Shown here piece after piece: positions 1 through 64,000 of a DNA stretch of 64,000 nt (positions within the stretch are counted from its first letter, which is position 1; each line of letters starts with the position of its first letter). The notes under the pieces were generated by a model. The model had not been told where the DNA came from. It saw nothing but the letters and a program-made list of their open reading frames with translations, and did not search any database. The stretch comes from Chloroflexota bacterium (GTDB lineage: Bacteria; Chloroflexota; UBA11872; VXOZ01), in the NCBI GenBank assembly GCA_963663275.1, contig OY760183.1, positions 512,001 through 576,000 of the forward strand. The letters run 5' to 3'. The position numbers were made by a program, and so were the translations under genes.

Positions 1-219
1 CCACTCCTTTACCTACTATGGAGCTTGAAAAACCTGGAAAAAGTATAGATTAGCGGCTGTATACTGTCAAAGATTTGGCGCGCCTCCGAAAGGCAGCAAT
101 TAGGCGGCGGGACGCCTGCGAAACGACGGCACTGCACTCCCCCTCCCCGGTAGCGTAGGTTTGCAACCTGCGCACGCCTGCGGAGCGTATTCACCAAGCC
201 CCGCGCGCATAGCGCGGCG

Positions 220-684
220 CTAGGCCGTGGGATGCGGCGCGCGTCCGCGGGAGGCGCACCACTCCTCATACGACGGCACGTCCTCACCGACGACGTAGAG
301 AAAGTAGTACGCGCCGGTATCGCCCAGAAAGCCAAAGCGCTTGCACAGGTCCTTGACCGCGGCCTCGAAGCCGCCGTGGGAACGCAGGTAGCCCTTAAAG
401 CTCCCGTGCTCTTCCTCCAGAGCGCGCATCGCCTGGGCATTCTTGACGATGGCGGCCAGCTTGCGCCGGTTGCGGATCACGCGCTTGTCCTGCGCCAGTT
501 CGTCCAGGTCTCTCTCGCTCAGGAACGCCAGCGCGACCGGATCGAAATCGCGCATGGCCTCCTTGAGGCCGGGCCACTTGGCTTCCACCACCCGCCACGA
601 CATGCCGCTCTGAAAGATCGCCTTGCACATTACTTCCAGATAATCGGCCAGACTCTGCGGCGAGATCTTCTGCGGCGCTTCCAT
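220..684 (-). CDS. DNA-3-methyladenine glycosylase I (Tag)-like protein
   Basis: Start re-placed at ATG 684 (MEAPQKI). Motifs KAIFQSGMSWRVVEAKW, FDP, IRNRRKLAAIVKNA and KRFGFLG are typical of the Tag/HhH family. Confidence 0.8.
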   Translation of the reverse strand: MEAPQKISPQSLADYLEVMCKAIFQSGMSWRVVEAKWPGLKEAMRDFDPVALAFLSERDLDELAQDKRVIRNRRKLAAIVKNAQAMRALEEEHGSFKGYLRSHGGFEAAVKDLCKRFGFLGDTGAYYFLYVVGEDVPSYEEWCASRGRAPHPTA

Positions 685-834
685 AGTGGACTCTCCTGAT
701 AGGCGGGCAATGCAAAGACAGGTACGCGGTACCACGGGGGAACAAACGAGCGGCCCATCCAGTATGGCAGAATCGGCGGTTTTGGGCAAAACGGCAAAGA
801 AGCGGCGGGCGCTGCCCGCGGCCGCGCCCCGCGC

Positions 835-864
835 TTGTGGACAAGCCCGCGAAAGCGGTATAAT
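835..864 (+). promoter_or_regulatory. Putative sigma70 promoter of the gat operon
   Basis: Perfect TATAAT at 859-864, 31 nt upstream of the gatC GTG; only a weak -35 match. Confidence 0.45.
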
Positions 865-895
865 CGGGCGAAAGCCAACGAAAGGCAACGAACCT

Positions 896-1207
896 GTGAA
901 AGACCCAGAGCCTACCGCCGCCATTACCCGCGCCGACGTGCGGCACGTGGCAGACCTGGCGCGGCTGGCGCTTTCGGATGAAGAGGAAGCGCGTTTCCAG
1001 CATCAGCTCAGCGGCGTCTTCGCCCACTTCCAGCAACTCAGCGCGTTGGACACCGACCGCATACCTCCAACGGCGCAGGTCATCCCGCTTGAGAACGTCA
1101 TGCGGCCGGACGCGGTCGCGCCCTCGCTGCCCGCGCCGGACGTGCTCGCCAACGCGCCGGAGCGCGAAGGCGATCAGTTCCGCGTGCGCGCCATCTTGGA
1201 TTTCTAG
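896..1207 (+). CDS. gatC: Asp-tRNA(Asn)/Glu-tRNA(Gln) amidotransferase subunit C
   Basis: GTG 896 in frame; ITRADVRHVADLARLAL...ENVMRPD...LANAPEREGDQFRVRAIL; lies upstream of gatA. Confidence 0.93.
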   Translation: MKDPEPTAAITRADVRHVADLARLALSDEEEARFQHQLSGVFAHFQQLSALDTDRIPPTAQVIPLENVMRPDAVAPSLPAPDVLANAPEREGDQFRVRAILDF

Positions 1208-1251
1208 TGCCGCGTCACCTTGATTTGAGCAATAGCCAACCCCTGAGCATG

Positions 1252-1385
1252 CCCTCTCTCTCGAGGAAGAGGACTCCGCGCTCATCCCCTCTCCGGAGGA
1301 AGAGGGCCCCGCGCTTATCCCCTCTCCGGAGGAAGAAAGCTCCGCTCTTATCCCCTCTCCCTGGGGAGAGGGTTAGGGTGAGGGG
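1252..1385 (+). repeat. About 33-bp tandem repeat (3-4 degenerate units) ending in a BoxC-like CCCTCTCCC/GGGAGAGGGTTAGGGTGAGGGG element
   Basis: Units of the form ATCCCCTCTCCGGAGGAAGAGGGCCCCGCGCTT repeat between gatC and gatA. Confidence 0.8.
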
Positions 1386-1424
1386 AACCATTGGGACAAA
1401 ACCAGATTGGCCAGGCACTAATCC

Positions 1425-2899
1425 GTGAACCTCAGCGCACTCACCGTCCACGAAGCCCAAGACCGGCTGCGCGGCGGTGAAATCACGTCTATCGAACTCA
1501 CCGAGGCCGTCCTGGCGCGGATCGAGGCCGTCGACCGGACCATACGCGCCTACGTCACCGTGACTCCGGACCAGGCGCGGGAGCAGGCGCAAGCGGCCGA
1601 CGCGCGGTTCGCCCGGGAAGGCGCTTCCGCGCCGCCGTTGCTGGGCATCCCCGCCGCCATCAAAGACGTGGTCAGCACCAAGGGCGTCCGCACCACCTGC
1701 TCCTCCCGCATGTTGCGGAACTACGTGCCGCCCTACGACGCCACCGTCATGGAGAAGTTGAACGCGCAGGGCAGCGTGCTGGCGGGCAAGACCAACATGG
1801 ACGAATTTGCCATGGGTTCCAGCACCGAGCACTCGGCGTTCTTCCCCACCCGCAACCCGTGGGATACGGAACGGGTGCCGGGCGGCTCCAGCGGCGGCTC
1901 GGCGGCGGCGGTGGCGGCCGATGAAGCGATCTTTGCGCTGGGCTCCGATACCGGCGGCTCCATTCGCCAGCCGGCCGCCCTCTGCGGCGTGGTGGGCATG
2001 AAGCCGACCTACGGCCGCGTCTCGCGCTACGGCTTGGTCGCCTTCGCCTCGTCGCTGGACCAGATCGGCCCGCTCACCAAGGACGTCAGCGATTGCGCGA
2101 TTGTGCTGGAGGCGATCTGCGGCCATGACCCCCGCGACGCCACCTCCGCGCCGCGGCCCGTGCCCAACTGGCCGGAGGAGATGAAGCAGGACGTGCGCGG
2201 CCTGCGGGTGGGCGTGCCGCGCGAGTACTTTGGCAACGGCGCCGATCCGGCGGTGGAACAAGCGGTGCGCGACGCCATCGACCAGGTGGCGGCCCTGGGC
2301 GTGGAAGTGGAGGACGTTTCGCTGCCGCACACCGACCACGCGCTGGCCACCTACTACATCATCGCCCCCGCCGAGGCCAGCGCCAACCTGGCGCGCTACG
2401 ACGGCATCAAGTACGGCTACGCCGCGCAAGACGCCGAGACCATGTGGGAGGCCTACAGCCGCACCCGGGGCGAGGGTTTCGGTTCCGAGGTGAAGCGGCG
2501 CATTCTCATCGGCGCCCACGCGCTCTCCAGCGGCTACTACGACGCCTACTACCTGAAAGCCCAGAAAGTGCGAACGCTGATCGCGGAAGACTTCCGGCAG
2601 GCGTTCGCAAGCGTGGACGCGCTGGTCTGCCCCACCTCCGCCACCACGGCCTTCAAGCTGGGCGAACGCATGGACGATCCGCTGAGCATGTATCTCTCCG
2701 ACCTGTACACGCTGCCCGGCAACGTGGCGGGCCTGCCCGGCATTTCGCTGCCGTGCGGCCTCGCCGGCGGGCTGCCGGTCGGGTTGCAATTTCTAGGCCG
2801 GCCGTTTGACGAATCTACCCTCTTGCGGCTGGCGTACGCCTACGAACAAGCGAGCGGCGCCCGTTACAAACCGGCCCTCTCCCAAGGAGCAACGCACGC

Positions 2900-2903
<4 letters not shown>
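1425..2903 (+). CDS. gatA: Amidotransferase subunit A
   Basis: Amidase signature GKTNMDEFAMGSS, PGGSSGGSAAAV and GSDTGGSIRQPA; also EVKRRILIG. Confidence 0.97.
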
Positions 2904-4120
<1,217 letters not shown>

Positions 4121-4173
4121 AATTCAGAGCACTAGTTAGCATTCAGTCCACATGATTGTCTTTAGATGATTCA

Positions 4174-4328
4174 CCCTCACCCTAACCCTCTCCCTGAGGG
4201 AGAGGGGACAAGAGTCAGCCGGGCAAGGCTCTAGTTAGCCTCCACCGCTCCCTCTCCCTGAGGGAGAGGGGACAAGAGTGGCTCCCTCCGCTCCCTCTCC
4301 CTGAGGGAGAGGGCCGGGGTGAGGGGGG
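4174..4328. repeat. Cluster of BoxC-like palindromes (CCCTCTCCCTGAGGGAGAGGG x3)
   Basis: Three copies visible, two of them with CCCTCACCCTAA or GGGGTGAGGG tails. Confidence 0.85.
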
Positions 4329-4355
4329 AATCTGCGCCACCACGGGAGACGCGCC

Positions 4356-4482
4356 CATCCGGTAGCGTAGGTTTCCAACCTGCGCACATAGCGGAACTCG
4401 CGCACATCCGGTAGCGCAGGTTTCCAACCTGCGCCATCGCGGAACTCGCACACATCCGGTAGCGTAGGTTTCCAACCTGCGC
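4356..4482 (+). repeat. Three tandem GTAG-type REP palindromes (CATCCGGTAGCGYAGGTTTCCAACCTGCGC)
   Basis: GTAG tetranucleotide followed by a CGCAGGTT/AACCTGCG hairpin. Same family at ~147, 31936, 32318, 49500 (inverted), 54862, 55014 and 55197. Confidence 0.85.
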
Positions 4483-4501
4483 ACTTCGGCAAGGAGAGGC
4501 T

Positions 4502-5968
4502 ATGGAAACAACCGTAGCGGAGAAATACCGCACCGTCATCGGCCTGGAGTTCCACGTCCAGCTTTTGACGGAGAGCAAGATGTTCTGCGCGTGCAGCGCG
4601 CAGTACGCCGCCAACCCGCCGAACACCGTCGTCTGTCCGGTCTGCCTCGGCTTGCCGGGCGCGTTGCCGGTCATCAACGAGAAGGTCATCGAGTGCATCG
4701 TCATGACGGGCATGGCGCTGAACTGCACGATCCCCGAATTCGCCAAGTTCGACCGCAAGAACTATCCCTATCCCGACCTGCCCAAGGGCTACCAGATCTC
4801 CCAGTACGACCTGCCCTTCTGCATCGAAGGCAGCCTGCAACTGGACGAGGAAGACGGCGGGCGCACCATTGGCATCACGCGCGTCCATCAGGAAGAAGAC
4901 ACGGCCAAGTCCACCCACGTCACGGCGGCCAGCGGCGAACGCTATTCGCTGGTGGACTTCAACCGTTCAGGCGTGCCCCTGATGGAAGTGGTCACCGAGC
5001 CGGACATCGCCTCGCCCCAGGAGGCGGCGGCCTTTGGGCGCAAGTTGCGCCAGATCGTGCGCTATCTCGGCATCTCCACCGGCAACATGGAAGACGGCGC
5101 CATGCGCTGCGACGCCAATATCTCCATCTGGCCGGCGGAAGCGCCGCTGGGAGACATCAAAGTCGAAGTGAAGAACATGAACTCCTTCCGTGCCGTGGAG
5201 CGGGCGCTGCTCTACGAACAGGAGCGCCAGACCCGCATTCTGGAGAGCGGCAATGACACCCGCGTCACCGAGACCCGCGGCTGGGTGGAAACCACCGGCG
5301 AGACCGTATCGCAGCGCACGAAAGAGGAAGCCCACGACTACCGCTACTTTCCCGAGCCGGACCTGCCGCCTCTGAACCTCTCCCGGGACTGGGTGGACGC
5401 GGTCAGGCAGGAACTGCCGGAGTTGCCCGCCGCCAAGAAACAGCGTTTCATGGCGGAGCACGGCCTCTCGGCCTACGACGCGGCCTTGCTCACGCAATCG
5501 CGCGACCTGGCGGACTATTTCGAGGCGGCGTCCGCGCGCGCCAGGAACGCGAAGGCCGCGGCGAACTGGATGTCGCGCAATTTGCTGCAACGCCTGAACG
5601 AATCCGATACCGACATCACCGCCTGCAAGATCGCGCCGGAGGCTCTGGGCGAGATGATCCTGCTCATAGAATCGGGCGAAATCAGCAACCGCACCGCGCA
5701 GGAAGTCTTCGACAAGATGTTCGACACCGGCAAGAGCGCCCAGGCGATCGTGCAAGAACAAGGCCTGGCGCAAATCAGCGACGAGGACGCGCTGGAGGAA
5801 ATTGCCGCCCAGGTGATTGCGGAAAACCCCGCCGCTGTGCAAGACTTTAAACAGGGGAAGAAGCGCGCCGTCGGCTTCTTGGTCGGCCAGGTGATGAAAG
5901 CCACCCGCGGCAAGGCGAACCCCGGCATCGTCAATCAGAAACTGCAAGCGATGCTGCGCCGCGTTTGA
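4502..5968 (+). CDS. gatB: Amidotransferase subunit B
   Basis: VIGLEFHVQL, CPVCLGLPGALP, FDRKNYPYPDLPKGYQISQ and DYRYFPEPDLPP; C-terminal YqeY-like GFLVGQVMK. Confidence 0.97.
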   Translation: METTVAEKYRTVIGLEFHVQLLTESKMFCACSAQYAANPPNTVVCPVCLGLPGALPVINEKVIECIVMTGMALNCTIPEFAKFDRKNYPYPDLPKGYQISQYDLPFCIEGSLQLDEEDGGRTIGITRVHQEEDTAKSTHVTAASGERYSLVDFNRSGVPLMEVVTEPDIASPQEAAAFGRKLRQIVRYLGISTGNMEDGAMRCDANISIWPAEAPLGDIKVEVKNMNSFRAVERALLYEQERQTRILESGNDTRVTETRGWVETTGETVSQRTKEEAHDYRYFPEPDLPPLNLSRDWVDAVRQELPELPAAKKQRFMAEHGLSAYDAALLTQSRDLADYFEAASARARNAKAAANWMSRNLLQRLNESDTDITACKIAPEALGEMILLIESGEISNRTAQEVFDKMFDTGKSAQAIVQEQGLAQISDEDALEEIAAQVIAENPAAVQDFKQGKKRAVGFLVGQVMKATRGKANPGIVNQKLQAMLRRV

Positions 5969-6090
5969 ACCCCTCGCGGCCCGCGCGCGAGAAGCCGCCC
6001 CCACGCGATAGTCCGCCCGGCTCGACGCAGAGCCGGGGCTACGCGCCGTACCCCGGCAGAGACGCCGGTGACTCAGGAGGCAGGAGTAGC

Positions 6091-7359
6091 ATGGCAGAGC
6101 TTATCGAACAACAACCCCGCGTCAATCCGCTCACCATCGCCCTGGAACAGTTCGACCGCGCGGCGGATACCTTGCACCTGGACGACGACATGCGCAAGGT
6201 GCTGCGCGTTCCCAAGCGCGAACTGACGGTGAACTTCCCGGTGCGCATGGACGACGGCCGGCTGGAGATGTTCTCCGGCTACCGGGTGCAACACAACGTG
6301 AATCGCGGCCCGGCCAAAGGCGGCATTCGCTTCGCCCCGGACGTGGACATCGAGGAAGTGCGCGCCCTGGCCATGTGGATGACGTGGAAGTGCGCCCTGG
6401 TGGGCATTCCCTACGGCGGCGCGAAAGGCGGCGTGGCCTGCAACCCCAAGCAACTCTCCCGCACCGAACTGGAAGGCCTGACCCGGCGCTTTACCACCGA
6501 AATCTACACGCTCATCGGACCGGAGGCCGACATACCCGCGCCCGACATGAATACGGATTCCCAGATCATGGCGTGGATCATGGATACCTACAGCATGCAG
6601 CGGGGCTATTCCGTGCCCGCGGTCGTGACCGGCAAACCCCTGGAAATCGGCGGCTCCGCCGGCAGAACGGAAGCCACCGGCCGCGGCGTGACCTACGTGC
6701 TGGAAGAGGTGCTGGGCCACTACGGCGAGCGGCTGGAAGGCAAGACCATCGCCATTCAGGGCTTCGGCAACGTGGGGGCGCACGCCGCCGAGTTGCTCGC
6801 CGCCCAGGGCGCGCGGGTGGTGGCCATCTCGGACATCAGCGGCGCGGTCTACAACGCCCGGGGACTGGACGTCAACGCGGCGCTGCAAATCAAGAACGAG
6901 GGCGTACTGGTGAGCGACCTGCCCGGCGGCGAACGCATCAGCAACGACGAACTGCTGGAACTGCCGGTGGATATTCTGGTGCCGGCCGCCGTCCACGGCC
7001 AGCTTACGGCGGAGAACGCGGACCACATCCGCGCCCGCTTCATCGCCGAAGCCGCCAACGGCCCCACCACGCCCGAGGCGGACGAAATCCTGCGCGAGCG
7101 GGGCATCACGGTCATCCCGGACGTGCTCTGCAACGCCGGCGGCGTGACCGTCTCCTACTTCGAGTGGGTGCAGGGCCTCCAGTCGTTCTTCTGGGAGATC
7201 GAACAAATCCGGCGGCGGCTCAAGAGCATCCTCAGCCGCGCGACGCGCGAGACCATCGCCACCGCGGAGAAGTACGACGTAGACCTGCGCATGGGCGCGT
7301 CCGCGCTCGGCGTAAGCCGCGTGGCCGAAGCGACGATGTCTCGCGGCATCTACCCCTGA
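6091..7359 (+). CDS. gdhA: Glu/Leu/Phe/Val dehydrogenase (glutamate dehydrogenase)
   Basis: ATG 6091 after AGGAG; GPAKGGIRF, GGAKGG, DIPAPD, QGFGNVG and NAGGVTVSYFEW. Confidence 0.92.
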   Translation: MAELIEQQPRVNPLTIALEQFDRAADTLHLDDDMRKVLRVPKRELTVNFPVRMDDGRLEMFSGYRVQHNVNRGPAKGGIRFAPDVDIEEVRALAMWMTWKCALVGIPYGGAKGGVACNPKQLSRTELEGLTRRFTTEIYTLIGPEADIPAPDMNTDSQIMAWIMDTYSMQRGYSVPAVVTGKPLEIGGSAGRTEATGRGVTYVLEEVLGHYGERLEGKTIAIQGFGNVGAHAAELLAAQGARVVAISDISGAVYNARGLDVNAALQIKNEGVLVSDLPGGERISNDELLELPVDILVPAAVHGQLTAENADHIRARFIAEAANGPTTPEADEILRERGITVIPDVLCNAGGVTVSYFEWVQGLQSFFWEIEQIRRRLKSILSRATRETIATAEKYDVDLRMGASALGVSRVAEATMSRGIYP

Positions 7360-7370
7360 GCAAGCCAAAG

Positions 7371-7563
7371 GAGACCTTGCATCACCCCTTCCCCATCGAG
7401 GGCTGACAGGGGTATGTATTCTATAATCGACTTCACGTGTCATTCCGAACGGAGCGCAGCGGAGAGAGGAATCTAAGGCGCTGCATTGCAATATCATCTC
7501 TTCTAGATTCCGCGAACCCTGTTCGACGCTCCGCTCGGAATGACGGAGTTACGCAAAGGTTTC
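7371..7563. mobile_element. Composite MITE (GAGACCTTTGC-ended MITE-A carrying a truncated GGGCTGACAG-ended MITE-B)
   Basis: Ends GAGACCTTGCA and GCAAAGGTTTC. MITE-B begins at 7400 after ATCGA; internal GTCATTCC...GGAATGAC palindrome. Confidence 0.65.
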
Positions 7564-7569
7564 CAATAG

Positions 7570-7604
7570 AGAGAGGGCGGGTCGTCTGGCGACCCGCCCT
7601 CTCT
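7570..7604. terminator. Hairpin between convergent gdh and SIMPL genes
   Basis: 15-bp stem AGAGAGGGCGGGTCG / CGACCCGCCCTCTCT. Confidence 0.7.
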
Positions 7605-7646
7605 TCGATTTCACGGCTAGTCCGCCCGTTCGGCGGGCATTGCGCC

Positions 7647-8444
7647 TTACTCGATGGCAAACGTCACGCGCACGTGCGCGGTCACGCCGACCGTGCCGCC
7701 CTGCACCGGCGGGGCGTAGCCGCCGCCGTCGAAGGCCGCTTCCGCTCTGGCCGCGAACGCCCGCGCCTGCGGCCGCTCGATGTACTCCTCATTCACCATC
7801 AGGGCGTCGCCCAGCGTGACGCCCAGCGTATCGGCGATGGTCTGGGCTTTCGCCTGGGCGTCCAGCACGGCGGCGATGAGCGCGTCGGTTACGATCGCCT
7901 CCGTGTCGCTAAGGCCGAACTGGATGCCGCTCACCGTGTTCGCGCCGGCCGACACCGCCGCGTCCAGCACCTCTCCCGCCATTTCGATTTCGTGCACGGT
8001 AACGGAAACCGTGTTCTGCGCCCGGTAGCCGATGACTTCCCGCGGCCCCTCGGCAAACCGGTCCTGGTCGTCATAGACGGGATAGAGGTTGATGCCGGCA
8101 GTCTGAATGTCCTCATCTTCGATGCCGAGGTGCTGCAGTTCGTGGATGACCTCGGCCATCTGCTCGCTGTTCAGCGACAGAGCCTCCATCGCGGTATCGC
8201 CCGTGGCTTGCACCCCCAGCGAGAGGATGACCAGGTCGGGCTTGGCGCTCGCCGTGCCCTGTCCCGAAACGCTAATGCTGCGCTCGCTCGCCTCCCCATG
8301 GCCTTCGTCGACCACGGCCGCGGCCGGCGCCTCCGCTTCCGCCGCGCTGGACGCGGCCTGCACCGCCGCGGCCCCGCACGCCGGCAAGAGCAGCACGCTC
8401 GCTATAATTGCCAGCAATCCGATGAACTTCCTGGTGATACCCAC
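7647..8444 (-). CDS. SIMPL (DUF541) domain lipoprotein
   Basis: Signal peptide with LPAC lipobox; ISVSGQGTASAKPD, IQTAGINLYPVYD, GYRAQNTVSV and DAQAKAQTIA. Confidence 0.88.
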   Translation of the reverse strand: MGITRKFIGLLAIIASVLLLPACGAAAVQAASSAAEAEAPAAAVVDEGHGEASERSISVSGQGTASAKPDLVILSLGVQATGDTAMEALSLNSEQMAEVIHELQHLGIEDEDIQTAGINLYPVYDDQDRFAEGPREVIGYRAQNTVSVTVHEIEMAGEVLDAAVSAGANTVSGIQFGLSDTEAIVTDALIAAVLDAQAKAQTIADTLGVTLGDALMVNEEYIERPQARAFAARAEAAFDGGGYAPPVQGGTVGVTAHVRVTFAIE

Positions 8445-8615
8445 GACGGCCCTCCTTTTGAAAAACGATGCTTCACTACAGTGAATGGTACTCAGTTGCG
8501 GCGTAGAACGACCTTGCTACGGCTCTTACGTGAGGGCGAAGAAGCACTCTATGCCTATGCTACCATACGAAGTTGTAGGGTTGCTGATGCGAACGTCTAC
8601 CTTGGGAGAATCCCC

Positions 8616-10502
8616 GTGTCGATTCCGGTGGAAGCCGCCCGCGAGCGCATGTCCGGCGTCCCCTTGCTGCCCGGGTGCTACCTCTTTCGCGATCGCAAGG
8701 GCGCGGTGCTCTACGTGGGCAAAGCCAAGCTGCTGCGCAATCGCGTGCGGTCGTACTTCGGCCGCCAGGACCGCATGCCCTGGAAGACCCGCAGCATGGT
8801 GGAAAACGCCGCCACGCTGGAGTACATCATCACCGACACGGAGATCGAGGCGCTGGTGCTGGAGAGCAATCTCATCAAGCACCACCGCCCGCGCTACAAC
8901 GTCGTCTTGCGCGACGACAAGTCGTTTCTCTACCTCAAAGTCACCCTGAACGAACGCTACCCCCGCGTGTTGACAACCCGCCGCATCCTGGACGACGGCG
9001 CGCAATACTATGGTCCCTACACCAGCGCCTACAGCCTGCGCGACACCCTGAACCTGCTCAACCGGCTCTTTCCCTACCGGTCGTGCGCCTTGGACATGGA
9101 GAAGGAGTACGAACGCCCCTGCTTGGACTACCACATCAACCGCTGCGCCGGACCGTGCGTCGGCGCGGTGACCCAGGAGGGCTACGGCGGCATCATCGAG
9201 CAGGTCACGCGCTTCTTGGAGGGCCGGCCGGGCGACGTAATCCAGAATCTCCGCGCCGACATGCGGGAAGCGTCGGACGCGCTGGAGTTCGAACGCGCGG
9301 CGGCAATGCGCGACCGCATCCGGGCGGTTGAGCGCGTCCTGGAACGCCAAAAAATCACAAACATTAGGCAAGGGGACATCGACGTCATCGGCTTCGCCCG
9401 CGAGCACGACGAGGCCTGCGTGCAGGTCTTCAGCATTCGCGGCGGCCACCTGCTGGGACGCGAAAACTTCATCCTGGAGCACGTGTCCGACGAGGAAGAC
9501 CGGGACGTGATCCGGGACTTCCTGCAGCAGTTCTATGGCCGCAGCATGCAGATTCCCCAGGCGCTCTTCCTGCCGGTAGGCATTCGCGGCGCGGAGTTGC
9601 TGCGCGCGTGGCTGCGGGAGCGGCGCGGCGGCAGCGTGACGCTGAGTGTGCCCAAGATCGGCGAGAAGCGCCGGCTGGTGGAGTTGGCGGGAAACAACGC
9701 CCGCCAGGGCCTGCAGGACCACCGCCTGCGGCACCTGGACAGCCAGCAGCGGGCGCAGGTGGCGCTGACCGAACTGGCCGACACGCTGGATCTGGACGCG
9801 CCGCCGGTGCGCATCGAGTGCTACGACATTTCGAACATACAAGGCGCGTACACGGTGGGCGCGATGGCGGTGTTCGTTGCCGGTCTGCCGAGCACCGGCG
9901 ACTACCGCCGCTTCCGCATCAACTCCGTAGACGGCCCCAACGACTACGCCAGCTTGCAGGAGATGCTGACCCGGCGGCTGAAACGCCTCAGCGAGCAGCG
10001 CGCGGAGGAGGAGACGGGAAAAGAAGAGAAGGCTGCGGACGGGCAGGTGGATGCGGACGCCCTGGACTCATGGGGCATGAAGCCCGATTTGCTCGTGATC
10101 GACGGCGGCAAGGGGCAACTCAACGCGGTGCTGGAGGTGCTGGCGAACCTGGCCCTGCACGATATTCCGGCTCTGGGTCTGGCCAAGCAGCGCGAGGAGA
10201 TTTTTCTCCCCGGCGCGCCCCGGCCGATTACCCTGGAGGAACGGTCCGAGGCGCGCAAACTGCTGCAACGCATCCGCGACGAGGCCCACCGCTTCGCGAT
10301 TACCTACCACCGCACGGTGCGCACCAAGCACACCCTCGGTTCCCTGCTCGATAAAGTGCCCGGCATTGGCGTCAAGCGGAAAGTGGCGCTGCTGCAGCAC
10401 TTTGGCAGCGTGGACGCGATCCGGGAGGCGTCGGTCGAGGTCCTGGCCGGCGCGCCCAAGATGAACCGCTCCGTGGCGGAGAAGGTGAAGGAACACCTGT
10501 AA
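8616..10502 (+). CDS. uvrC: Excinuclease ABC subunit C
   Basis: GTG 8616 after GGGAGA. GIY-YIG PGCYLF..VLYVGKAK.LRNRVRSYF, UVR domain, RIECYDISN, DGGKGQ, RIRDEAHRFA and HhH. Confidence 0.96.
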   Translation: MSIPVEAARERMSGVPLLPGCYLFRDRKGAVLYVGKAKLLRNRVRSYFGRQDRMPWKTRSMVENAATLEYIITDTEIEALVLESNLIKHHRPRYNVVLRDDKSFLYLKVTLNERYPRVLTTRRILDDGAQYYGPYTSAYSLRDTLNLLNRLFPYRSCALDMEKEYERPCLDYHINRCAGPCVGAVTQEGYGGIIEQVTRFLEGRPGDVIQNLRADMREASDALEFERAAAMRDRIRAVERVLERQKITNIRQGDIDVIGFAREHDEACVQVFSIRGGHLLGRENFILEHVSDEEDRDVIRDFLQQFYGRSMQIPQALFLPVGIRGAELLRAWLRERRGGSVTLSVPKIGEKRRLVELAGNNARQGLQDHRLRHLDSQQRAQVALTELADTLDLDAPPVRIECYDISNIQGAYTVGAMAVFVAGLPSTGDYRRFRINSVDGPNDYASLQEMLTRRLKRLSEQRAEEETGKEEKAADGQVDADALDSWGMKPDLLVIDGGKGQLNAVLEVLANLALHDIPALGLAKQREEIFLPGAPRPITLEERSEARKLLQRIRDEAHRFAITYHRTVRTKHTLGSLLDKVPGIGVKRKVALLQHFGSVDAIREASVEVLAGAPKMNRSVAEKVKEHL

Positions 10503-10532
10503 TTGCCCCCTCACCCTAACCCTCTCCCCCAG

Positions 10533-10672
10533 GAGACCTTTGCAAAGCTCCGTCATTCCGGCGAAAGCCGGAATCCAGAGGGCTTTTGCAACGAAACATA
10601 GCATGATGTCAAGCCATTTCACCCCCATCCCAACCTTCCCCCTCGATGGGGAAGGGGTTATGCAAATGGCTC
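10533..10672. mobile_element. MITE-A (~140 bp) inserted in a BoxC-like hairpin
   Basis: Ends GAGACCTTTGCA and TGCAAATGGCTC; CCCAG duplicated at 10528-10532 and 10673-10677. Removal restores CCCTCTCCC-CCA-GGGAGAGGG. Confidence 0.75.
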
Positions 10673-10857
10673 CCCAGGGAGAGGGAATCGGAGCAGCGCC
10701 GGATTGGCGCGACCATCCGTTTGTGTGTGGTCGACCTGTTCGTGCGTGGCCGACCTGTCTGTGCGTGGCCGTCCGTTCGTGGTGAGCCTGTCGAACCATG
10801 AACGGACGGTGGCGCGGACGGAAACCAACCGCTCTGCGCACAGGTTACCTTCAGGCG

Positions 10858-10885
10858 GTAGGGGCACGACATGTCGTGCCCCTAC
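10858..10885. repeat. GTAG-type palindrome GTAGGGGCACGACATGTCGTGCCCCTAC
   Basis: Perfect palindrome; further copies at ~41676 and ~58317. Confidence 0.8.
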
Positions 10886-11694
10886 CGGCGGAGGCGCGCC
10901 TGGTTGATTTCCGCGTGGAGGGCGGCGGCCGCCCGCGCCGCTGCCTCGGCAAAGTCACGCCCATTGCCGGCGTAGAGGATGCTGCGCGAGGCGTTGATGA
11001 GCATAGGCGCGGAAGCGCCAGCAGCCCGCACCGACGCTTGCAGGTCGCCGCCCTGCGCGCCGATGCCCGGGATCAGCAGCGGCAGTTCCGGCGCGGCCTG
11101 GCGTACCCGCGCCAACTCGTCAGGGTACGTCGCGCCCGCAACCAAGCCGCAATTCTCGTTCTCGTTCCACGACTGCACTGCTGCGGCCACTGTGAGATAG
11201 AGGGGGTCTCCCGTTTGGCTGCGCACGTCCTGGAACTCCGGCGCGCCTGGATTGGACGTGCGGCAGAGCACAAAGACGCCATTCTCCGCACGATTGAGGA
11301 AGGGCGCCAGCGCCTCGGCGCCAAGATAGGGGTGCACGGTGGTGGCGTCAAAACCCAGCACGTCGAATATGGCTCTGGCGTAGTGGACGTTCGTGGAGTC
11401 CATATCGCCGCGCTTGGCATCGTCAATTGTGATCACGTCAGGTGGAATGTGCTGCCGAACCGCTTGCAGCGCGTCCAGGCCCCACGCGCCCATACTCTCG
11501 AAAAAAGCGGAATTGGGCTTGTAGGCGGCGGCGTATTGGTGGGTGGCCGCGATGATTTCGCGGCAAAAGATAATTACGCCTTCTTTGTTCGGCGGTACTC
11601 CTGTCGGCATGCGCGACACGTCCACGTCAAGGCCGATGCAGAGCGCGCTATTCTTGTCGGCGCATACTTGGCTCAGGCGGTCATTGAAATTCAT
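10882..11694 (-). CDS. pyrF: Orotidine-5'-phosphate decarboxylase (type 2)
   Basis: LCIGLD, AYKPNSAFFE, DAKRGD, TVHPYLG, LCRTSNPG, LIPGIGAQGG and INASRSILYA. Confidence 0.95.
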   Translation of the reverse strand: MNFNDRLSQVCADKNSALCIGLDVDVSRMPTGVPPNKEGVIIFCREIIAATHQYAAAYKPNSAFFESMGAWGLDALQAVRQHIPPDVITIDDAKRGDMDSTNVHYARAIFDVLGFDATTVHPYLGAEALAPFLNRAENGVFVLCRTSNPGAPEFQDVRSQTGDPLYLTVAAAVQSWNENENCGLVAGATYPDELARVRQAAPELPLLIPGIGAQGGDLQASVRAAGASAPMLINASRSILYAGNGRDFAEAAARAAAALHAEINQARLRR

Positions 11695-11715
11695 GAAGTT
11701 GCGCTTCTCCTCGCG

Positions 11716-12600
11716 CTAGCGCAAATTGAGCATCCGGTAGCCCGCGGCTTCGAAGTGGCGCTGTCCCCACTGGCTGATGAGATATTTCGAAAACTGCGAG
11801 AGCGTGACCGGATACCTGGTTACCCGCGCCGTGCCGGCGTAGTAGATGATCGGACGGTGCGCCTGCTCCGGCACGGGAGCCTGAATGCGGATGCTGCTTT
11901 CAGCCTCGCCGCTGTCGTCTTCAGCGCCGCCGCTGCCGTCCTCAGCCTCGCCGCTGCTATCCACAGGCTCGCTGCCCGATGACGAATAGAGAAAGGCCGC
12001 GTCCACCTTGCCGTCAATCAGCCGCTCCCTCAGTTCGCGCTCGTCTTTGCTCTTTGACCGTTTCGACGCCAAGGCTTCCCACAGTTCCAGGCTTTCCAGG
12101 GCCTGCCGCGAGTACGCGCCCAGCGACGACTGCTCCCAATCGGCAATGCCCACGCGCCGCACGTCGTCGCGCAGGAGGTCTCGCGCGGTGTGCAGTTCCA
12201 GCGGGCTGTCGCCGGCGGTGGCAATCACCAGCCAGTTGGACGCAATGGGGCGCATGCTGCCAATCTGGATGTGCCCGGCTTCCACCAGCGGCACGGCAAA
12301 GGTGTCACCCGCCAGCAAGACGGCGTCGAAGCGCTTGCCCCGCAAGACCGACTTCATGATAGCGCCGGAGGAGAGCAGCGAGACCGAGAGCAGCACGTGG
12401 GGATTGGCCTTCTCGAAATCGGCCTTCAGCGCGGGCGTTGCGGGCGCCAGGCTGGCGTCGGCCAGCGCGGTAATGCGCTCGCGGTCGTCCGGACGCAGCA
12501 GCGTCCGCGCGCCTTCCAGCGGGCCGCACGCGGCGGCGGCCAGGCCGAGCGGGGCCGCGGCTTTCCAGGCGGTCCTCAACACTGTACGCCGGTCGCTCAT
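11716..12600 (-). CDS. ModA-like molybdate/tungstate-binding Tat lipoprotein (divergent)
   Basis: RRTVL..AAAC signal; ADASL, SSG, ASNWLVI, GAYSRQALE, VDAAFLYSS and HRPIIY. No modBC in the window. Confidence 0.75.
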   Translation of the reverse strand: MSDRRTVLRTAWKAAAPLGLAAAACGPLEGARTLLRPDDRERITALADASLAPATPALKADFEKANPHVLLSVSLLSSGAIMKSVLRGKRFDAVLLAGDTFAVPLVEAGHIQIGSMRPIASNWLVIATAGDSPLELHTARDLLRDDVRRVGIADWEQSSLGAYSRQALESLELWEALASKRSKSKDERELRERLIDGKVDAAFLYSSSGSEPVDSSGEAEDGSGGAEDDSGEAESSIRIQAPVPEQAHRPIIYYAGTARVTRYPVTLSQFSKYLISQWGQRHFEAAGYRMLNLR

Positions 12601-12677
12601 CGCGGATTCACCGTCCCTTGCCTTGCGCGCGCCGCCCGCGCAACGCGCCGCAATCCGGCCGCGCCGCCAAAGTCGCG

Positions 12678-14177
12678 TCACTCCGCCGCGAAGTCGCGCC
12701 GGACGCGCTCCCCAAAGTCGTGCGCTTCCTCAGTGTACGTGGCGAAAGGATCCGGCATCTCCAGCACCCGGCCGCGCGCGGCGATCGCCTTCCAATCCAG
12801 CACGTAGGGAATCACGTCCCAGCTATCGTTGGCGGCCACGTCCTGCCAATCGTCCACGTAGTCGTAGGCCAGGAAGAAGTAGCGGCGGTCCCACATCAGG
12901 TTTTCCAGGTTCGTGCGCAGGTCCTGCCAGGGGATGGCCGTATCCACGCCGGCCGCGGCCAGGGCCCTTAGCGCCGCGCCGCGGCCGTGGGCGCGGGTAT
13001 CGGCAGGCGGGCGGGTTTCCGCCGCGTAGACGGCCTCATCCTCCGCCCAGTAGAGGTTGCGCTGCCGCTTTGCCAGCACGTCGAAGAGGCTGATCGACGG
13101 GTCGATCTGGTGATAGGAGAGATCCAGCTTAATCAGGTCCGGGTCGGTCCAGGCCGTGCCGGCGCCGGCAAAGCGCTTGAGTTGCTCGTGCTTGGTCACC
13201 CAATCCAGGTAGCCGTCCAGCCGCGCCGGATCGCGCTCCAGTTCGTCCAACACCCAGGCCCAGTTCTCCAGCGTCCACACCGTATCCGCGTCGCGCCCGC
13301 CAAAGCGGCGTTCGGCTTCGCGCAGGTAGCGGCGCTGCACCTCGGTGGCGGGTATGTATTCGTCCGTTTCCGTGCCCACGGTCCACTTGCCGCCGGTGGT
13401 GCCGGCAATGCGGCGCAAGTCGCGCACCGGATCGGCCAGCGCGAGTTGGGGGCTCCAGCCTTGCTCCAGCAGTTGGGCGGCCAGCGCGGTGGCGCCGATC
13501 TTCAACGCGGTGGTGAACTCGGAACGATTCACGTCGCCCACGATCACGTGCAGGCGCCGGTACTCCCGTCCCGCCAGCGGCTCGTCGCGCAGATTGATGA
13601 TCGGCCGGCCGCCAAACCGCACCCGGTGGCTCACGTCCAGCGTGACGAACTGCGCCCGCTGCGAGAGCGCGAACGCGGCCGGCGTGTCCTTGCCGCGCGG
13701 CAACAGGCAGCCGGCCCCGGCGTAGATCTGGCGGGTGACGAGAAACGGCAACATGCCGTCCACCAGTTCGCGGTCGTACGGGCTCTGGCGGATGCAGTAG
13801 TTCTCGTGGTAGCCGAACGTATGGCCGAAGTAGTCGGTGTTGTTCTTGACGAAGAAGGCCTGGGACTCAAGCTCGGCGGCGCGCACGGCCTCGTTGATGA
13901 TGTGCTCGCCGGCGCGTTCGTGGGCCACCACGTCGGTCAGGGTGCGGCACTCGGCGGTGGCGTGCTCCAGGTGGCCGAGGTCGAGATACATGCGCCCGCC
14001 GTTGAAGAGAAAGCCGCCGTTCCCCGGCGCTTCCCCCCATTCCCGGGGCGGCGGGTCGATCAGGCCGTGGCGGCACCCGCGAAAGATGGCGTCCTTGACC
14101 AATACCGCCGCCCGCACGGGCTGCACGCTGCCCACGCAGCCATACTCGATCTCTGTGCCGAACAGTGCGTCATCCAT
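12678..14177 (-). CDS. pafA: Pup/UBact-protein ligase (PafA family)
   Basis: GTEIEYG, GGFLFNGGRMYLDLGHLEHATAEC, KNNTD, GYHENY, LSQRA, RPIINLRDEP, RRLHVIVGD, LDWVTK, DLSYH and TRAHGRG. Confidence 0.9.
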   Translation of the reverse strand: MDDALFGTEIEYGCVGSVQPVRAAVLVKDAIFRGCRHGLIDPPPREWGEAPGNGGFLFNGGRMYLDLGHLEHATAECRTLTDVVAHERAGEHIINEAVRAAELESQAFFVKNNTDYFGHTFGYHENYCIRQSPYDRELVDGMLPFLVTRQIYAGAGCLLPRGKDTPAAFALSQRAQFVTLDVSHRVRFGGRPIINLRDEPLAGREYRRLHVIVGDVNRSEFTTALKIGATALAAQLLEQGWSPQLALADPVRDLRRIAGTTGGKWTVGTETDEYIPATEVQRRYLREAERRFGGRDADTVWTLENWAWVLDELERDPARLDGYLDWVTKHEQLKRFAGAGTAWTDPDLIKLDLSYHQIDPSISLFDVLAKRQRNLYWAEDEAVYAAETRPPADTRAHGRGAALRALAAAGVDTAIPWQDLRTNLENLMWDRRYFFLAYDYVDDWQDVAANDSWDVIPYVLDWKAIAARGRVLEMPDPFATYTEEAHDFGERVRRDFAAE

Positions 14178-14204
14178 GCCTGCTCTACCCAAAGAAGCGC
14201 GCGG

Positions 14205-14441
14205 CTACTCGCCGCCGGGCTGCGGCGTGGGATCGGGCACTTCCCGAATGATGCGCCGGATTTCCTCGTCCAGATCGTCGGTTTCGGTCTTTTCCGGCGC
14301 TTCCGTAGGCGATTTCGTCGGCGTTTCCGTCGGCGCTTCGGTGCCCGCCCGCGCCGGACGGAACCCGCGTTCCGCCGCGGCCTCACGCGCCGCGCCGGCA
14401 GCGAATCCTCGCCACGGTCCGTTTTCAGCATACCACGTCAC
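14205..14441 (-). CDS. Small Pup-like protein modifier, 78 aa, C-terminal GGE
   Basis: AGGAGG 6 nt before GTG 14441, which overlaps the dop stop (GTGA). Low-complexity, disorder-prone sequence ending DDLDEEIRRIIREVPDPTPQPGGE; sits between dop and pafA. Confidence 0.85.
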   Translation of the reverse strand: MTWYAENGPWRGFAAGAAREAAAERGFRPARAGTEAPTETPTKSPTEAPEKTETDDLDEEIRRIIREVPDPTPQPGGE

Positions 14442-16051
14442 GTGCCGCCTCCTTGTTGTATTGCGTGGTGGAGTTCCTCGATAGTCTGGCACGCATCCAC
14501 CAACGCTTGTTGTCGAGCCACCGTCTCGCCCCAGAGTTCGGGCAGGGCCAGGGTGAAGGGCGTGCCGTTGTGTTGAAACGTGATCGAGCCCCACTCCATG
14601 GCGCTGACGTGGGGCGCGAATTTGGCCAGGCAGGCCGCCCGGACGCCGGCGCGGGTGCCCGCGGGCGCGGCGGTTTCCGCGTGCGCGATGTCCGCGTCGC
14701 TCACGATGCGCCGCATCCGGCCGGCGCGAACGAGCATGTGGTAGAGGCTCACCGCCGGATCAACCAGGTGGTAGGCCAGATCGAGCCGCAGCGCCGTCGG
14801 GTCTTCCCAATCGACGCGCGCGCCGCCGCCTTCGTCGGAGACGCCGCCTTCGTCGGAGACGCCGCCTTCGTCGGAGACGCCCATCTGGGCGAAGAGCGCC
14901 AGTTTGGCCGCCCAGTCCGCGCGGTCGCGCAGGCGCGCCGGGTTCGAGTCCAGCAGGTCGAGAACCGCGCCCCACTCGTCCAGCACCCAATCGGTTTCGG
15001 CGTCGCGGCCCCGGAAGCGCAGCACCGCCTCCCAATAGCGGCGCTGCACGTCCACCGCGCGGATGGTCGTGCCGTCGTCCAGCGCCAGCGGCCGCTTGAA
15101 CTCCAGATCGCGTGAGACTGTTTGCAGCGCCTGCACCGGGCGCCGCAGCCGCAGTCGCGGCGCCGCGCCTTGCTCTACCAGGTCGAGCATCAGGGCCGTG
15201 GCCCCCACGCGCAGGGCCGTGGCGAACTCGCTGCAATTGGCGTCGCCGATGATCACGTGCAGGCGGCGGTATTTCTCCGCGTTGGCGTGGGGCTCGTCGC
15301 GGGTATTGAATATGGGGCGCTGGGTGGTGGTATTAATGCCCACCTCGGTCTCGAAGAAGTCCGCCCGTTGGCTGAGCTGGAAACCGCCGCTGCGCCCGCC
15401 TGCCGAATCGCGCGTCTCGTACGAACGTGGCCGTTCGTGCGAACCCGGCGCTTCGTGCGCCGCCTTGCCCGCTCCCGCGTAGATCTGGCGGGTAACGAAG
15501 AAGGGAATGCACGCGCCGATCAGGTCGTGCAGCGGCACGGCGCGGCTCACCAGGTAGTTCTCGTGGCAGCCGTAACTGCGCCCGTGGTAGTCGGTGTTGT
15601 TCTTGACCAGGCGCACCCGGTCCGCTTGGCCGCCGGCGGCGTTGCGCGCCTGCTGCGCCCGCCAGGCCACGCGCTCGCCGGCCTTGTCCTGGGCAACCAG
15701 GTCGTGCAGGGAGAGACAGGCGTCCGTGCAGTATTCCGGGTGATTGTGATCATTGTAGAAGCGCGCGCCGTTGGGCAGCACGGTGTCGGCCAGGAGTTCC
15801 TGCCGGCTGAGCCGCTTGCTCTTGGCATTGTTGCCGCGCAGGTCGTGAGGATCGTGGTCCAGGCGCGCGACCCGCGTGCCGCGCAGGTCTACCCGCGGAT
15901 CCTCGGCGGTGTAGTCCCAGCCGCGAAAGACCGCGCCCGCCAGCGGCGCGCCGCGCACGAGCATGGCGGCCTCGTAGGCAAAGTCCACCGCCTGCGCGCC
16001 ATTAGCGCATATCATGCCGTACTCGGTTTCGATCCCCACGGGTCGATTCAT
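14438..16051 (-). CDS. dop: Depupylase/deamidase Dop (PafA2 family)
   Basis: GIETEYG, WDYTAEDPRVDLRG (Dop loop), NGARFYNDHNHPEY, SYGCHENY, LSQRADFF, RPIFNTRDEPHA and TRAGVR. Confidence 0.92.
   Translation of the reverse strand: MNRPVGIETEYGMICANGAQAVDFAYEAAMLVRGAPLAGAVFRGWDYTAEDPRVDLRGTRVARLDHDPHDLRGNNAKSKRLSRQELLADTVLPNGARFYNDHNHPEYCTDACLSLHDLVAQDKAGERVAWRAQQARNAAGGQADRVRLVKNNTDYHGRSYGCHENYLVSRAVPLHDLIGACIPFFVTRQIYAGAGKAAHEAPGSHERPRSYETRDSAGGRSGGFQLSQRADFFETEVGINTTTQRPIFNTRDEPHANAEKYRRLHVIIGDANCSEFATALRVGATALMLDLVEQGAAPRLRLRRPVQALQTVSRDLEFKRPLALDDGTTIRAVDVQRRYWEAVLRFRGRDAETDWVLDEWGAVLDLLDSNPARLRDRADWAAKLALFAQMGVSDEGGVSDEGGVSDEGGGARVDWEDPTALRLDLAYHLVDPAVSLYHMLVRAGRMRRIVSDADIAHAETAAPAGTRAGVRAACLAKFAPHVSAMEWGSITFQHNGTPFTLALPELWGETVARQQALVDACQTIEELHHAIQQGGGT
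14825..14878 (+). repeat. In-frame 18-bp tandem repeat x3 inside dop (GVSDEG)
   Basis: Three perfect copies of GCCGCCTTCGTCGGAGAC. Confidence 0.95.
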
Positions 16052-16052
16052 C

Positions 16053-16142
16053 GTTACCCTTCGGTACCGCGTTACCCTTCGGTACCGTGCTGCCTCTCGG
16101 TACCGTGCTGCCTCTCGGTACCGTGCTGCCTCTCGGCTTCAC
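16053..16142. repeat. 18-bp tandem repeat x5 directly upstream of dop
   Basis: GTTACCCTTCGGTACCGY x2, then GCTGCCTCTCGGTACCGT x2 plus a degenerate fifth unit. Confidence 0.9.
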
Positions 16143-16278
16143 GTTGCCTGCGGTGTCGCGCTACTTGCGGTATGGTGTTGCCCTGCCCTGCCGCGTCACC
16201 TGCGACAACGCGCTGCCTTACGGCGCTGTGTTACGTTGCGGCGCCGCTGTCGTTTCCGCCTCCGCCATTCCATTTCCT

Positions 16279-16287
16279 AGTATAGCA
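16279..16287 (-). promoter_or_regulatory. Extended -10 promoter (TGcTATACT) for the dop operon
   Basis: Matches TGnTAnnnT on the minus strand, about 230 nt upstream of dop. Confidence 0.5.
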
Positions 16288-16387
16288 AGCCGCGAAACGT
16301 GTAACCCATCAGCCCGAACACGTGCATCGATTTCCCAGCCATGTAGAATAGAAGCAGCAAGAAACGCTCCATGCAGCCAGGAGCCAC

Positions 16388-16505
16388 CGCCAAGCGCCCA
16401 AATAGGGGAGGCCAGCACCCAAAGAGGATAGGCAAGCGCCCCAAGAGGACAGGCAAGCGCCCCAAGAAGGCAGGCAAGCGCCCAAAGTTCGGGACAAGCG
16501 CCCAG
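16388..16505. repeat. 21-bp tandem repeat (~5.5 units)
   Basis: GGCAAGCGCCCCAAGAGGAYA-like units. Confidence 0.85.
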
Positions 16506-16624
16506 CGTGGAGGACACCCTTGGTTCCCTCTATCTGGGTGGGCCGCTTGCACATCCAGTCCCCTCTCCCCGAGGGAGAGGGTTAGGGTGAGGGTGAATCC
16601 GGGCAGCACAGAAAGCTCAACCAC

Positions 16625-17596
16625 ATGACCCTGCGAGAACTCTACGACACCGCCATCGAAATCGGCCGCGAGGTCGACCCGCGCGGGCGCGAGGCGCTGG
16701 ACCGCCAGCTTGAGGAGCGGCGGCAAGAGTACGCCGCGCTGCCGGAATGGCGCAAACCCTACTACGACCGGGAGCGGTTCAACAATCCCTACGGCGACGT
16801 GCGCATCGTCAACGGTCCCGAGGACACCGAACTCGATACGATTTTGTTAGGCATCAACATCTGGACGCAGGAACTGCTGCTGGCCGACCACCTGCGCAGC
16901 GGCGGCGCGCGGGTGGACGCGGTGATTTCCCACCACACCAACAGCATCGGCGTGCCGGCGGACACCCTGATCTATGACTCCGTGCCGTATCTGGTAGACC
17001 TGCTGGCAAGCGCCGGGGTGGCCCGCGCGGACGCCAAGCCGCACGTCGAGGCCATGATGAACGAGCGTTGGCTCGCCGCCGAAGACTTCAACCGCATCGG
17101 CAGGGACACGGCGGAGTTGCTCGGTTTTCCGTTGGCCTGCATCCATACCCCGGCGGACTTTCACCACGGCATCGGCGTGCGCGGCGCGATCGAGGCCGCG
17201 CGGGCCGCAACGGTAGGCGACGTGGTGGAGGCGCTGCTGGCCCTGCCGGAGTTCCAGGGCGCGGCCCGCATCGGGGCCATTCCGCGCATCCTGGCCGGCG
17301 ACGCCGCGCAACCCGCGGGCCGCATCTTCCACCAGGACGGCGGCGGCTGGCTCTTTCCGGCGGACGTGATTCCCCTGCTCAAGGAGGCCGGCGTCGGCAC
17401 GTTCGTCACCATCGGCTGTTCGCCCGCCCACCAGCGGCAAGCCCGGGAACTCGGCATGAACTGGGTGCGCATGCCCCACGGCGCGTGCGACAACGTGGGC
17501 CTCAACCTCCTGCTCGACAAAGTGGAGCAACGCCTCGGCCCGCTGAACGTGATACCGTGCAACTACTTCGAACGGATCAAGCGCAACGGCAACTAA
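16625..17596 (+). CDS. NIF3-like (NGG1p-interacting factor) dimetal protein, paralog 1
   Basis: DPRG, NPYGDVRI, ELLLADHL, SHH, CIHTPAD and PHGACDNVGLNLLLD. Confidence 0.75.
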   Translation: MTLRELYDTAIEIGREVDPRGREALDRQLEERRQEYAALPEWRKPYYDRERFNNPYGDVRIVNGPEDTELDTILLGINIWTQELLLADHLRSGGARVDAVISHHTNSIGVPADTLIYDSVPYLVDLLASAGVARADAKPHVEAMMNERWLAAEDFNRIGRDTAELLGFPLACIHTPADFHHGIGVRGAIEAARAATVGDVVEALLALPEFQGAARIGAIPRILAGDAAQPAGRIFHQDGGGWLFPADVIPLLKEAGVGTFVTIGCSPAHQRQARELGMNWVRMPHGACDNVGLNLLLDKVEQRLGPLNVIPCNYFERIKRNGN

Positions 17597-17668
17597 TTCC
17601 AACCTGGCGCGGGGGCTTGTATCTGACGTTGCCCCATTGGGGCCTGCCCCCGACGTTGCCGCATCACC

Positions 17669-17738
17669 GTAGCGCGGGGGCTCGTCCCCCGCACATGGAT
17701 ATACTCGACGCCACGTAGCGCGGGGGCTTGTCCCCCGC
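17669..17738 (+). repeat. GTAG-type REP GTAGCGCGGGGGCTTGTCCCCCGC
   Basis: Two copies here; the family recurs at ~27877-27975, 32065, 34268, 35824, 49626, 54920-55280 and 58370. Confidence 0.85.
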
Positions 17739-17847
17739 TCTTCGTAAGAGCAAACTTCCGTCTCCGTTGGCGGACGAACCAAACCGGGTTTGCCCTCGCC
17801 CCGGCCCTCACCCGGGCGGGCAACAGGGGCAGATCGGAAAGCGTGAC

Positions 17848-18867
17848 ATGGCAACCTTACGCGCTCTCTATGACACCTCCATCGCGATCGGCCGAGAGCT
17901 TGACCCCAGAGGCCAGGCGGCCATCCAGCGCCAGTTGCGGCAGCGCCGCGACGAGTACGCCGCGCTGCCCGCCTGGCAGCAGGCGTTCTACGACCGGGAG
18001 CGCTTTCGCAATCCCTATGGCGACGTGCGCATCGTCCACGGCCCGGACGACACGCCCATTCACACCGCGTTGGTGGGCATCAACCTGCACGTGCCGGAGA
18101 TGCTGCTGGGGGAGGCGCTTGCGTCCAGAGGCGTCAAAATCGACGCTTTCCTGTCCCACCATACGAACAGCGTCGGCATTTCCGCCTCGCTGGTGGCCGA
18201 CTTCATGGAGATCAACGCCGACTACCTCATCTGGGAAGGCGTGCCGCCGGACGCGGCGCGGGCGTGCATCGCCGGCTACATGGCGGAACGCCTGCAAGCG
18301 CACGAAGACGTGCACCGCATCGGACCCGACACGGCCGCGCTGCTGGGCTATCCGCTCGCCTGCATCCACACGCCGGTCGACCTGGCGCACCGCCAGTACA
18401 TCAACGCGCTCTTTGCGCGGGAGAAGCCGCCGACCGTCGGCGCAATCGTCGAACTCATGCTGACGCTGCCGGAGATGCAAGAAGCCGCGCACATCGGCGC
18501 CATGCCCCGCATCATGGTTGGCGAGCCGGCGCAGCCCGCCGGACGCATCCACGCCAAGTTCGCCGGCGGCTACGCCTATCCGCCCGGCGCTTTTCCGCTG
18601 CTGGCGCGGGCCGGCGTGAACACCGTGGTGCAGGTTTCGGCGCAAGCGGCCACCGTTGACGCCTGCCGCGCGCACGGCATCGCCCTGGTGCGCCTGCCCC
18701 ACTACGCCACGGACAACATCGGCCAGAACCTGCTGCTGGACGAACTCATGCGCCGCCTGGAGCCGTTCGACGTGATTCCCTGCAACTACTTTGGCCGGGT
18801 AGACCGCGCGGGAGACCTGGCGGCGTTGCTGGCTGCGGGCCCTATCATCAGAACCCTGGGGGGCTGA
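17848..18867 (+). CDS. NIF3-like dimetal protein, paralog 2
   Basis: ATG 17848; colinear with paralog 1 (YDRERFRNPYGDVRIV, SHHTNS, CIHTPVD, PHYATDNIGQNLLLD). Confidence 0.75.
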   Translation: MATLRALYDTSIAIGRELDPRGQAAIQRQLRQRRDEYAALPAWQQAFYDRERFRNPYGDVRIVHGPDDTPIHTALVGINLHVPEMLLGEALASRGVKIDAFLSHHTNSVGISASLVADFMEINADYLIWEGVPPDAARACIAGYMAERLQAHEDVHRIGPDTAALLGYPLACIHTPVDLAHRQYINALFAREKPPTVGAIVELMLTLPEMQEAAHIGAMPRIMVGEPAQPAGRIHAKFAGGYAYPPGAFPLLARAGVNTVVQVSAQAATVDACRAHGIALVRLPHYATDNIGQNLLLDELMRRLEPFDVIPCNYFGRVDRAGDLAALLAAGPIIRTLGG

Positions 18868-18906
18868 GCGGCTGAGACTGGTGACAGTCCGCAGCCACAC
18901 CCCGAG

Positions 18907-19392
18907 GAGACCTTTGCGTAACCTTGGGCAGCGCTCCTTCTGCTCCCTCTCCCTGGGCTGACAGGGGTAGGCACGTGTCATTCCGAGCGGAGCGAGGAAT
19001 CTAGAAGAGAAATTCTTGCAGGGAAAGCCTTAGATTCCTCTCTCCGCTGCGCTCCGCTCGGAATGACACGTGAAGTCGGATGTAGAATGCCTACCCCTGT
19101 CAGTTCTCCCTGGGAGACCTTGCATAACTCTGTCATTCCGGTGAAAACCGGAATCCAGAGCGCTTTTACAAAAAAAGCGCATGGTTTCAAGCCATTTCAC
19201 CCCCCATCCCAACCTTCCCCCCAATGGGGAAGGGGTTACGCAAAGGTCTCCCTGGGGTGAGGGGAATCCTCGTCGGTTCCGCCTCATTTTGCAAGGCTTG
19301 GGTATGAGCCGCCGCATAATCTCCCCTCACCCTAAACCTCTCCCCGGTGAGAGGGAACTTTTCGCCTCTCAGCGAGGTTACGCAAAGGTCTT
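18907..19392. mobile_element. Nested MITE cluster (outer GAGACC-ended element containing MITE-B 18955-19106 and MITE-A 19114-19250)
   Basis: Outer ends GAGACCTTTGCGTAACC and GGTTACGCAAAGGTCTT, flanks CCGAG/CTGAG. MITE-B duplication TCCCT; MITE-A duplication CCTGG. Confidence 0.8.
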
Positions 19393-19458
19393 CTGAGGAG
19401 GGATTCTACGGCCGTGCTGATTGAGCCAATCAACCGGCGCTCTTGGTTCTATATCGCG

Positions 19459-20988
19459 CTAAACCTGCTTTGCGCCGGCCCAGCCGGTAACGACGTCATC
19501 GAAGACTTCCGTAATCTCTTCAGAAGGTCTGGCGGTAAGCAGCGTGACGGCCACGGCAATGGGAATGGTGAGGAAGAAGCCCGGCGTGGCCGGTTGGATG
19601 TCCATCACGCCGCCGGGGCCGCCGGAGAAGTAGCCCCAGATGGAGGCGATGACCGTGCCGGCAACCATCGAGGCCAGCGCGCCCCAGAAGTTGAAGCGCC
19701 GCCAGTAGAGCGCCAGCAGAATGAGCGGGCCGAAGGCCGAGCCCATGCCGCCCCAGGCATAGGAAACCAGGTTGTACACCGAATCGGGATTGAAGATGGA
19801 CAAGAGCGCCGCGATGAGGCCCACCACCACCAGCAGGAAGCGGCCCAACCAGACGCGGGCGAACGCGCCGAGCAGGAAGACGTAGCGTTTGGAATAAGCG
19901 TAGCGCCGGATGAGCGGCAGGTCGTCGGTAGCCATGGCCGAGGCCAGGAGCAGTTGCGAGTCCGCCGTGCTCATCACGGCGGCAATCACCGCCGACAGCA
20001 GCACGCCCGCTATGACCGGCGTGAAGAAGACGGTGGCGGCCACAAGATAGAGGCGCTCCGCGTCCGCCGTCACCTCTTCCATCCGGCCTACCTCGGCCAG
20101 GGCCGGCAAAGCCACCAGCCCCAGCAGCAGGCCGAACAAGAAGATCAGCAGCGTCCACAGCGTGCTGATGTCGCGGCTGGGCCCAATGGCCTCTTCGCTC
20201 GCCACCGCCATGAAGCGCTGCAAAATGCGCAGCGAGCCAAAGCCGCCCAGGCCCCAACCGGCCGCGGAGAGCAGGAACGTGACCGTGACACCGTCGCCGT
20301 TGATGTCGGTGAACGGATTCCAGAAGCCGGGGGCCACGTCCTCGAATCCCTGGAACGGCTCCGCGGTGATGAAGAGCAGCGTGACCGGCAAGATGATGAA
20401 GCCGGCCAGCATGATGAGCGCCTGGAAGACGTCGGTGCGGGAGACCGCCAGGAAACCGCCAATGAAGGTGTAGGAAGCGACGGCGACCAACGTCACCAGA
20501 ATGCCCACGATGCCGTCCAGGCCGAAAACCGTTTCCAGCAACTTGGAGCCGGCAATCAAACCGGAACTGATGTAGAAGATGATGAAGAACAGGGCAAGCA
20601 CGGCGGAAAGCGTGCGCAGCACGCCCCACTTGTCCCCAAAGCGCTTTGCGAAGAACTCCGGAAAAGTGAGCGAGTTCTCCGTGGCGATGGTGTAGCGGCG
20701 CAGCCGCTTCGCAAAAATTAACCAACTCAACCAGATGCCGAGCACAATGCCCAACACCGTCCAAAGCTCCACGGCCCCGTTCGTGAACGCCAAGGCCGGA
20801 AAGACGAGCATCGTCCACCCGCTGGTGACCGACGAACCGGAACTCAACGCCGAGGTAAGACTGCCCACCCGCCGGCCGGCCAGCACGTAGTCCGACATCT
20901 CCTTCATCTGGCGGCTGCGAAAGACGGCAATGCCAATCAGCGCCGCGAAATACGCCAGGAAGACGATGAGCACCCACGTGGTCAACAT
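19459..20988 (-). CDS. putP: Sodium:solute (proline-type) symporter
   Basis: DYVLAGR, ALSSGSSVTSGW, RLRRYT, YTFIGGFLAVSRTDVFQ, ILQRFMA, AAVMSTADSQLL and YAWGGMGSAFGP; many TM segments. Confidence 0.85.
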   Translation of the reverse strand: MLTTWVLIVFLAYFAALIGIAVFRSRQMKEMSDYVLAGRRVGSLTSALSSGSSVTSGWTMLVFPALAFTNGAVELWTVLGIVLGIWLSWLIFAKRLRRYTIATENSLTFPEFFAKRFGDKWGVLRTLSAVLALFFIIFYISSGLIAGSKLLETVFGLDGIVGILVTLVAVASYTFIGGFLAVSRTDVFQALIMLAGFIILPVTLLFITAEPFQGFEDVAPGFWNPFTDINGDGVTVTFLLSAAGWGLGGFGSLRILQRFMAVASEEAIGPSRDISTLWTLLIFLFGLLLGLVALPALAEVGRMEEVTADAERLYLVAATVFFTPVIAGVLLSAVIAAVMSTADSQLLLASAMATDDLPLIRRYAYSKRYVFLLGAFARVWLGRFLLVVVGLIAALLSIFNPDSVYNLVSYAWGGMGSAFGPLILLALYWRRFNFWGALASMVAGTVIASIWGYFSGGPGGVMDIQPATPGFFLTIPIAVAVTLLTARPSEEITEVFDDVVTGWAGAKQV

Positions 20989-21008
20989 GCGACGTACACC
21001 CCTCTTTC

Positions 21009-21065
21009 GGGCGGTTCGCGAAGCCGCCCCTACATCAGGCGGTTCGTGAAGCCGCCCCTACATCA
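21009..21065 (-). repeat. Two tandem GTAG-type REPs (GTAGGGGCGGCTTCRCGAACCGCC)
   Basis: 28-bp direct repeat with an internal palindrome. Confidence 0.8.
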
Positions 21066-21091
21066 ACGTAATCCGTAAATCCGTAGTGTAC

Positions 21092-21120
21092 AGATTACTC
21101 GCTGCGGCGGGTTGTGTCTA
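21092..21120 (-). promoter_or_regulatory. Putative sigma70 promoter of putP
   Basis: TAGACA-17 nt-TAATCT on the minus strand. Confidence 0.5.
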
Positions 21121-21328
21121 CCCTCTGAACGACCGCGCTCAAGGGCGCGGCGCCGGAAACGGACCGCGCGGCCCGCCGCGCCCGCGCCGTAACCCTCGTC
21201 TCCACCTCACGCCGGGCGGCAAGCGCGGTACGTACGCGCAAAGGCGCCGCGCCCGCGGCAATTGGGAAGAACACAACCCCTTGGCGCGCGTAGCAGGCCC
21301 CAACGATGCGCCCGGGCGCGCGTTATGA

Positions 21329-21360
21329 GAAAAGCAAACACCCGCCCAAGCGGCGGGTGT
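21329..21360 (-). terminator. Intrinsic terminator downstream of the Ntn hydrolase/small ORF pair
   Basis: ACACCCGCC/GCGGGTGT stem followed on the minus strand by TTGCTTTT. Confidence 0.65.
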
Positions 21361-21421
21361 CTCTCTTCGGCAAGCCCCACGGCATCCGCCGGGGCAGATA
21401 CCGCATAAACAGAGGCACGGG

Positions 21422-21610
21422 TCACTGCATACGCACGGGCTTGATCTTGCCCTCTACCTGTACAAGCCGCACTCTCACCTTCTCTTTAGCCACCGCCTTT
21501 TCCGGCTTTACAGTGTCACTGGAACTGCCACTGCGCCATCCATCACGGGGCAGCCGTTCCCTGTCCTTGACTTGTCTTTCTACGCCATTTCGGTCGCTGT
21601 CATACATCAT
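21422..21610 (-). CDS. Small basic hypothetical protein (~62 aa) coupled to the Ntn hydrolase
   Basis: ATGATGTATGA overlap with the upstream stop; followed by a terminator; no recognised family. Confidence 0.5.
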   Translation of the reverse strand: MMYDSDRNGVERQVKDRERLPRDGWRSGSSSDTVKPEKAVAKEKVRVRLVQVEGKIKPVRMQ

Positions 21611-22622
21611 CGCCAAATCCTGTGTGCCGATGCTGCAACTGCGGCTCATTCAGAACGTCGAAGCCTCCTCCTTTCGTCACTATAGCAACGTGAGTCCGTC
21701 CACCAACTGTTGCCACTCCGGGCGCAAACCTTGACTTGCCGGATTGAAGATTCACCAAGAACGCAACAAAGTCTATCGCACTCTGCAACGGCAAGTTCCC
21801 ATAGGAAAACTCAACCTTCATGTCGTCCCATGGAGGACTCACCTCCAGTTTCAATGGTAACACAGTATCAACACCAGAAGGCAACGTGGCGCCAAGTTGA
21901 GCAAGCACGTCGTCGAGAATCTTCGCCATTGCGCCTGTCATCTGCTGATAGTGCTCGTCAATCATCTGCTCGAGATAACGCTCAATCGCCATTCTCAAAG
22001 TGCTGTCATAGCCTCGTATCAACCGCTCAATGCCATCTGCCTGACCATCCCATGCAATACCGAAACTACCTTTGGTCAATTGCTCGTAAACCTTGTTGGC
22101 GCGAACGTCCACACGAAATACTGACGGCAGTTCGTCCATAGCGCCATAGCCCCCAATGAGAAAGTGCGGACCGTCCCAGTATTCTTCTGGAAGCGATGAG
22201 TCCTTGTAGTGTTCCGTGAATTGCTTCCTCATGAACCGTAAGAATTCGTTGGAGATAGTCTGGACATTGACTAAGGGCTTTTGTTTCTGCTTTTGCTGGC
22301 CAAGAAACTCCTCACTGTAGCTCTTCATCGTCCTATTGTTGAGTCGTGCGACGCCCGCTGTTACCGCAGCCACAGAGGCGCTCCCCTCGTAGAGTTGGAA
22401 CAGCTTTGTAACTCCCGCCCATGCATTAGTGACCACCGGCCGAATTCTAGACGGGTCAAGTGCAACGAGCTTGTGACCATCGCTGCTCTGTAGGGGGTTA
22501 CCTTCTTCGTCCTCGACACCGTCCAACTCGAAAGGATCGATTACATATTCAACACTGCTGGCAATGCTATCACAGCCAAGTACCAGGCCTTCGCTGGTAG
22601 CGAGCGCGATGTTTATAGTCAT
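21600..22622 (-). CDS. Proteasome-beta-like Ntn hydrolase (N-terminal Thr)
   Basis: ATG 22622 gives M-TINIALATSEGLVLGCDS (Thr1 and Asp17 spacing as in 20S beta/HslV/Anbu); TKLFQL, VTAG, LIGGYG and C-terminal TVGG; lower GC than flanks. Confidence 0.75.
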   Translation of the reverse strand: MTINIALATSEGLVLGCDSIASSVEYVIDPFELDGVEDEEGNPLQSSDGHKLVALDPSRIRPVVTNAWAGVTKLFQLYEGSASVAAVTAGVARLNNRTMKSYSEEFLGQQKQKQKPLVNVQTISNEFLRFMRKQFTEHYKDSSLPEEYWDGPHFLIGGYGAMDELPSVFRVDVRANKVYEQLTKGSFGIAWDGQADGIERLIRGYDSTLRMAIERYLEQMIDEHYQQMTGAMAKILDDVLAQLGATLPSGVDTVLPLKLEVSPPWDDMKVEFSYGNLPLQSAIDFVAFLVNLQSGKSRFAPGVATVGGRTHVAIVTKGGGFDVLNEPQLQHRHTGFGDDV

Positions 22623-22889
22623 GCGTTGCTCCGATACAGTCCGAATCAGCCCAATGAAGCAAGTATACAACTACGCTAGCTGAAAATGAACGCATCACCC
22701 TAGGTCAGCGTTCTTGACCCCTCTAAAGGTTTACAACGCACAAACGGGAAAAGGCTCACACCTATGCGAACTCACAGAGCAGCGACATGTGTCAAGTCTA
22801 GTATCCCAAGACCATAGGCACGAAACTGGTATACTCCTCTCATGAACTTGGACAGTCGCTCTTTCCGTCACCCAGGAGGTTAGTCCACC

Positions 22890-24635
22890 GTGGGCATGCT
22901 CGTTCTCACCCAGCCGGGTAACCGCGCGAACACCTATGGGCCGTACACGGCCGCCGTGTTGAAAGCGGAGGGTTTCGCGGACTTCAACACGCGGCCCATC
23001 GGACAAGAGGCGTTGGCGGGGCTGGAATCCTACGACGCGGTGATTCTCACGCCCAGCCTGCCGCGCCGCGCCGACATCCAGCGCATCGTCAGCTACGTCA
23101 AGACCGGCGGCCGCCTCATCGCGCTGCGCCCCTCGCGGTTGTTGGCGCTGGAACTGGGCCTCGCGCCCACGGACACCGTGGCCTATCCGGCCTACGCGCG
23201 GCCGCTGCCGGGCAATCCCATCAGCAACGGCGTGCCGCATGAGTCGATCCAGACCCACGTGCCCGCCGACAACTACGAGCCGTTGCAACTCCCTGAAAGC
23301 GCGCGCGAGATCGCCAGGATCTACGTCGACGCCGACGTTGAAACCTCCTATGCCGCCGTTCTCCACTTCCCCTTGGGCCGGGGGCAGGTAGTGGCGTTCG
23401 GCTACGACCTGCCGCAGGCCGTGGCGCTCATTCGCCAGGGCAATCCCATCCATTTCGGCTCGCGCACCCTGGGGTTTGGCGGGCCGTACCGTCCCAACGA
23501 GTTCTTCAGCAGCCACCTGGATCCGCGCCGGATGCATCTGCCGCAGGCCGACGTGCACGCCATGCTGCTCGGCAACGCGATCAACACCATTGCCAAGAAC
23601 CCGCAGCCCCGCCTCTGGTACTACGATTCTCCCGAAACCAAGAGCATGGTGGTCCTGGATTCCGACGACGACTACTCGCCGCTGGAAGCGTTCGAGGCGC
23701 TCATGAACGCGGCGGAAGCCCACAACGGCCACGTCACCATCTACCTCATGCTCGGCCCTTCCAAGTACACCATCGCCACGCCGGAGCGGGTGGAAGGCTG
23801 GCGCGCCCGGGGCCACTCCTTCGGCATCCACCACAACGCCTTCGATCCCCAGTACGTCAACGAAGAGCAGGACGCCGTGATGGAAGAGATCGTGCGGCGC
23901 GACACCGACTACTTCCGGGAGCACTACGGCGGCGAAACCGTCATCGCCAACCGCAATCACTGCCTGGGCTGGAAAGGCTACGTGGACTTGCCCCGCATCT
24001 ACGCGGACGTGGGCGTGGTGCTGGATACCAACGTGCTCAGCATTCACGACCAGTGGCTCCAGTACACCACCGGCTCCGGGCATCCCGGCAAGTTCGTGGA
24101 TACCGACGGCGAGATCATCGAGGTGTTCGGGCAACTCACCCAGGCCTACGACGACGCCTCGGTGAAGGCCAAGCTCTCGTCGGACCCGGTGGGCGAGGCC
24201 AAGCGCACGCGCCAGGTGATGGTGGATAAGAAGGAGCGCTACTTCAGTCCGCTCACCATGCTTTCGCATCCGGTTTCGTTCTATACCTACAGCGGCGCGT
24301 ACATGAACCAGTGCTGGGACAACGCCAACGAACTCGGCCTGCCGATCTGGAGCGCGTTCGAGTGGGCGGCGTTCGTGCGCGCCCGCGACCGGGCGCAGGT
24401 TTCGCAGAGCGCCTGGGAAGACAGCGGTTTCTCCTGCACGGTCTCCGGCAGTTCGCCCAGCGGCAGCTTTACGCTGATGGTGCCGCTGCAAAACGGCGAG
24501 ACGCCCCGCGCCACCGTGGACGGCGAACCGGTGGACGTGACGCTGCAAGAGGCCTACGGCTGGACCTATGCCCTGGCCCCGGTGCCCATCAGCAACAACG
24601 GCGCCGAAACGCGGCACGTAGCCCTGCAAACGTGA
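22890..24635 (+). CDS. Hypothetical protein: GATase-like N-domain plus polysaccharide-deacetylase-like barrel
   Basis: AGGAGG RBS; YVKTGGRLIALRP, GRGQVVAFGYDL, LDSDDD, GHSFGIHH, NRNHCLGW and LSHP. Confidence 0.65.
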   Translation: MGMLVLTQPGNRANTYGPYTAAVLKAEGFADFNTRPIGQEALAGLESYDAVILTPSLPRRADIQRIVSYVKTGGRLIALRPSRLLALELGLAPTDTVAYPAYARPLPGNPISNGVPHESIQTHVPADNYEPLQLPESAREIARIYVDADVETSYAAVLHFPLGRGQVVAFGYDLPQAVALIRQGNPIHFGSRTLGFGGPYRPNEFFSSHLDPRRMHLPQADVHAMLLGNAINTIAKNPQPRLWYYDSPETKSMVVLDSDDDYSPLEAFEALMNAAEAHNGHVTIYLMLGPSKYTIATPERVEGWRARGHSFGIHHNAFDPQYVNEEQDAVMEEIVRRDTDYFREHYGGETVIANRNHCLGWKGYVDLPRIYADVGVVLDTNVLSIHDQWLQYTTGSGHPGKFVDTDGEIIEVFGQLTQAYDDASVKAKLSSDPVGEAKRTRQVMVDKKERYFSPLTMLSHPVSFYTYSGAYMNQCWDNANELGLPIWSAFEWAAFVRARDRAQVSQSAWEDSGFSCTVSGSSPSGSFTLMVPLQNGETPRATVDGEPVDVTLQEAYGWTYALAPVPISNNGAETRHVALQT

Positions 24636-24712
24636 TAGACTTTGCAATGCAAGCCGCGCCGACAGTGCACGTATGTTTGCCGAACTGAACGGAGTAGTGA
24701 GGAGATTTCCCA

Positions 24713-25930
24713 ATGGAATTGACCGGAGAAGAACGAGACCTGCTGCAGAACGCCAAACGCCAGTTTCCGTTTCCCATCCTGGGCGGCTGGTACACGGAAG
24801 CCGAAGTAGACGCCATCAACGCCAGCCTGCGCGAGAGCATGGACTGGACAATCGGCTTTCACGGCCCGGAGATTACGCAGTTCGAGCAAGCGTTCGCCGA
24901 GTACTGCGACGTGAAGCACGCGCTGGCGGTGAATTCCTGCGGCACCGGCCTGGACGCGGCCATTCACGCCCTGCAACTCGGCCCGGAAGACGAGGTAATC
25001 GTGCCGGGCATCACGTTCAAGGCCACGTCGCTCTGCGTGCTCGGCGTGGGCGCCAAGGTGGTGCTGGCGGAGATCGATCCGGCCACGTTCAACATCGACC
25101 CCAACGACGTGGAACGCCGCATGACGCCCAATACCCGCGCAATCCTGGCCGTGCACAACAATGGCCTCTCCGCCGACGTGGACGCGCTGGAAGACATCGC
25201 CCAGCGGCATCCGCATCCCGTCCACGGCCCGCCGCCGGTGCTCTGCGACGCGGCCCGCGCCGTCGGCGCGGGCTACAAGGGCACCAAGGTCGGCAAGAAA
25301 GGCGCCATGAACATCTTCAGCTTCCAGACCAGCAAGAACATGACGACGCTGGGCGAGGGCGGCATGGTCACCACGGACGATGACGACTACGCCAATTTCG
25401 TGAACAGCATGCGCTCGTTTGGCAGCGCGCTGGACGGCTGGGGCACCAACTTCCGCATGACCAAACTGCAAGCGGTGGCCGGTTCCATTCAGGTCACGCG
25501 CCTGGACGAGATGAACGACGCCCGCCGCCAGCGCGTGGCCGATTTCGTCGAACTGATCGAGGACATCCCCGGCCTCATCCTGCCCATCGAACCGGAGGGC
25601 TACCACCACGTGTGGTACGGCTATACGCTTATGCTCGACGAGGAATGGGCCGGCGATCCGCGCGACAAGATGGCCGACCGCCTCATCGGCGAGCACGGCG
25701 TCGGCACCTGGATCATGAACGCCTCCTTGCCGGACTACGTCGGCTACATGGTGCGGCTGGGCCACAGTCCGGAAGACGTGCCGGTCTCCACCGACGCCGG
25801 CCGCCGCCTCTTCTGCCCGGCGATCCATCCGCTGATGACCGACGAAGACCTGCGCTACGTGGCCGCGGCCATCAAGGAGAGCATGAACACCGTGGCGGCG
25901 GACATGCGCCTGCCGGTGGCGGTGGGATAG
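24713..25930 (+). CDS. DegT/DnrJ/EryC1/StrS sugar aminotransferase
   Basis: FEQAFAEY, VNSCGTGL, EVIVPGITF, DAARAVG, FSFQTSKNMTTLGEGGM and GTNFRMT. Confidence 0.92.
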   Translation: MELTGEERDLLQNAKRQFPFPILGGWYTEAEVDAINASLRESMDWTIGFHGPEITQFEQAFAEYCDVKHALAVNSCGTGLDAAIHALQLGPEDEVIVPGITFKATSLCVLGVGAKVVLAEIDPATFNIDPNDVERRMTPNTRAILAVHNNGLSADVDALEDIAQRHPHPVHGPPPVLCDAARAVGAGYKGTKVGKKGAMNIFSFQTSKNMTTLGEGGMVTTDDDDYANFVNSMRSFGSALDGWGTNFRMTKLQAVAGSIQVTRLDEMNDARRQRVADFVELIEDIPGLILPIEPEGYHHVWYGYTLMLDEEWAGDPRDKMADRLIGEHGVGTWIMNASLPDYVGYMVRLGHSPEDVPVSTDAGRRLFCPAIHPLMTDEDLRYVAAAIKESMNTVAADMRLPVAVG

Positions 25931-26143
25931 GACTGGCAGCATCCGACTTGCGACGAATTGCGGGCAGCCTGTGGTAGGAGACTTGCAAGCGACGCCAGCC
26001 TCAGAGCGCCGGGCGTGCCCGGTGGCGCGGAACGACTGCGCGTGTGTTGCGGTGTAGACGCCGTGGGCATTGAAACATGCGGTTGAGCGGCCGGTTGGAT
26101 TGGCATCGCCGCGCGTTGGCGCGGCCTGCGTGGAGTCAGGCGG

Positions 26144-26569
26144 ATGCTCCTCAGATTTCTCAATCGGCTCTTCTCTTCGTCCAACGACAGTGTCGATTTG
26201 CGGCAGTCACAGGCGCGTCCGCGGGACGGCCAAGTCCTTGACGACAGTGCTTGGCCTGGCGAGCAGGATGATCTTGAGGGCTTATGGAACGACGAGGAGG
26301 AAGATGACGCCGGCGAAAACGTGCTTGGATTCGGAGAAGAGAGTGATTGGGACGAGTATGGAGACGAGATTGCAAGCGCAGCGGCGTTTGCATCCTGGCA
26401 AGAAGAGCCTGGAAATAGCCGGGATTGGGATGAGGATGAAGCGGACTTGGCGGCAGAGGTAGAAGAGCCTCACCTGTACGCTGATCGCTGGGAAGACTGG
26501 GCGGCAGTGGATGAAGTAGAGGACGATGCGTCCTATCAGTGGAGTGAGGATGAAGAGGAAGAGTATTGA
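26144..26569 (+). CDS. Very acidic Trp-studded hypothetical protein (141 aa)
   Basis: GGAG RBS; 48 D/E, 8 W and no K by manual count; lower-GC segment. Confidence 0.6.
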   Translation: MLLRFLNRLFSSSNDSVDLRQSQARPRDGQVLDDSAWPGEQDDLEGLWNDEEEDDAGENVLGFGEESDWDEYGDEIASAAAFASWQEEPGNSRDWDEDEADLAAEVEEPHLYADRWEDWAAVDEVEDDASYQWSEDEEEEY

Positions 26570-26699
26570 GGTGTCTACTTCCAAGATAGGGGCTTAGCGC
26601 GGTTTCGCTCCTGCTAATCCGCTCCTAGTGAGCGCGAGCAAGCGCGATGCTTGACCTGAAATTTGGTTGTGTCGTAGTCGCATAAGGATGTGAGCCGGT

Positions 26700-27812
26700 A
26701 TGAAGAAAGCAATCGTTCACCCGCTGCGGTTCGTGGTCGGGCCGGGAGTGGTTAGCGACGTGGGCGCTCATGCCGCGGCGCTGGGCAGCAAGGCGCTCAT
26801 CGTCGGCGGCGGCCGGGCCGTTGCCGCCATACAGGATACCGTCACCGGCGCGCTCGACCAGCACGGCATCCCGTACCACGTCGAGCACGGCAAGCACGTC
26901 GATAAGAACCGGCCGGCCGTGGACGCGCTGGTGGCCAAGGGCAAAGAGCTTGGCGCCGACGTGGTCATCGGCGCGGGCGGCGGGCGCGTGGTAGACGCGG
27001 CCAAGGCCATCGCCCACGAGATGGGCGCGTGGCTCATCAGCCTGCCCACCGTTGCTTCCACCAACGCCACCGCCACCTTCAGCGCCAGCATCGAAGGCGA
27101 CGCCGACCGCAACGTCTGGTACGTCGGCCCCCATACCGTCATCGCCGACACCCGCGTCATCGCCCAGGGCGGCGGCCGCTGGCTGGCGGCCGGCATGGCC
27201 GACGCCCTGCCCACCTGGACCGGCGGCCGCATCGCCCGCGAACTGCGCCAGCGCAGCGGCACCGAGCGCATGCTCGGCTTCGACAACGTCTTTCCCACCG
27301 GCGCGGCCATCGCCATCGCGGAGTGGACCTACGATACGATTCTCGGTTACGGCGAATCGGCCTACCACGCCTGCGAGCGCGGCGTGGCCACGGAAGCGGT
27401 GGACAAGGTGGTGGAAGCGATCGTCTACGGCGGCGGCGTGGCCGGCCCGGCCTGCGGCGTGGTGGGCGGCGAGCACGGGCTGCACCCCGGCAACTCCAAG
27501 CACGCCAGCATCGAGGGCGTGCACGGCGAGCAGGTGGCGTTCGGCATTCTCATTTCGGTCGCGCTCATGCAGCAAGGGGAAGCCGAGGTGCGCAAGCTGA
27601 TCCGCTTCAACCAGTCGGTCAACCTGCCTTCCACGTTCGCCGACTTCGGCGTGCAGAACGCCAACCGCGGCCTGGTGCGCGAGATTGCCGAGGAAATCCT
27701 GGGCCCGGGCGGCAAAAGCACCTTCGGCCTCTGGTACGAGGTGGACGTGGACCTGCTCACCGACGTAATGGTGGACGTAGACCGCATGGCGCAGGAGGAA
27801 CAAGGCCGGTAG
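26700..27812 (+). CDS. Glycerol dehydrogenase/G1PDH-like metal-dependent alcohol dehydrogenase
   Basis: GAGGGRVVDAAK, PTVAS, AGMADAL, GEHGLH and HGEQVAFG. Confidence 0.85.
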   Translation: MKKAIVHPLRFVVGPGVVSDVGAHAAALGSKALIVGGGRAVAAIQDTVTGALDQHGIPYHVEHGKHVDKNRPAVDALVAKGKELGADVVIGAGGGRVVDAAKAIAHEMGAWLISLPTVASTNATATFSASIEGDADRNVWYVGPHTVIADTRVIAQGGGRWLAAGMADALPTWTGGRIARELRQRSGTERMLGFDNVFPTGAAIAIAEWTYDTILGYGESAYHACERGVATEAVDKVVEAIVYGGGVAGPACGVVGGEHGLHPGNSKHASIEGVHGEQVAFGILISVALMQQGEAEVRKLIRFNQSVNLPSTFADFGVQNANRGLVREIAEEILGPGGKSTFGLWYEVDVDLLTDVMVDVDRMAQEEQGR

Positions 27813-28073
27813 CGTTTGTTCCCGACTATAGAGACTTGGCGGCAGATCGGAAAACACGCGCGCCGGTTCGGTCCCTGTAGCGCGGGGTCTTGTGCCCCGC
27901 TACCATTGGAGACGTAGCGCGGGGGCTTGCCCCTCGCCGCTGTCGGGGACGTAGCGCGGGGGCTTGTCCCCCGCCGGAGCAGGAAAGCAGGAGCGAGGAC
28001 TGCATCCAGTGCGATGCGCCCGCTGGCATCTGAATGATTGACGATCGCAGAAGTACGCAAAGGATCGAGACCA

Positions 28074-28958
28074 ATGGCCGCTAAACCGCTCTACGTCATC
28101 TTCACGCAGGACTGCGAACAGCTCATGGACGATTCGCTGCACGGCGGGCCGGAGGTCTGGAGCATCAGCGAGCGGTCGGTCACGGGCTTTGCCGACACGT
28201 TGGAGGGGTACGGCCTGAGCGCCACGTTCTTCATCGTGGCTCAGACCGCGGCGGCGCAACCCGCGCTCTACCACGACCTGGAAGAACGCGGCTTCGAGAT
28301 CGGCCTGCACATCCATCCGCAGGACACCGGGCTTGGCTACACCGACTATCTCGGCGGGCATACGTTCGAAGAACAGGTGCAGATGTTCGACACGGTAGCC
28401 GACCAGTGGGCCGACGCCATCGGCAAGCGCCCGACCACCTTCCGGGGCGGCAATTTCTCCGCCAACGACCAGACCTATCCCGCGCTCGTCGCCACCGGCT
28501 TTACCCACGGCAGCGTCTCCTCGCCGGGCCGCCAGTACGACATGGCCAAGGCCATCTGGCAATGCGCCGTGCCCTACGCCCATTACGCCCACAAGGCCAA
28601 CCGCCTCTTTCCCGGCGACCTGGACTTCTACGAAATCCCGCTCACGTGCGACCAGGTGCGGCGGCGCGCCCCGCATCTGCCCATGGAACTGCGCATCGAG
28701 GGCGGCGACGGCGAGACCCACCGGCAGACCATCCGCCAGGCCTGGGCGGACATGGCGGATTACCCCGACGACGCTCCCAGGATCATCATGCCGTTCACCC
28801 ACAACACGCACTTCTACGATGACACTAACGGCGAGAAACGGCAGGCGCTCGACGCGATCGTGGATGAAATCAACAGCATTGCCGGCGAAGAGGGCTACAC
28901 AGTCGTCGGCGGCACCATCGGCAGCGTCTACGCGGCGGTAGAAGGGGTCCGCAATTAA
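28074..28958 (+). CDS. Polysaccharide deacetylase family protein
   Basis: FTQDCE, ATFFI, FEIGLHIHP, FRGGNF, EIP and FTHN. Confidence 0.8.
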   Translation: MAAKPLYVIFTQDCEQLMDDSLHGGPEVWSISERSVTGFADTLEGYGLSATFFIVAQTAAAQPALYHDLEERGFEIGLHIHPQDTGLGYTDYLGGHTFEEQVQMFDTVADQWADAIGKRPTTFRGGNFSANDQTYPALVATGFTHGSVSSPGRQYDMAKAIWQCAVPYAHYAHKANRLFPGDLDFYEIPLTCDQVRRRAPHLPMELRIEGGDGETHRQTIRQAWADMADYPDDAPRIIMPFTHNTHFYDDTNGEKRQALDAIVDEINSIAGEEGYTVVGGTIGSVYAAVEGVRN

Positions 28959-28994
28959 GCGGCATCAGTCTGTAGCACACAGGAGGAATCTCCC

Positions 28995-30032
28995 ATGCGG
29001 CAGGTAGTTCAATCAGGCACGCCCCACGAGATGGGTCTCCAGCACGGCGCCGCGTTCGCGGACATCATCCCGGTGGCCGTAAAGCGCTTTGCGCTCGATC
29101 GCGGCTGGAATACGGCGCACGGGAGGCGCGTGCTGCGGCAGGTGGAACGCAATCTGGAGCGCGTCTTCCCGGAATCGCTGGAAGAACTCCACGCCATCGC
29201 CGCCGCCGCCAACGTGAATTTCGACGACCTCTTTGCCTACAACGCCTGCCAGGAAATCAGTCGCTCCCGCGTGGAGTGCACCAACGTGGCGCTGGCGGAA
29301 ACCTCACACGGCACGATCCACTTCAAGTCCAACGACGTGGACGCCGACATGAAGCAGTTCCACGTCCTGCAAGAGACGCATCCCGACAAGGGCCACTCTT
29401 TCATCGGCGTGAGTTACGCCGGTACTACTTGGCTGAACGCGGGCGTGAACGAGGCGGGCCTCACCTACGGCGGCAGCAGCATTCCCAACAACGACAGCGA
29501 TTGGGAGGGGATTCCGTCGAATACCCTCTTGCGCTACCTGCTGCAATTCGCCGACAGCGTAGACGCGGTGGCCGACCTGGTGGCGCGCACGCCCATCATG
29601 AACCACGGCCTGAACCTGATGTTCACCGATCCGTCCGGCGCGGCCATCGTGGTGGAACGCTCCCCCACGCGCATGGCGGTGCGACGCATGGAGAGCCACA
29701 CCATCTGGAATACGAACCACTTCCTGACCGCTGAGATGCAGCCGGTGTTGAAAGACGACGGCGGCGCGGCCGCGCAGAACAGCCGCGACCGCTTCACCGT
29801 GCTCGAGCGCCTGACCGCCAAGCAGCCCCACTCGCTGGAGCAACTGAAGCAAATCGCCCGCACCCACACGGAACCCGCCGACATCTGCCGCCACGGCCCG
29901 CTGGCCCACAGCATCATGGGCTACATCATGATCGCGCGGGAACGCAGCCTGCTCGTAAGCGCCGGCTACCCCTGCGAGAACGAGTTCGAGGCGTTTACGT
30001 TCACGCGCACACCGGCGGCAATAACGACCTGA
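28995..30032 (+). CDS. C45 family autoproteolytic acyltransferase/hydrolase
   Basis: AGGAGG RBS; GTPHEMGLQHG, ECTN (Cys nucleophile), GVNEAGL, NTNHF and NSRDR. Confidence 0.85.
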   Translation: MRQVVQSGTPHEMGLQHGAAFADIIPVAVKRFALDRGWNTAHGRRVLRQVERNLERVFPESLEELHAIAAAANVNFDDLFAYNACQEISRSRVECTNVALAETSHGTIHFKSNDVDADMKQFHVLQETHPDKGHSFIGVSYAGTTWLNAGVNEAGLTYGGSSIPNNDSDWEGIPSNTLLRYLLQFADSVDAVADLVARTPIMNHGLNLMFTDPSGAAIVVERSPTRMAVRRMESHTIWNTNHFLTAEMQPVLKDDGGAAAQNSRDRFTVLERLTAKQPHSLEQLKQIARTHTEPADICRHGPLAHSIMGYIMIARERSLLVSAGYPCENEFEAFTFTRTPAAITT

Positions 30033-30172
30033 GAAGCTGAATAGGCAACGAGCCACCGGCGCAAGCGCCCTGCGGCGGCCGTTGCCGTTACGACGGGAAT
30101 TGTAGGCATCGACTGCGCTGAGGCACCGGAAAGTATCGGAGCCGGTGGTGTCAACGTGCCGCCGGCTCGCGC

Positions 30173-30373
30173 TTATTGACCAATTGGCAATAGCTGCAAC
30201 AAGACTTGCAGGATGCTCGTGATGGCAATCACCGCAAAGAGACCGATGCTTATCGTCCACTTCAGGGTGCTAAGTTCACCCCGCAGTTCAGCGATGTCCG
30301 CTTTCGTGGCGAAGCTCTCGAGCCGTTCCTCGATGTGAGCCAGCCGCTCTTCTACTGAAGACGTAGCTACCAT
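30173..30373 (-). CDS. Small coiled-coil plus C-terminal TM protein (DUF1640/XhlA-like)
   Basis: AAGGT RBS; FATKADIAELRGEL..LKW followed by a hydrophobic helix. Confidence 0.7.
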   Translation of the reverse strand: MVATSSVEERLAHIEERLESFATKADIAELRGELSTLKWTISIGLFAVIAITSILQVLLQLLPIGQ

Positions 30374-30553
30374 GGCGCACCTTCTTTACTGCTGCCTATC
30401 GTACCATGTCAAGTAGGAGAAGTGTTATACTGCTCCCACTTATTGCAGCGACACACCGAAGACGTGTTGACAGTCGGGGAGTATTGCATGATTTCCCCAT
30501 TGCTTGGATTGCGGCAACCATCGCAATGACCCTTCCGATATGATAGTCACACT

Positions 30554-31756
30554 ATGACAATCACACTCGACGACTACCGCTACATCGGCGCGGAACTCGG
30601 CCGCTACATCGCGGCGCGCGTGCCCGGCCTCGACGCGGCGGTCTATTGCAAGCACCACCTGGGCACGCTCACGCCCGGCTTCAGCGATCACGACCTCCGT
30701 ACCGTGGCGGACGCCCCCGACGCCGAAACCTGGCTGGCGTTGAGCCGGGCCGGCGGTGAATCGTACGTGGAACTGCTGGAACAGGCTCCCCACTACGCCC
30801 GCATTCTGGAGCACCCGCCGGGCTTCATCTGCTCGCCGGACGAGGCGCAACAACTCTTGCCGCTCATGGGCGAGGTGCGCGATTGGCAGCGTATCGGCGG
30901 CGCGGCGAATGCGCTGGACGACGTGCTGGCAAATCAGCCGCCGCAGCTTACGCCGGCGCAGCAACATGAAGCCTGCGGCAAGTTCTCGATATATCTGAAG
31001 CCGCGTGGGGAGCAGTTCGACCCGCCCATCAACCTGCTGCCGGAGTATCTGCCGTATTACCCCGTCTACGGCGCGCTCTCCCACTGGTTCCTGCCGGCGG
31101 CCAAGCTGGCCTGCGGCCTGCTGCGCGACGCCTGGGTGCCCACCAAACCGGGGGCGCTGCCGTTCCTGCCGGCAGTGCTTGGTTCCCGGCCGTTGTTCGA
31201 CCGCCTGCACGCCATCGTGGACGCGGAATACCGCGTGCGCATGACCGACGCCGCGTGCGCCGCCCTGGCCGACGAACTGTTGGCGGTGGTCTACGAACTG
31301 CGCGACAAGGTGTCGGCGTATTGCGCACAACTTCCCCAGCCAACGCCCGCAACGGCGGCCCGCCAGCAGCGGCTGCGCTACGCGCTCCAGGCGCTGGCCG
31401 GCATTCGCGGACGTTTCGGCATTGCGGTCTTCTTCCGCCACGCTCGGCCCGACCTCTTCGACGGCGAATGGCTGCGCATGCACCTGGGCGAGGAAATCGA
31501 AGCCCTGAGCACCCAGTTCTTCCAGGCGCTTAGCGACGATGCGAGCGCCGGTGAGGGCACGGTCGCGCACCGGCTTGGCGGCGTTCTTGATCCTTCTGCC
31601 GCGCGCATCGTGGAAAACCTCTACGCCGCGATCACGCCCCACGACGACATGAACGACGCCCGGCTCGACGCGCTGATGGCCGTCTGGCCCGAGTACGCCG
31701 CGCTGGTGGAAGAGGAATACCGCGCCAAGATTGCCCCGCTGTGGGATGAAGATTGA
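30554..31756 (+). CDS. Hypothetical protein with a Pol-beta-type nucleotidyltransferase-like motif
   Basis: N-terminal GTLTPGFSDHDLR followed by a helical region; host-like codon usage. Confidence 0.6.
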   Translation: MTITLDDYRYIGAELGRYIAARVPGLDAAVYCKHHLGTLTPGFSDHDLRTVADAPDAETWLALSRAGGESYVELLEQAPHYARILEHPPGFICSPDEAQQLLPLMGEVRDWQRIGGAANALDDVLANQPPQLTPAQQHEACGKFSIYLKPRGEQFDPPINLLPEYLPYYPVYGALSHWFLPAAKLACGLLRDAWVPTKPGALPFLPAVLGSRPLFDRLHAIVDAEYRVRMTDAACAALADELLAVVYELRDKVSAYCAQLPQPTPATAARQQRLRYALQALAGIRGRFGIAVFFRHARPDLFDGEWLRMHLGEEIEALSTQFFQALSDDASAGEGTVAHRLGGVLDPSAARIVENLYAAITPHDDMNDARLDALMAVWPEYAALVEEEYRAKIAPLWDED

Positions 31757-31827
31757 ACCTCAACGGCGCCGCCTCCCGCGCAACGGATTCTTAGTCACTG
31801 GCGTGTGGGGTCTTCGGCTTTCGCTCC

Positions 31828-32440
31828 GTGCCGTTCACCCTTCGACGCTGCTCAGGGCGAACGGCGCGTAGTAGGTTTTTGCGCGCCCATGCTCACGCGC
31901 CCATGCCCTCGTGCCCATCCTCACGCGCCTCTTATCCGGTAGCGCAGGTTTGTAACCTGCGCGGCGCGCAAGCGCACGTGGTTTTCCTGCCAAGAAGCGA
32001 GGCACAAGACCTCGCCCTACGTTTGTTGACGTAGCGGTGTACAAGATCCCGTGCCCTACGTTCCGGCGGGGGACAAGCCCCCGCGCTACGAATGCCAAGC
32101 GCGCCGTTCGCCCTGAGCAGCGTCGAAGGGTGAACGGCGCGCGCCGCAAGCGGCCATTGCTTTCGCCATCCCCTCCTCTCCGTTCATGCTTCGACCCTTC
32201 GACAAGCTCAGGGCAGGCAGGCTCAGCACGAACGGAGAGGTTGCTTCTCACGCGCCTGTACCCACGTGCCGTCCTCACCCGCCTATGCCCTCGTGCCCAT
32301 CCTCACGCGCCTCTTTTCCGGTAGCGCAGGTTTGTAACCTGCGCAGGGCGCGAGCGCACGCGGTATTCCTGCCAAGAGGCGCGGCACAAGACCTCGCCCT
32401 ACCTTCGTTGACGTAGCGGGGCGCAAGATCCCCGCCCTAC
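31828..32440. repeat. Composite intergenic repeat cluster with a ~135-bp direct duplication
   Basis: 31900-32036 is similar to 32283-32419. CCCTTCGACGCTGCTCAGGGCGAACGG occurs as an inverted pair (31838 and 32104); GTAG REPs present. Confidence 0.8.
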
Positions 32441-32468
32441 GTTTTGGCTGACGCAGAAAAGACCGGCG

Positions 32469-34250
32469 CTAACCCTCCGGTTCCCAATCGAAATCCGCCC
32501 GCCGGTTGGAGGAGAGCGAGAAGAACGGCAGTTCCAGTTCAGGCCCATCGCGCCACCAGAGGAAGCCGTCCCACTTGTACGTGGTCCAGCCGTGCTCCAC
32601 CGGCCCCGGGATGAGGGTGGAGAGGTGGTTGTTGCGCAGCACCAGGCCGCAGAAGCGGTAGAGGCCCAGCGGCAGCATCTCCTCGATCCAGTCTGGGCCG
32701 ATCTTCACCCGTCCGGCGTTCGCGCCCGCCACCACCTCCAGGCAAGCGAGGGCATCGTCCCGCCAGGCGTCGTGAATCTCCAGGACGCCCAGCGGCGCGC
32801 CTCCGCATTCCACGTGCGAATCCGTATCGGCGTCGAGCATTACCCACTTCTTGTGAGCCACGCTCCAGATCTCCGCCACGAAGTGGCCGTTGGTGTGCAG
32901 GGTGGGCTCGGCGGACATCACCCAGAGGCGCGCCGCCCAGCCCAGCGCCAACGCGCACTGCGCCAGCACGACCGCGTAGTGGGTGCAGTAGGCGTCCGGT
33001 TGCGGCTGGCCGTGGCCCCGGTCGGCGCGCATCCAGGCCAGAATCGTCAGCGCGTCCCACGGGCAACAGCGGCGAAACTCGTGCGGCGCGCGGTGCGTCC
33101 ACTGCACCGCCACCCAAGCCCGCAGCGCCAGCATTTGCGCCCACTGCGTCTCGGCTCCCGCAATGACCGCATCCAGCCGCTCCTGCTCGCGCAGGATTGC
33201 CAGCTTTGGCTCCGCCGGGTCCTGGCGGGTGAAGGAATATGAAGGCGCAATTCCGCGCTCCGTTCCAGACAGCGCATGCGCATGTATCTTCTCCGCGCCG
33301 CCGGCGGCAGAGGCGCTCAGCCCAACGCCGCGAAGTGTCGGGGTTGCGCCCCCATCGTCAGTACGCAGCACGGCTTGCCACTGTACGTATGGTCCCAAAT
33401 CAGAAAGCGCCCCCGCGTGGGCAATCCCGTCATGCCCGCTCTCGCGGGTGTCCACCGCGCCGTTTGGCGCTACACTCGCTGCCGTCACGTCGATCCAGGG
33501 CGTGTCCTCCAGCGCCGGCCCTTCACCACTGCGGTAGCGCAGCGCAACAGCGGTCCCCGGCGGCGTCGCGGCGCGCCAGTGAAGATGCAGCGTATTATTC
33601 ACCGTAGAGGACGTCTTTGCGTTCTGTCCTGCCGGCGCCAGGCTGACCACCGGACTCGTCAGCACGCCCCGCGCCGGGTGTTCCCGCGCGCGCAGGCGCG
33701 CCACGTACTCGCCGGACAACGCGCCCTCCAGCCCGAATCCGCTAGCGTGCCAGGTCCGTCCGCCGTCCGTGCTCTTGCGGCTGTGTACTGTAGGCACGCT
33801 GGTATCCACCGCGAGTATCCAGGCGTGCGCGGCGGGGCTCTCACAAGCGAAAACGATAGTGTTCGGCCCTGGCAGCAGCGCCTCCCGGGGTATGCGCACG
33901 TGGTACCAGGCGAATTCGCCGGCCAGCGTCGTGCCCGGCCCCATGCGTTCCGTGTGGCCGTTCACCGTCACCGCCAACGGCCAGCGGTTGTCCGGCTCCT
34001 CACGAGCGTAGAAATAGCAATCGGCCCACTGGGGCGGAGTCCGGCCCAAATCAAAACGCACCTGGGCTTGGACGCGCTGGAAGAGTTCTTCGCCGTGCTG
34101 CGTGGAGAACGCGCCCGGCTCATGCGCAATCAAGTGGCTCTCCGCCAGGCGCGCCGCGCCGTCATCGCCGATGGCAATGCCGCCGTCCCTGGCGCAGGTC
34201 TCCCAATCTGCCGGGTCGGACCATACCAACGAGTTTGGGTGTGTTGACAT
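32469..34250 (-). CDS. Transglutaminase-like domain protein with beta-rich N-terminal modules
   Basis: Cys-His-Asp pattern YCTHYA..GHFVAEIW..KWVMLDAD; Asp-box SRKSTDGGRTW. Confidence 0.75.
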   Translation of the reverse strand: MSTHPNSLVWSDPADWETCARDGGIAIGDDGAARLAESHLIAHEPGAFSTQHGEELFQRVQAQVRFDLGRTPPQWADCYFYAREEPDNRWPLAVTVNGHTERMGPGTTLAGEFAWYHVRIPREALLPGPNTIVFACESPAAHAWILAVDTSVPTVHSRKSTDGGRTWHASGFGLEGALSGEYVARLRAREHPARGVLTSPVVSLAPAGQNAKTSSTVNNTLHLHWRAATPPGTAVALRYRSGEGPALEDTPWIDVTAASVAPNGAVDTRESGHDGIAHAGALSDLGPYVQWQAVLRTDDGGATPTLRGVGLSASAAGGAEKIHAHALSGTERGIAPSYSFTRQDPAEPKLAILREQERLDAVIAGAETQWAQMLALRAWVAVQWTHRAPHEFRRCCPWDALTILAWMRADRGHGQPQPDAYCTHYAVVLAQCALALGWAARLWVMSAEPTLHTNGHFVAEIWSVAHKKWVMLDADTDSHVECGGAPLGVLEIHDAWRDDALACLEVVAGANAGRVKIGPDWIEEMLPLGLYRFCGLVLRNNHLSTLIPGPVEHGWTTYKWDGFLWWRDGPELELPFFSLSSNRRADFDWEPEG

Positions 34251-34486
34251 ATCGTGTCCTCGTCCCAGGCGGGGGACAAGCCCCCGCGCTACGTTTGGAG
34301 GGGATAGGCCCTCACGCTACGTATTGAAGAAGAGATTACACTTTATCAAGAGACAGTCCGCAGTCCCTCATGCCCATACGGGCAAGACGCTGCCCCGTTT
34401 GTCATTGTATACGGACAGCCCGCTTGTACGCCCACTGCCGAACGAGTACAGTACAGGCAAGAGCGCGTAAGCGAGGAGAGGGTCTA

Positions 34487-35809
34487 GTGGCGCTTGCCGG
34501 AGTCGCGGAAATCGAACACGCCATTGCGGCGCAGCCCGTCATCGACACCCACGAGCACACGTTTAGCGAAGAAGACCGGCGGCGGCGCTCGCTCGATCTG
34601 CTTTCCACCGAAATGCACCACTACGTCGGCAGCGACCTGGTTTCCGCCGGCATGACCCCGGCCGAGCAGGCGGACATGTACGACCAGAGCCGCGACCCCG
34701 CCGACCGCTGGGATATCTTCCTGCGCTACTGGCAGTTTGCCAAGACGACGGGCTACGGCAAGGCGCTGCACGTGGCCTGCCGGGACCTCTTCGGCGTGGA
34801 CGACCTCATGTCGGCGGCGCCGTCGCTGGACGGGTACCGGCGGGTCAACGAGCAGTTGACCGCCTCGCAACGGCACGAGGCGTGGTACCGCTACATCCTG
34901 CAAGAGCGCGGCAACATCGTGCTGGCGATTCCCGACGTGCAGTCCACGCAGGTGGACAAGACGCTCTTCGCCCCGGCCATGCGCTTCGATTCTTTCATAA
35001 GCGCGGGCAACCGCGCCGACGTAACGAGACTGGAACGCCAGACCGGCCAAAGCATCTACGATTTGGGCGATCTCGTCTCAGCTCTGGGCGTCGCCTTTGC
35101 CCAAGCCAAGCAAGAGGGCATGGTAACCGTCAAGAGCGGGCTGGCCTACAGCCGCATCTTGCGCTACGACAACGTGGCGCGGGCCGACGCGGAGCGGCTC
35201 TTTGCCCAGGCGGTCGCGGGCACGCGGGCGCACGGCGGCGCCCTGGCGCAGTACGGCCTGAACTTCACCGAGGGCAAGCCGCTGCAGGACTACATGATGC
35301 ACCAGGTGGTGCGCCTCTGCATTGAGCACGGCGTCCCCATGCAGATCCACACCGGCCTCCACGCCGGCAACGGCAACGTCATCACCAACAGCAACCCCAC
35401 GCACCTGGTCAACCTCTTCATCCAGTACCCGCGGGCGCGCTTCGACATCTTCCACGCCGGGTATCCCTACCAGAGCGAACTCGCCACGCTGGCCAAGAAC
35501 TTCCAGAACGTCTACGTCGATCTCTGCTGGGTGCACATCATCAGCCCCTACGTAGCGCGCGCGACCCTGCACGAGTGGCTGGAAACCATACCCCACAACA
35601 AGATCTTCGGCTTTGGCGGCGACTACGGGCCGGTGGAACTGGCGTACGCCCACTGCGTGATGGCGCGGGAAAATATCGCCCGGGTGCTGAGCGAGAAGGT
35701 GGAGGAAGGGCTCTATTCCGTAGACCAAGCCAGAATCGTCGGCGCCCGGCTGCTCCACGATAACGCCAATGAGTTCTTTGGTCTTGGGCAAGAGAATCTT
35801 ATCCGGTGA
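34487..35809 (+). CDS. Amidohydrolase family protein (uronate-isomerase-like TIM barrel)
   Basis: GTG after GAGGAG; IDTHEH, VKSGLAY, QIHTG, FHAGYPY and FGGDY. Confidence 0.88.
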   Translation: MALAGVAEIEHAIAAQPVIDTHEHTFSEEDRRRRSLDLLSTEMHHYVGSDLVSAGMTPAEQADMYDQSRDPADRWDIFLRYWQFAKTTGYGKALHVACRDLFGVDDLMSAAPSLDGYRRVNEQLTASQRHEAWYRYILQERGNIVLAIPDVQSTQVDKTLFAPAMRFDSFISAGNRADVTRLERQTGQSIYDLGDLVSALGVAFAQAKQEGMVTVKSGLAYSRILRYDNVARADAERLFAQAVAGTRAHGGALAQYGLNFTEGKPLQDYMMHQVVRLCIEHGVPMQIHTGLHAGNGNVITNSNPTHLVNLFIQYPRARFDIFHAGYPYQSELATLAKNFQNVYVDLCWVHIISPYVARATLHEWLETIPHNKIFGFGGDYGPVELAYAHCVMARENIARVLSEKVEEGLYSVDQARIVGARLLHDNANEFFGLGQENLIR

Positions 35810-35872
35810 ACGGGTACGTACCCGGCGGGGGACAAGCCCCCGCGCTACGATCAGGTTCCCTCTCCCTGGGAG

Positions 35873-37138
35873 TGTACAGTCCGGGGACATGGGTAACAGT
35901 TATTCAGGGAGATAGGTTACACATTTTGTTCACTGAGGTCTACCGTTCTTATCGGATTGACAGCGAAGTATACGTTCCAGACGCCGTCGGTTTGCGTGGG
36001 TCGCAGGGCGACGCGGGTGTGGGCGAAAGCTCGCCCCACGCGGAGGGTCTTGCCCTGGAACGAGATGCGGCCGCTGACGTCGACGGCGCGCACCTGGTCG
36101 TCGGGAGCGTAGGTGATGGGGGGCAGCGTTTCGGGAAAGGGCTGTGGACTGGGCGTGTACCGGCTGACGGGCGTGTTGAGCGTGAGGGCGTGGTGCGGGC
36201 GTTCCCGGTTGTAGAAGTGCCGCCAAGCGTCGAAGGCGCGCTGGCAGTGCTCCAGGTTGGTGAAGGTGCGACCGGCCAGGACTTCGCTTTTCAGGGAGCG
36301 GTGGAAGCGTTCCAGCTTGCCGAGGGTCTGGGGATGGTAGGGACGGCTGTGAAGCACCTTGATGCCCAGGCGCATGAGCCAGACGGTGAGCGGCGTGAAG
36401 GGATGGGCGCTGTCGTTGCCCCAGGGGGCGCCGTTGTCCATGAGCATGGCCGCAGGCAGGCCGTAGCGCCGAAAGACGCGGGTGAGGCGCTCCTGGACGG
36501 TCTGACCCCGCTCGTCGGCGCAGGCCTCCACAGCCAGGTTGTAGCGGGAATGGTCGTCGAGCACGGTGAGCGGATGGCAGCGGTCGCGAGACATGGCGAA
36601 ATGCCCCTTGAAGTCCATCTGCCAGAGTTCGTTGGGCAGCGGGCGCTCAAAGCGAATGAAGGGCATGCGCTTGGCGCTCTCGGCCGGGTCGATCAACCCG
36701 TGGCGCTTGAGAATGGCGTTGATGGTGCTCCTGGCGGGCACGTCGGCGTAGCCGCGGTTCCGCAGCATCCGGCCCAGCGCGTCCGCGCCCTTCCCCGGAT
36801 GTGCCAGGCGCAAGGCGATGATGTGCCGCTCCATCTCTGGACGCGTGCGCTGTGGGCTGGTGTGCGGACGCCGCGACCGGTCCCCCAGGTTCTCCATCCC
36901 GCCCTGCCTGTAGCGCGTGCGCCACTTGTAGCCGGTCTTGCGGCTGATGCCCATACGCTTGCACAGTGCGCTCATGCTCACCTCACCCGTCAGCATCACG
37001 GCTATAAACTCTTCCCGCTCAGACATAGGTGTACTCACTTTCCACGACATGGTCGTCCTCCTCTAGTGACGAATTCCCATGCCTTATGGTGTAACCTATG
37101 TCCCTGAAAATGTGTTACCTATGTCCCCGGGCTCTACA
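35873..37138 (-). mobile_element. IS481-family insertion sequence, 1266 bp
   Basis: 26-bp imperfect TIRs TGTACAGTCCGGGGACATGGGTAACA and (revcomp) TGTAGAGCCCGGGGACATAGGTAACA; subterminal repeats; 5-bp duplication GGGAG. Confidence 0.95.
35917..37050 (-). CDS. IS481 family DDE transposase
   Basis: HTH GISRKTGYKW, SRRPHTSP, PNELWQMDFKG, LDDHSRY, MDNG and HPQTLGKLERFHRSLK; intact ORF. Confidence 0.96.
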   Translation of the reverse strand: MSWKVSTPMSEREEFIAVMLTGEVSMSALCKRMGISRKTGYKWRTRYRQGGMENLGDRSRRPHTSPQRTRPEMERHIIALRLAHPGKGADALGRMLRNRGYADVPARSTINAILKRHGLIDPAESAKRMPFIRFERPLPNELWQMDFKGHFAMSRDRCHPLTVLDDHSRYNLAVEACADERGQTVQERLTRVFRRYGLPAAMLMDNGAPWGNDSAHPFTPLTVWLMRLGIKVLHSRPYHPQTLGKLERFHRSLKSEVLAGRTFTNLEHCQRAFDAWRHFYNRERPHHALTLNTPVSRYTPSPQPFPETLPPITYAPDDQVRAVDVSGRISFQGKTLRVGRAFAHTRVALRPTQTDGVWNVYFAVNPIRTVDLSEQNV

Positions 37139-37173
37139 GGGAGAGGGTTAGGGTGAGGGGAAAACGCCACGCT

Positions 37174-38721
37174 GTGAACGCACAAACCACCGACGGCAAT
37201 AGCGGCGATTCCGGCCGGAAGCGGCCGAACGTGCTCTTCATCATGGCCGACCAGATGCGCTGGGACGTGCTGAGTTGCGCCGGCCACCCGATTTGCCGGA
37301 CGCCGGTGCTGGACGGCATGGCCGCGCGCGGCGTGCGTTTCGCCAACTTCTACACCGCGGCCCCCACGTGCACCCCCGCCCGCTACTCGATTTTCAGCGG
37401 GCGGCACGTCCACGTCCACAACGGTTGGAGCAACGGCTGGCCCACCCAGGACGGCGAGATCTTTCTCCCCTCCATCATGCGGCACTACGGCTACGCCACG
37501 GCCATCGCCGGTAAACTGCACTTCGCGCCCAAGGAAGAAGCGTTCGGCTTCGACGACTTTCGTTCGTACCGCGCCGAGGGTCCGACGCCGGAACGCGGCT
37601 ACGACGCCTATATGACGCGCAAGTACGGCGCGTACACCCGCAATAGAATCGAAGAAGGCACCGGGGGGTTAGGCGTAGGGCGTTTCGCCGACCCGCCGGA
37701 GGATTACGATACGGACTGGATTACGACCCAGACCCTGGAAGCCCTCGACGGCCTCGAGCGGAGCGGCAAGCCGTGGTTCCTCTTTGCCAGTTACCACGAC
37801 CCCCATTCGCCGTTCGTCGAACCGGAACCGTACTTCTCGATGTACGCGCGGGAGTCCATCCCCCTGCGTCCGATTCCGCCGGAAGCGCGCCGGTTGCGCC
37901 GGGACGCGCGCGGCACCCAGGAACGGGCGCACGTGATCGACGATCCGGCAGTGGTGCAAGCAATAACCGCCGTCTATTACGGGTCTACGACGCACGTTGA
38001 CCACGACGTCGGTATCCTCCTGGCGGCGCTGGAGGAACGCGGCCTGGCGGACAATACCATCGTCCTCTTCCTCTCCGACCACGGCGACATGCTGGGCGAC
38101 CGCGGCCGCATGAACAAGCAGGTGATGTACGAAGGCGCGGCCCACGTGCCGCTGGTCATGCGGATACCGGATTCAATCCACCCGGGGCAGACTCCGGGCC
38201 GCGTGGTTGACGAGATCGCCGGCCAGGTGGACATTCTGCCGACCGTGCTCGAGCTCTGCGGCCTGACCGTCCCGCAAGGCGTACAGGGCCGGAGCCTGGC
38301 GCCGCTGTGCGCCGGCGCCGCCGCCGGTTGGCCCAATGAGGCGTTCGCGGCGGTGCGCGCCGCGCCGTTCGTGCGCCAGGAAGCGTACATGGTCGGCAAG
38401 AAGCGTATGCTGCGCACGCCTGAGTTCAAACTGATCGACTACGGCGCGGACTTCCGCACGCAGTGGGAACTCTTCAACATGACCGACGACCCCGGTGAGA
38501 CGCGCAACCTGGCCGGCGATCCCGCGCACGGCGCCGTGCTGCGCGCGCTGGCGGCGCGGCTGGATGAATGGCAGGCCGAAACGCCGTCGCACGTAACCGT
38601 GCCCGGTATGCCCACGCCAAGCTACGCGCACGTTCCCCCGGAGCGCCGCCAGGCAATGCGCGCGGCCTGGGAGGCGAACATGCGCCGCTCGGCGGCGCGG
38701 CGCTGGCCGCAGAGTTCGTGA
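37174..38721 (+). CDS. Cys-type sulfatase, paralog 1
   Basis: PNVLFIMADQ, CTPAR (CxPxR), GKLH, DPHSP and SDHGDMLG. Confidence 0.9.
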   Translation: MNAQTTDGNSGDSGRKRPNVLFIMADQMRWDVLSCAGHPICRTPVLDGMAARGVRFANFYTAAPTCTPARYSIFSGRHVHVHNGWSNGWPTQDGEIFLPSIMRHYGYATAIAGKLHFAPKEEAFGFDDFRSYRAEGPTPERGYDAYMTRKYGAYTRNRIEEGTGGLGVGRFADPPEDYDTDWITTQTLEALDGLERSGKPWFLFASYHDPHSPFVEPEPYFSMYARESIPLRPIPPEARRLRRDARGTQERAHVIDDPAVVQAITAVYYGSTTHVDHDVGILLAALEERGLADNTIVLFLSDHGDMLGDRGRMNKQVMYEGAAHVPLVMRIPDSIHPGQTPGRVVDEIAGQVDILPTVLELCGLTVPQGVQGRSLAPLCAGAAAGWPNEAFAAVRAAPFVRQEAYMVGKKRMLRTPEFKLIDYGADFRTQWELFNMTDDPGETRNLAGDPAHGAVLRALAARLDEWQAETPSHVTVPGMPTPSYAHVPPERRQAMRAAWEANMRRSAARRWPQSS

Positions 38722-38766
38722 AAGACGCAGACCTCGTCCCAGACGCAGGCTTCGTCTAAGACGCAG
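38712..38766 (+). repeat. 18-bp tandem units with a CGTC-NNA-GACG core
   Basis: GAGTTCGTGAAAGACGCA, GACCTCGTCCCAGACGCA, GGCTTCGTCTAAGACGCA. Confidence 0.75.
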
Positions 38767-38853
38767 TAGTTAGGGCTATATCCAATATCCGGCCCGTGGT
38801 TGTGAGCGGGCCTCACCTCGAACCAAGTATGCAATCCGCTGAGGAGTCTCAAC

Positions 38854-40419
38854 GTGAACGAGCAATCCGGCAATGGGCAGGGCGGCAGCGGCGGCAAGCA
38901 GAGCCAGCCAAACGTGCTCATCTTCATGGCCGACCAGATGCGCTGGGACCTGCTCAGTTGCGCGGGGCATCCGATTTGTCAGACTCCCGTGCTCGACGCC
39001 ATGGCGTCACGCGGCGTGCGCTTTGCGAATTTCTACAGCGCGGCGCCGATTTGCACCCCGGCGCGCTACTCGGTCTTCAACGGCCGCCACGTTCACGTCC
39101 ACGACGGCTGGTGGAACGGCCTCCCCACGCGGGACGGTGAGGTGTTCTTGCCGTCGATTATGCGGCACTACGGCTACGCCACCGCCATCGCGGGCAAACT
39201 GCACTTCGATCCCAAGGAAGACCCGTTCGGCTTCGACGACTTTCGCACCTTTCGCGCCGAAGGCCCCACGCCGGAACGCGGCTACGAAGCGTACATGAAG
39301 GAAAAGTACGGCGCGTTGAACCGCGACCGTATCGCGGAAGGCACCTGCCCCTGGCCGGACGACCCCCATGGCAGAGGCGTGGGACTGTTCGCCGACCCGC
39401 CGGAAGACATCGATACAAGCTGGATTACGCGGCAGACGCTGGAGGCGCTCGACCTGCTGGAGCAAAGCGGCAAGCCGTGGTTCCTCTTCTCCAGCTACCA
39501 CGATCCCCATTCGCCGTTCGTCGAGCCGGAGCCGTACTACTCGATGTACGACCGGGAAGCCATCCCCTTGCGCGAGATTCCGCCTGAAATCGGCAGGCTG
39601 CGCCGCAACGCCCGCGGCGGCCAGGAAGTGAATCACCTCATCGACGATCCGGTCATGCTGCGCGAAATCACGGCCATCTACTACGCGGCCACGACCCACG
39701 TGGACCACGACGTCGGCCTCGTCCTGGCCGAACTCGAGCGGCGCGGCCTGACGGACAACACCATCATCATGTTCATGTCCGATCACGGCGACATGATGGG
39801 CGATCACGGACGCATGTACAAACAGGTGATGTACGAGGGCGCGGCGCACGTGCCGTTGATTGTGCAGGTTCCCGCTGCCATACAGCCGGCGCTGACCCCC
39901 GGCCGCGTGGTGGATGAGATTACCGGGCATGTGGATATTGTGCCGACCGTGCTCGACCTCTGCGGTTTGCCGGTTCCGCCGGGCGTACAAGGCAAGAGTC
40001 TCGCGCCGTTGTGCGCCGGCAACAGCAGCGGTTGGCCCAATGAGGCCTTTTCCTGGATGCTCGGCGTGCCGCACACGCGCCAGGAAGCGTACATGCTCGG
40101 CACAAAGCGCATGATACGCACGCCGGAATATAAGCTGGTGGACTTTGGCGCGGACTTCCGCACGCAATGGCGCCTCTTCAACATGACCGACGACCCTGAA
40201 GAGACGCGCAACCTGGCCGACGATCCCGCGCACGCTGCCGTTCTGCGGGCATTGGCGGCCCGGCTCGACGAGTGGGAGGCCGAGATACCGCTGCTGATCC
40301 AAATCCCCGGCATGGCCGCGCCGAGCTATTCGTACCTGTCCGCGGAACGGCGGGCGGAATTTACGGCGGCGTGGGACGCCGGTTTGCGCCGTCAAGCCCG
40401 GTGGCGGTGGCCCCAATAA
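38854..40419 (+). CDS. Cys-type sulfatase, paralog 2
   Basis: GAGGAG RBS; the same motifs, colinear with paralog 1. Confidence 0.9.
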   Translation: MNEQSGNGQGGSGGKQSQPNVLIFMADQMRWDLLSCAGHPICQTPVLDAMASRGVRFANFYSAAPICTPARYSVFNGRHVHVHDGWWNGLPTRDGEVFLPSIMRHYGYATAIAGKLHFDPKEDPFGFDDFRTFRAEGPTPERGYEAYMKEKYGALNRDRIAEGTCPWPDDPHGRGVGLFADPPEDIDTSWITRQTLEALDLLEQSGKPWFLFSSYHDPHSPFVEPEPYYSMYDREAIPLREIPPEIGRLRRNARGGQEVNHLIDDPVMLREITAIYYAATTHVDHDVGLVLAELERRGLTDNTIIMFMSDHGDMMGDHGRMYKQVMYEGAAHVPLIVQVPAAIQPALTPGRVVDEITGHVDIVPTVLDLCGLPVPPGVQGKSLAPLCAGNSSGWPNEAFSWMLGVPHTRQEAYMLGTKRMIRTPEYKLVDFGADFRTQWRLFNMTDDPEETRNLADDPAHAAVLRALAARLDEWEAEIPLLIQIPGMAAPSYSYLSAERRAEFTAAWDAGLRRQARWRWPQ

Positions 40420-40435
40420 TCGAAAAGGAGAACAC

Positions 40436-41485
40436 ATGCGCGCGCTGTATCGGAACAATCGCGGAGAAACCTACCTGAAAGAGACGCCGGAACCCACGCT
40501 GGGCGAGTCCGGCGTGTTGATCGAGACAGTGGTCTCGGTGTTGGGCACCGGGTCTGAGGTCGGCGGCGTGGCGAGCGCGCGCCGGGCCGTCCAAGCGGGC
40601 AACGAGCCCGGCGCGCTGCAAGAGGGCCCCATGAGCTACCAATCGGCGGGCCGCATAGTCCAAGTTACGCCCGATCTCCAGTCCCATTACGCGCCGGGCG
40701 ACCGGGTGGTGGCCGTCGGCGGCGGCTTTGCGCCCCATGCCGAGCGGGCGTTTGTGATCCGGCACAACTTTGCCAAGATTCCCGACAACCTGGATACCGC
40801 CGAGGCCGCCACGGCCAACATCGGCCTTACCGCCTTGCACGCCCTGCGCCGCGCCCAATTCCAGCCGGGCGAGACCGCCGCCATAATCGGCTTGGGGCTG
40901 GTGGGCCAGATGATTGTCCAGGTGGTACGCATGATGGGCGGCCGCGCCATCGGCATCGACCTTATCCCCTTTCGCCTGCAAAAGGCGGAGGAGTTGGGCA
41001 TCGACCTGGCGCTGTCAGGTGATGCGGATGCTCTAGCCGCGGCGGTGGCGGACGATACGTGCGGCCTGGGCGTGGACGCCGCGTTCGTGGCGGCCGGCGG
41101 CGGGCCAACGCCGGGACGCCTCGGCGTGCGCCTGGTGCGGCCCAGCGGGCGCGTGATGATGATCGGCGGCCTGGTGCCGGACTTCACCGTCGGCCACCCG
41201 GACGCCAACCCCCACACCAAAGAAATCGACATCCGCTGGGTGTTCGGACGCGGCCCCGGCAGCCGCGACCAGGACTACCTGCGCGCCCGTACCGACTACC
41301 CCAACCGCTTCGTCCAGTGGGACCAGGAGCGCAATCTCTACGCGCTGCTCCACATGCAGGCCGCCGGCCAGGTGAACGTGGGCCCGCTGCTCACCCACCG
41401 CTTCCCGTTCGCCGACGCGCCCCAGGCCGTAGACCTCCTGATCGACCGTCCCGACGAGGCGCTGGCGGTGGCGCTGGATTATTGA
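40436..41485 (+). CDS. Medium-chain dehydrogenase/reductase (Zn-ligand-poor type)
   Basis: AAGGAG RBS; PGDRVV, GLGLVG and LLTHRFP. Confidence 0.85.
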   Translation: MRALYRNNRGETYLKETPEPTLGESGVLIETVVSVLGTGSEVGGVASARRAVQAGNEPGALQEGPMSYQSAGRIVQVTPDLQSHYAPGDRVVAVGGGFAPHAERAFVIRHNFAKIPDNLDTAEAATANIGLTALHALRRAQFQPGETAAIIGLGLVGQMIVQVVRMMGGRAIGIDLIPFRLQKAEELGIDLALSGDADALAAAVADDTCGLGVDAAFVAAGGGPTPGRLGVRLVRPSGRVMMIGGLVPDFTVGHPDANPHTKEIDIRWVFGRGPGSRDQDYLRARTDYPNRFVQWDQERNLYALLHMQAAGQVNVGPLLTHRFPFADAPQAVDLLIDRPDEALAVALDY

Positions 41486-41920
41486 GACCGCGCCTCGCCG
41501 CTGCCGACATGTCTCCTCCATGCATGTTTCCGTCATGCGCAGCCGCGCCGCGCCCATCGAGAAACCATTTCACACGGCGCCACGTCCACGGGGCAATGCT
41601 ATCGCATTGACTTCTAATCTGAGCAGGCACGGCGCATCCGCGCCCTCAATCCGTCCGACCTCTCGCTCAAAAGGTGTAGGGGCACGACATGTCGTGCCCC
41701 TACACCGCGCGGCAGACCGGGTCGCGCCCCTGCACCACGGGCGCGACGTGTCACGCCGCGTGGTAAGCCGTCTCGCGCCCCCTACACCGCGTAGCAAGCC
41801 GTGTGGAGGCATCTTACTTGCAACTCTCCGCCTCAAATGCCACAGCATTGGAGCCACGAGGCCGCGACAACACTGGGTCCACGGGGTGGCGGCAACATTA
41901 GGTCCACCGGACGGCGCCTG

Positions 41921-44131
41921 CTACTCCCCCGTGGATTCTACCTGCTCGAAGACTGCCGCAAGTTCCGCCGGGGACGCGGCGCGCGCCGCCTCGCCCGTGC
42001 CGTCGTAGACCCTGGCCGCGGGCGTGTCCGTCGCCGCGATGCCGAGCGCATCCAGCAGGTCCGGGTCGCGGGCCGGATCGAGCCATTGCACGATTTGCGC
42101 CGGCGTATGAACGCGCAGCGCCTGCCGGAACAGCGCCTGGGCCGCCGGCGCGGCGCGGTCGCCAATCACCACGATGCGCGTGGGCGGCCGCAAGAGCCGC
42201 TCGACCGCCTGGCCGTAGAGCGCGCCAAAGTGCCCAAAATACTGGAACGACTCCGCGTAGTTTGCCAGCGCGGTCTGCGCAACCGCGCGGTAACGCCCGT
42301 AGTTGGTGAGACGCCACAAGCGGATGAAGAGTTCGGCCGCCGCCGCCGTATCCGCCATCACCTCCTGGCGGTGCGCCAGCAAGCCCAGCGGGGGCTCGGA
42401 CTCTGCTTCATCCACAGCCGCGTGGACAGGCGCGCTATCCCAGAAGCCGCCGGCGGCCGGATCGTAATGCGCCCGCAGCACGTGTCCGGCAACGGCCCGC
42501 GCCCGGTCCAGGTACGCGCGCACGCCGGTGGTCTCGTAGGCGTGGGCAAAGGCGCGGGCGGCGGCAATCTGGTCCGGCAGCCAGCCCCAGCCGTTAGCAG
42601 ACCCCGTCGTAGACGCCGACCCTGTCGTAGACACCGACCCTGCCACAGCCGCCGTCCCCGTCGCGCACGCAGGCTCCGTCGTAGACGCAGGCTCCGTCGT
42701 AGACGCGGACGCCGACTCCGCCGCAGGCGCAGTTTTCGTCACAGACTCCGCTTGTCCCGCGGTCGCGGGCGCGTTTCCCCGCCAATTGCGGGCGACGCCG
42801 CGCTTGGCGTCCCACATCGCGTCCCACAGGTGGCGCAGGATCGCCTCCGCGCGGTCGCGGTACGCCGCCTGCCCGGTCGTGCGGTAGGCGTCCAGGAAGG
42901 CCCGCGCCGCCATGGCGTTCTCCCTGGCGTGGACTATCGGGTCAACGCAGGTCTCGCCAAACGTCCGCCGTTCGGCTGCGGACAGGCCGTAGTACGCATC
43001 CGGCGCATAGAACCCGCCGTAGAACGCGCCGCCGGTTCCCGGCGCCGGCAGCCGCGCGCACAGATAGCGCAGCACGCGCGCGCCGACCTCCGTGAACGCC
43101 TCCTCGCGAAAGACGTGCGCCGCCTCCATGTAGAGCGAGGCCAGCGCGGCGTTCTCCTCCAGCGTGACCTCGCGCTCCGGCTCCTCCCACTGGGCGTCGT
43201 TGGCAAAGCGGAAGAAAGCGCCGATCTTGTTATGCCCGATGCCTGCCTCACCGTCACCGGCCGCGCCGCCGCCAACTCCCTCGCCGCGCACACCGTCTTC
43301 GTCACCGGCGACGTATTCGCCGCGGTCGCCGTCTTCACCAAATGCGCCGCTTTCATCACCGGCGGCGACTTCGTCGCAGACGACATCTTCGTCGCAGACG
43401 ACGTCCTCCCGCTCGAAGAGGTTGCTCAACGCCATGATGTCCAGCGAGTGCTTGACCAGCGCGGCCAGATCGTAGTCCAGCGTATGCTGGCACCATTCCA
43501 GCGCGAAGCCCAGCGCCTCCGTGTGGGTAAACTTAGGCGCGGCCGCGCCGGCGCCGTCGCCCAGGCCGCCGTTCACCCGGTCGAACGCCGCCGTGATGAA
43601 AGAAATCGTCGCCGCCGGAATCGCGGGCGCCAGAATCCCGTCCGCGGCCTTCTCCGCCGCCTCCGCCGCGCGCCGCTTCTCCTCCAGCGCGCCCAGTTTC
43701 GCGCGGATGGTCTCGCGGTTCCGGCGGTATTCACCCGCCAGTTCCACCAGAAAGTCGCGCATCTCCTGCACCGGCACGTAAGTCGCGCCCGCCATCAGTT
43801 CGCCTTCCGGCGTCAGGAAGGCCGTGGTGGGCAGGCCGCCGCGATTGTAGCGCCGGTCTATGTCGGGCCGCTCGGCGGCGTCCACCCGCAGCGCCACGTA
43901 CTCCGTCTTGATGAGGTATTGCACCGTATCATCCGAATAAGCGCGCTCGTCCATCAGGTGCGACCACCGGCTCCAGGCCGCGCCAATGCAGAGCAGGATC
44001 GGCCGGTTGCGCGCCCGCGCCTCGGCGAACGCCGCCGCCGACCACGCCCGCCACGGAATGCGCCGCGCGCTGTGCCGCCCCGGCGAAAAGCGGAAAGTCT
44101 CATGTTGCGCTGTCTGGGGAACCGTATCCAT
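41921..44131 (-). CDS. YyaL/SSP411 (DUF255) thioredoxin-like plus alpha/alpha barrel protein
   Basis: IPWRAWSAAAFAEARARNRPILL, VDAAERPDIDRRY, GGLPTTAFLTPEG, APKF and ENA; two low-complexity inserts. Confidence 0.85.
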   Translation of the reverse strand: MDTVPQTAQHETFRFSPGRHSARRIPWRAWSAAAFAEARARNRPILLCIGAAWSRWSHLMDERAYSDDTVQYLIKTEYVALRVDAAERPDIDRRYNRGGLPTTAFLTPEGELMAGATYVPVQEMRDFLVELAGEYRRNRETIRAKLGALEEKRRAAEAAEKAADGILAPAIPAATISFITAAFDRVNGGLGDGAGAAAPKFTHTEALGFALEWCQHTLDYDLAALVKHSLDIMALSNLFEREDVVCDEDVVCDEVAAGDESGAFGEDGDRGEYVAGDEDGVRGEGVGGGAAGDGEAGIGHNKIGAFFRFANDAQWEEPEREVTLEENAALASLYMEAAHVFREEAFTEVGARVLRYLCARLPAPGTGGAFYGGFYAPDAYYGLSAAERRTFGETCVDPIVHARENAMAARAFLDAYRTTGQAAYRDRAEAILRHLWDAMWDAKRGVARNWRGNAPATAGQAESVTKTAPAAESASASTTEPASTTEPACATGTAAVAGSVSTTGSASTTGSANGWGWLPDQIAAARAFAHAYETTGVRAYLDRARAVAGHVLRAHYDPAAGGFWDSAPVHAAVDEAESEPPLGLLAHRQEVMADTAAAAELFIRLWRLTNYGRYRAVAQTALANYAESFQYFGHFGALYGQAVERLLRPPTRIVVIGDRAAPAAQALFRQALRVHTPAQIVQWLDPARDPDLLDALGIAATDTPAARVYDGTGEAARAASPAELAAVFEQVESTGE
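42600..42750 (+). repeat. In-frame 18-bp tandem array inside the YyaL gene
   Basis: About 8 units such as GACCCCGTCGTAGACGCC and GGCTCCGTCGTAGACGCA, encoding STTGSA/STTEPA. Confidence 0.85.
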
Positions 44132-44320
44132 CGCTCGCTCACACGGTGTGCGCCTCTATCCACGCTCCCATTATACCGAGAGAGCGTAGACTCCCGTTCG
44201 GCCCGATCGCGCCGCGCCGGGACGGGCGCCCGCCCCGTTGCCGGAGCCGCCGTATCGACGTGCCACGGCGGCTCCGCAAGGCCCTGCGCGCCCGCTCCCG
44301 CCGCCGGCAGGCCGTTGCAG

Positions 44321-44350
44321 TTGACAAAGCTAACGCAGTGGTCTAAGAAT
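44321..44350 (+). promoter_or_regulatory. Putative sigma70 promoter of the solute-binding protein gene
   Basis: TTGACA then 17-18 nt then (T)AAGAAT. Confidence 0.5.
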
Positions 44351-44539
44351 AGGGTAGCGTAGCAGCCTGACCGTGGTGCGGCGAGTGGATTCAGATTCGG
44401 TTGCAAATCCGCCGCTTGCAGAGGAGGTGCGAAACACGGGGGATACGGGCCTACCCAAGCCAAGCCGCGTTTCTGAAATCAGTACAGGAAACGCGCAGTG
44501 TGCGTAACCGTAATGGCATTGCGAAGGAGAAAGCTACCA

Positions 44540-45928
44540 ATGCGATCCCGTTTTACAAGACGAACGATCCTCGGCGGCATGGGCGTCGGGATTGGCGCCG
44601 CGTTTGCGGCGGCCTGCGGCGCGGGCGCGGGCATGGCCCCGGCCGGCGACACCCCGGCGGAATCCGACGGCGACGGCGAAGCCGCGGAGCCCAGCATGGA
44701 AAAGCAGAAGGTGCTCTACTGGTCCCACTCCACCCAGCCCTTCCATGAAGACATCGGCGCCGAGATGGTCACCGAGTTCAACGAGTCGCAGGACCAGGTC
44801 GAAGTCTTTGCCGTCGGCACCGCCTACGGCGATACCAAGAACAAGCTCCCCACCGTGGTCGCGGCGGGCAGCGCGCCTGACATCTCATTCCTCGACCGCT
44901 ACATCACCAAGAGCCATGCCGCCGTGGGCGCTACCATGGACATTACGCCCATGGTCAAGGCCTCCAGCGTGATGCAGCCGGACGACGTCTGGGACCGCAT
45001 CCTGAACGACGTGACCTACAAAGGCCGCCACTTTGGCTGGCCGTGGGGCCCGGACACCCGCACGCTCTTCCTGAACCACGACGTGCTGATCGAGGTCGGC
45101 ATCGATCCGGAAGAACCGATCGGGAACTGGGAAGACTTTCACAACGCGGCGAGCAAGATTCACACGCTGGAAGGCGAGAACATCACCCGCCTGGGCTTCG
45201 TGCCCAACTGGGGCAGCGCCGGTATCATTGCCGGCTGGATGATCCCCTACTGGCAGCAAGGCATGACGCTCACCAGCGCCGACGAGACCAAGGCCACCAT
45301 GGACAACGCCGAGATGGTAGCGGCGTTGGAGCACAGCACCCGCTTCTACGACGCGCAGGGCGGCTGGGACGCGGTGCAGGCCTTCCGCGGCGATCTGTCG
45401 CCCGCGCTCGTGTTTACCGGCGGCGGCGTCGGCATGTTCTTCGATACCTACAGCACGCCTCGCAACACGGCGTTTGCCGAAGAATACGCCAAGATCGACT
45501 ACAGCGTCGTCTTCGAGCCGTATCCTGACGACGGCCAGCCCGCAACCTACGGCGGCGGCTGGTCCAACGTCATTCCCACCGGCGCCAAGTCGGCTGAGGG
45601 CGCGTTCAAGTTCCTGGAGTTCCTCTTCATGGAGCCGCAGGACCGCCGCTGGGCCGATCGCTGGAACCGCATTCCGGTGCGCAAGACCGTCGGCCGCAGC
45701 GAAGAGTTCATCCAGGGCGACCCCGACCGCGCACACGCCATCGACGAGATGCCCGGCGCGCACTGGGTGGTCACCGCCGCCGGCGGCCCCGACATCCTCG
45801 GCGCTCACATCCAGCTCAGCCGGGACGCCTGGCAGCACCTGAAGACCATCCCCGAAGCCATCAAAGAGGCCGAAGCCAAGACCCAGCAACTGCTGGACGA
45901 GTGGGAAGCCAACTCCGTCGTACAGTAG
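44540..45928 (+). CDS. ABC sugar-type extracellular solute-binding Tat lipoprotein
   Basis: AAGGAG RBS; TRRTIL..AAAC signal; AAGSAPDI, LFLNHD, GGWSNVIP and AFKFLEFL. No permeases adjacent. Confidence 0.88.
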   Translation: MRSRFTRRTILGGMGVGIGAAFAAACGAGAGMAPAGDTPAESDGDGEAAEPSMEKQKVLYWSHSTQPFHEDIGAEMVTEFNESQDQVEVFAVGTAYGDTKNKLPTVVAAGSAPDISFLDRYITKSHAAVGATMDITPMVKASSVMQPDDVWDRILNDVTYKGRHFGWPWGPDTRTLFLNHDVLIEVGIDPEEPIGNWEDFHNAASKIHTLEGENITRLGFVPNWGSAGIIAGWMIPYWQQGMTLTSADETKATMDNAEMVAALEHSTRFYDAQGGWDAVQAFRGDLSPALVFTGGGVGMFFDTYSTPRNTAFAEEYAKIDYSVVFEPYPDDGQPATYGGGWSNVIPTGAKSAEGAFKFLEFLFMEPQDRRWADRWNRIPVRKTVGRSEEFIQGDPDRAHAIDEMPGAHWVVTAAGGPDILGAHIQLSRDAWQHLKTIPEAIKEAEAKTQQLLDEWEANSVVQ

Positions 45929-45965
45929 AACTGGATCTCAAACAGACGCTATCGGGTCTGGAGAA

Positions 45966-46009
45966 CAACAGGTCTGGAACGACATCGTTCCAGACCTGTT
46001 GGATTTTTT
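45966..46009 (+). terminator. Intrinsic terminator
   Basis: Long perfect stem CAACAGGTCTGGAACGA / TCGTTCCAGACCTGTTG followed by GATTTTTT. Confidence 0.8.
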
Positions 46010-46027
46010 CTAAGGAACGCGACCGGC

Positions 46028-46303
46028 ATGAAAACTCAAAACCCACGTGTATTCTCCGATCTGCCGATTCCTCCCGGCGAAGTGCTGGCGGAGGAGATCG
46101 CAGCCCGCGGCATGACCCGGAAGGAACTCGCCGCAAGGCTCGGCAAACCGGCACAGGCGGTAATCGAGATCATCGAGGGTAAGCAAGCAATTACACCGGA
46201 CACCGCAGTCAGCCTAGAGAGAGCGCTTGGCATAAGCGCGCACTTTTGGAGCACCCTCGAAGCCGACTATCACATGGCGCTGAGCCGGAACCAAGAGTGG
46301 TAA
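46028..46303 (+). CDS. HigA-family XRE HTH antitoxin (orphan)
   Basis: PPGEVLAEEI..GMTRKELAARLG..IIEGKQAITPDTAVSLERALGISAHFW. Confidence 0.88.
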   Translation: MKTQNPRVFSDLPIPPGEVLAEEIAARGMTRKELAARLGKPAQAVIEIIEGKQAITPDTAVSLERALGISAHFWSTLEADYHMALSRNQEW

Positions 46304-46390
46304 ACAATCGCGGCTAACGACGCACAAGAAGCGCTATGTGTGGGTAACGAACACCGCTACCTGACGCAAAGAATACGCTTCAGTGCTTAT

Positions 46391-46906
46391 CTATTCACGT
46401 TCACCCGGCCGCAATCCCATTGGCAACCCGCCGCGAGCCTGCGGCCAGTAGGGTTCAGCAAGCGCAACGTTTTCGATTGAGCCTGGCCCCAGAGCCGCCG
46501 CCAGCGCCTTGTCCCAATAGAGAAACACGTCGCACTCCCACCAGATTGCCGTCGCCAGGTGAATTGCGTCCAGCGGCGTGATACCGTACGTTGCGCCTAG
46601 GGTTTGCGCCTTTTCGCCAATCTCGCGGTTGACCTCGATGAGTTGTATATACTCGTGGGCAAAGAGATTGCGTACCGCCTCGAGTTCGTTCTCGTCCAGT
46701 TCTTCACTCTTCACCTTGATCCGCCGCACCTCGGCAAGTGTGACCGTGGACGTGAACACCTTGTATATTCCCGCTTCCGCGTCTTTGAGAATGCCGTAGG
46801 CCGCTTCCCACCGCTGTAGCCCGCCGCCGCAATCGATTTCTTCCTTCTTGATGTGCGCAAAGAAGACTGATGAGTCCAGGTATGGCCTGCGAAACGACTC
46901 AGCCAT
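46391..46906 (-). CDS. PIN-domain (VapC-like) ribonuclease
   Basis: YLDSSVF, STVTLAEV, DAIHLATA and YWD acidic residues; start overlaps the upstream stop (ATGGCTGA). Confidence 0.88.
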   Translation of the reverse strand: MAESFRRPYLDSSVFFAHIKKEEIDCGGGLQRWEAAYGILKDAEAGIYKVFTSTVTLAEVRRIKVKSEELDENELEAVRNLFAHEYIQLIEVNREIGEKAQTLGATYGITPLDAIHLATAIWWECDVFLYWDKALAAALGPGSIENVALAEPYWPQARGGLPMGLRPGERE

Positions 46907-47699
46907 CTCGCAGGCTCCGAATATACCCTTCCGTGCTGCGGCCGCCCGTAAAGTCGGGCGCAATGCCCAGAGTCGCTTCAAGAGGCGGCAATTCGGCTTC
47001 GTCCGCCAGAGTGCGGTAGCGTTCTACGTCTACGCTCAGCGCCTCTCCACGCGCGGTGTAGGAAATCTCACCGGAAACACGTACCCGACGCCTGTGTTTC
47101 AGGTCTTCGATCACTCTCTCCTCTAATTCCGGCGGCAGCGCGCACGTGATTGCCCGGTTGGTAACCGCATGATATACGTTGAAACGGCGGCTTCCTTCAT
47201 GGAGGGAAACCATTTCAACTCTGCCCTCCACAGAGCCAATCGTCTTGTGATGCACGCCGGTAAGACTTTGGAGAGTCGCATTGGATTTCCGGGATAGCGT
47301 CGCCTCTCTATTCTGGTCGGGCATGCTCACGCTGAGAGCATCCACGCCGTTCCGCCCAAACGCGCGCGCCATCGCCTGCAGATCCTGCAGCGCGTCCAGG
47401 TCGTAGCACGGTGGGGTTGCGCCCTGGGTTTCGATGCAACGTATCCCTTCAACGTATAGTTCCCCAACCTGAACGCCATAATCCTCCTCACCCCGCATCA
47501 CCCGATTGCGCAACTCGATTGTCCTGCTGGCGCCTTCCTTGATCCCGGCTACCACCCACTGCATCGTGCCGGTCTGTTCGCCGGACACCGCGCAATCAAG
47601 ACGGCACAAAATCGAATGAGACCTTTCCAGCATCAGGACAAGCGAATCGAGGGCAATGTTGCCAAGCTCACCCTCTACCGTGAGATGCAGTCTTGCCAC
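46899..47699 (-). CDS. Hypothetical protein coupled to the PIN gene (possible OB-fold plus antitoxin-like tail)
   Basis: GGAGGAG RBS; GSVEGRVEMVS..RRVRVSGEISY beta-rich half; tail LGIAPDFTGGRSTEGYIRSLR. Confidence 0.7.
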   Translation of the reverse strand: MARLHLTVEGELGNIALDSLVLMLERSHSILCRLDCAVSGEQTGTMQWVVAGIKEGASRTIELRNRVMRGEEDYGVQVGELYVEGIRCIETQGATPPCYDLDALQDLQAMARAFGRNGVDALSVSMPDQNREATLSRKSNATLQSLTGVHHKTIGSVEGRVEMVSLHEGSRRFNVYHAVTNRAITCALPPELEERVIEDLKHRRRVRVSGEISYTARGEALSVDVERYRTLADEAELPPLEATLGIAPDFTGGRSTEGYIRSLRDG

Positions 47700-47905
47700 G
47701 TCGCTCCTCCCAGGAGGCTCAGGTCCGCCTTAAGTCAGTATTCGCCTAGAGAGTACCCTACGCCTGCCCACACTTCCATTGTTCTATTATCTCACGCTTT
47801 GCAACTTGAAAGCCGCTATAGCAACCGCAAGAGTGAACGTTCGCCCAAGCGCCGTGTCCGCCTCGCTTCATTGCAGGTTTGGGGAGCAATCGAGACGCTA
47901 CGATT

Positions 47906-48141
47906 TCACGGCTTGGCTCCTGCAAGCAATCTTGTCACCAGTTCCTCGACCTCCTAGGCAATGCCGTCGTCGTGGAGCGCGGTGCGGATGTGCTTGCGGA
48001 CGGTGACGAAGTACGTAGCTTCTTTGAGGGGGACGGATGCAGCGACACTAGGTCATAGACAAGCGACCGCACCTTCTCGTGCCCGGGGCGGCTGAGAAGT
48101 TCGACGGCGATCTCTTGCTGGCGATCACTATCTAATGGCAT
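47906..48141 (-). pseudogene. Internally deleted remnant of a large N6-methyltransferase/restriction (Type IIL-like) gene
   Basis: N-terminal RPGHEKVRSLVYDL joined out of frame to C-terminal VAASVPL..FVTVRKHIRTALHDDGIA*EVEELV; internal TAG at 47954-47956. Family recognised from memory. Confidence 0.55.
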
Positions 48142-48147
48142 TTGAGG

Positions 48148-49131
48148 CTACGGCAGGGTCTCGTACTCCGCTTGTTCGTCCACCGGATAGGGCGGCCGTT
48201 CGCCTTTGACCACGGCGGCGATGCATTCGAAGGCCATGACGACCATGGCGTGGACGGATTCCTGGGTGACGCCGGCCACGTGGGGGAAGGGCAGGATTTT
48301 GGGATGCGTTAAGAAGGGATGGTCTATTGGCGGGGGTTCCACGGAGAAGACGTCGGAGGCCGCGCCGGCCAGGTGTCCCGCGTCGATGGCCGCCACCAGC
48401 GCCTCCTCATCCACCAGGCTGCCGCGGGCCGTATTGACGATGTAGGCGCTGGGTTTCATGCGTTCCAGCAGCGGCGCGTTCACGAACTTGACCGTCTCCG
48501 GCGTGCTGGGCAGGTGGACCGAGATGAAGTCCGACTCCGCAAAGAGCGCTTCCGGCTCGGCGAACGTGACCCCAAGATCAGCCGCCGCCGCGTCGTCCCA
48601 CATCACGTCGTAGGCCAGCACGCGCATGTTGAAGCCCTGCGCCCGCCGCGCCACCGACTTGCCGATGCGGCCCAGCCCCAGGATGCCCAGGGTCTTATTG
48701 CACACGTCCACGCCCTGCACGCGGTGGAACCCGCCGTCGCGGGCAATGGCCGCGTGCTCCACCAGTTGGCGCGCCACCGCCAGGATCATGGCAAAGGCAT
48801 AGTCGGCAACCGTGTCGTTATTCGCGCCGGGGGTGATGGTAATCCAGACGCCGTGCCGGGTGGCGGCGTCCACGTCGATCTGGTCGTAGCCCACGCCCAC
48901 GCGGGCCACGATCTTCAGTTGGGGATGGGCGGCGAAGACCCGCTCGGTGAAGTTGTCCGAACCGGCGACGAACGCCGTGATGCCGTCGAGATTGTCGATG
49001 AGCTCTTGTTCTGTAAGCGGACGATACACGTCCAGCGGGTCGGCCAACTCGATGCCGGCATTGCGCAGGAGGTCCCAATGCGGGCCGGGGAGATCCAGAA
49101 TAGAACGTGCACCAATGAATGCCCTTGCCAC
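48148..49131 (-). CDS. D-2-hydroxyacid dehydrogenase (phosphoglycerate dehydrogenase-like)
   Basis: ARVGVGYDQID, GLGRIG, VNTARG, DVFSVEP and PHVAG. Confidence 0.92.
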   Translation of the reverse strand: MARAFIGARSILDLPGPHWDLLRNAGIELADPLDVYRPLTEQELIDNLDGITAFVAGSDNFTERVFAAHPQLKIVARVGVGYDQIDVDAATRHGVWITITPGANNDTVADYAFAMILAVARQLVEHAAIARDGGFHRVQGVDVCNKTLGILGLGRIGKSVARRAQGFNMRVLAYDVMWDDAAAADLGVTFAEPEALFAESDFISVHLPSTPETVKFVNAPLLERMKPSAYIVNTARGSLVDEEALVAAIDAGHLAGAASDVFSVEPPPIDHPFLTHPKILPFPHVAGVTQESVHAMVVMAFECIAAVVKGERPPYPVDEQAEYETLP

Positions 49132-49246
49132 CGGTCAACTACCTTTCACTTATTAATGGCGTCCTAACGAGCGTCCTCACGCGGGGCTTCTCTATTATCG
49201 GCTATGGCGCGGCATCATGCCTACCCGCGCCACCCGTCCGATGCGG

Positions 49247-49410
49247 GGGCTGACAGGGGTAGGCATTCTACACATTCGACTTCTATTGTCATTCCGAGCG
49301 GAGCGCAGCGGAGAGAGGAATCTAGAACCGACGTTTTTGCAGCGAAAGCCTTAGATTCCTCTCTCCGCTGCGCTCCGCTCGGAATGACACTTGCCTACCC
49401 CTGTCAGCGA
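49247..49410. mobile_element. MITE-B inserted in a GGGGACAAGCCCCC REP
   Basis: Ends GGGCTGACAGGGGTAGGCA and TGCCTACCCCTGTCAGC; flanks TGCGG/TGGGG. Confidence 0.75.
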
Positions 49411-49812
49411 TGGGGGGACAAGCCCCCGCCCGAATAAGAAAAATGAGAACGGAATCGATTGACCCTACGGAAGACGCAGGTTACGCGCACCTCCCGTGCG
49501 AACCTGCGCTACCGGAGAAACGAGCGTAGTTTTCATTTTCATTGCGTTTAATGCGACAACATTAGGGGGAACGGCCCGCGCTACCGTCACATGCGGGGGA
49601 CAGCCGCCCGCGCTACCCGTCACATGCGGGGGACAAGCCCCCGCGCTACAGGATTTAACCGCCACCCCTGCGGCGCCGGGCGTGCACGGCAGGTTGACGC
49701 TTTGCAAAGCAACGTAGTACGGTCATATTCGTGCCTGTGCGACGTGCGCGCGCACGCGCCTTACCAAATGATACACGCGCTCCGAGACCGGCGATCCAGG
49801 ATACGTTCAGCG

Positions 49813-50289
49813 ATGAGCACGGCAGATACGGCAGATACCCAGCGCCCGCGCAGGAAGAAGCGGCGGGTGCGCTACGGCGAAGAAGAGATCCAGTCCGTAG
49901 AGATCCGCTACTTTCCCAATCCCGAACCCCAGCGGGACTACTACGTGCAGATTCGCCTGCCGGAGTTGACCTTCAAAGACCCGGTGTCCGGCTACCCGGA
50001 CTTCGCCGTGGCCACCATGGTGTACGTGCCGGACGCACGCATCGTGGACCTGAAGACGTTGAAGCTCTATTTCAACAGCTTCCGCGACAAGTATTTCTCC
50101 CACGAGCGCATCACCAACGAACTCTTCGACGAGTTGCTGGCCGGGTTGGAGCCGCGGGGGGCGCTGCTGATGATGGAGTTCAACCCCCGGGGCAACGTCT
50201 CCACGCGGGTCATCACCACCACGGACGACGCATTTCTGGAGCGCGCGCGGGACGTGCTGGAACTGCCGGCCACCCGGCCCGCCTTCTAG
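49813..50289 (+). CDS. queF: QueF-like (preQ0 reductase type I) T-fold protein lacking the catalytic Cys
   Basis: YGE, FPNP, PELTFKDPVSGYPDFA, DLKTLKLYFNSFRD, SHE and FNPRGNV. Confidence 0.75.
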   Translation: MSTADTADTQRPRRKKRRVRYGEEEIQSVEIRYFPNPEPQRDYYVQIRLPELTFKDPVSGYPDFAVATMVYVPDARIVDLKTLKLYFNSFRDKYFSHERITNELFDELLAGLEPRGALLMMEFNPRGNVSTRVITTTDDAFLERARDVLELPATRPAF

Positions 50290-50539
50290 GAAGCGCAGCC
50301 ATCCAGCGCGGCCTGCCAGCGCAGCCTTCTGGGGCCAGAGCGCGTTCTCAGGCGCGTTAGCTACATTTTTCTCCTCTGTCAAGACGTTCATACATTCAAG
50401 ACCATACTGTCTCTATCTGTCAAGAGGTGAATAGGCGTGTGTCTTGTCCGTTTATAGAATTGACAGACCGATTAGAGCGGGCATCAATGGATTTTCTGGG
50501 GAATCCTGTCACTTTTTCTGCTGAACAACGGGTTTGTCC

Positions 50540-50568
50540 TTGACAGGTATTAGAGCGTTCCCCATAAT
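50540..50568 (+). promoter_or_regulatory. Near-consensus sigma70 promoter
   Basis: TTGACA-17 nt-CATAAT, 114 nt before the ATG at 50683, which has an AGGAGG RBS. Confidence 0.75.
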
Positions 50569-50682
50569 GTCAGCAGCACCACACCGTGGGTATCGCAAAC
50601 GTGGTGAGCAGTAAGTATCTTTTAGGTAGCGTTCGGTGAAGGGGCGTACCGAACCCGAACGGATCTTTAGGAGGAGGGATCA

Positions 50683-51687
50683 ATGCGTATTACCAGATAC
50701 CCTGCCCAATCACTGGATAGGACGTTCCTGTACAGTTCCCTTGTCCAGGTCGCTCTTGTGATTGCGGTAATCGTTGCGCTGCTGGCAGTAACGCTGCCTG
50801 CGCGCATCGCTTCGGCGGCACAACCCGGCGCATCTGCATCGCAGATGGAAGTCGTGATCGTGCCGCCTCGCATAACCATCGCTCTTGGCGAGGATGGTTC
50901 ACTGCAGTCGGTTACGACGAGCGTATTCATCGGTGGCGCGGCTACGCCGGTGAGTGTCTCGGCGGATGACCTGTCCGTGCTGGCAGGCTTCGGCCTTCCG
51001 GTAGACATGCTTCGTCTCGATGCTATGACAACCGGTCTGCTTACCAGTTCCGGTGTCGAGCACATTCAGGTCGTGAAGGGCGCAGACGGGATGATCGACG
51101 TCTACCTCAACGGCATGTACACCATTGGCGTGGACCTCGGTGAAGATGCGTCGAACTACGAGCGGGTACTGAGCCTGGTGGAAGGTTTCACCGGTTTCGT
51201 CATCCCCTTGAAGGACGTCGTGGTTCCCGTGGTGATCGCTTCCGGTGGCGATGTTGTGATCACGATCGGCGAGACGACCATGCCGGTACGTGAAGAAGGC
51301 GCGCCTTCCGGTTACGTGGCGCTTGAGCAGCAAGATATCGAGTTGATGGCCAAGGCCACGCTCAGCTACGATGCCGACGGCAAGCTGTCGGTGCTGGGTA
51401 TGTCGCCTTCCGCTCTTGGTATCGCTGGCACCGACTTGGCTCCGGCCATTGTCGGCCTCATGACGGCCAACGGCATTAGCCAGTTGAACGTCAAGATCAA
51501 CAACGACGGTCTTATGCTGGGCACCGGCGGTGAGATGCTCGCCAACGTTCGCTTGAGCGGCGTTGCGGCAGACCATGCCGTAGGAATGGCTGCCATCAGC
51601 CAGTTGGCGCCGGGCGTAGATGCCCTGCTGCCGTTCCTCGACCTGCGCGATCGCATTGACGTTGACCTGACGGTGAACCTGCCGTAA
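50683..51687 (+). CDS. Exported hypothetical protein with an internally duplicated domain
   Basis: N-terminal hydrophobic segment; repeats GVEHIQVVK..IDVYLNG and GISQLNVKI..GLML; ends VDLTVNLP. Confidence 0.8.
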   Translation: MRITRYPAQSLDRTFLYSSLVQVALVIAVIVALLAVTLPARIASAAQPGASASQMEVVIVPPRITIALGEDGSLQSVTTSVFIGGAATPVSVSADDLSVLAGFGLPVDMLRLDAMTTGLLTSSGVEHIQVVKGADGMIDVYLNGMYTIGVDLGEDASNYERVLSLVEGFTGFVIPLKDVVVPVVIASGGDVVITIGETTMPVREEGAPSGYVALEQQDIELMAKATLSYDADGKLSVLGMSPSALGIAGTDLAPAIVGLMTANGISQLNVKINNDGLMLGTGGEMLANVRLSGVAADHAVGMAAISQLAPGVDALLPFLDLRDRIDVDLTVNLP

Positions 51688-51751
51688 GAAGGGGTCGCTT
51701 GTAGTGTAAATCAGGAAAAGCACTACGCTCCCCCGTCATACGCAGGTGAAG

Positions 51752-51787
51752 TGAGGGATACCCTATGCGCCCCAAGGGTATCCCTCA
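51752..51787. terminator. Intergenic 13-bp stem-loop
   Basis: TGAGGGATACCCT / AGGGTATCCCTCA; weak U tract. Confidence 0.55.
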
Positions 51788-51864
51788 TTGCTTAGCAGAC
51801 GGAATCTCGGCATTACACTTAGACACGAACGCATGAATGCATGCAAGCACAGAGAGGGAAGGCT

Positions 51865-53139
51865 ATGACCACCTGGAGACGTTGGTGGGTGCCCGTACCA
51901 ATTCTGTGGTTGGTCCTTGTCATTATCGCTCTGATTGTGCTGGTAGGGATCGGCGGGGGACTCACTAAGTTCGCGGCAATCCTGTTCTTGGTGAGTTTCG
52001 GCCTGCTGTTCTCATTGCTCTACCTAGGCGCGGGGCTTGGCTATAAGGCAGGGTACCAACTCGGTGGTGGTACCGGTACCGGTCAGGCCGTGGGCATTGT
52101 CGGCCTGATCATCGGCGGAATAGTAGGCCTGCTGGCTTCGCTCTTGATCGTTTCTACCGGCTTTGTCAGCCACGGGCTTTCTACACCGTTCGCACCGGCG
52201 CGACTTACAGAGGTAGCCCCGGCTTCCGGCCCAGGGGCGCCGCCTGAGCGCGCTGAAGAGTCAATCGAAGTCTACGGCTTGCCGCAAGCGACCGTGCAGT
52301 TCGGCGAGAGCGGTAGCGTCAGCGGAGTTGAGGTCGGCCTGTTCCTCGCCGGACAGCAGTTCGACCTCAGCCTCTCCGAAAGCGAACTCGCCGATCTCGG
52401 TATCGGCGAAGTCCTGTCGGCTGACGCAATCGAAGCCCTGAAGGCGGCAAACCTACAACACATCCAAATCATCAAGGGGCCGGGCGGCGATATTGACGTC
52501 TACGCCAATGGCAGCTTTGCCCTGCGCGTTTCCGTCAACTACGAACAGGCCGCGCTCGATAAGGTCATCGACCTTGTCAAGGGTCTTGGCTATGACGTGG
52601 TCCTGCCCGATCTCGCTGTGCCCCTGGCGTTGGCGATGATTGGCACCGTCGCGGTGGACTTCCCCATGGCGGACGGCGCGGCGGCCGTCGAGAAATTCTC
52701 CGGCGAATCGTCGCAGCCTCCGGATGCGCCCAGCGCCGCCGACCCGCAGTACCCGCTGCTGATCGGCACGGTCCTGACCGCAAACGGCGACCTGCTCGTG
52801 CCTGACGTTGTCATCCTGGAAAATACCGCGCCTCTGCTCGAAGCCATCGGCTTGAACCTGAGCATGCCCGGTATGCTTCCGGCGGATACGGTGGCAGGCT
52901 TGAAGGAAGCCGGCCTCGCCGTTATCACCATCAAGCTGGTACCGCAAGGCCTCGACATCTACCTGGACGACGTGCATGCTATGACCGTCTTCCTGGGTGA
53001 TGAAGAGACCCTGCAGAACCTGAGCACGGTGGCGGCGGCCTTTGCCGGTGACGAAGCCGGAGATATGCTGGGTAGCGTGACGCCTCTGCTCGTGCGGCGC
53101 CACGAGTTGGCGGTTGACATCGTTGTGACCATTGAATAG
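51865..53139 (+). CDS. Membrane-anchored paralog of the upstream protein (about 3 N-terminal TM helices)
   Basis: LPQATVQFGESGSV, ANLQHIQIIKG..IDVYANG and GLDIYLD; ends VDIVVTIE. Confidence 0.8.
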   Translation: MTTWRRWWVPVPILWLVLVIIALIVLVGIGGGLTKFAAILFLVSFGLLFSLLYLGAGLGYKAGYQLGGGTGTGQAVGIVGLIIGGIVGLLASLLIVSTGFVSHGLSTPFAPARLTEVAPASGPGAPPERAEESIEVYGLPQATVQFGESGSVSGVEVGLFLAGQQFDLSLSESELADLGIGEVLSADAIEALKAANLQHIQIIKGPGGDIDVYANGSFALRVSVNYEQAALDKVIDLVKGLGYDVVLPDLAVPLALAMIGTVAVDFPMADGAAAVEKFSGESSQPPDAPSAADPQYPLLIGTVLTANGDLLVPDVVILENTAPLLEAIGLNLSMPGMLPADTVAGLKEAGLAVITIKLVPQGLDIYLDDVHAMTVFLGDEETLQNLSTVAAAFAGDEAGDMLGSVTPLLVRRHELAVDIVVTIE

Positions 53140-53201
53140 CGCCTGCACTCTGTTCTTGCTTGGCAAGCCCTGCTTCTGCGCAGGGTAAGAGACGGCGGCG
53201 C

Positions 53202-53239
53202 AAAGATGGCTGTGGACTTGAGGGTCCACAGCCATCTTT
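53202..53239 (+). terminator. Intrinsic terminator
   Basis: 16-bp stem AAAGATGGCTGTGGAC / GTCCACAGCCATCTTT, then CACTTT. Confidence 0.8.
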
Positions 53240-53252
53240 CACTTTCCCCAAG

Positions 53253-53550
53253 GAGACCTTTGCACAACCCCTTCCCCATCGAGTGCTGATTGAGGGTATG
53301 TATTCTATATCCGACTTCACGTGTCGTTCCGAACGGAGCGCGGCGGAGAGAGTATTCTAGAGATGCTGGTTCTAGAGGGCTGTGCTCTGGATTCCTCTCT
53401 CCGCTCGGAATGACACTCGCATTCCCCTGTCAGCCCATTGAGGGGGAAAGGTTGAGATGGGGGTGGAAAGACCCGCCATCACGCCATTTACAGTTGCAAG
53501 TGCAGTCTGGATTCCGGCTCTCGCCGGCATGACGGAGTTGCGCAAAGCAA
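53253..53550. mobile_element. Degenerate MITE-A with nested MITE-B (53283-53436)
   Basis: GAGACCTTTGCAC left end; inner element flanked by ATCGA/ATTGA, the same site as at 7395-7399. Confidence 0.7.
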
Positions 53551-53627
53551 TGCCGCCGTTGCGCGTACGCCACGATACCTGCTATGCTGTCTAGTGCGCG
53601 TGCGTGAGCACCGCAGACAATTTCATA

Positions 53628-53805
53628 GGCCGTTGACCGCAGGCGCTCCCAAATGCGGGAGCATAATCCTCAGAGCAAGAGGCGAAGCCTGTCCAGGCAC
53701 AATCCGCAGAGCCCGCCCGCCGTTGCGCGCTGCCCATCGCGGCAGTGTGGCGCAGGCGCGGCGCGCAGGCTGCGCCCAGCCTTGGTCAACCGCCAGGGCT
53801 TTTTT
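53628..53805 (+). promoter_or_regulatory. L10 (rplJ) leader with attenuator-like terminator
   Basis: CCGTTGACCGCAGG...ATAAT...CCTGTCCAGG resembles the L10-leader core; hairpin AGCCTTGG/CCAGGGCT plus T run before the RBS. Confidence 0.7.
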
Positions 53806-53831
53806 CATTTGTAGAGAGGAGGTGATGCGCT

Positions 53832-54365
53832 TTGGCAACTCGTGAAGAGAAAGCCGTAATCATCGATGAGTTGCGTGAACGGCTGCGCGGCACGGACCTG
53901 GTGATCGTTGCCGACTTTCGCGGCCTCACGGTGGGGCAGATGCAAACGCTCCGGCGCGACCTGCGGGCCGCGGGCGGCCAGTTCAGAGTGGCCAAGAACA
54001 CGCTGCTGCGCCTGGCGGCCGAGCGGGAAGACCAGGCGGACCTCGTCCCGCTGCTCGATGGCCCAAGCGGCATAGCTTTCGCCGACGGCGACATGGTGAC
54101 GGTGGCGAAAGCCGTGACCACCTTTGCCAAGAGCGTGGATGCCCTCCAGGTGCGCGGCGGCCTGATGAACGGACAGGGCATAGACGCGGAAGGCGTGGCC
54201 GCGCTGGCGGCGCTGCCCTCCCGCGAGGAGTTGCTGGCCAAGATGCTGGGCAGCATGCAAGCCCCCGCTTCCAATCTGGTGGGCGTGCTCAGCGGCGTGA
54301 CCCGCAGCCTGGCCTACGTGCTGCAAGCCCGCGCCGATCAACTCCAGCAGGCGGAAAGCGCGTAG
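53832..54365 (+). CDS. rplJ: 50S ribosomal protein L10
   Basis: AGGAGG RBS; DFRGLTV..LRR.LR, VAKNTLL and LPSREELLA. Confidence 0.97.
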   Translation: MATREEKAVIIDELRERLRGTDLVIVADFRGLTVGQMQTLRRDLRAAGGQFRVAKNTLLRLAAEREDQADLVPLLDGPSGIAFADGDMVTVAKAVTTFAKSVDALQVRGGLMNGQGIDAEGVAALAALPSREELLAKMLGSMQAPASNLVGVLSGVTRSLAYVLQARADQLQQAESA

Positions 54366-54465
54366 GCGGCAGCGCACCGCTGTGCGCCGCGCCGAGCGCG
54401 CTTGCGCATCCCAACCATAGCGAGACCCGCACAAGACGGACGCCATGCGAAAAGGAGGAATGACC

Positions 54466-54852
54466 ATGGCACAGACAATCTCGACTGAGGACATTATCGG
54501 GGCTATCGAGAACATGACGCTGCTCGAGGTGTCGGAACTGGTGAAGGCGCTGGAAGAGAAATTCGGCGTCTCGGCCGCCGCGCCGGTCGCGGTGGCGGCA
54601 GCCTCCGGCGACGGCGACGGCGCCGCGGCTGAGGAAGAGAAGGATTCGTTCGACGTGGTGCTCACCGAGATCGGCGATAAGAAGATCCAGGTCATCAAGG
54701 CGGTGCGCGAACTCACCGGCCTGGGCCTGCGGGAAGCTAAAGCCGCCGTGGAAGCCGCGCCGAACCCAATCAAAGAAGAGGTCGCCAAGGAAGAGGCCGA
54801 GGAAGCCAAGGCCAAGCTGGAAGAGGTCGGCGCTTCCGTCGAACTCAAGTAA
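54466..54852 (+). CDS. rplL: 50S ribosomal protein L7/L12
   Basis: [37 protein letters not shown] and GASVELK. Confidence 0.97.
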
Positions 54853-54859
54853 CGCCAGA

Positions 54860-55310
54860 CATCCGGTAGCGTAGGTTTGTATCCTGCGCCCCACGCGGGG
54901 CCGTTCCCCCTGCCCAGAGGCGGGGGACAAGCCCCCGCGCTACGTGGCGGCAGGCGATGGGCCGATCATCGACGCGGAAATGGGTGTCCCCGCCATACGC
55001 CGCCGCCACCCATCCGGTAGCGCAGGTTTGTAACCTGCGCTACCGGACCCTTCGCCCTTGCCCGGTGGCGGGGGACAAGCCCCCGCGCTACGTGGCGGCG
55101 GACTATGAGCCAATCATCGACGCGGAAACGGGTGTCCCCGCCATCCATCCGGTGTCATCACCCATCCGGTAACGCCAACCGTCCGACGCCATCATTCCGG
55201 TAGCGCAGGTTTGTAACCTGCGCCGCCTACCGGACCCTTCGCCCTTGCCCGGTGGCGGGGGACAAGCCCCCGCGCTACGTGGCGGCGGGCAATGGGCCAA
55301 TCATCGACGC
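54860..55310. repeat. Three composite units of two GTAG REP families
   Basis: Each unit is CCGGTAGCGYAGGTTTGTAACCTGCGC, then GCGGGGGACAAGCCCCCGCGCTAC, then ATCATCGACGC. Confidence 0.85.
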
Positions 55311-55352
55311 GCTCGTGCGCGCCGCCCGTCGTCTTTGCGCCGGCGCCGGGGT

Positions 55353-56036
55353 TTAGGACTCTTCCGTCTCTTCTTCCGGGCTATCCAGGACGAAGGTAAC
55401 GCCCAGGTCCATAAGTTCCTTGAAGGCTTCCGCCAGGCTCAGGAGGCTGCGGCCTTTGGTGGTGAACTGGAACTCATGGCGTTCGCCGAGCAGGCCGAAG
55501 AAGATCTTCTTCAGTTCATCGGACAGGCAATCGTGCCCCACCAGCGTCATCACCGCCTGCATTTCCAGTTCAGGGGCGGGCGTGCGCGCAATGTCGCGGT
55601 CCGTCACAATCGTCTGGAACTTGCTCAGCGCGTCGATGCCGCGCCGGTCGAGCAGTTCTACCACGGTCGGTTCCAGGACCGCGCGCACCGTATCGGCAAA
55701 TTCCTCCCGCGTGCGCTCGGCGTTGCGCCCGGCCTGGTAACGGAAGATGTCGTGGTAGCCGGGCAGCATGAGCGAGGGCGCGATGTAGTCCGACGTCACG
55801 TCGAACGTAGTGCCGCGGGTACGGCTCTCGTGCTTCACGCCAAAGCCTAGCTGCGTAAGCCGCCCCAAACTCTCCTCCTGCACGCGCGAAGGGCTGAACT
55901 CCTGCCCCTTCATTGTGCGCCGCGCCGACTCATACAGAATCTCGATATGCTGATCGCCCAGGTCGCGAGCGTACATCTCGCGCACCTTCGTGATCAGGTC
56001 GTCAACCTTTATCTGTTTCGCCATGTCTACAGCCAT
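55353..56036 (-). CDS. Hypothetical protein (227 aa)
   Basis: ATG 56036 after GAGAGGG; coding-like codon usage; possible winged-helix-type segments. Confidence 0.7.
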   Translation of the reverse strand: MAVDMAKQIKVDDLITKVREMYARDLGDQHIEILYESARRTMKGQEFSPSRVQEESLGRLTQLGFGVKHESRTRGTTFDVTSDYIAPSLMLPGYHDIFRYQAGRNAERTREEFADTVRAVLEPTVVELLDRRGIDALSKFQTIVTDRDIARTPAPELEMQAVMTLVGHDCLSDELKKIFFGLLGERHEFQFTTKGRSLLSLAEAFKELMDLGVTFVLDSPEEETEES

Positions 56037-56227
56037 GAGCGCCCTCTCTTCCGTACACGCTTGCCGCTGAACTCGTCTGCCTTGCTTTGCGCTTAGCTTA
56101 CCGCGCGGTCGATTCTCCTGCCCACACGCTACCATGCGTATAGGCGAGCGTCAAGCAGTGCGCAGGCGGCGGTTGCGCGCGGCCCGGCCGCGGCCATGCT
56201 TGGCACAGGCCGACTCCGTTTGCTACG

Positions 56228-57109
56228 ATGGAACGAAGTATATCGGCTCGAAGCACACCGGAGGAAGCGCGTGCGCCAATGCCGGGCCAGGCTACCGCTA
56301 GAAGCGTTTTGCGGGCTTTGAATGCGCTCAACATCCTGCCGGCGCTCCTGGCGCGGAGGCGGCAAGCAGCGGACGAAAGCCGCCCGCCGCGCGGGTTAGC
56401 GCCCGTGAAGCGGCTGAAGCGGCGTCAACTCTTGCAGTCCGCGGGCCTGCTTATGCCGGCGCCCAAGCTGGCGCCCGCGCTTTCTTTGCGCGCCGCCGAG
56501 CGGCCGGAGCCGCTCTATCAGCTTCCCTTCGCCACGCCGCCGGGCCCCAGCACCTGGTACGTGGAGCAGTGGTACGGCAATACGAACATCGCCTACCGTT
56601 TGCGCAACACGGTCTATTATCAGGGGCAAGGGCTGCACTTCGGCATCGACTTTGCCTGCCCGTGCGAGACTGAGGTGCGAGCGATTGGCGACGGCGTGGT
56701 GGTCGGCGCGGACGACCTCTCCTACGGCGCGGGCCCCCATAACGCCATCGTGCAGCATCCCAACGGCGATCTCTCCCTGTACGGACATTTGCGCCGGTTT
56801 CCGGCGGTACGCTGGGGGCAAGCGGTAGCGGCGGGGGAACTCATCGGCTACTCCGGCGATTGGCTCGATAACGTAGGCTGCGCGGCCTCGGCCCATCTCC
56901 ACCTTGAAATCCGGCGGCCAAACCGCAACTCTGCGGTAAATCCGGCGCCTTTGATCAAGGCCGATTGGCACAACCTCGCCCTGGGCCGCTTTCTGGGGTT
57001 CGTGCAAGACCTGGACGACCCGCGCCGCTGGCAGACGCTCGAAGACCAGCCGGACACGACGTTCGGCGGGCGTGTCCTGAACGACTACGCCCGCCTGTGG
57101 ATGCCCTAG
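56228..57109 (+). CDS. M23 family metallopeptidase (start uncertain, probably downstream)
   Basis: HFGIDF (HxxxD), SLYGHL and AHLHLEIR (HxH); possible Tat motif KRRQLL. Confidence 0.85.
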   Translation: MERSISARSTPEEARAPMPGQATARSVLRALNALNILPALLARRRQAADESRPPRGLAPVKRLKRRQLLQSAGLLMPAPKLAPALSLRAAERPEPLYQLPFATPPGPSTWYVEQWYGNTNIAYRLRNTVYYQGQGLHFGIDFACPCETEVRAIGDGVVVGADDLSYGAGPHNAIVQHPNGDLSLYGHLRRFPAVRWGQAVAAGELIGYSGDWLDNVGCAASAHLHLEIRRPNRNSAVNPAPLIKADWHNLALGRFLGFVQDLDDPRRWQTLEDQPDTTFGGRVLNDYARLWMP

Positions 57110-57115
57110 CGCGCC

Positions 57116-58249
57116 ATGGCACGGCACGCGCGGCGGCTGGGCGCAACACTTCTCTTGGGTCTCAGCGTCTTGCTGGGCGGCGCATGCGCGGTGGAATACG
57201 TGCCGGACGCCCAAGGCACGCCGCGGGCCGTGCTCCGGGTTCCCAGCACGCCGGCGCCGGCCGGCCTGCCGGCCGCCGGCATGACGCTCACGCCCACCCC
57301 GACGCCGGCGCTGCGGCGCTTGACCGAACCCGGCTGTTGCAGCGGCGTCGGGTGGTCCGCCGACGGGACGCGGGTGCTCTACGTGGATAAGCCGGATGGA
57401 CGCCCGGCGGCGCTATGGGGCGTTGCCGCCGCCACGGGAGAGCAAGCGCCGTACAGCGCGGTGGTTGGCGCGCTCCAATTCGCCGACCGGTACGTGATCG
57501 CGCGGCAACCGTCCTCGGCGCAAAGCGTCACCGTCCACGACCGGGAGACGGAAGCGCGTTTGGACGTGTGGGGCGTCGGCGGTTTTCCGCTGGTTTCGCC
57601 GGACGGCGCCCGCATCGCCTACACCGCGCACGTTGCCTGGCAGCCGGTCGCCTTCAGCCGCCGCCTGGCCCCGATCATGGTGGCGGCGCTGGACGGCGCC
57701 GAGCCGCGCCAACTGGTGACGCTCTACGGCGGCGGCGTTGTGGAATGGTTCCCGGATTCGTCACGGCTGCTGCTGTTCGGCAGGCAGGATCCCTACACTG
57801 AGCGCCCGTCGCTTTGGGAAATGGACGCGGCAACCGGCGCGCTGGAGCATCTGGCCGCCGCCGCGCGCCTGCGCAACATCTCGCTTTCGCCCGATGGCGC
57901 GTGGGTGGTGTTTCTCGCGCTGTTCGAGCAAGACCCGTATCGCAACACCACTTGGGCGCTGCACGTGGACACGGGCGCGCAACGGCGGCTGAATTTCGCG
58001 GGTACGTACGGCTGGGTCGGCGGTGAGCCCGCCACGCTCATCTACGTGCCGCCGCGCCGCACACCGGACGAAGGCTTCAGCGTGTGGAAGCTGGACGTGG
58101 CTACCGGCGAACGCGCCCGCCTTACCGACCCGGCCCAGACGCCGCTCTTCATCGCCAACGGCGATTGGGCGCTGTCCCCGGACGGCACGCGCGTAGCGTT
58201 CGTCTCGGCTGAGGACTACGCCATCTGGCTGCTGGAGATGAATCCATAG
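57116..58249 (+). CDS. TolB-like beta-propeller lipoprotein
   Basis: Lipobox GGAC; repeated WSADG/SPDG/FPDS blades. Confidence 0.82.
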   Translation: MARHARRLGATLLLGLSVLLGGACAVEYVPDAQGTPRAVLRVPSTPAPAGLPAAGMTLTPTPTPALRRLTEPGCCSGVGWSADGTRVLYVDKPDGRPAALWGVAAATGEQAPYSAVVGALQFADRYVIARQPSSAQSVTVHDRETEARLDVWGVGGFPLVSPDGARIAYTAHVAWQPVAFSRRLAPIMVAALDGAEPRQLVTLYGGGVVEWFPDSSRLLLFGRQDPYTERPSLWEMDAATGALEHLAAAARLRNISLSPDGAWVVFLALFEQDPYRNTTWALHVDTGAQRRLNFAGTYGWVGGEPATLIYVPPRRTPDEGFSVWKLDVATGERARLTDPAQTPLFIANGDWALSPDGTRVAFVSAEDYAIWLLEMNP

Positions 58250-58481
58250 TTAGCCAAACGCTGCCGCATCAACCGCAGTCGTGGCAACAAGGACGTAGGA
58301 GCACGACCATGACGGGGTAGGGGCACGACGTGTCGTGCCCCTACCCCGTCATGGTAGAGTCGCATCAACGTAGCGCGGGGGCTTGTCCCCCGCCTCGTTG
58401 GCACGCCTATGCGCGGGCGGCCTCGCCTGACCGGAAAATTCGAGGAACGCTGCCGCGAATTCACTGAATGCCACGGGTTAT

Positions 58482-58934
58482 ATGCGCGTATTCACCCTTG
58501 AAACGACTCTCTGGCTGCCGCAGCCGGCAGACCGCGTATTCTCCTTCTTCGCGGACGCGGCCAACCTGGAGACCCTCACGCCGCCCTGGCTGCGCTTCCG
58601 CATTCTCACGCCCTTGCCAATCGCCATGGCCGCCGGCGCCCGCCTCGACTACCGCCTGCGCTACCGCGGCTTTCCCCTGCGCTGGCGCACCGAGATTCTG
58701 ACCTGGGAGCCGCCGCACCGGTTCGTGGACAGCCAGATCAAAGGTCCTTACCGCCGCTGGGTGCACGAGCACACCTTCGCGGAGCGGGATGGCGGCACCC
58801 TGGCAACGGACAACGTGGAGTACGCCCTGCTGGGCGGCGCGCTCACCAACGCCCTCCTCATCGGCCGCGACGTGGAGCGCATCTTCGCCTACCGGCGGCA
58901 ACGGCTCCTGGACGTCTTTGGTGAAGCGCCCTGA
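58482..58934 (+). CDS. SRPBCC family protein
   Basis: VFSFFADAANLETLTPPW, WRTEI and FVDSQIKGPYRRWVHEHTF. Confidence 0.88.
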   Translation: MRVFTLETTLWLPQPADRVFSFFADAANLETLTPPWLRFRILTPLPIAMAAGARLDYRLRYRGFPLRWRTEILTWEPPHRFVDSQIKGPYRRWVHEHTFAERDGGTLATDNVEYALLGGALTNALLIGRDVERIFAYRRQRLLDVFGEAP

Positions 58935-58974
58935 CAGCGGCTTAACAGCGGCTTAACAGCGCCCTAACAACACC

Positions 58975-60414
58975 CTAGATGTTGTGAATATCCTGCCACT
59001 CGGTGTGGAACGCGCCGTCTTTGTCCACGCGCTGGTACGTGTGCGCGCCGAAGTAGTCGCGCTGGGCCTGCACAAGATTGGCGGGTAAACGCGCCGTGCG
59101 GTAGCCCTCGATGTAGTTCAGCGCGGCGCTCATGGCCGGGATGGGCAGGCCCTGGGAGACGGCCGCCGCCACGATGCGGCGCAGGCCCGGCGCGCGCTGC
59201 CGCACGTCGGTGGCGAACGGTTCCGCCAGCATCAGATTGGGCAGCGCCGGATCAGCCGCGAACGCCTGCTTGATTGGCTCCAGCAGCAGCGAGCGGATGA
59301 TGCAGCCGCCTTTCCAGATGCGCGCAACGGTGGCGAAGTCCAGATTGTAGTTCCGTTCGGCGGATGCCGCCGTGAGCAGATGCATGCCCTGCGCGTAAGC
59401 GGAAACCGCGGAAAGATACACGGCGTCTTGCAAGGCGGGCAGCAATTCTTCCCGTGAACCGTCGAAGCGCGGCGACGCGCCGTGCAGGATGCCGTCGGCT
59501 TGCTCGCGGATTTCCTTGAAACTGGAGAGTATCCGCGCTTCGGTAGCGGCGGTGATGGTGGGAATGGGGATGCCGTGGTCCAGCGCGCTCTGGGAGGTCC
59601 ACTTGCCCGTGCCCTTCTGCGCCGCGCTGTCCTGGATGATATCGACCACGAACTTGTCGGTATCCGGGTCTTTGCGCGTCAGGATGTCGGCGGTGATCTC
59701 CACCAGGAACGATTGCAGTTCCCCGGCGTTCCATCCGGCAACCACTTCCTGGATTTCCGGCACGGTCATGCCCAGGCCGCGCCGCATCAGGTCGAAGGCC
59801 TCGGCCAGCACCTGCATGATGCCGTACTCGATGCCGTTGTGCACCATCTTGACGTAGTGCCCCGCCGAGCCCGGGCCCAGGTAGGCGCAGCAGGGGCCGT
59901 CGTCCACCTGCGCCGCGATCTTGGTGAAGATCGGCTCCACCGCGGCATAGGCCGCCTCGGTGCCGCCGGGCATGATGGAAGGCCCGTGCAGTGCGCCGTA
60001 CTCGCCGCCGCTCACGCCGGTGCCGATGTAGCCCCGTCCCTCCGCCTCCACGTGGGCGGCACGCCGTTCGGTATCGTCGTAGAACGAATTGCCGCCGTCG
60101 ATGATGAGGTCGCCGGGGTCGAGCAGCGGCAGCAAGGCGTCGATCACCGCGTCCGTACCCGCGCCGGCCTGCACCATGAGCATCGCCTTGCGCGGCGGCT
60201 TCAGCGCCGCCACGAAATCCTCCAGCGTCAGCGCGCCCACCACGTTCTTGCCGTGCGCCCGCTCTTCCATGAAGGCCTCCGTGCGCGAGGTCGTCCGGTT
60301 GAAGACGGCCACGGTGAAGCCTTTGCTCTCGATGTTCAAGGCCAGGTTCTGCCCCATCACCGCCATGCCAATGACACCGATGTCCGCGCTGGCGTCCGCT
60401 TGTTGTTCAGCCAT
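58975..60414 (-). CDS. gndA: NADP-dependent 6-phosphogluconate dehydrogenase
   Basis: GMAVMGQNLALN, IIDGGN, VKMVHNGIEY, QKGTGKW and QAQRDYFGAHTY. Confidence 0.97.
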   Translation of the reverse strand: MAEQQADASADIGVIGMAVMGQNLALNIESKGFTVAVFNRTTSRTEAFMEERAHGKNVVGALTLEDFVAALKPPRKAMLMVQAGAGTDAVIDALLPLLDPGDLIIDGGNSFYDDTERRAAHVEAEGRGYIGTGVSGGEYGALHGPSIMPGGTEAAYAAVEPIFTKIAAQVDDGPCCAYLGPGSAGHYVKMVHNGIEYGIMQVLAEAFDLMRRGLGMTVPEIQEVVAGWNAGELQSFLVEITADILTRKDPDTDKFVVDIIQDSAAQKGTGKWTSQSALDHGIPIPTITAATEARILSSFKEIREQADGILHGASPRFDGSREELLPALQDAVYLSAVSAYAQGMHLLTAASAERNYNLDFATVARIWKGGCIIRSLLLEPIKQAFAADPALPNLMLAEPFATDVRQRAPGLRRIVAAAVSQGLPIPAMSAALNYIEGYRTARLPANLVQAQRDYFGAHTYQRVDKDGAFHTEWQDIHNI

Positions 60415-60763
60415 GTTGCTTTTCCTTTTCCCCTTTGCATGAGCGCGTCAATGGCGCCCTGTTCCTAGCGTTACCTGGAGAGGAACGCGCAATGGCAGCC
60501 GCCACCGCCGGCGGCCCGCGCTGTTCCTGCGCTTGATTGTAGCAGGTAGTTCGGGAATTTGGTTGCGCCTGCCGCCGGCCGGTAGGCCCGTGCCCGAGGT
60601 GGGCCGCGTCCCCACGCTGCCGAGGGAGCGCCGGACGCCGCGCGACGGGCAAGAACCGCCAAGTAGACAAAACGCCGCCTATTTGGTCAAATAGGTACAG
60701 CCCGGCATGGGCAGCCTGAACAGCCTGCCGCCAGTCCCCAAAGCGAGGAACCCGCGCCCACCC

Positions 60764-61654
60764 ATGCGACTGAGCCAACAAACAGCCATCGTCACCGGCG
60801 CCGCGCACAACATCGGCCGCGCCATCGCAAGGCGTTTCGCCGCCGAGGGCGCGCGCGTCCTGATTGCCGACATCCAAGACGAAGCCGGCGAGGCGGTGGC
60901 GGCGTCGATCCGCCAGAGCGGCGGTGAGGCGTCCTTCTTCCATGCCGACGTGGGCACGCTGGACGGCAATCGCGGCATGGTGGAGGCGGCCGTCGAAAGA
61001 TACGGCGGCGTCACCATTCTGGTAAACAACGCGCATTGGGAACGGCGCGGTTCGATTGAAGAACTGAGCGAGGAAGACTGGGACGCCAGCTTTGCCGTGC
61101 TGCTCAAAGCGCCGTTTCTGGCGAGCAAGTACGCCGTGCCCCACATGCGCGCGGCGGGCGGCGGCGCGATTCTCAACCTTAGCTCGGTGCACGGCTTCCA
61201 GGTAAGCCCCGGCTACCCCACGTACGAGACCGCCAAGGCAGCGCTCATCCAGCTTACCAAGCAGATGGCGCTTGACTTGGGCGCGGACGGCATCCGCGTC
61301 AACGCGATCGCCCCGGGCGCCATTCCGTCTGACGAGATGCGGGAAGAGAACGCCGGCGATCCGACCTGGCGCGAGCGCAACATTCTCTGGAACATCCTGC
61401 CCACCGTTGGGCGCGCCGAGGACATCGCGCAGGGGGCGCTCTATCTCTGCTCGGCGGAGGCGCGATTCGTTACCGGCCACACCTTGCTCATAGACGGCGG
61501 CTTCCTGCTCGGCTTCAAGGGCCTGGGCGGCACGCGCGCGCAAGAGTTTCTGCAACGCCATCCGGAACTCATGGACTACGACCTCTCCCGTCCGCTGGGG
61601 CCGGGGGCGGTTGACAAAACGCCTAAAGCACAGAGCGGCGATGCCGCGGAGTAG
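60764..61654 (+). CDS. SDR family oxidoreductase
   Basis: TGAAHNIG, LVNNA, YETAK (YxxxK) and IRVNAIAPG. Confidence 0.92.
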   Translation: MRLSQQTAIVTGAAHNIGRAIARRFAAEGARVLIADIQDEAGEAVAASIRQSGGEASFFHADVGTLDGNRGMVEAAVERYGGVTILVNNAHWERRGSIEELSEEDWDASFAVLLKAPFLASKYAVPHMRAAGGGAILNLSSVHGFQVSPGYPTYETAKAALIQLTKQMALDLGADGIRVNAIAPGAIPSDEMREENAGDPTWRERNILWNILPTVGRAEDIAQGALYLCSAEARFVTGHTLLIDGGFLLGFKGLGGTRAQEFLQRHPELMDYDLSRPLGPGAVDKTPKAQSGDAAE

Positions 61655-61744
61655 CCCGCCGCGCGGTTGCGCTGATACCCGCGTGCCGACGCGCGCGCTT
61701 TCGCTGTCTTCGATAAAGCCGGCGCAGAGAAAGGACGCTTGCGC

Positions 61745-62557
61745 ATGAATACCGACGCCAGTCCCGTGCTGATTGCCGACGGCTTTGGCTTTCCCGAAGG
61801 CCCTTCATTCGACCGCGACGGCAATCTCTACGTCATGGAGTGCGACGCCGGGCGCATCAGCAAAGTAACCCAGGATGGGCACGTGGAAATCTTTGCCGAG
61901 ACCGGCGGCGTGCCGTGCGGCTCGCGCCTGCGCCAGGACGGCCACCTGATCGTGGCGGAGAACGGCCTGGCGCAAATCCTCGACCTTGCCCCGGACGGCA
62001 CGTGGTCGGTGGTGGCGGAGTCGTTCAACAACAAGCCCTTTCGCGGCCCCAACGACCTCATTCTCGATAGCTGCGGCAACTGCTACTTCACCGATCCCAA
62101 AGGCTCCACCCTGGAGAAGCCGGTGGGGCGCGTCTTCCGCGTGGGCGCGGACGGCGCGATTTCGGTCTTTGCCGTGGGCCTGGCCTTCCCCAACGGCATC
62201 TGCCTCTCCGCCGATGAAACGACGCTCTACGTGGCGGAGACCTTCACCCGCCGCATCCACGCCTTTTCGCTAAAGCCGGACGGCAGCGCCAACCAGCGCA
62301 GCCTCTTCGCCCAGATGGAAGGCGGCGTGGGGCCCGACGGCATGGACTTTGGCGCGGACGGCAACCTCTACGTCGCCCACTACGGCAAAGGCGCGATAGC
62401 CGTGATTGCGCCCACCGGCGAGGTGATTGCGGAACTGCCGACGCCCGGCAAGAATCCCACCAACGTGGCCTTCTGGGAAGACTCGCTCTACGTGACGGAA
62501 ACCGAGACCGGCGCGGTCTACCGGCTGGACGTCGGCGTGGCCGGCCAGCCGCTCTAG
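61745..62557 (+). CDS. SMP-30/gluconolactonase family protein
   Basis: FPEGP, GPNDL, FPNGI, GPDGM and PTNVAF. Confidence 0.92.
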   Translation: MNTDASPVLIADGFGFPEGPSFDRDGNLYVMECDAGRISKVTQDGHVEIFAETGGVPCGSRLRQDGHLIVAENGLAQILDLAPDGTWSVVAESFNNKPFRGPNDLILDSCGNCYFTDPKGSTLEKPVGRVFRVGADGAISVFAVGLAFPNGICLSADETTLYVAETFTRRIHAFSLKPDGSANQRSLFAQMEGGVGPDGMDFGADGNLYVAHYGKGAIAVIAPTGEVIAELPTPGKNPTNVAFWEDSLYVTETETGAVYRLDVGVAGQPL

Positions 62558-62576
62558 GGCCGCGCCAGGCAGACTC

Positions 62577-63791
62577 ATGACCCGCAAGCAACTCGACGCC
62601 GCCTTCATCGGCGGGCCGCAGTACGACACGCTCTACGAGCGCCTGCCGCAATTCGAGCGCGAGACCGGCTACACGGTCAACGTGCGTGAGCAACTGCCGC
62701 ATCCGGCCTTGAACGCGCACATAGACGAGGTGTACGGCGGCGGCGCGGCCCGCTACGACGTTATTTCAACGCACGTCAAGTACGCCCCGGCGCAACAAGC
62801 GTGGCTGCTGCCGCTCGATGCGCACTTCTCCGAGGCCGAGCTTGCGGATTACTCGCCCGCGTTGCTCAAGCTCGCGCGGGTCGAGGGCGCGCTGCTGCAA
62901 GTCCCGCGCAACGTGGACGCCCGCCTGCTCTTCTACCGCCGCGACCTGCTGGAAGACCCGGCGGAACAGGAGCGCTTTCAGCGCCAGTACGGCCGGCCGC
63001 TGCTCGTACCGCGGACGTGGGACGAGTTGCGGGACGTCGCCACGTTCTTCACCCGTCCACCGGACCTTTTTGGCTTTGCCTTTCCCGGCCATTCGTCGGG
63101 CTTGTTCGGCACGTTCTTCGAGTTGGCGGCGATGGCGGGCGGTGTTCTGTTCGACGAGCGGCTCGAACCCGCTTTCAATACGTCCGCCGGCCGGTGGGCG
63201 CTGGGTTTCCTGGCCGACCTCTACCAGCAGGGCCTCACGCCGCGCGACCTGGCGGCAACCTATTTCGACGAAGTCTCGCAACTCTTCCGCGACGGCAAGT
63301 GCGCCCTGGCCGCCGATTGGCCCGCCTACTACGGCCTGCTGATCGACCCGCACACCAGCGCGGTGGCGGACACATTCGGCGCGGCGCTCTATCCGCTGGG
63401 GCCGGTCGGCGCGCGCGCCGTCTACGCGGGCGGCCACTCGTTTGCCGTTCCCGCGTCGGTGAAGGATCTGGCGGGCGCGCTGGCGTTGGTGCGCTTCCTC
63501 ACCTCTCCGGAGAGCCAATACCTGGAGGCGCGGCACGGGGCAATCGTCCCGCGAAGCGCGGTGATGGCGCGCCTCCGCAACGAAACGCCTCCCGACACCG
63601 TGCACGCGCAGCGCCTGGCGCTTCTGGAAGAGACTATCCAAAACCACATGCTGACCTTTCCGCAGTTCGGCGCGTACCCGCGAGTGGAGGAAGTCTGCGC
63701 CGAGACGCTGCAAGCCGCGATTCGGGGTCAGGTGATGCTGCCCCGGGCGCTGGAGTACATGGAGGAGCAAACGCGCGCGCTGCTGGCGTGA
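62577..63791 (+). CDS. Sugar-type ABC solute-binding protein homolog without a signal peptide
   Basis: FERETG, YDVI, VPRNVDARLLFYRRDL, PRTWDEL and GGHSFAVP; no hydrophobic N-terminus. Confidence 0.82.
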   Translation: MTRKQLDAAFIGGPQYDTLYERLPQFERETGYTVNVREQLPHPALNAHIDEVYGGGAARYDVISTHVKYAPAQQAWLLPLDAHFSEAELADYSPALLKLARVEGALLQVPRNVDARLLFYRRDLLEDPAEQERFQRQYGRPLLVPRTWDELRDVATFFTRPPDLFGFAFPGHSSGLFGTFFELAAMAGGVLFDERLEPAFNTSAGRWALGFLADLYQQGLTPRDLAATYFDEVSQLFRDGKCALAADWPAYYGLLIDPHTSAVADTFGAALYPLGPVGARAVYAGGHSFAVPASVKDLAGALALVRFLTSPESQYLEARHGAIVPRSAVMARLRNETPPDTVHAQRLALLEETIQNHMLTFPQFGAYPRVEEVCAETLQAAIRGQVMLPRALEYMEEQTRALLA

Positions 63792-63925
63792 GACCGCGGT
63801 GGGCGTGGTATCATACTTGCGCAATGAAGAGTGCGCAGAAGGCCGTTTTGGCACGGTGTGTCATTCCGACATAGCGCGTTATTCCGGTGTCACTGATCGT
63901 TTGCTGTCATTCTCGTTGCCTTACC

Positions 63926-63996
63926 GTCATTCCGGCGCAAGCCGGAATCCAGGGCGCGCGCGGCAAAGATGGATTCCGGCTTGCGCCGGAATGACG
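63926..63996. repeat. CGTC-type palindrome GTCATTCCGGCGCAAGCCGGAATCC ... GGATTCCGGCTTGCGCCGGAATGAC
   Basis: Inverted pair; the same unit forms the interior of MITE-A. Confidence 0.85.
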
Positions 63997-64000
63997 GAGC

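Follow-up and report, generated by a model that had tools for sequence, protein, structure and literature searches.

To our knowledge, pupylation has been understood almost wholly as the Mpa-proteasome route of Actinobacteria. The closest described systems are actinobacterial Pup (PF05639, TIGR03687/8/6) and UBact (PF20513, NF033388), the latter from Armatimonadota, Nitrospirota and others; among the entries listed by a literature search, no experimental study of UBact turned up. In the accessible sections of Iyer et al., 2008 (PMC2588565), Pup is broadly defined as a 50-90-aa protein encoded beside a PafA homologue and ending in G[EQ], and cases unlinked to a proteasome are already noted. Corynebacterium glutamicum (PMC8223512) as well as Plesiocystis and Rhodopirellula (PMC2588565) lack 20S genes yet retain tag, ligase and depupylase, and, as far as excerpts of these two papers go, proteasome-less pupylation systems have been proposed to act independently of degradation (PMC8223512, PMC2588565). 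Corynebacterium retains ARC, which is described as unfolding pupylated ferritin (PMC8223512), and the ligases of Plesiocystis and Rhodopirellula are reported to carry four transmembrane inserts and to be linked to a membrane-protein gene (PMC2588565).

Here we describe a Chloroflexota cassette that combines a new tag family with a known kind of conjugation system and has neither Mpa nor proteasome. As in UBact operons, the tag gene directly follows dop and encodes a small, disordered protein ending in G[EQ], but UBact operons have mpa, prcB and prcA, whereas in the Chloroflexota cassette pafA comes directly after the tag. With actinobacterial Pup the cassette shares the GG[EQ] ending and a pair of paralogues, a ligase and a deamidase/depupylase, with conserved catalytic motifs, and a helix and an extended tail are predicted to occupy the ligase groove in the same manner. 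It differs from actinobacterial Pup in that the tag has no Pup HMM match, that Dop falls outside the actinobacterial clade and that Mpa/ARC is absent, the last point also setting the genome apart from Corynebacterium. Only one helix is evident in the Chloroflexota tag, followed by an 11-residue Pro-rich tail. At 78 aa (74 aa in most congeners), this tag falls within the broad Pup definition given in the available text of Iyer et al., 2008.

Layout of the dop-tag-pafA cassette

The window, that is, the whole 64,000-nucleotide stretch of DNA that was analysed, contains the following features.

14438-16051, minus strand: dop-like gene, 537 aa; contains LPNGARFYNDHNHPEY; predicted deamidase/depupylase
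14205-14441, minus strand: tag gene, 78 aa; ends PQPGGE, ...RIIREVPDPTPQPGGE; stop 14205-14207
12678-14192, minus strand: pafA-like gene, 504 aa as listed; contains REWGEAPGNGGFLFNGGR; predicted tag ligase
14448-14454, minus strand: Shine-Dalgarno-like AAGGAGG within the dop end, six bases 5' of the tag GTG at 14441
14295-14339, minus strand: 12-nt tandem repeat (period 12, 3.8 copies) encoding the TE/PT-rich tag linker

All three genes of the compact operon described by the earlier note (dop, a 78-aa ORF ending GGE, and pafA) were found, and its TE/PT repeats in the tag are real, as the tandem repeat attests. Translational coupling of the small ORF, also proposed there, is borne out by the AAGGAGG site and by the GTGA read from the sequence, in which the tag GTG (14441-14439) overlaps the dop TGA (14440-14438). 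The open-frame listing gives the tag ORF as 14205-14594, the 78-aa version being the one that starts from GTG 14441. The listed pafA start, TTG 14192, comes just after the tag stop (14207-14205); an alternative, ATG 14177 (MDDALFGTEIEYG), fits the N-termini of relatives better, and pafA probably starts there, 15 nt further in. No ATPase gene lies upstream of dop and no gene lies between tag and pafA. The interval 16052-16624 is non-coding and holds tandem repeats; beyond it, the genes run divergently and match NIF3 only weakly.

The tag as a sequence family

Searches with the small ORF gave 23 homologues. Their C-terminal half is invariant, and the E/P/T-rich N-terminal part, 30-45 residues in all tags, varies in sequence but is kept in length. 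The window tag is one 4-aa unit longer than 22 of the 23. None of the 23 has a name or a Pfam domain, and no Pfam or NCBIfam family matches the tag; absence from these collections explains why tag genes go unnamed. We further collected 72 species-level Chloroflexota loci, all outside the species of the window, with the pattern RI[IV]RE[IV]PDP. The tag lies between Dop (upstream) and PafA (downstream) in 72/72, two of which (L053 and L080) are short: their contigs begin near the tag, and the 'Dop' match accordingly falls within the region of pafA. The ending TPQPGG[EQ], which is outside the search pattern, is likewise kept in every locus (44 end GGE and 28 end GGQ), and PafA and Dop drop to ~50% identity between families. 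The earlier note would have been contradicted by homologous loci devoid of a conserved G-G-E/Q ORF; this ORF is present in 72/72 and, judged by its sequence conservation, is a real, constrained gene. Of the genomes sampled, 31/33 from the class and 0/268 from other Chloroflexota classes contained Pup_ligase, and in the scans made here the tag family was found only in this one uncultured class. No flanking gene is common to all 72 loci, the commonest neighbour being an OCD/mu-crystallin gene (27/72), and no membrane-protein gene occurs among their scanned neighbour clusters.

The tag scored on neither the Pup nor the UBact models, in agreement with the earlier note's view that it matches neither. 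The Pup HMMs (PF05639/TIGR03687) gave no match for the window tag at E <= 1, nor for the tags of three other families at E <= 10, and the UBact HMMs (PF20513/NF033388) gave none for the GGE/GGQ tags of four families (E <= 10). The UBact models did recover their positive control, an ORF from a genome of the same class (G017), with 79.9 and 78.1 bits. A six-frame search of the genome returned 0 Pup matches at E <= 10, a C. glutamicum control scoring above cut-off, and the best UBact match genome-wide reached only 13.8 bits, inside a 628-aa frame. Against the PDB, the tag profile matched no Pup chain at E <= 10.

The small ORF could nevertheless be a fast-evolved orthologue of UBact (or Pup) that the HMMs miss, its lineage having undergone secondary loss of the proteasome like Corynebacterium. 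We consider this rather unlikely. Its position right after dop and its terminal G[EQ] are those of UBact, its Dop clade joins UBact-linked Dops (see below), G017 retains a textbook UBact-proteasome operon, and pupylation without a proteasome is known in C. glutamicum from the accessible part of that study (PMC8223512). In addition, the sole stretch aligned by hhalign, ETDDLDEEIRRI with UBact DTKELLRRMRRV, lies at equal distance from the C-terminus. This comparison with a 28-sequence UBact alignment was, however, insignificant (probability 0.86%, E 0.064, 12 columns), and the lack of any UBact or Pup HMM match extends over four families. Moreover, the RRYRQR[ST]G[EQ] that ends 27 of the 28 aligned UBacts is replaced in all 72 Chloroflexota tags by an equally invariant PDPTPQPGG[EQ], and Mpa is gone as well, whereas Corynebacterium is described as keeping ARC (PMC8223512). 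The UBact profile also fails to find Pup, so by this measure the tag is as separate from Pup and UBact as those two are from each other. By profile comparison, the tag is thus a sequence family of its own; no significant similarity to UBact or to Pup chains in the PDB was found, which leaves common descent of the tag itself with either hypothetical. The third modifier class put forward by the earlier note accordingly stands as a sequence family, but the gene order, the enzymes and the presumed chemistry are those of Pup/UBact, and the tag belongs to the broad Pup of Iyer et al., 2008.

The enzymes, their ancestry and the proteasome

The 537-aa protein belongs to the Pup_ligase family of Pfam (3.6e-145) and scores 413.5 bits on the TIGR03688 Dop model (cut-off 492.3) vs 328.9 on the PafA model. 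Its closest solved relative is Dop 5lrt (325.9 bits over residues 1-533, the Dop-specific loop region being covered), with PafA 4b0t lower at 208.6, and Asp101 of its YNDH aligns with the Asp of Dop's YVDH. The nearest named relatives are from Armatimonadota and Latescibacterota. The 504-aa protein (Pup_ligase, 1.1e-107) prefers PafA more narrowly, with 288.5 bits on TIGR03686 (cut-off 551.3) vs 260 on Dop, a margin of only 28 bits, and with 216.7 bits on solved PafA 4b0t vs 205.6 on Dop. Both enzymes are thus below the NCBI equivalog cut-offs (TIGR03688, TIGR03686). In the PafA-like protein the NGG..YLD motif sits at query residue 59 (PafA 52, Dop 84), which is PafA spacing and indicates that the Dop loop is missing. 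Alignment to solved PafA shows that the YLD Asp71 is kept and reveals no transmembrane-type insert.

In the tree, a single clade unites the Dops of GGE-tag loci (11 rows, SH-aLRT 100) and lies within a 49-row clade (SH-aLRT 94) that holds two UBact-linked Dop groups, and actinobacterial Dop is a separate clade (8 rows, 98). The tree is a polytomy for the GGE clade relative to the UBact-linked Dops, sister and nested positions both being compatible with it. PafA groups with the PafA of the G017 UBact operon and one Gemmatimonadota protein, in a tree without a securely placed actinobacterial PafA. Assignment of the enzymes to the UBact-associated clade, as the earlier note had it, therefore holds for Dop and is weaker for PafA. 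Most likely, the cassette descends from, or beside, a UBact-type mpa-dop-UBact-prcB-prcA-pafA operon, mpa and prcBA having been lost and the tag remodelled.

The genome is a single contig of 3.53 Mb (99.57% complete), and its only two Pup_ligase-family genes are those of this cassette. Mpa and prcBA, which the earlier note reported missing from the operon, are absent from the locus, and neither Mpa nor 20S subunits were found over cut-off anywhere in this complete genome. The top match to the Mpa model is FtsH, with 147 bits on pup_AAA and 816.5 bits on the FtsH model, and the sole Proteasome-family gene is an orphan (48 bits) found in 2/41 relatives. Searches for 20S-beta gave no match at E <= 0.001 in 39/41 relatives. 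Among the 41, Mpa (453 bits) and PrcB (138 bits) occur in G017 alone, in a full mpa-dop-UBact-prcB-prcA-pafA operon.

FtsH, ClpXP/ClpCP or Lon, as a general AAA+ machine standing in for Mpa-20S, could read the tag as a degradation or unfolding signal, which we hold to be a serious possibility, if somewhat short of an even chance. The variable, length-kept N-terminal part of 30-45 residues would suit an unstructured initiation site, and FtsH is encoded in the genome; against this, none of the 72 loci links the cassette to an AAA+ or protease gene, and the tag has no known receptor motif. The PQPGG[E/Q] tag may instead define a third family of bacterial Pup-type modifiers without a dedicated unfoldase or proteasome, serving class-wide, since the class arose, as a reversible and purely regulatory lysine mark; the earlier note had raised a possibly non-degradative role. 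This full combination appears doubtful to us, and hand-over through the long disordered N-terminal part to one of the general AAA+ machines (FtsH, Clp, Lon) is slightly preferred here to a purely regulatory mark.

Putative mechanism of tagging and its possible uses

We think it likely that the locus encodes a protein-tagging cassette of the Pup/UBact kind that is self-contained and reversible. The conjugation chemistry is suggested by the homology of the enzymes and their retained catalytic motifs, by the alternation of E and Q and by the predicted complex. In this scheme, the PafA-like ligase would consume ATP in coupling target lysines to the C-terminal Glu of the tag through its side-chain carboxylate, and the Dop-like enzyme would take the tag off again. 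For the Gln-ending tags of relatives, Dop would first deamidate Gln to Glu. Alternation of E and Q at the C-terminus is the signature of tags deamidated by Dop. The earlier note's proposal that Dop acts only as a deconjugase may hold in this genome, where the tag ends GGE, but not across the family, since the Gln-ending tags of 28/72 species would need deamidation.

Binding of the tag to the ligase would rely on a short amphipathic helix (DDLDEEIRRIIRE), with the invariant Pro-rich tail VPDPTPQPGGE running along the groove toward the active site. The predicted tag-PafA complex, for which we built the alignments ourselves, scored 0.75 (runs 0.76, 0.75 and 0.73; best control 0.17), a score that may partly mirror memory of the fold because a PafA-Pup complex is already solved (4bjr); the mark applied to such scores is reached by 58/80 solved complexes and 2/110 mismatched pairs. 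At least 71% of contacts are common to the runs, and partner pLDDT is at least 53. Contacting tag residues (numbering of the last 60) are E35, L39, E42, I43, I46, I47 and 49-59, and those of PafA are 337-376 together with 16-26, 71-74, 113 and 120-127, adjoining the GTEIEYG and YLD motifs. In the model, the groove of PafA thus accommodates the helix and the tail of the tag, with residue 60, the terminal Glu, outside the confidently placed residues.

It seems very improbable that the small ORF is not conjugated to proteins at all, whether because two GCS2-like enzymes take it as a peptide substrate (yielding, for example, a modified peptide) or are regulated by it, or because the cassette is a decaying relic. 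The carboxylate-amine ligase superfamily, including the PafA family, has small-molecule members according to the accessible text of PMC2588565, and the cassette is known here from genes alone. A relic is nonetheless excluded by intact frames and by a tail that is invariant in 72/72 species, and protein tagging, rather than a non-conjugated peptide, fits with the C-terminal E/Q alternation, with the loop present in Dop and with the way in which helix and tail are predicted to dock.

Assuming a tagging cassette, a whole class, represented by many single-contig genomes, keeps writer, eraser and a strongly constrained tag without Mpa or 20S, and is therefore a natural case for what Pup-type tagging does alone. 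If the modelled complex is right, the cassette also illustrates how far a tag can change and yet fit the ligase groove. In searches for pupylated peptides, the remnant sought is a short GGE. The last 12 residues of this tag contain no Lys and no Arg, so after trypsin digestion the target lysine would carry a branch of 12 residues, and conjugates would escape a search set for the short remnant. Finally, a short orthogonal tag-ligase pair could serve proximity labelling, for which Pup is used in PUP-IT, as described in the available portion of that report (PMC11747095).

The small gene between dop and pafA

The three genes of the cassette are arranged head to tail on the minus strand in the ORF listing of the window:

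14438-16051, minus strand: dop-like gene, 537 aa (Pfam Pup_ligase, 3.6e-145)
14205-14441, minus strand: tag ORF, 78 aa, GTG start, overlapping dop
12678-14192, minus strand: pafA-like gene, 504 aa (Pfam Pup_ligase, 1.1e-107)

The GTG of the tag ORF overlaps the dop stop codon (GTGA), with an AAGGAGG six bases 5' of it, and 12-27 nt separate the ORF from pafA, for which ATG 14177 is a better match to the N-termini of relatives than the listed TTG 14192. Upstream of dop, no ATPase gene was found in the window; a repeat-bearing spacer of ~570 nt is followed there by divergently oriented genes.

Conservation indicates that this small ORF is a gene under constraint. Searching proteins with the tag ORF returned 23 homologues, none of them named or carrying a Pfam domain, and the protein atlas gave no usable match. 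In the alignment, the first five and the last ~45 residues are nearly invariant and the middle stretch is freely variable; two of the 24 aligned tags end in GGQ and the remainder in GGE. When the pattern RI[IV]RE[IV]PDP was scanned over one genome per species (185,579 species), 72 loci were recovered, all titled Chloroflexota or Chloroflexi (a few labelled Thermoflexus MAGs). The tag is flanked by Dop upstream and PafA downstream in 72/72 loci, counting two short ones whose contig starts close to the tag, so that the "Dop" match there is only pafA cross-matching. All 72 tag ORFs end in TPQPGG[EQ], which lies outside the search pattern (44 Glu, 28 Gln), and enzyme identity between families is only ~50%. 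A conserved G-G-E/Q ORF between homologous dop-pafA pairs, whose absence would have spoken against the reading in the earlier note, is present at all 72 loci. That note's overall reading is largely right, with two claims going beyond the data; its proposal that Dop acts only as a deconjugase fails at the level of the family, where 28 of the 72 tags end in Gln.

An alternative frame opening at ATG 14431, a basic 123-aa ORF that runs into pafA, was rejected: it is without a family match, and it is the GGE frame that is conserved in 72/72 loci. One database protein (P0023) fuses the N-terminus of this type of frame to the conserved tag C-terminus; a frameshift or an assembly error is the probable cause.

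The 537-aa protein scores 413.5 bits on the NCBI Dop model vs 328.9 on the PafA model, and the 504-aa protein prefers PafA narrowly (288.5 vs 260), both under the equivalog cut-off. Comparison with solved structures agrees with the Dop-like and PafA-like assignments: the 537-aa protein aligns full-length with Dop 5lrt, including the Dop-only loop region (325.9 bits, vs 208.6 for PafA 4b0t), while the 504-aa protein has the NGG..YLD motif at PafA spacing and lacks the Dop loop. The Asp is kept in both the Y-x-D-H motif of the Dop-like and the Y-L-D motif of the PafA-like protein.

Relation to Pup and UBact

As the earlier note had proposed, the tag falls outside both known families: tags of four families matched neither the Pup nor the UBact model. 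The comparison with Pup was made through the Pfam HMM and PDB sequences only, and in the latter a profile of 13 diverse tags retrieved no Pup chain at E <= 10. A UBact profile retrieved no Pup chain either, so by this test Pup and UBact are no easier to detect from each other. Profile-profile alignment of the tag with 28 UBacts covered 12 columns (probability 0.86%, E 0.064); in both, these columns are equally far from the C-terminus, which is a hint of kinship and not evidence for it. At the C-terminus itself, 27 of the 28 UBacts carry the hallmark RRYRQR[ST]G[EQ], whereas the Chloroflexota tag has an equally rigid PDPTPQPGG[EQ].

With the Dop protein as query, 4,859 relatives came back from 1.84 billion representatives; identity is 54-59% for two of them and 46% or less for the others. 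Scanning metagenomes with the Dop alignment yielded 80 loci: 2 are of the GGE/GGQ type (dop-tag-pafA), 31 bear a UBact, most with mpa upstream and prcB-prcA-pafA downstream, and in 47, several of them cut by contig ends, no G[EQ] ORF ends in the interval 60-520 nt after dop. One large subclade, made up of mpa-dop loci (L139-L202, ten of them in the tree below), lacks both a downstream prcB and a G[EQ]-ending ORF in the 520 nt that follow dop; their tag, if any, is located elsewhere or of another kind.

Phylogeny was reconstructed with IQ-TREE (short search, SH-aLRT support) from 70 rows of our choosing, namely 11 GGE-type Dops, 18 UBact-linked, 10 without a tag, 25 representatives and 6 presumed PafA, two of which (P0177 and P0216) fell outside the PafA group and moved between trees. 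All 11 GGE-type Dops fall into a single clade (SH-aLRT 100, stem length 0.73) within a 49-row clade (SH-aLRT 94) that they share, as a polytomy, with two UBact-linked groups. Apart from these stands an 8-row clade (SH-aLRT 98) of actinobacterial Dops, which carry the labels Acidimicrobiia and Micrococcales, and the nearest named Dop relatives come from Armatimonadota and Latescibacterota. The window's PafA groups with a Gemmatimonadota protein and the PafA of the UBact operon in G017, a relative of the same class (SH-aLRT 100), in a sampling of PafA that is thin because the representative search was seeded with Dop; the named neighbours on this side are Gemmatimonadota, Moduliflexus, Arcanobacterium and Planctomycetota. 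The suggestion of UBact-type enzymes holds for Dop, which sits with UBact-linked sequences, and is less secure for PafA in relation to actinobacterial PafA at this sampling.

Systems of this kind have precedents. Iyer et al. 2008 gave Pup a broad definition, in which a protein with a G[EQ] end adjoins a PafA homologue, and described proteasome-unlinked cases in Plesiocystis and Rhodopirellula (PMC2588565). C. glutamicum lacks prcBA but uses ARC (PMC8223512). In the excerpt of a 2020 survey, the distribution covers Actinobacteria, Nitrospirae and sporadic other phyla, and Chloroflexi are not named (PMC7947786). Titles and abstract openings in the literature mention no Pup-type system in Chloroflexota; the supplementary alignments of PMC2588565 and PMC7947786 might hold such sequences. 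The enzymes and the presumed chemistry are those of prior systems; the tag family is new, in a cassette that spans one class without Mpa or proteasome. The "third class" of modifier put forward earlier stands insofar as the tag family is new; whether it merits that rank depends on how family borders are defined.

A class-wide cassette and the possible fate of tagged proteins

The window's genome, 3.53 Mb in a single contig (99.57% complete), has the cassette pair as its only two Pup_ligase genes. In keeping with the earlier note, no mpa/prcBA set elsewhere completes an ordinary system: the best Mpa-model match is FtsH (147 bits on pup_AAA vs 816.5 on the FtsH model), and the only Proteasome-family gene is an orphan. 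The Pup HMM found no match in six frames of the genome at E <= 10, and the best UBact-model score genome-wide (13.8 bits) was a chance match inside a long frame. The orphan is the following gene:

G000:C1:900963-901757 (L216 4961-5758): Proteasome-family gene of the window's own genome, neighbours unrelated

It encodes 265 aa, scoring 48 bits in Pfam and 37 bits on the archaeal beta model. We rejected it as the missing protease because it recurs in just 2/41 relatives; it also has no HslV match (NCBIfam).

Of 41 genomes of the class, the window's included, 40 carry the dop and pafA pair, and in 39 nothing matched 20S-beta at E <= 0.001. G017 is the only one with Mpa (453 bits) and PrcB (138 bits). 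Among 301 sampled Chloroflexota genomes, 31/33 of this class have Pup_ligase vs 0/268 of other classes. The cassette is universal in one Chloroflexota class, without Mpa or proteasome.

G017 has a minus-strand operon, mpa-dop-UBact-prcB-prcA-pafA, in the textbook arrangement, in which the small ORF is a genuine UBact (79.9 bits on PF20513, 78.1 on NF033388). Five Pup_ligase-family genes are present in this genome (L132-L135), those of the full UBact operon and three further paralogues elsewhere.

A complex was predicted between PafA, given an alignment of 28 rows, and the C-terminal 60 residues of the tag, given one of 13 rows. It scored 0.75 (runs 0.76, 0.75 and 0.73) vs 0.17 for the best of three controls; 58 of 80 solved complexes attain this mark, as do 2 of 110 mismatched pairs. 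The runs agreed in at least 71% of their contacts, with a partner pLDDT of at least 53. Because a PafA-Pup complex is already solved, the score may in part reflect the predictor's prior knowledge of that fold. In the prediction, the hydrophobic face of the tag helix (L39, I43, I46, I47) contacts PafA 337-376, and the tail (49-59) runs along PafA 16-26, 71-74, 113 and 120-127, residues that adjoin the nucleotide- and metal-binding and catalytic motifs; the terminal Glu is not confidently placed. For tagged proteins, searches for a linked ATPase or protease, Mpa or 20S found none. The long disordered N-terminal part of the tag, whose length is retained, would be a suitable point of engagement for a general AAA+ machine; such a hand-over and a purely regulatory role are about equally possible.

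Surroundings of the cassette

No conserved partner gene emerged from all-against-all clustering of the flanking ORFs of the 72 loci. The window's neighbours UvrC, PyrF and SBP recur in 0/72, and NIF3 and the symporter in 1/72. The commonest flanking gene, a metabolic OCD/mu-crystallin gene, is found in 27/72; a FabA-like gene, a CN hydrolase and two unnamed families are rarer. With flanking genes not conserved, the three genes therefore form a self-contained unit.

The solute-binding protein gene at 11716-12681 (SBP_bac_11, 1.6e-32) has a listed GTG start overlapping the pafA stop by 4 nt. As this neighbour is found at none of the 72 related loci, its overlap with pafA is probably a coincidence, or the gene truly starts further in.

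Several repeats lie in or around the locus. Tandem repeats at 16055-16136 and 16391-16487 (periods 18/36 nt and 21 nt, ~4.6 copies each), in the spacer directly upstream of dop, might influence its promoter region. An 18-nt tandem repeat within dop (14824-14881, 3.2 copies), perfect and in frame, encodes GVSDEG three times in the C-terminal part of the protein; it is absent from the Dop of a congener (L038) and looks like a strain-specific expansion. In many congeners, an insert of 190-660 nt separates the tag gene from pafA (L038 6171-6693; other same-genus loci L039-L050); no ORF is conserved in it, and it resembles a repeat element. Both flanks of the locus, at about 10540-10870 and 18978-19320 of the window, carry recurring short ORF fragments, ...IPAFAGMTELCKG... 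and ...IPVFTGMTELCK..., which suggests a dispersed repeat element.
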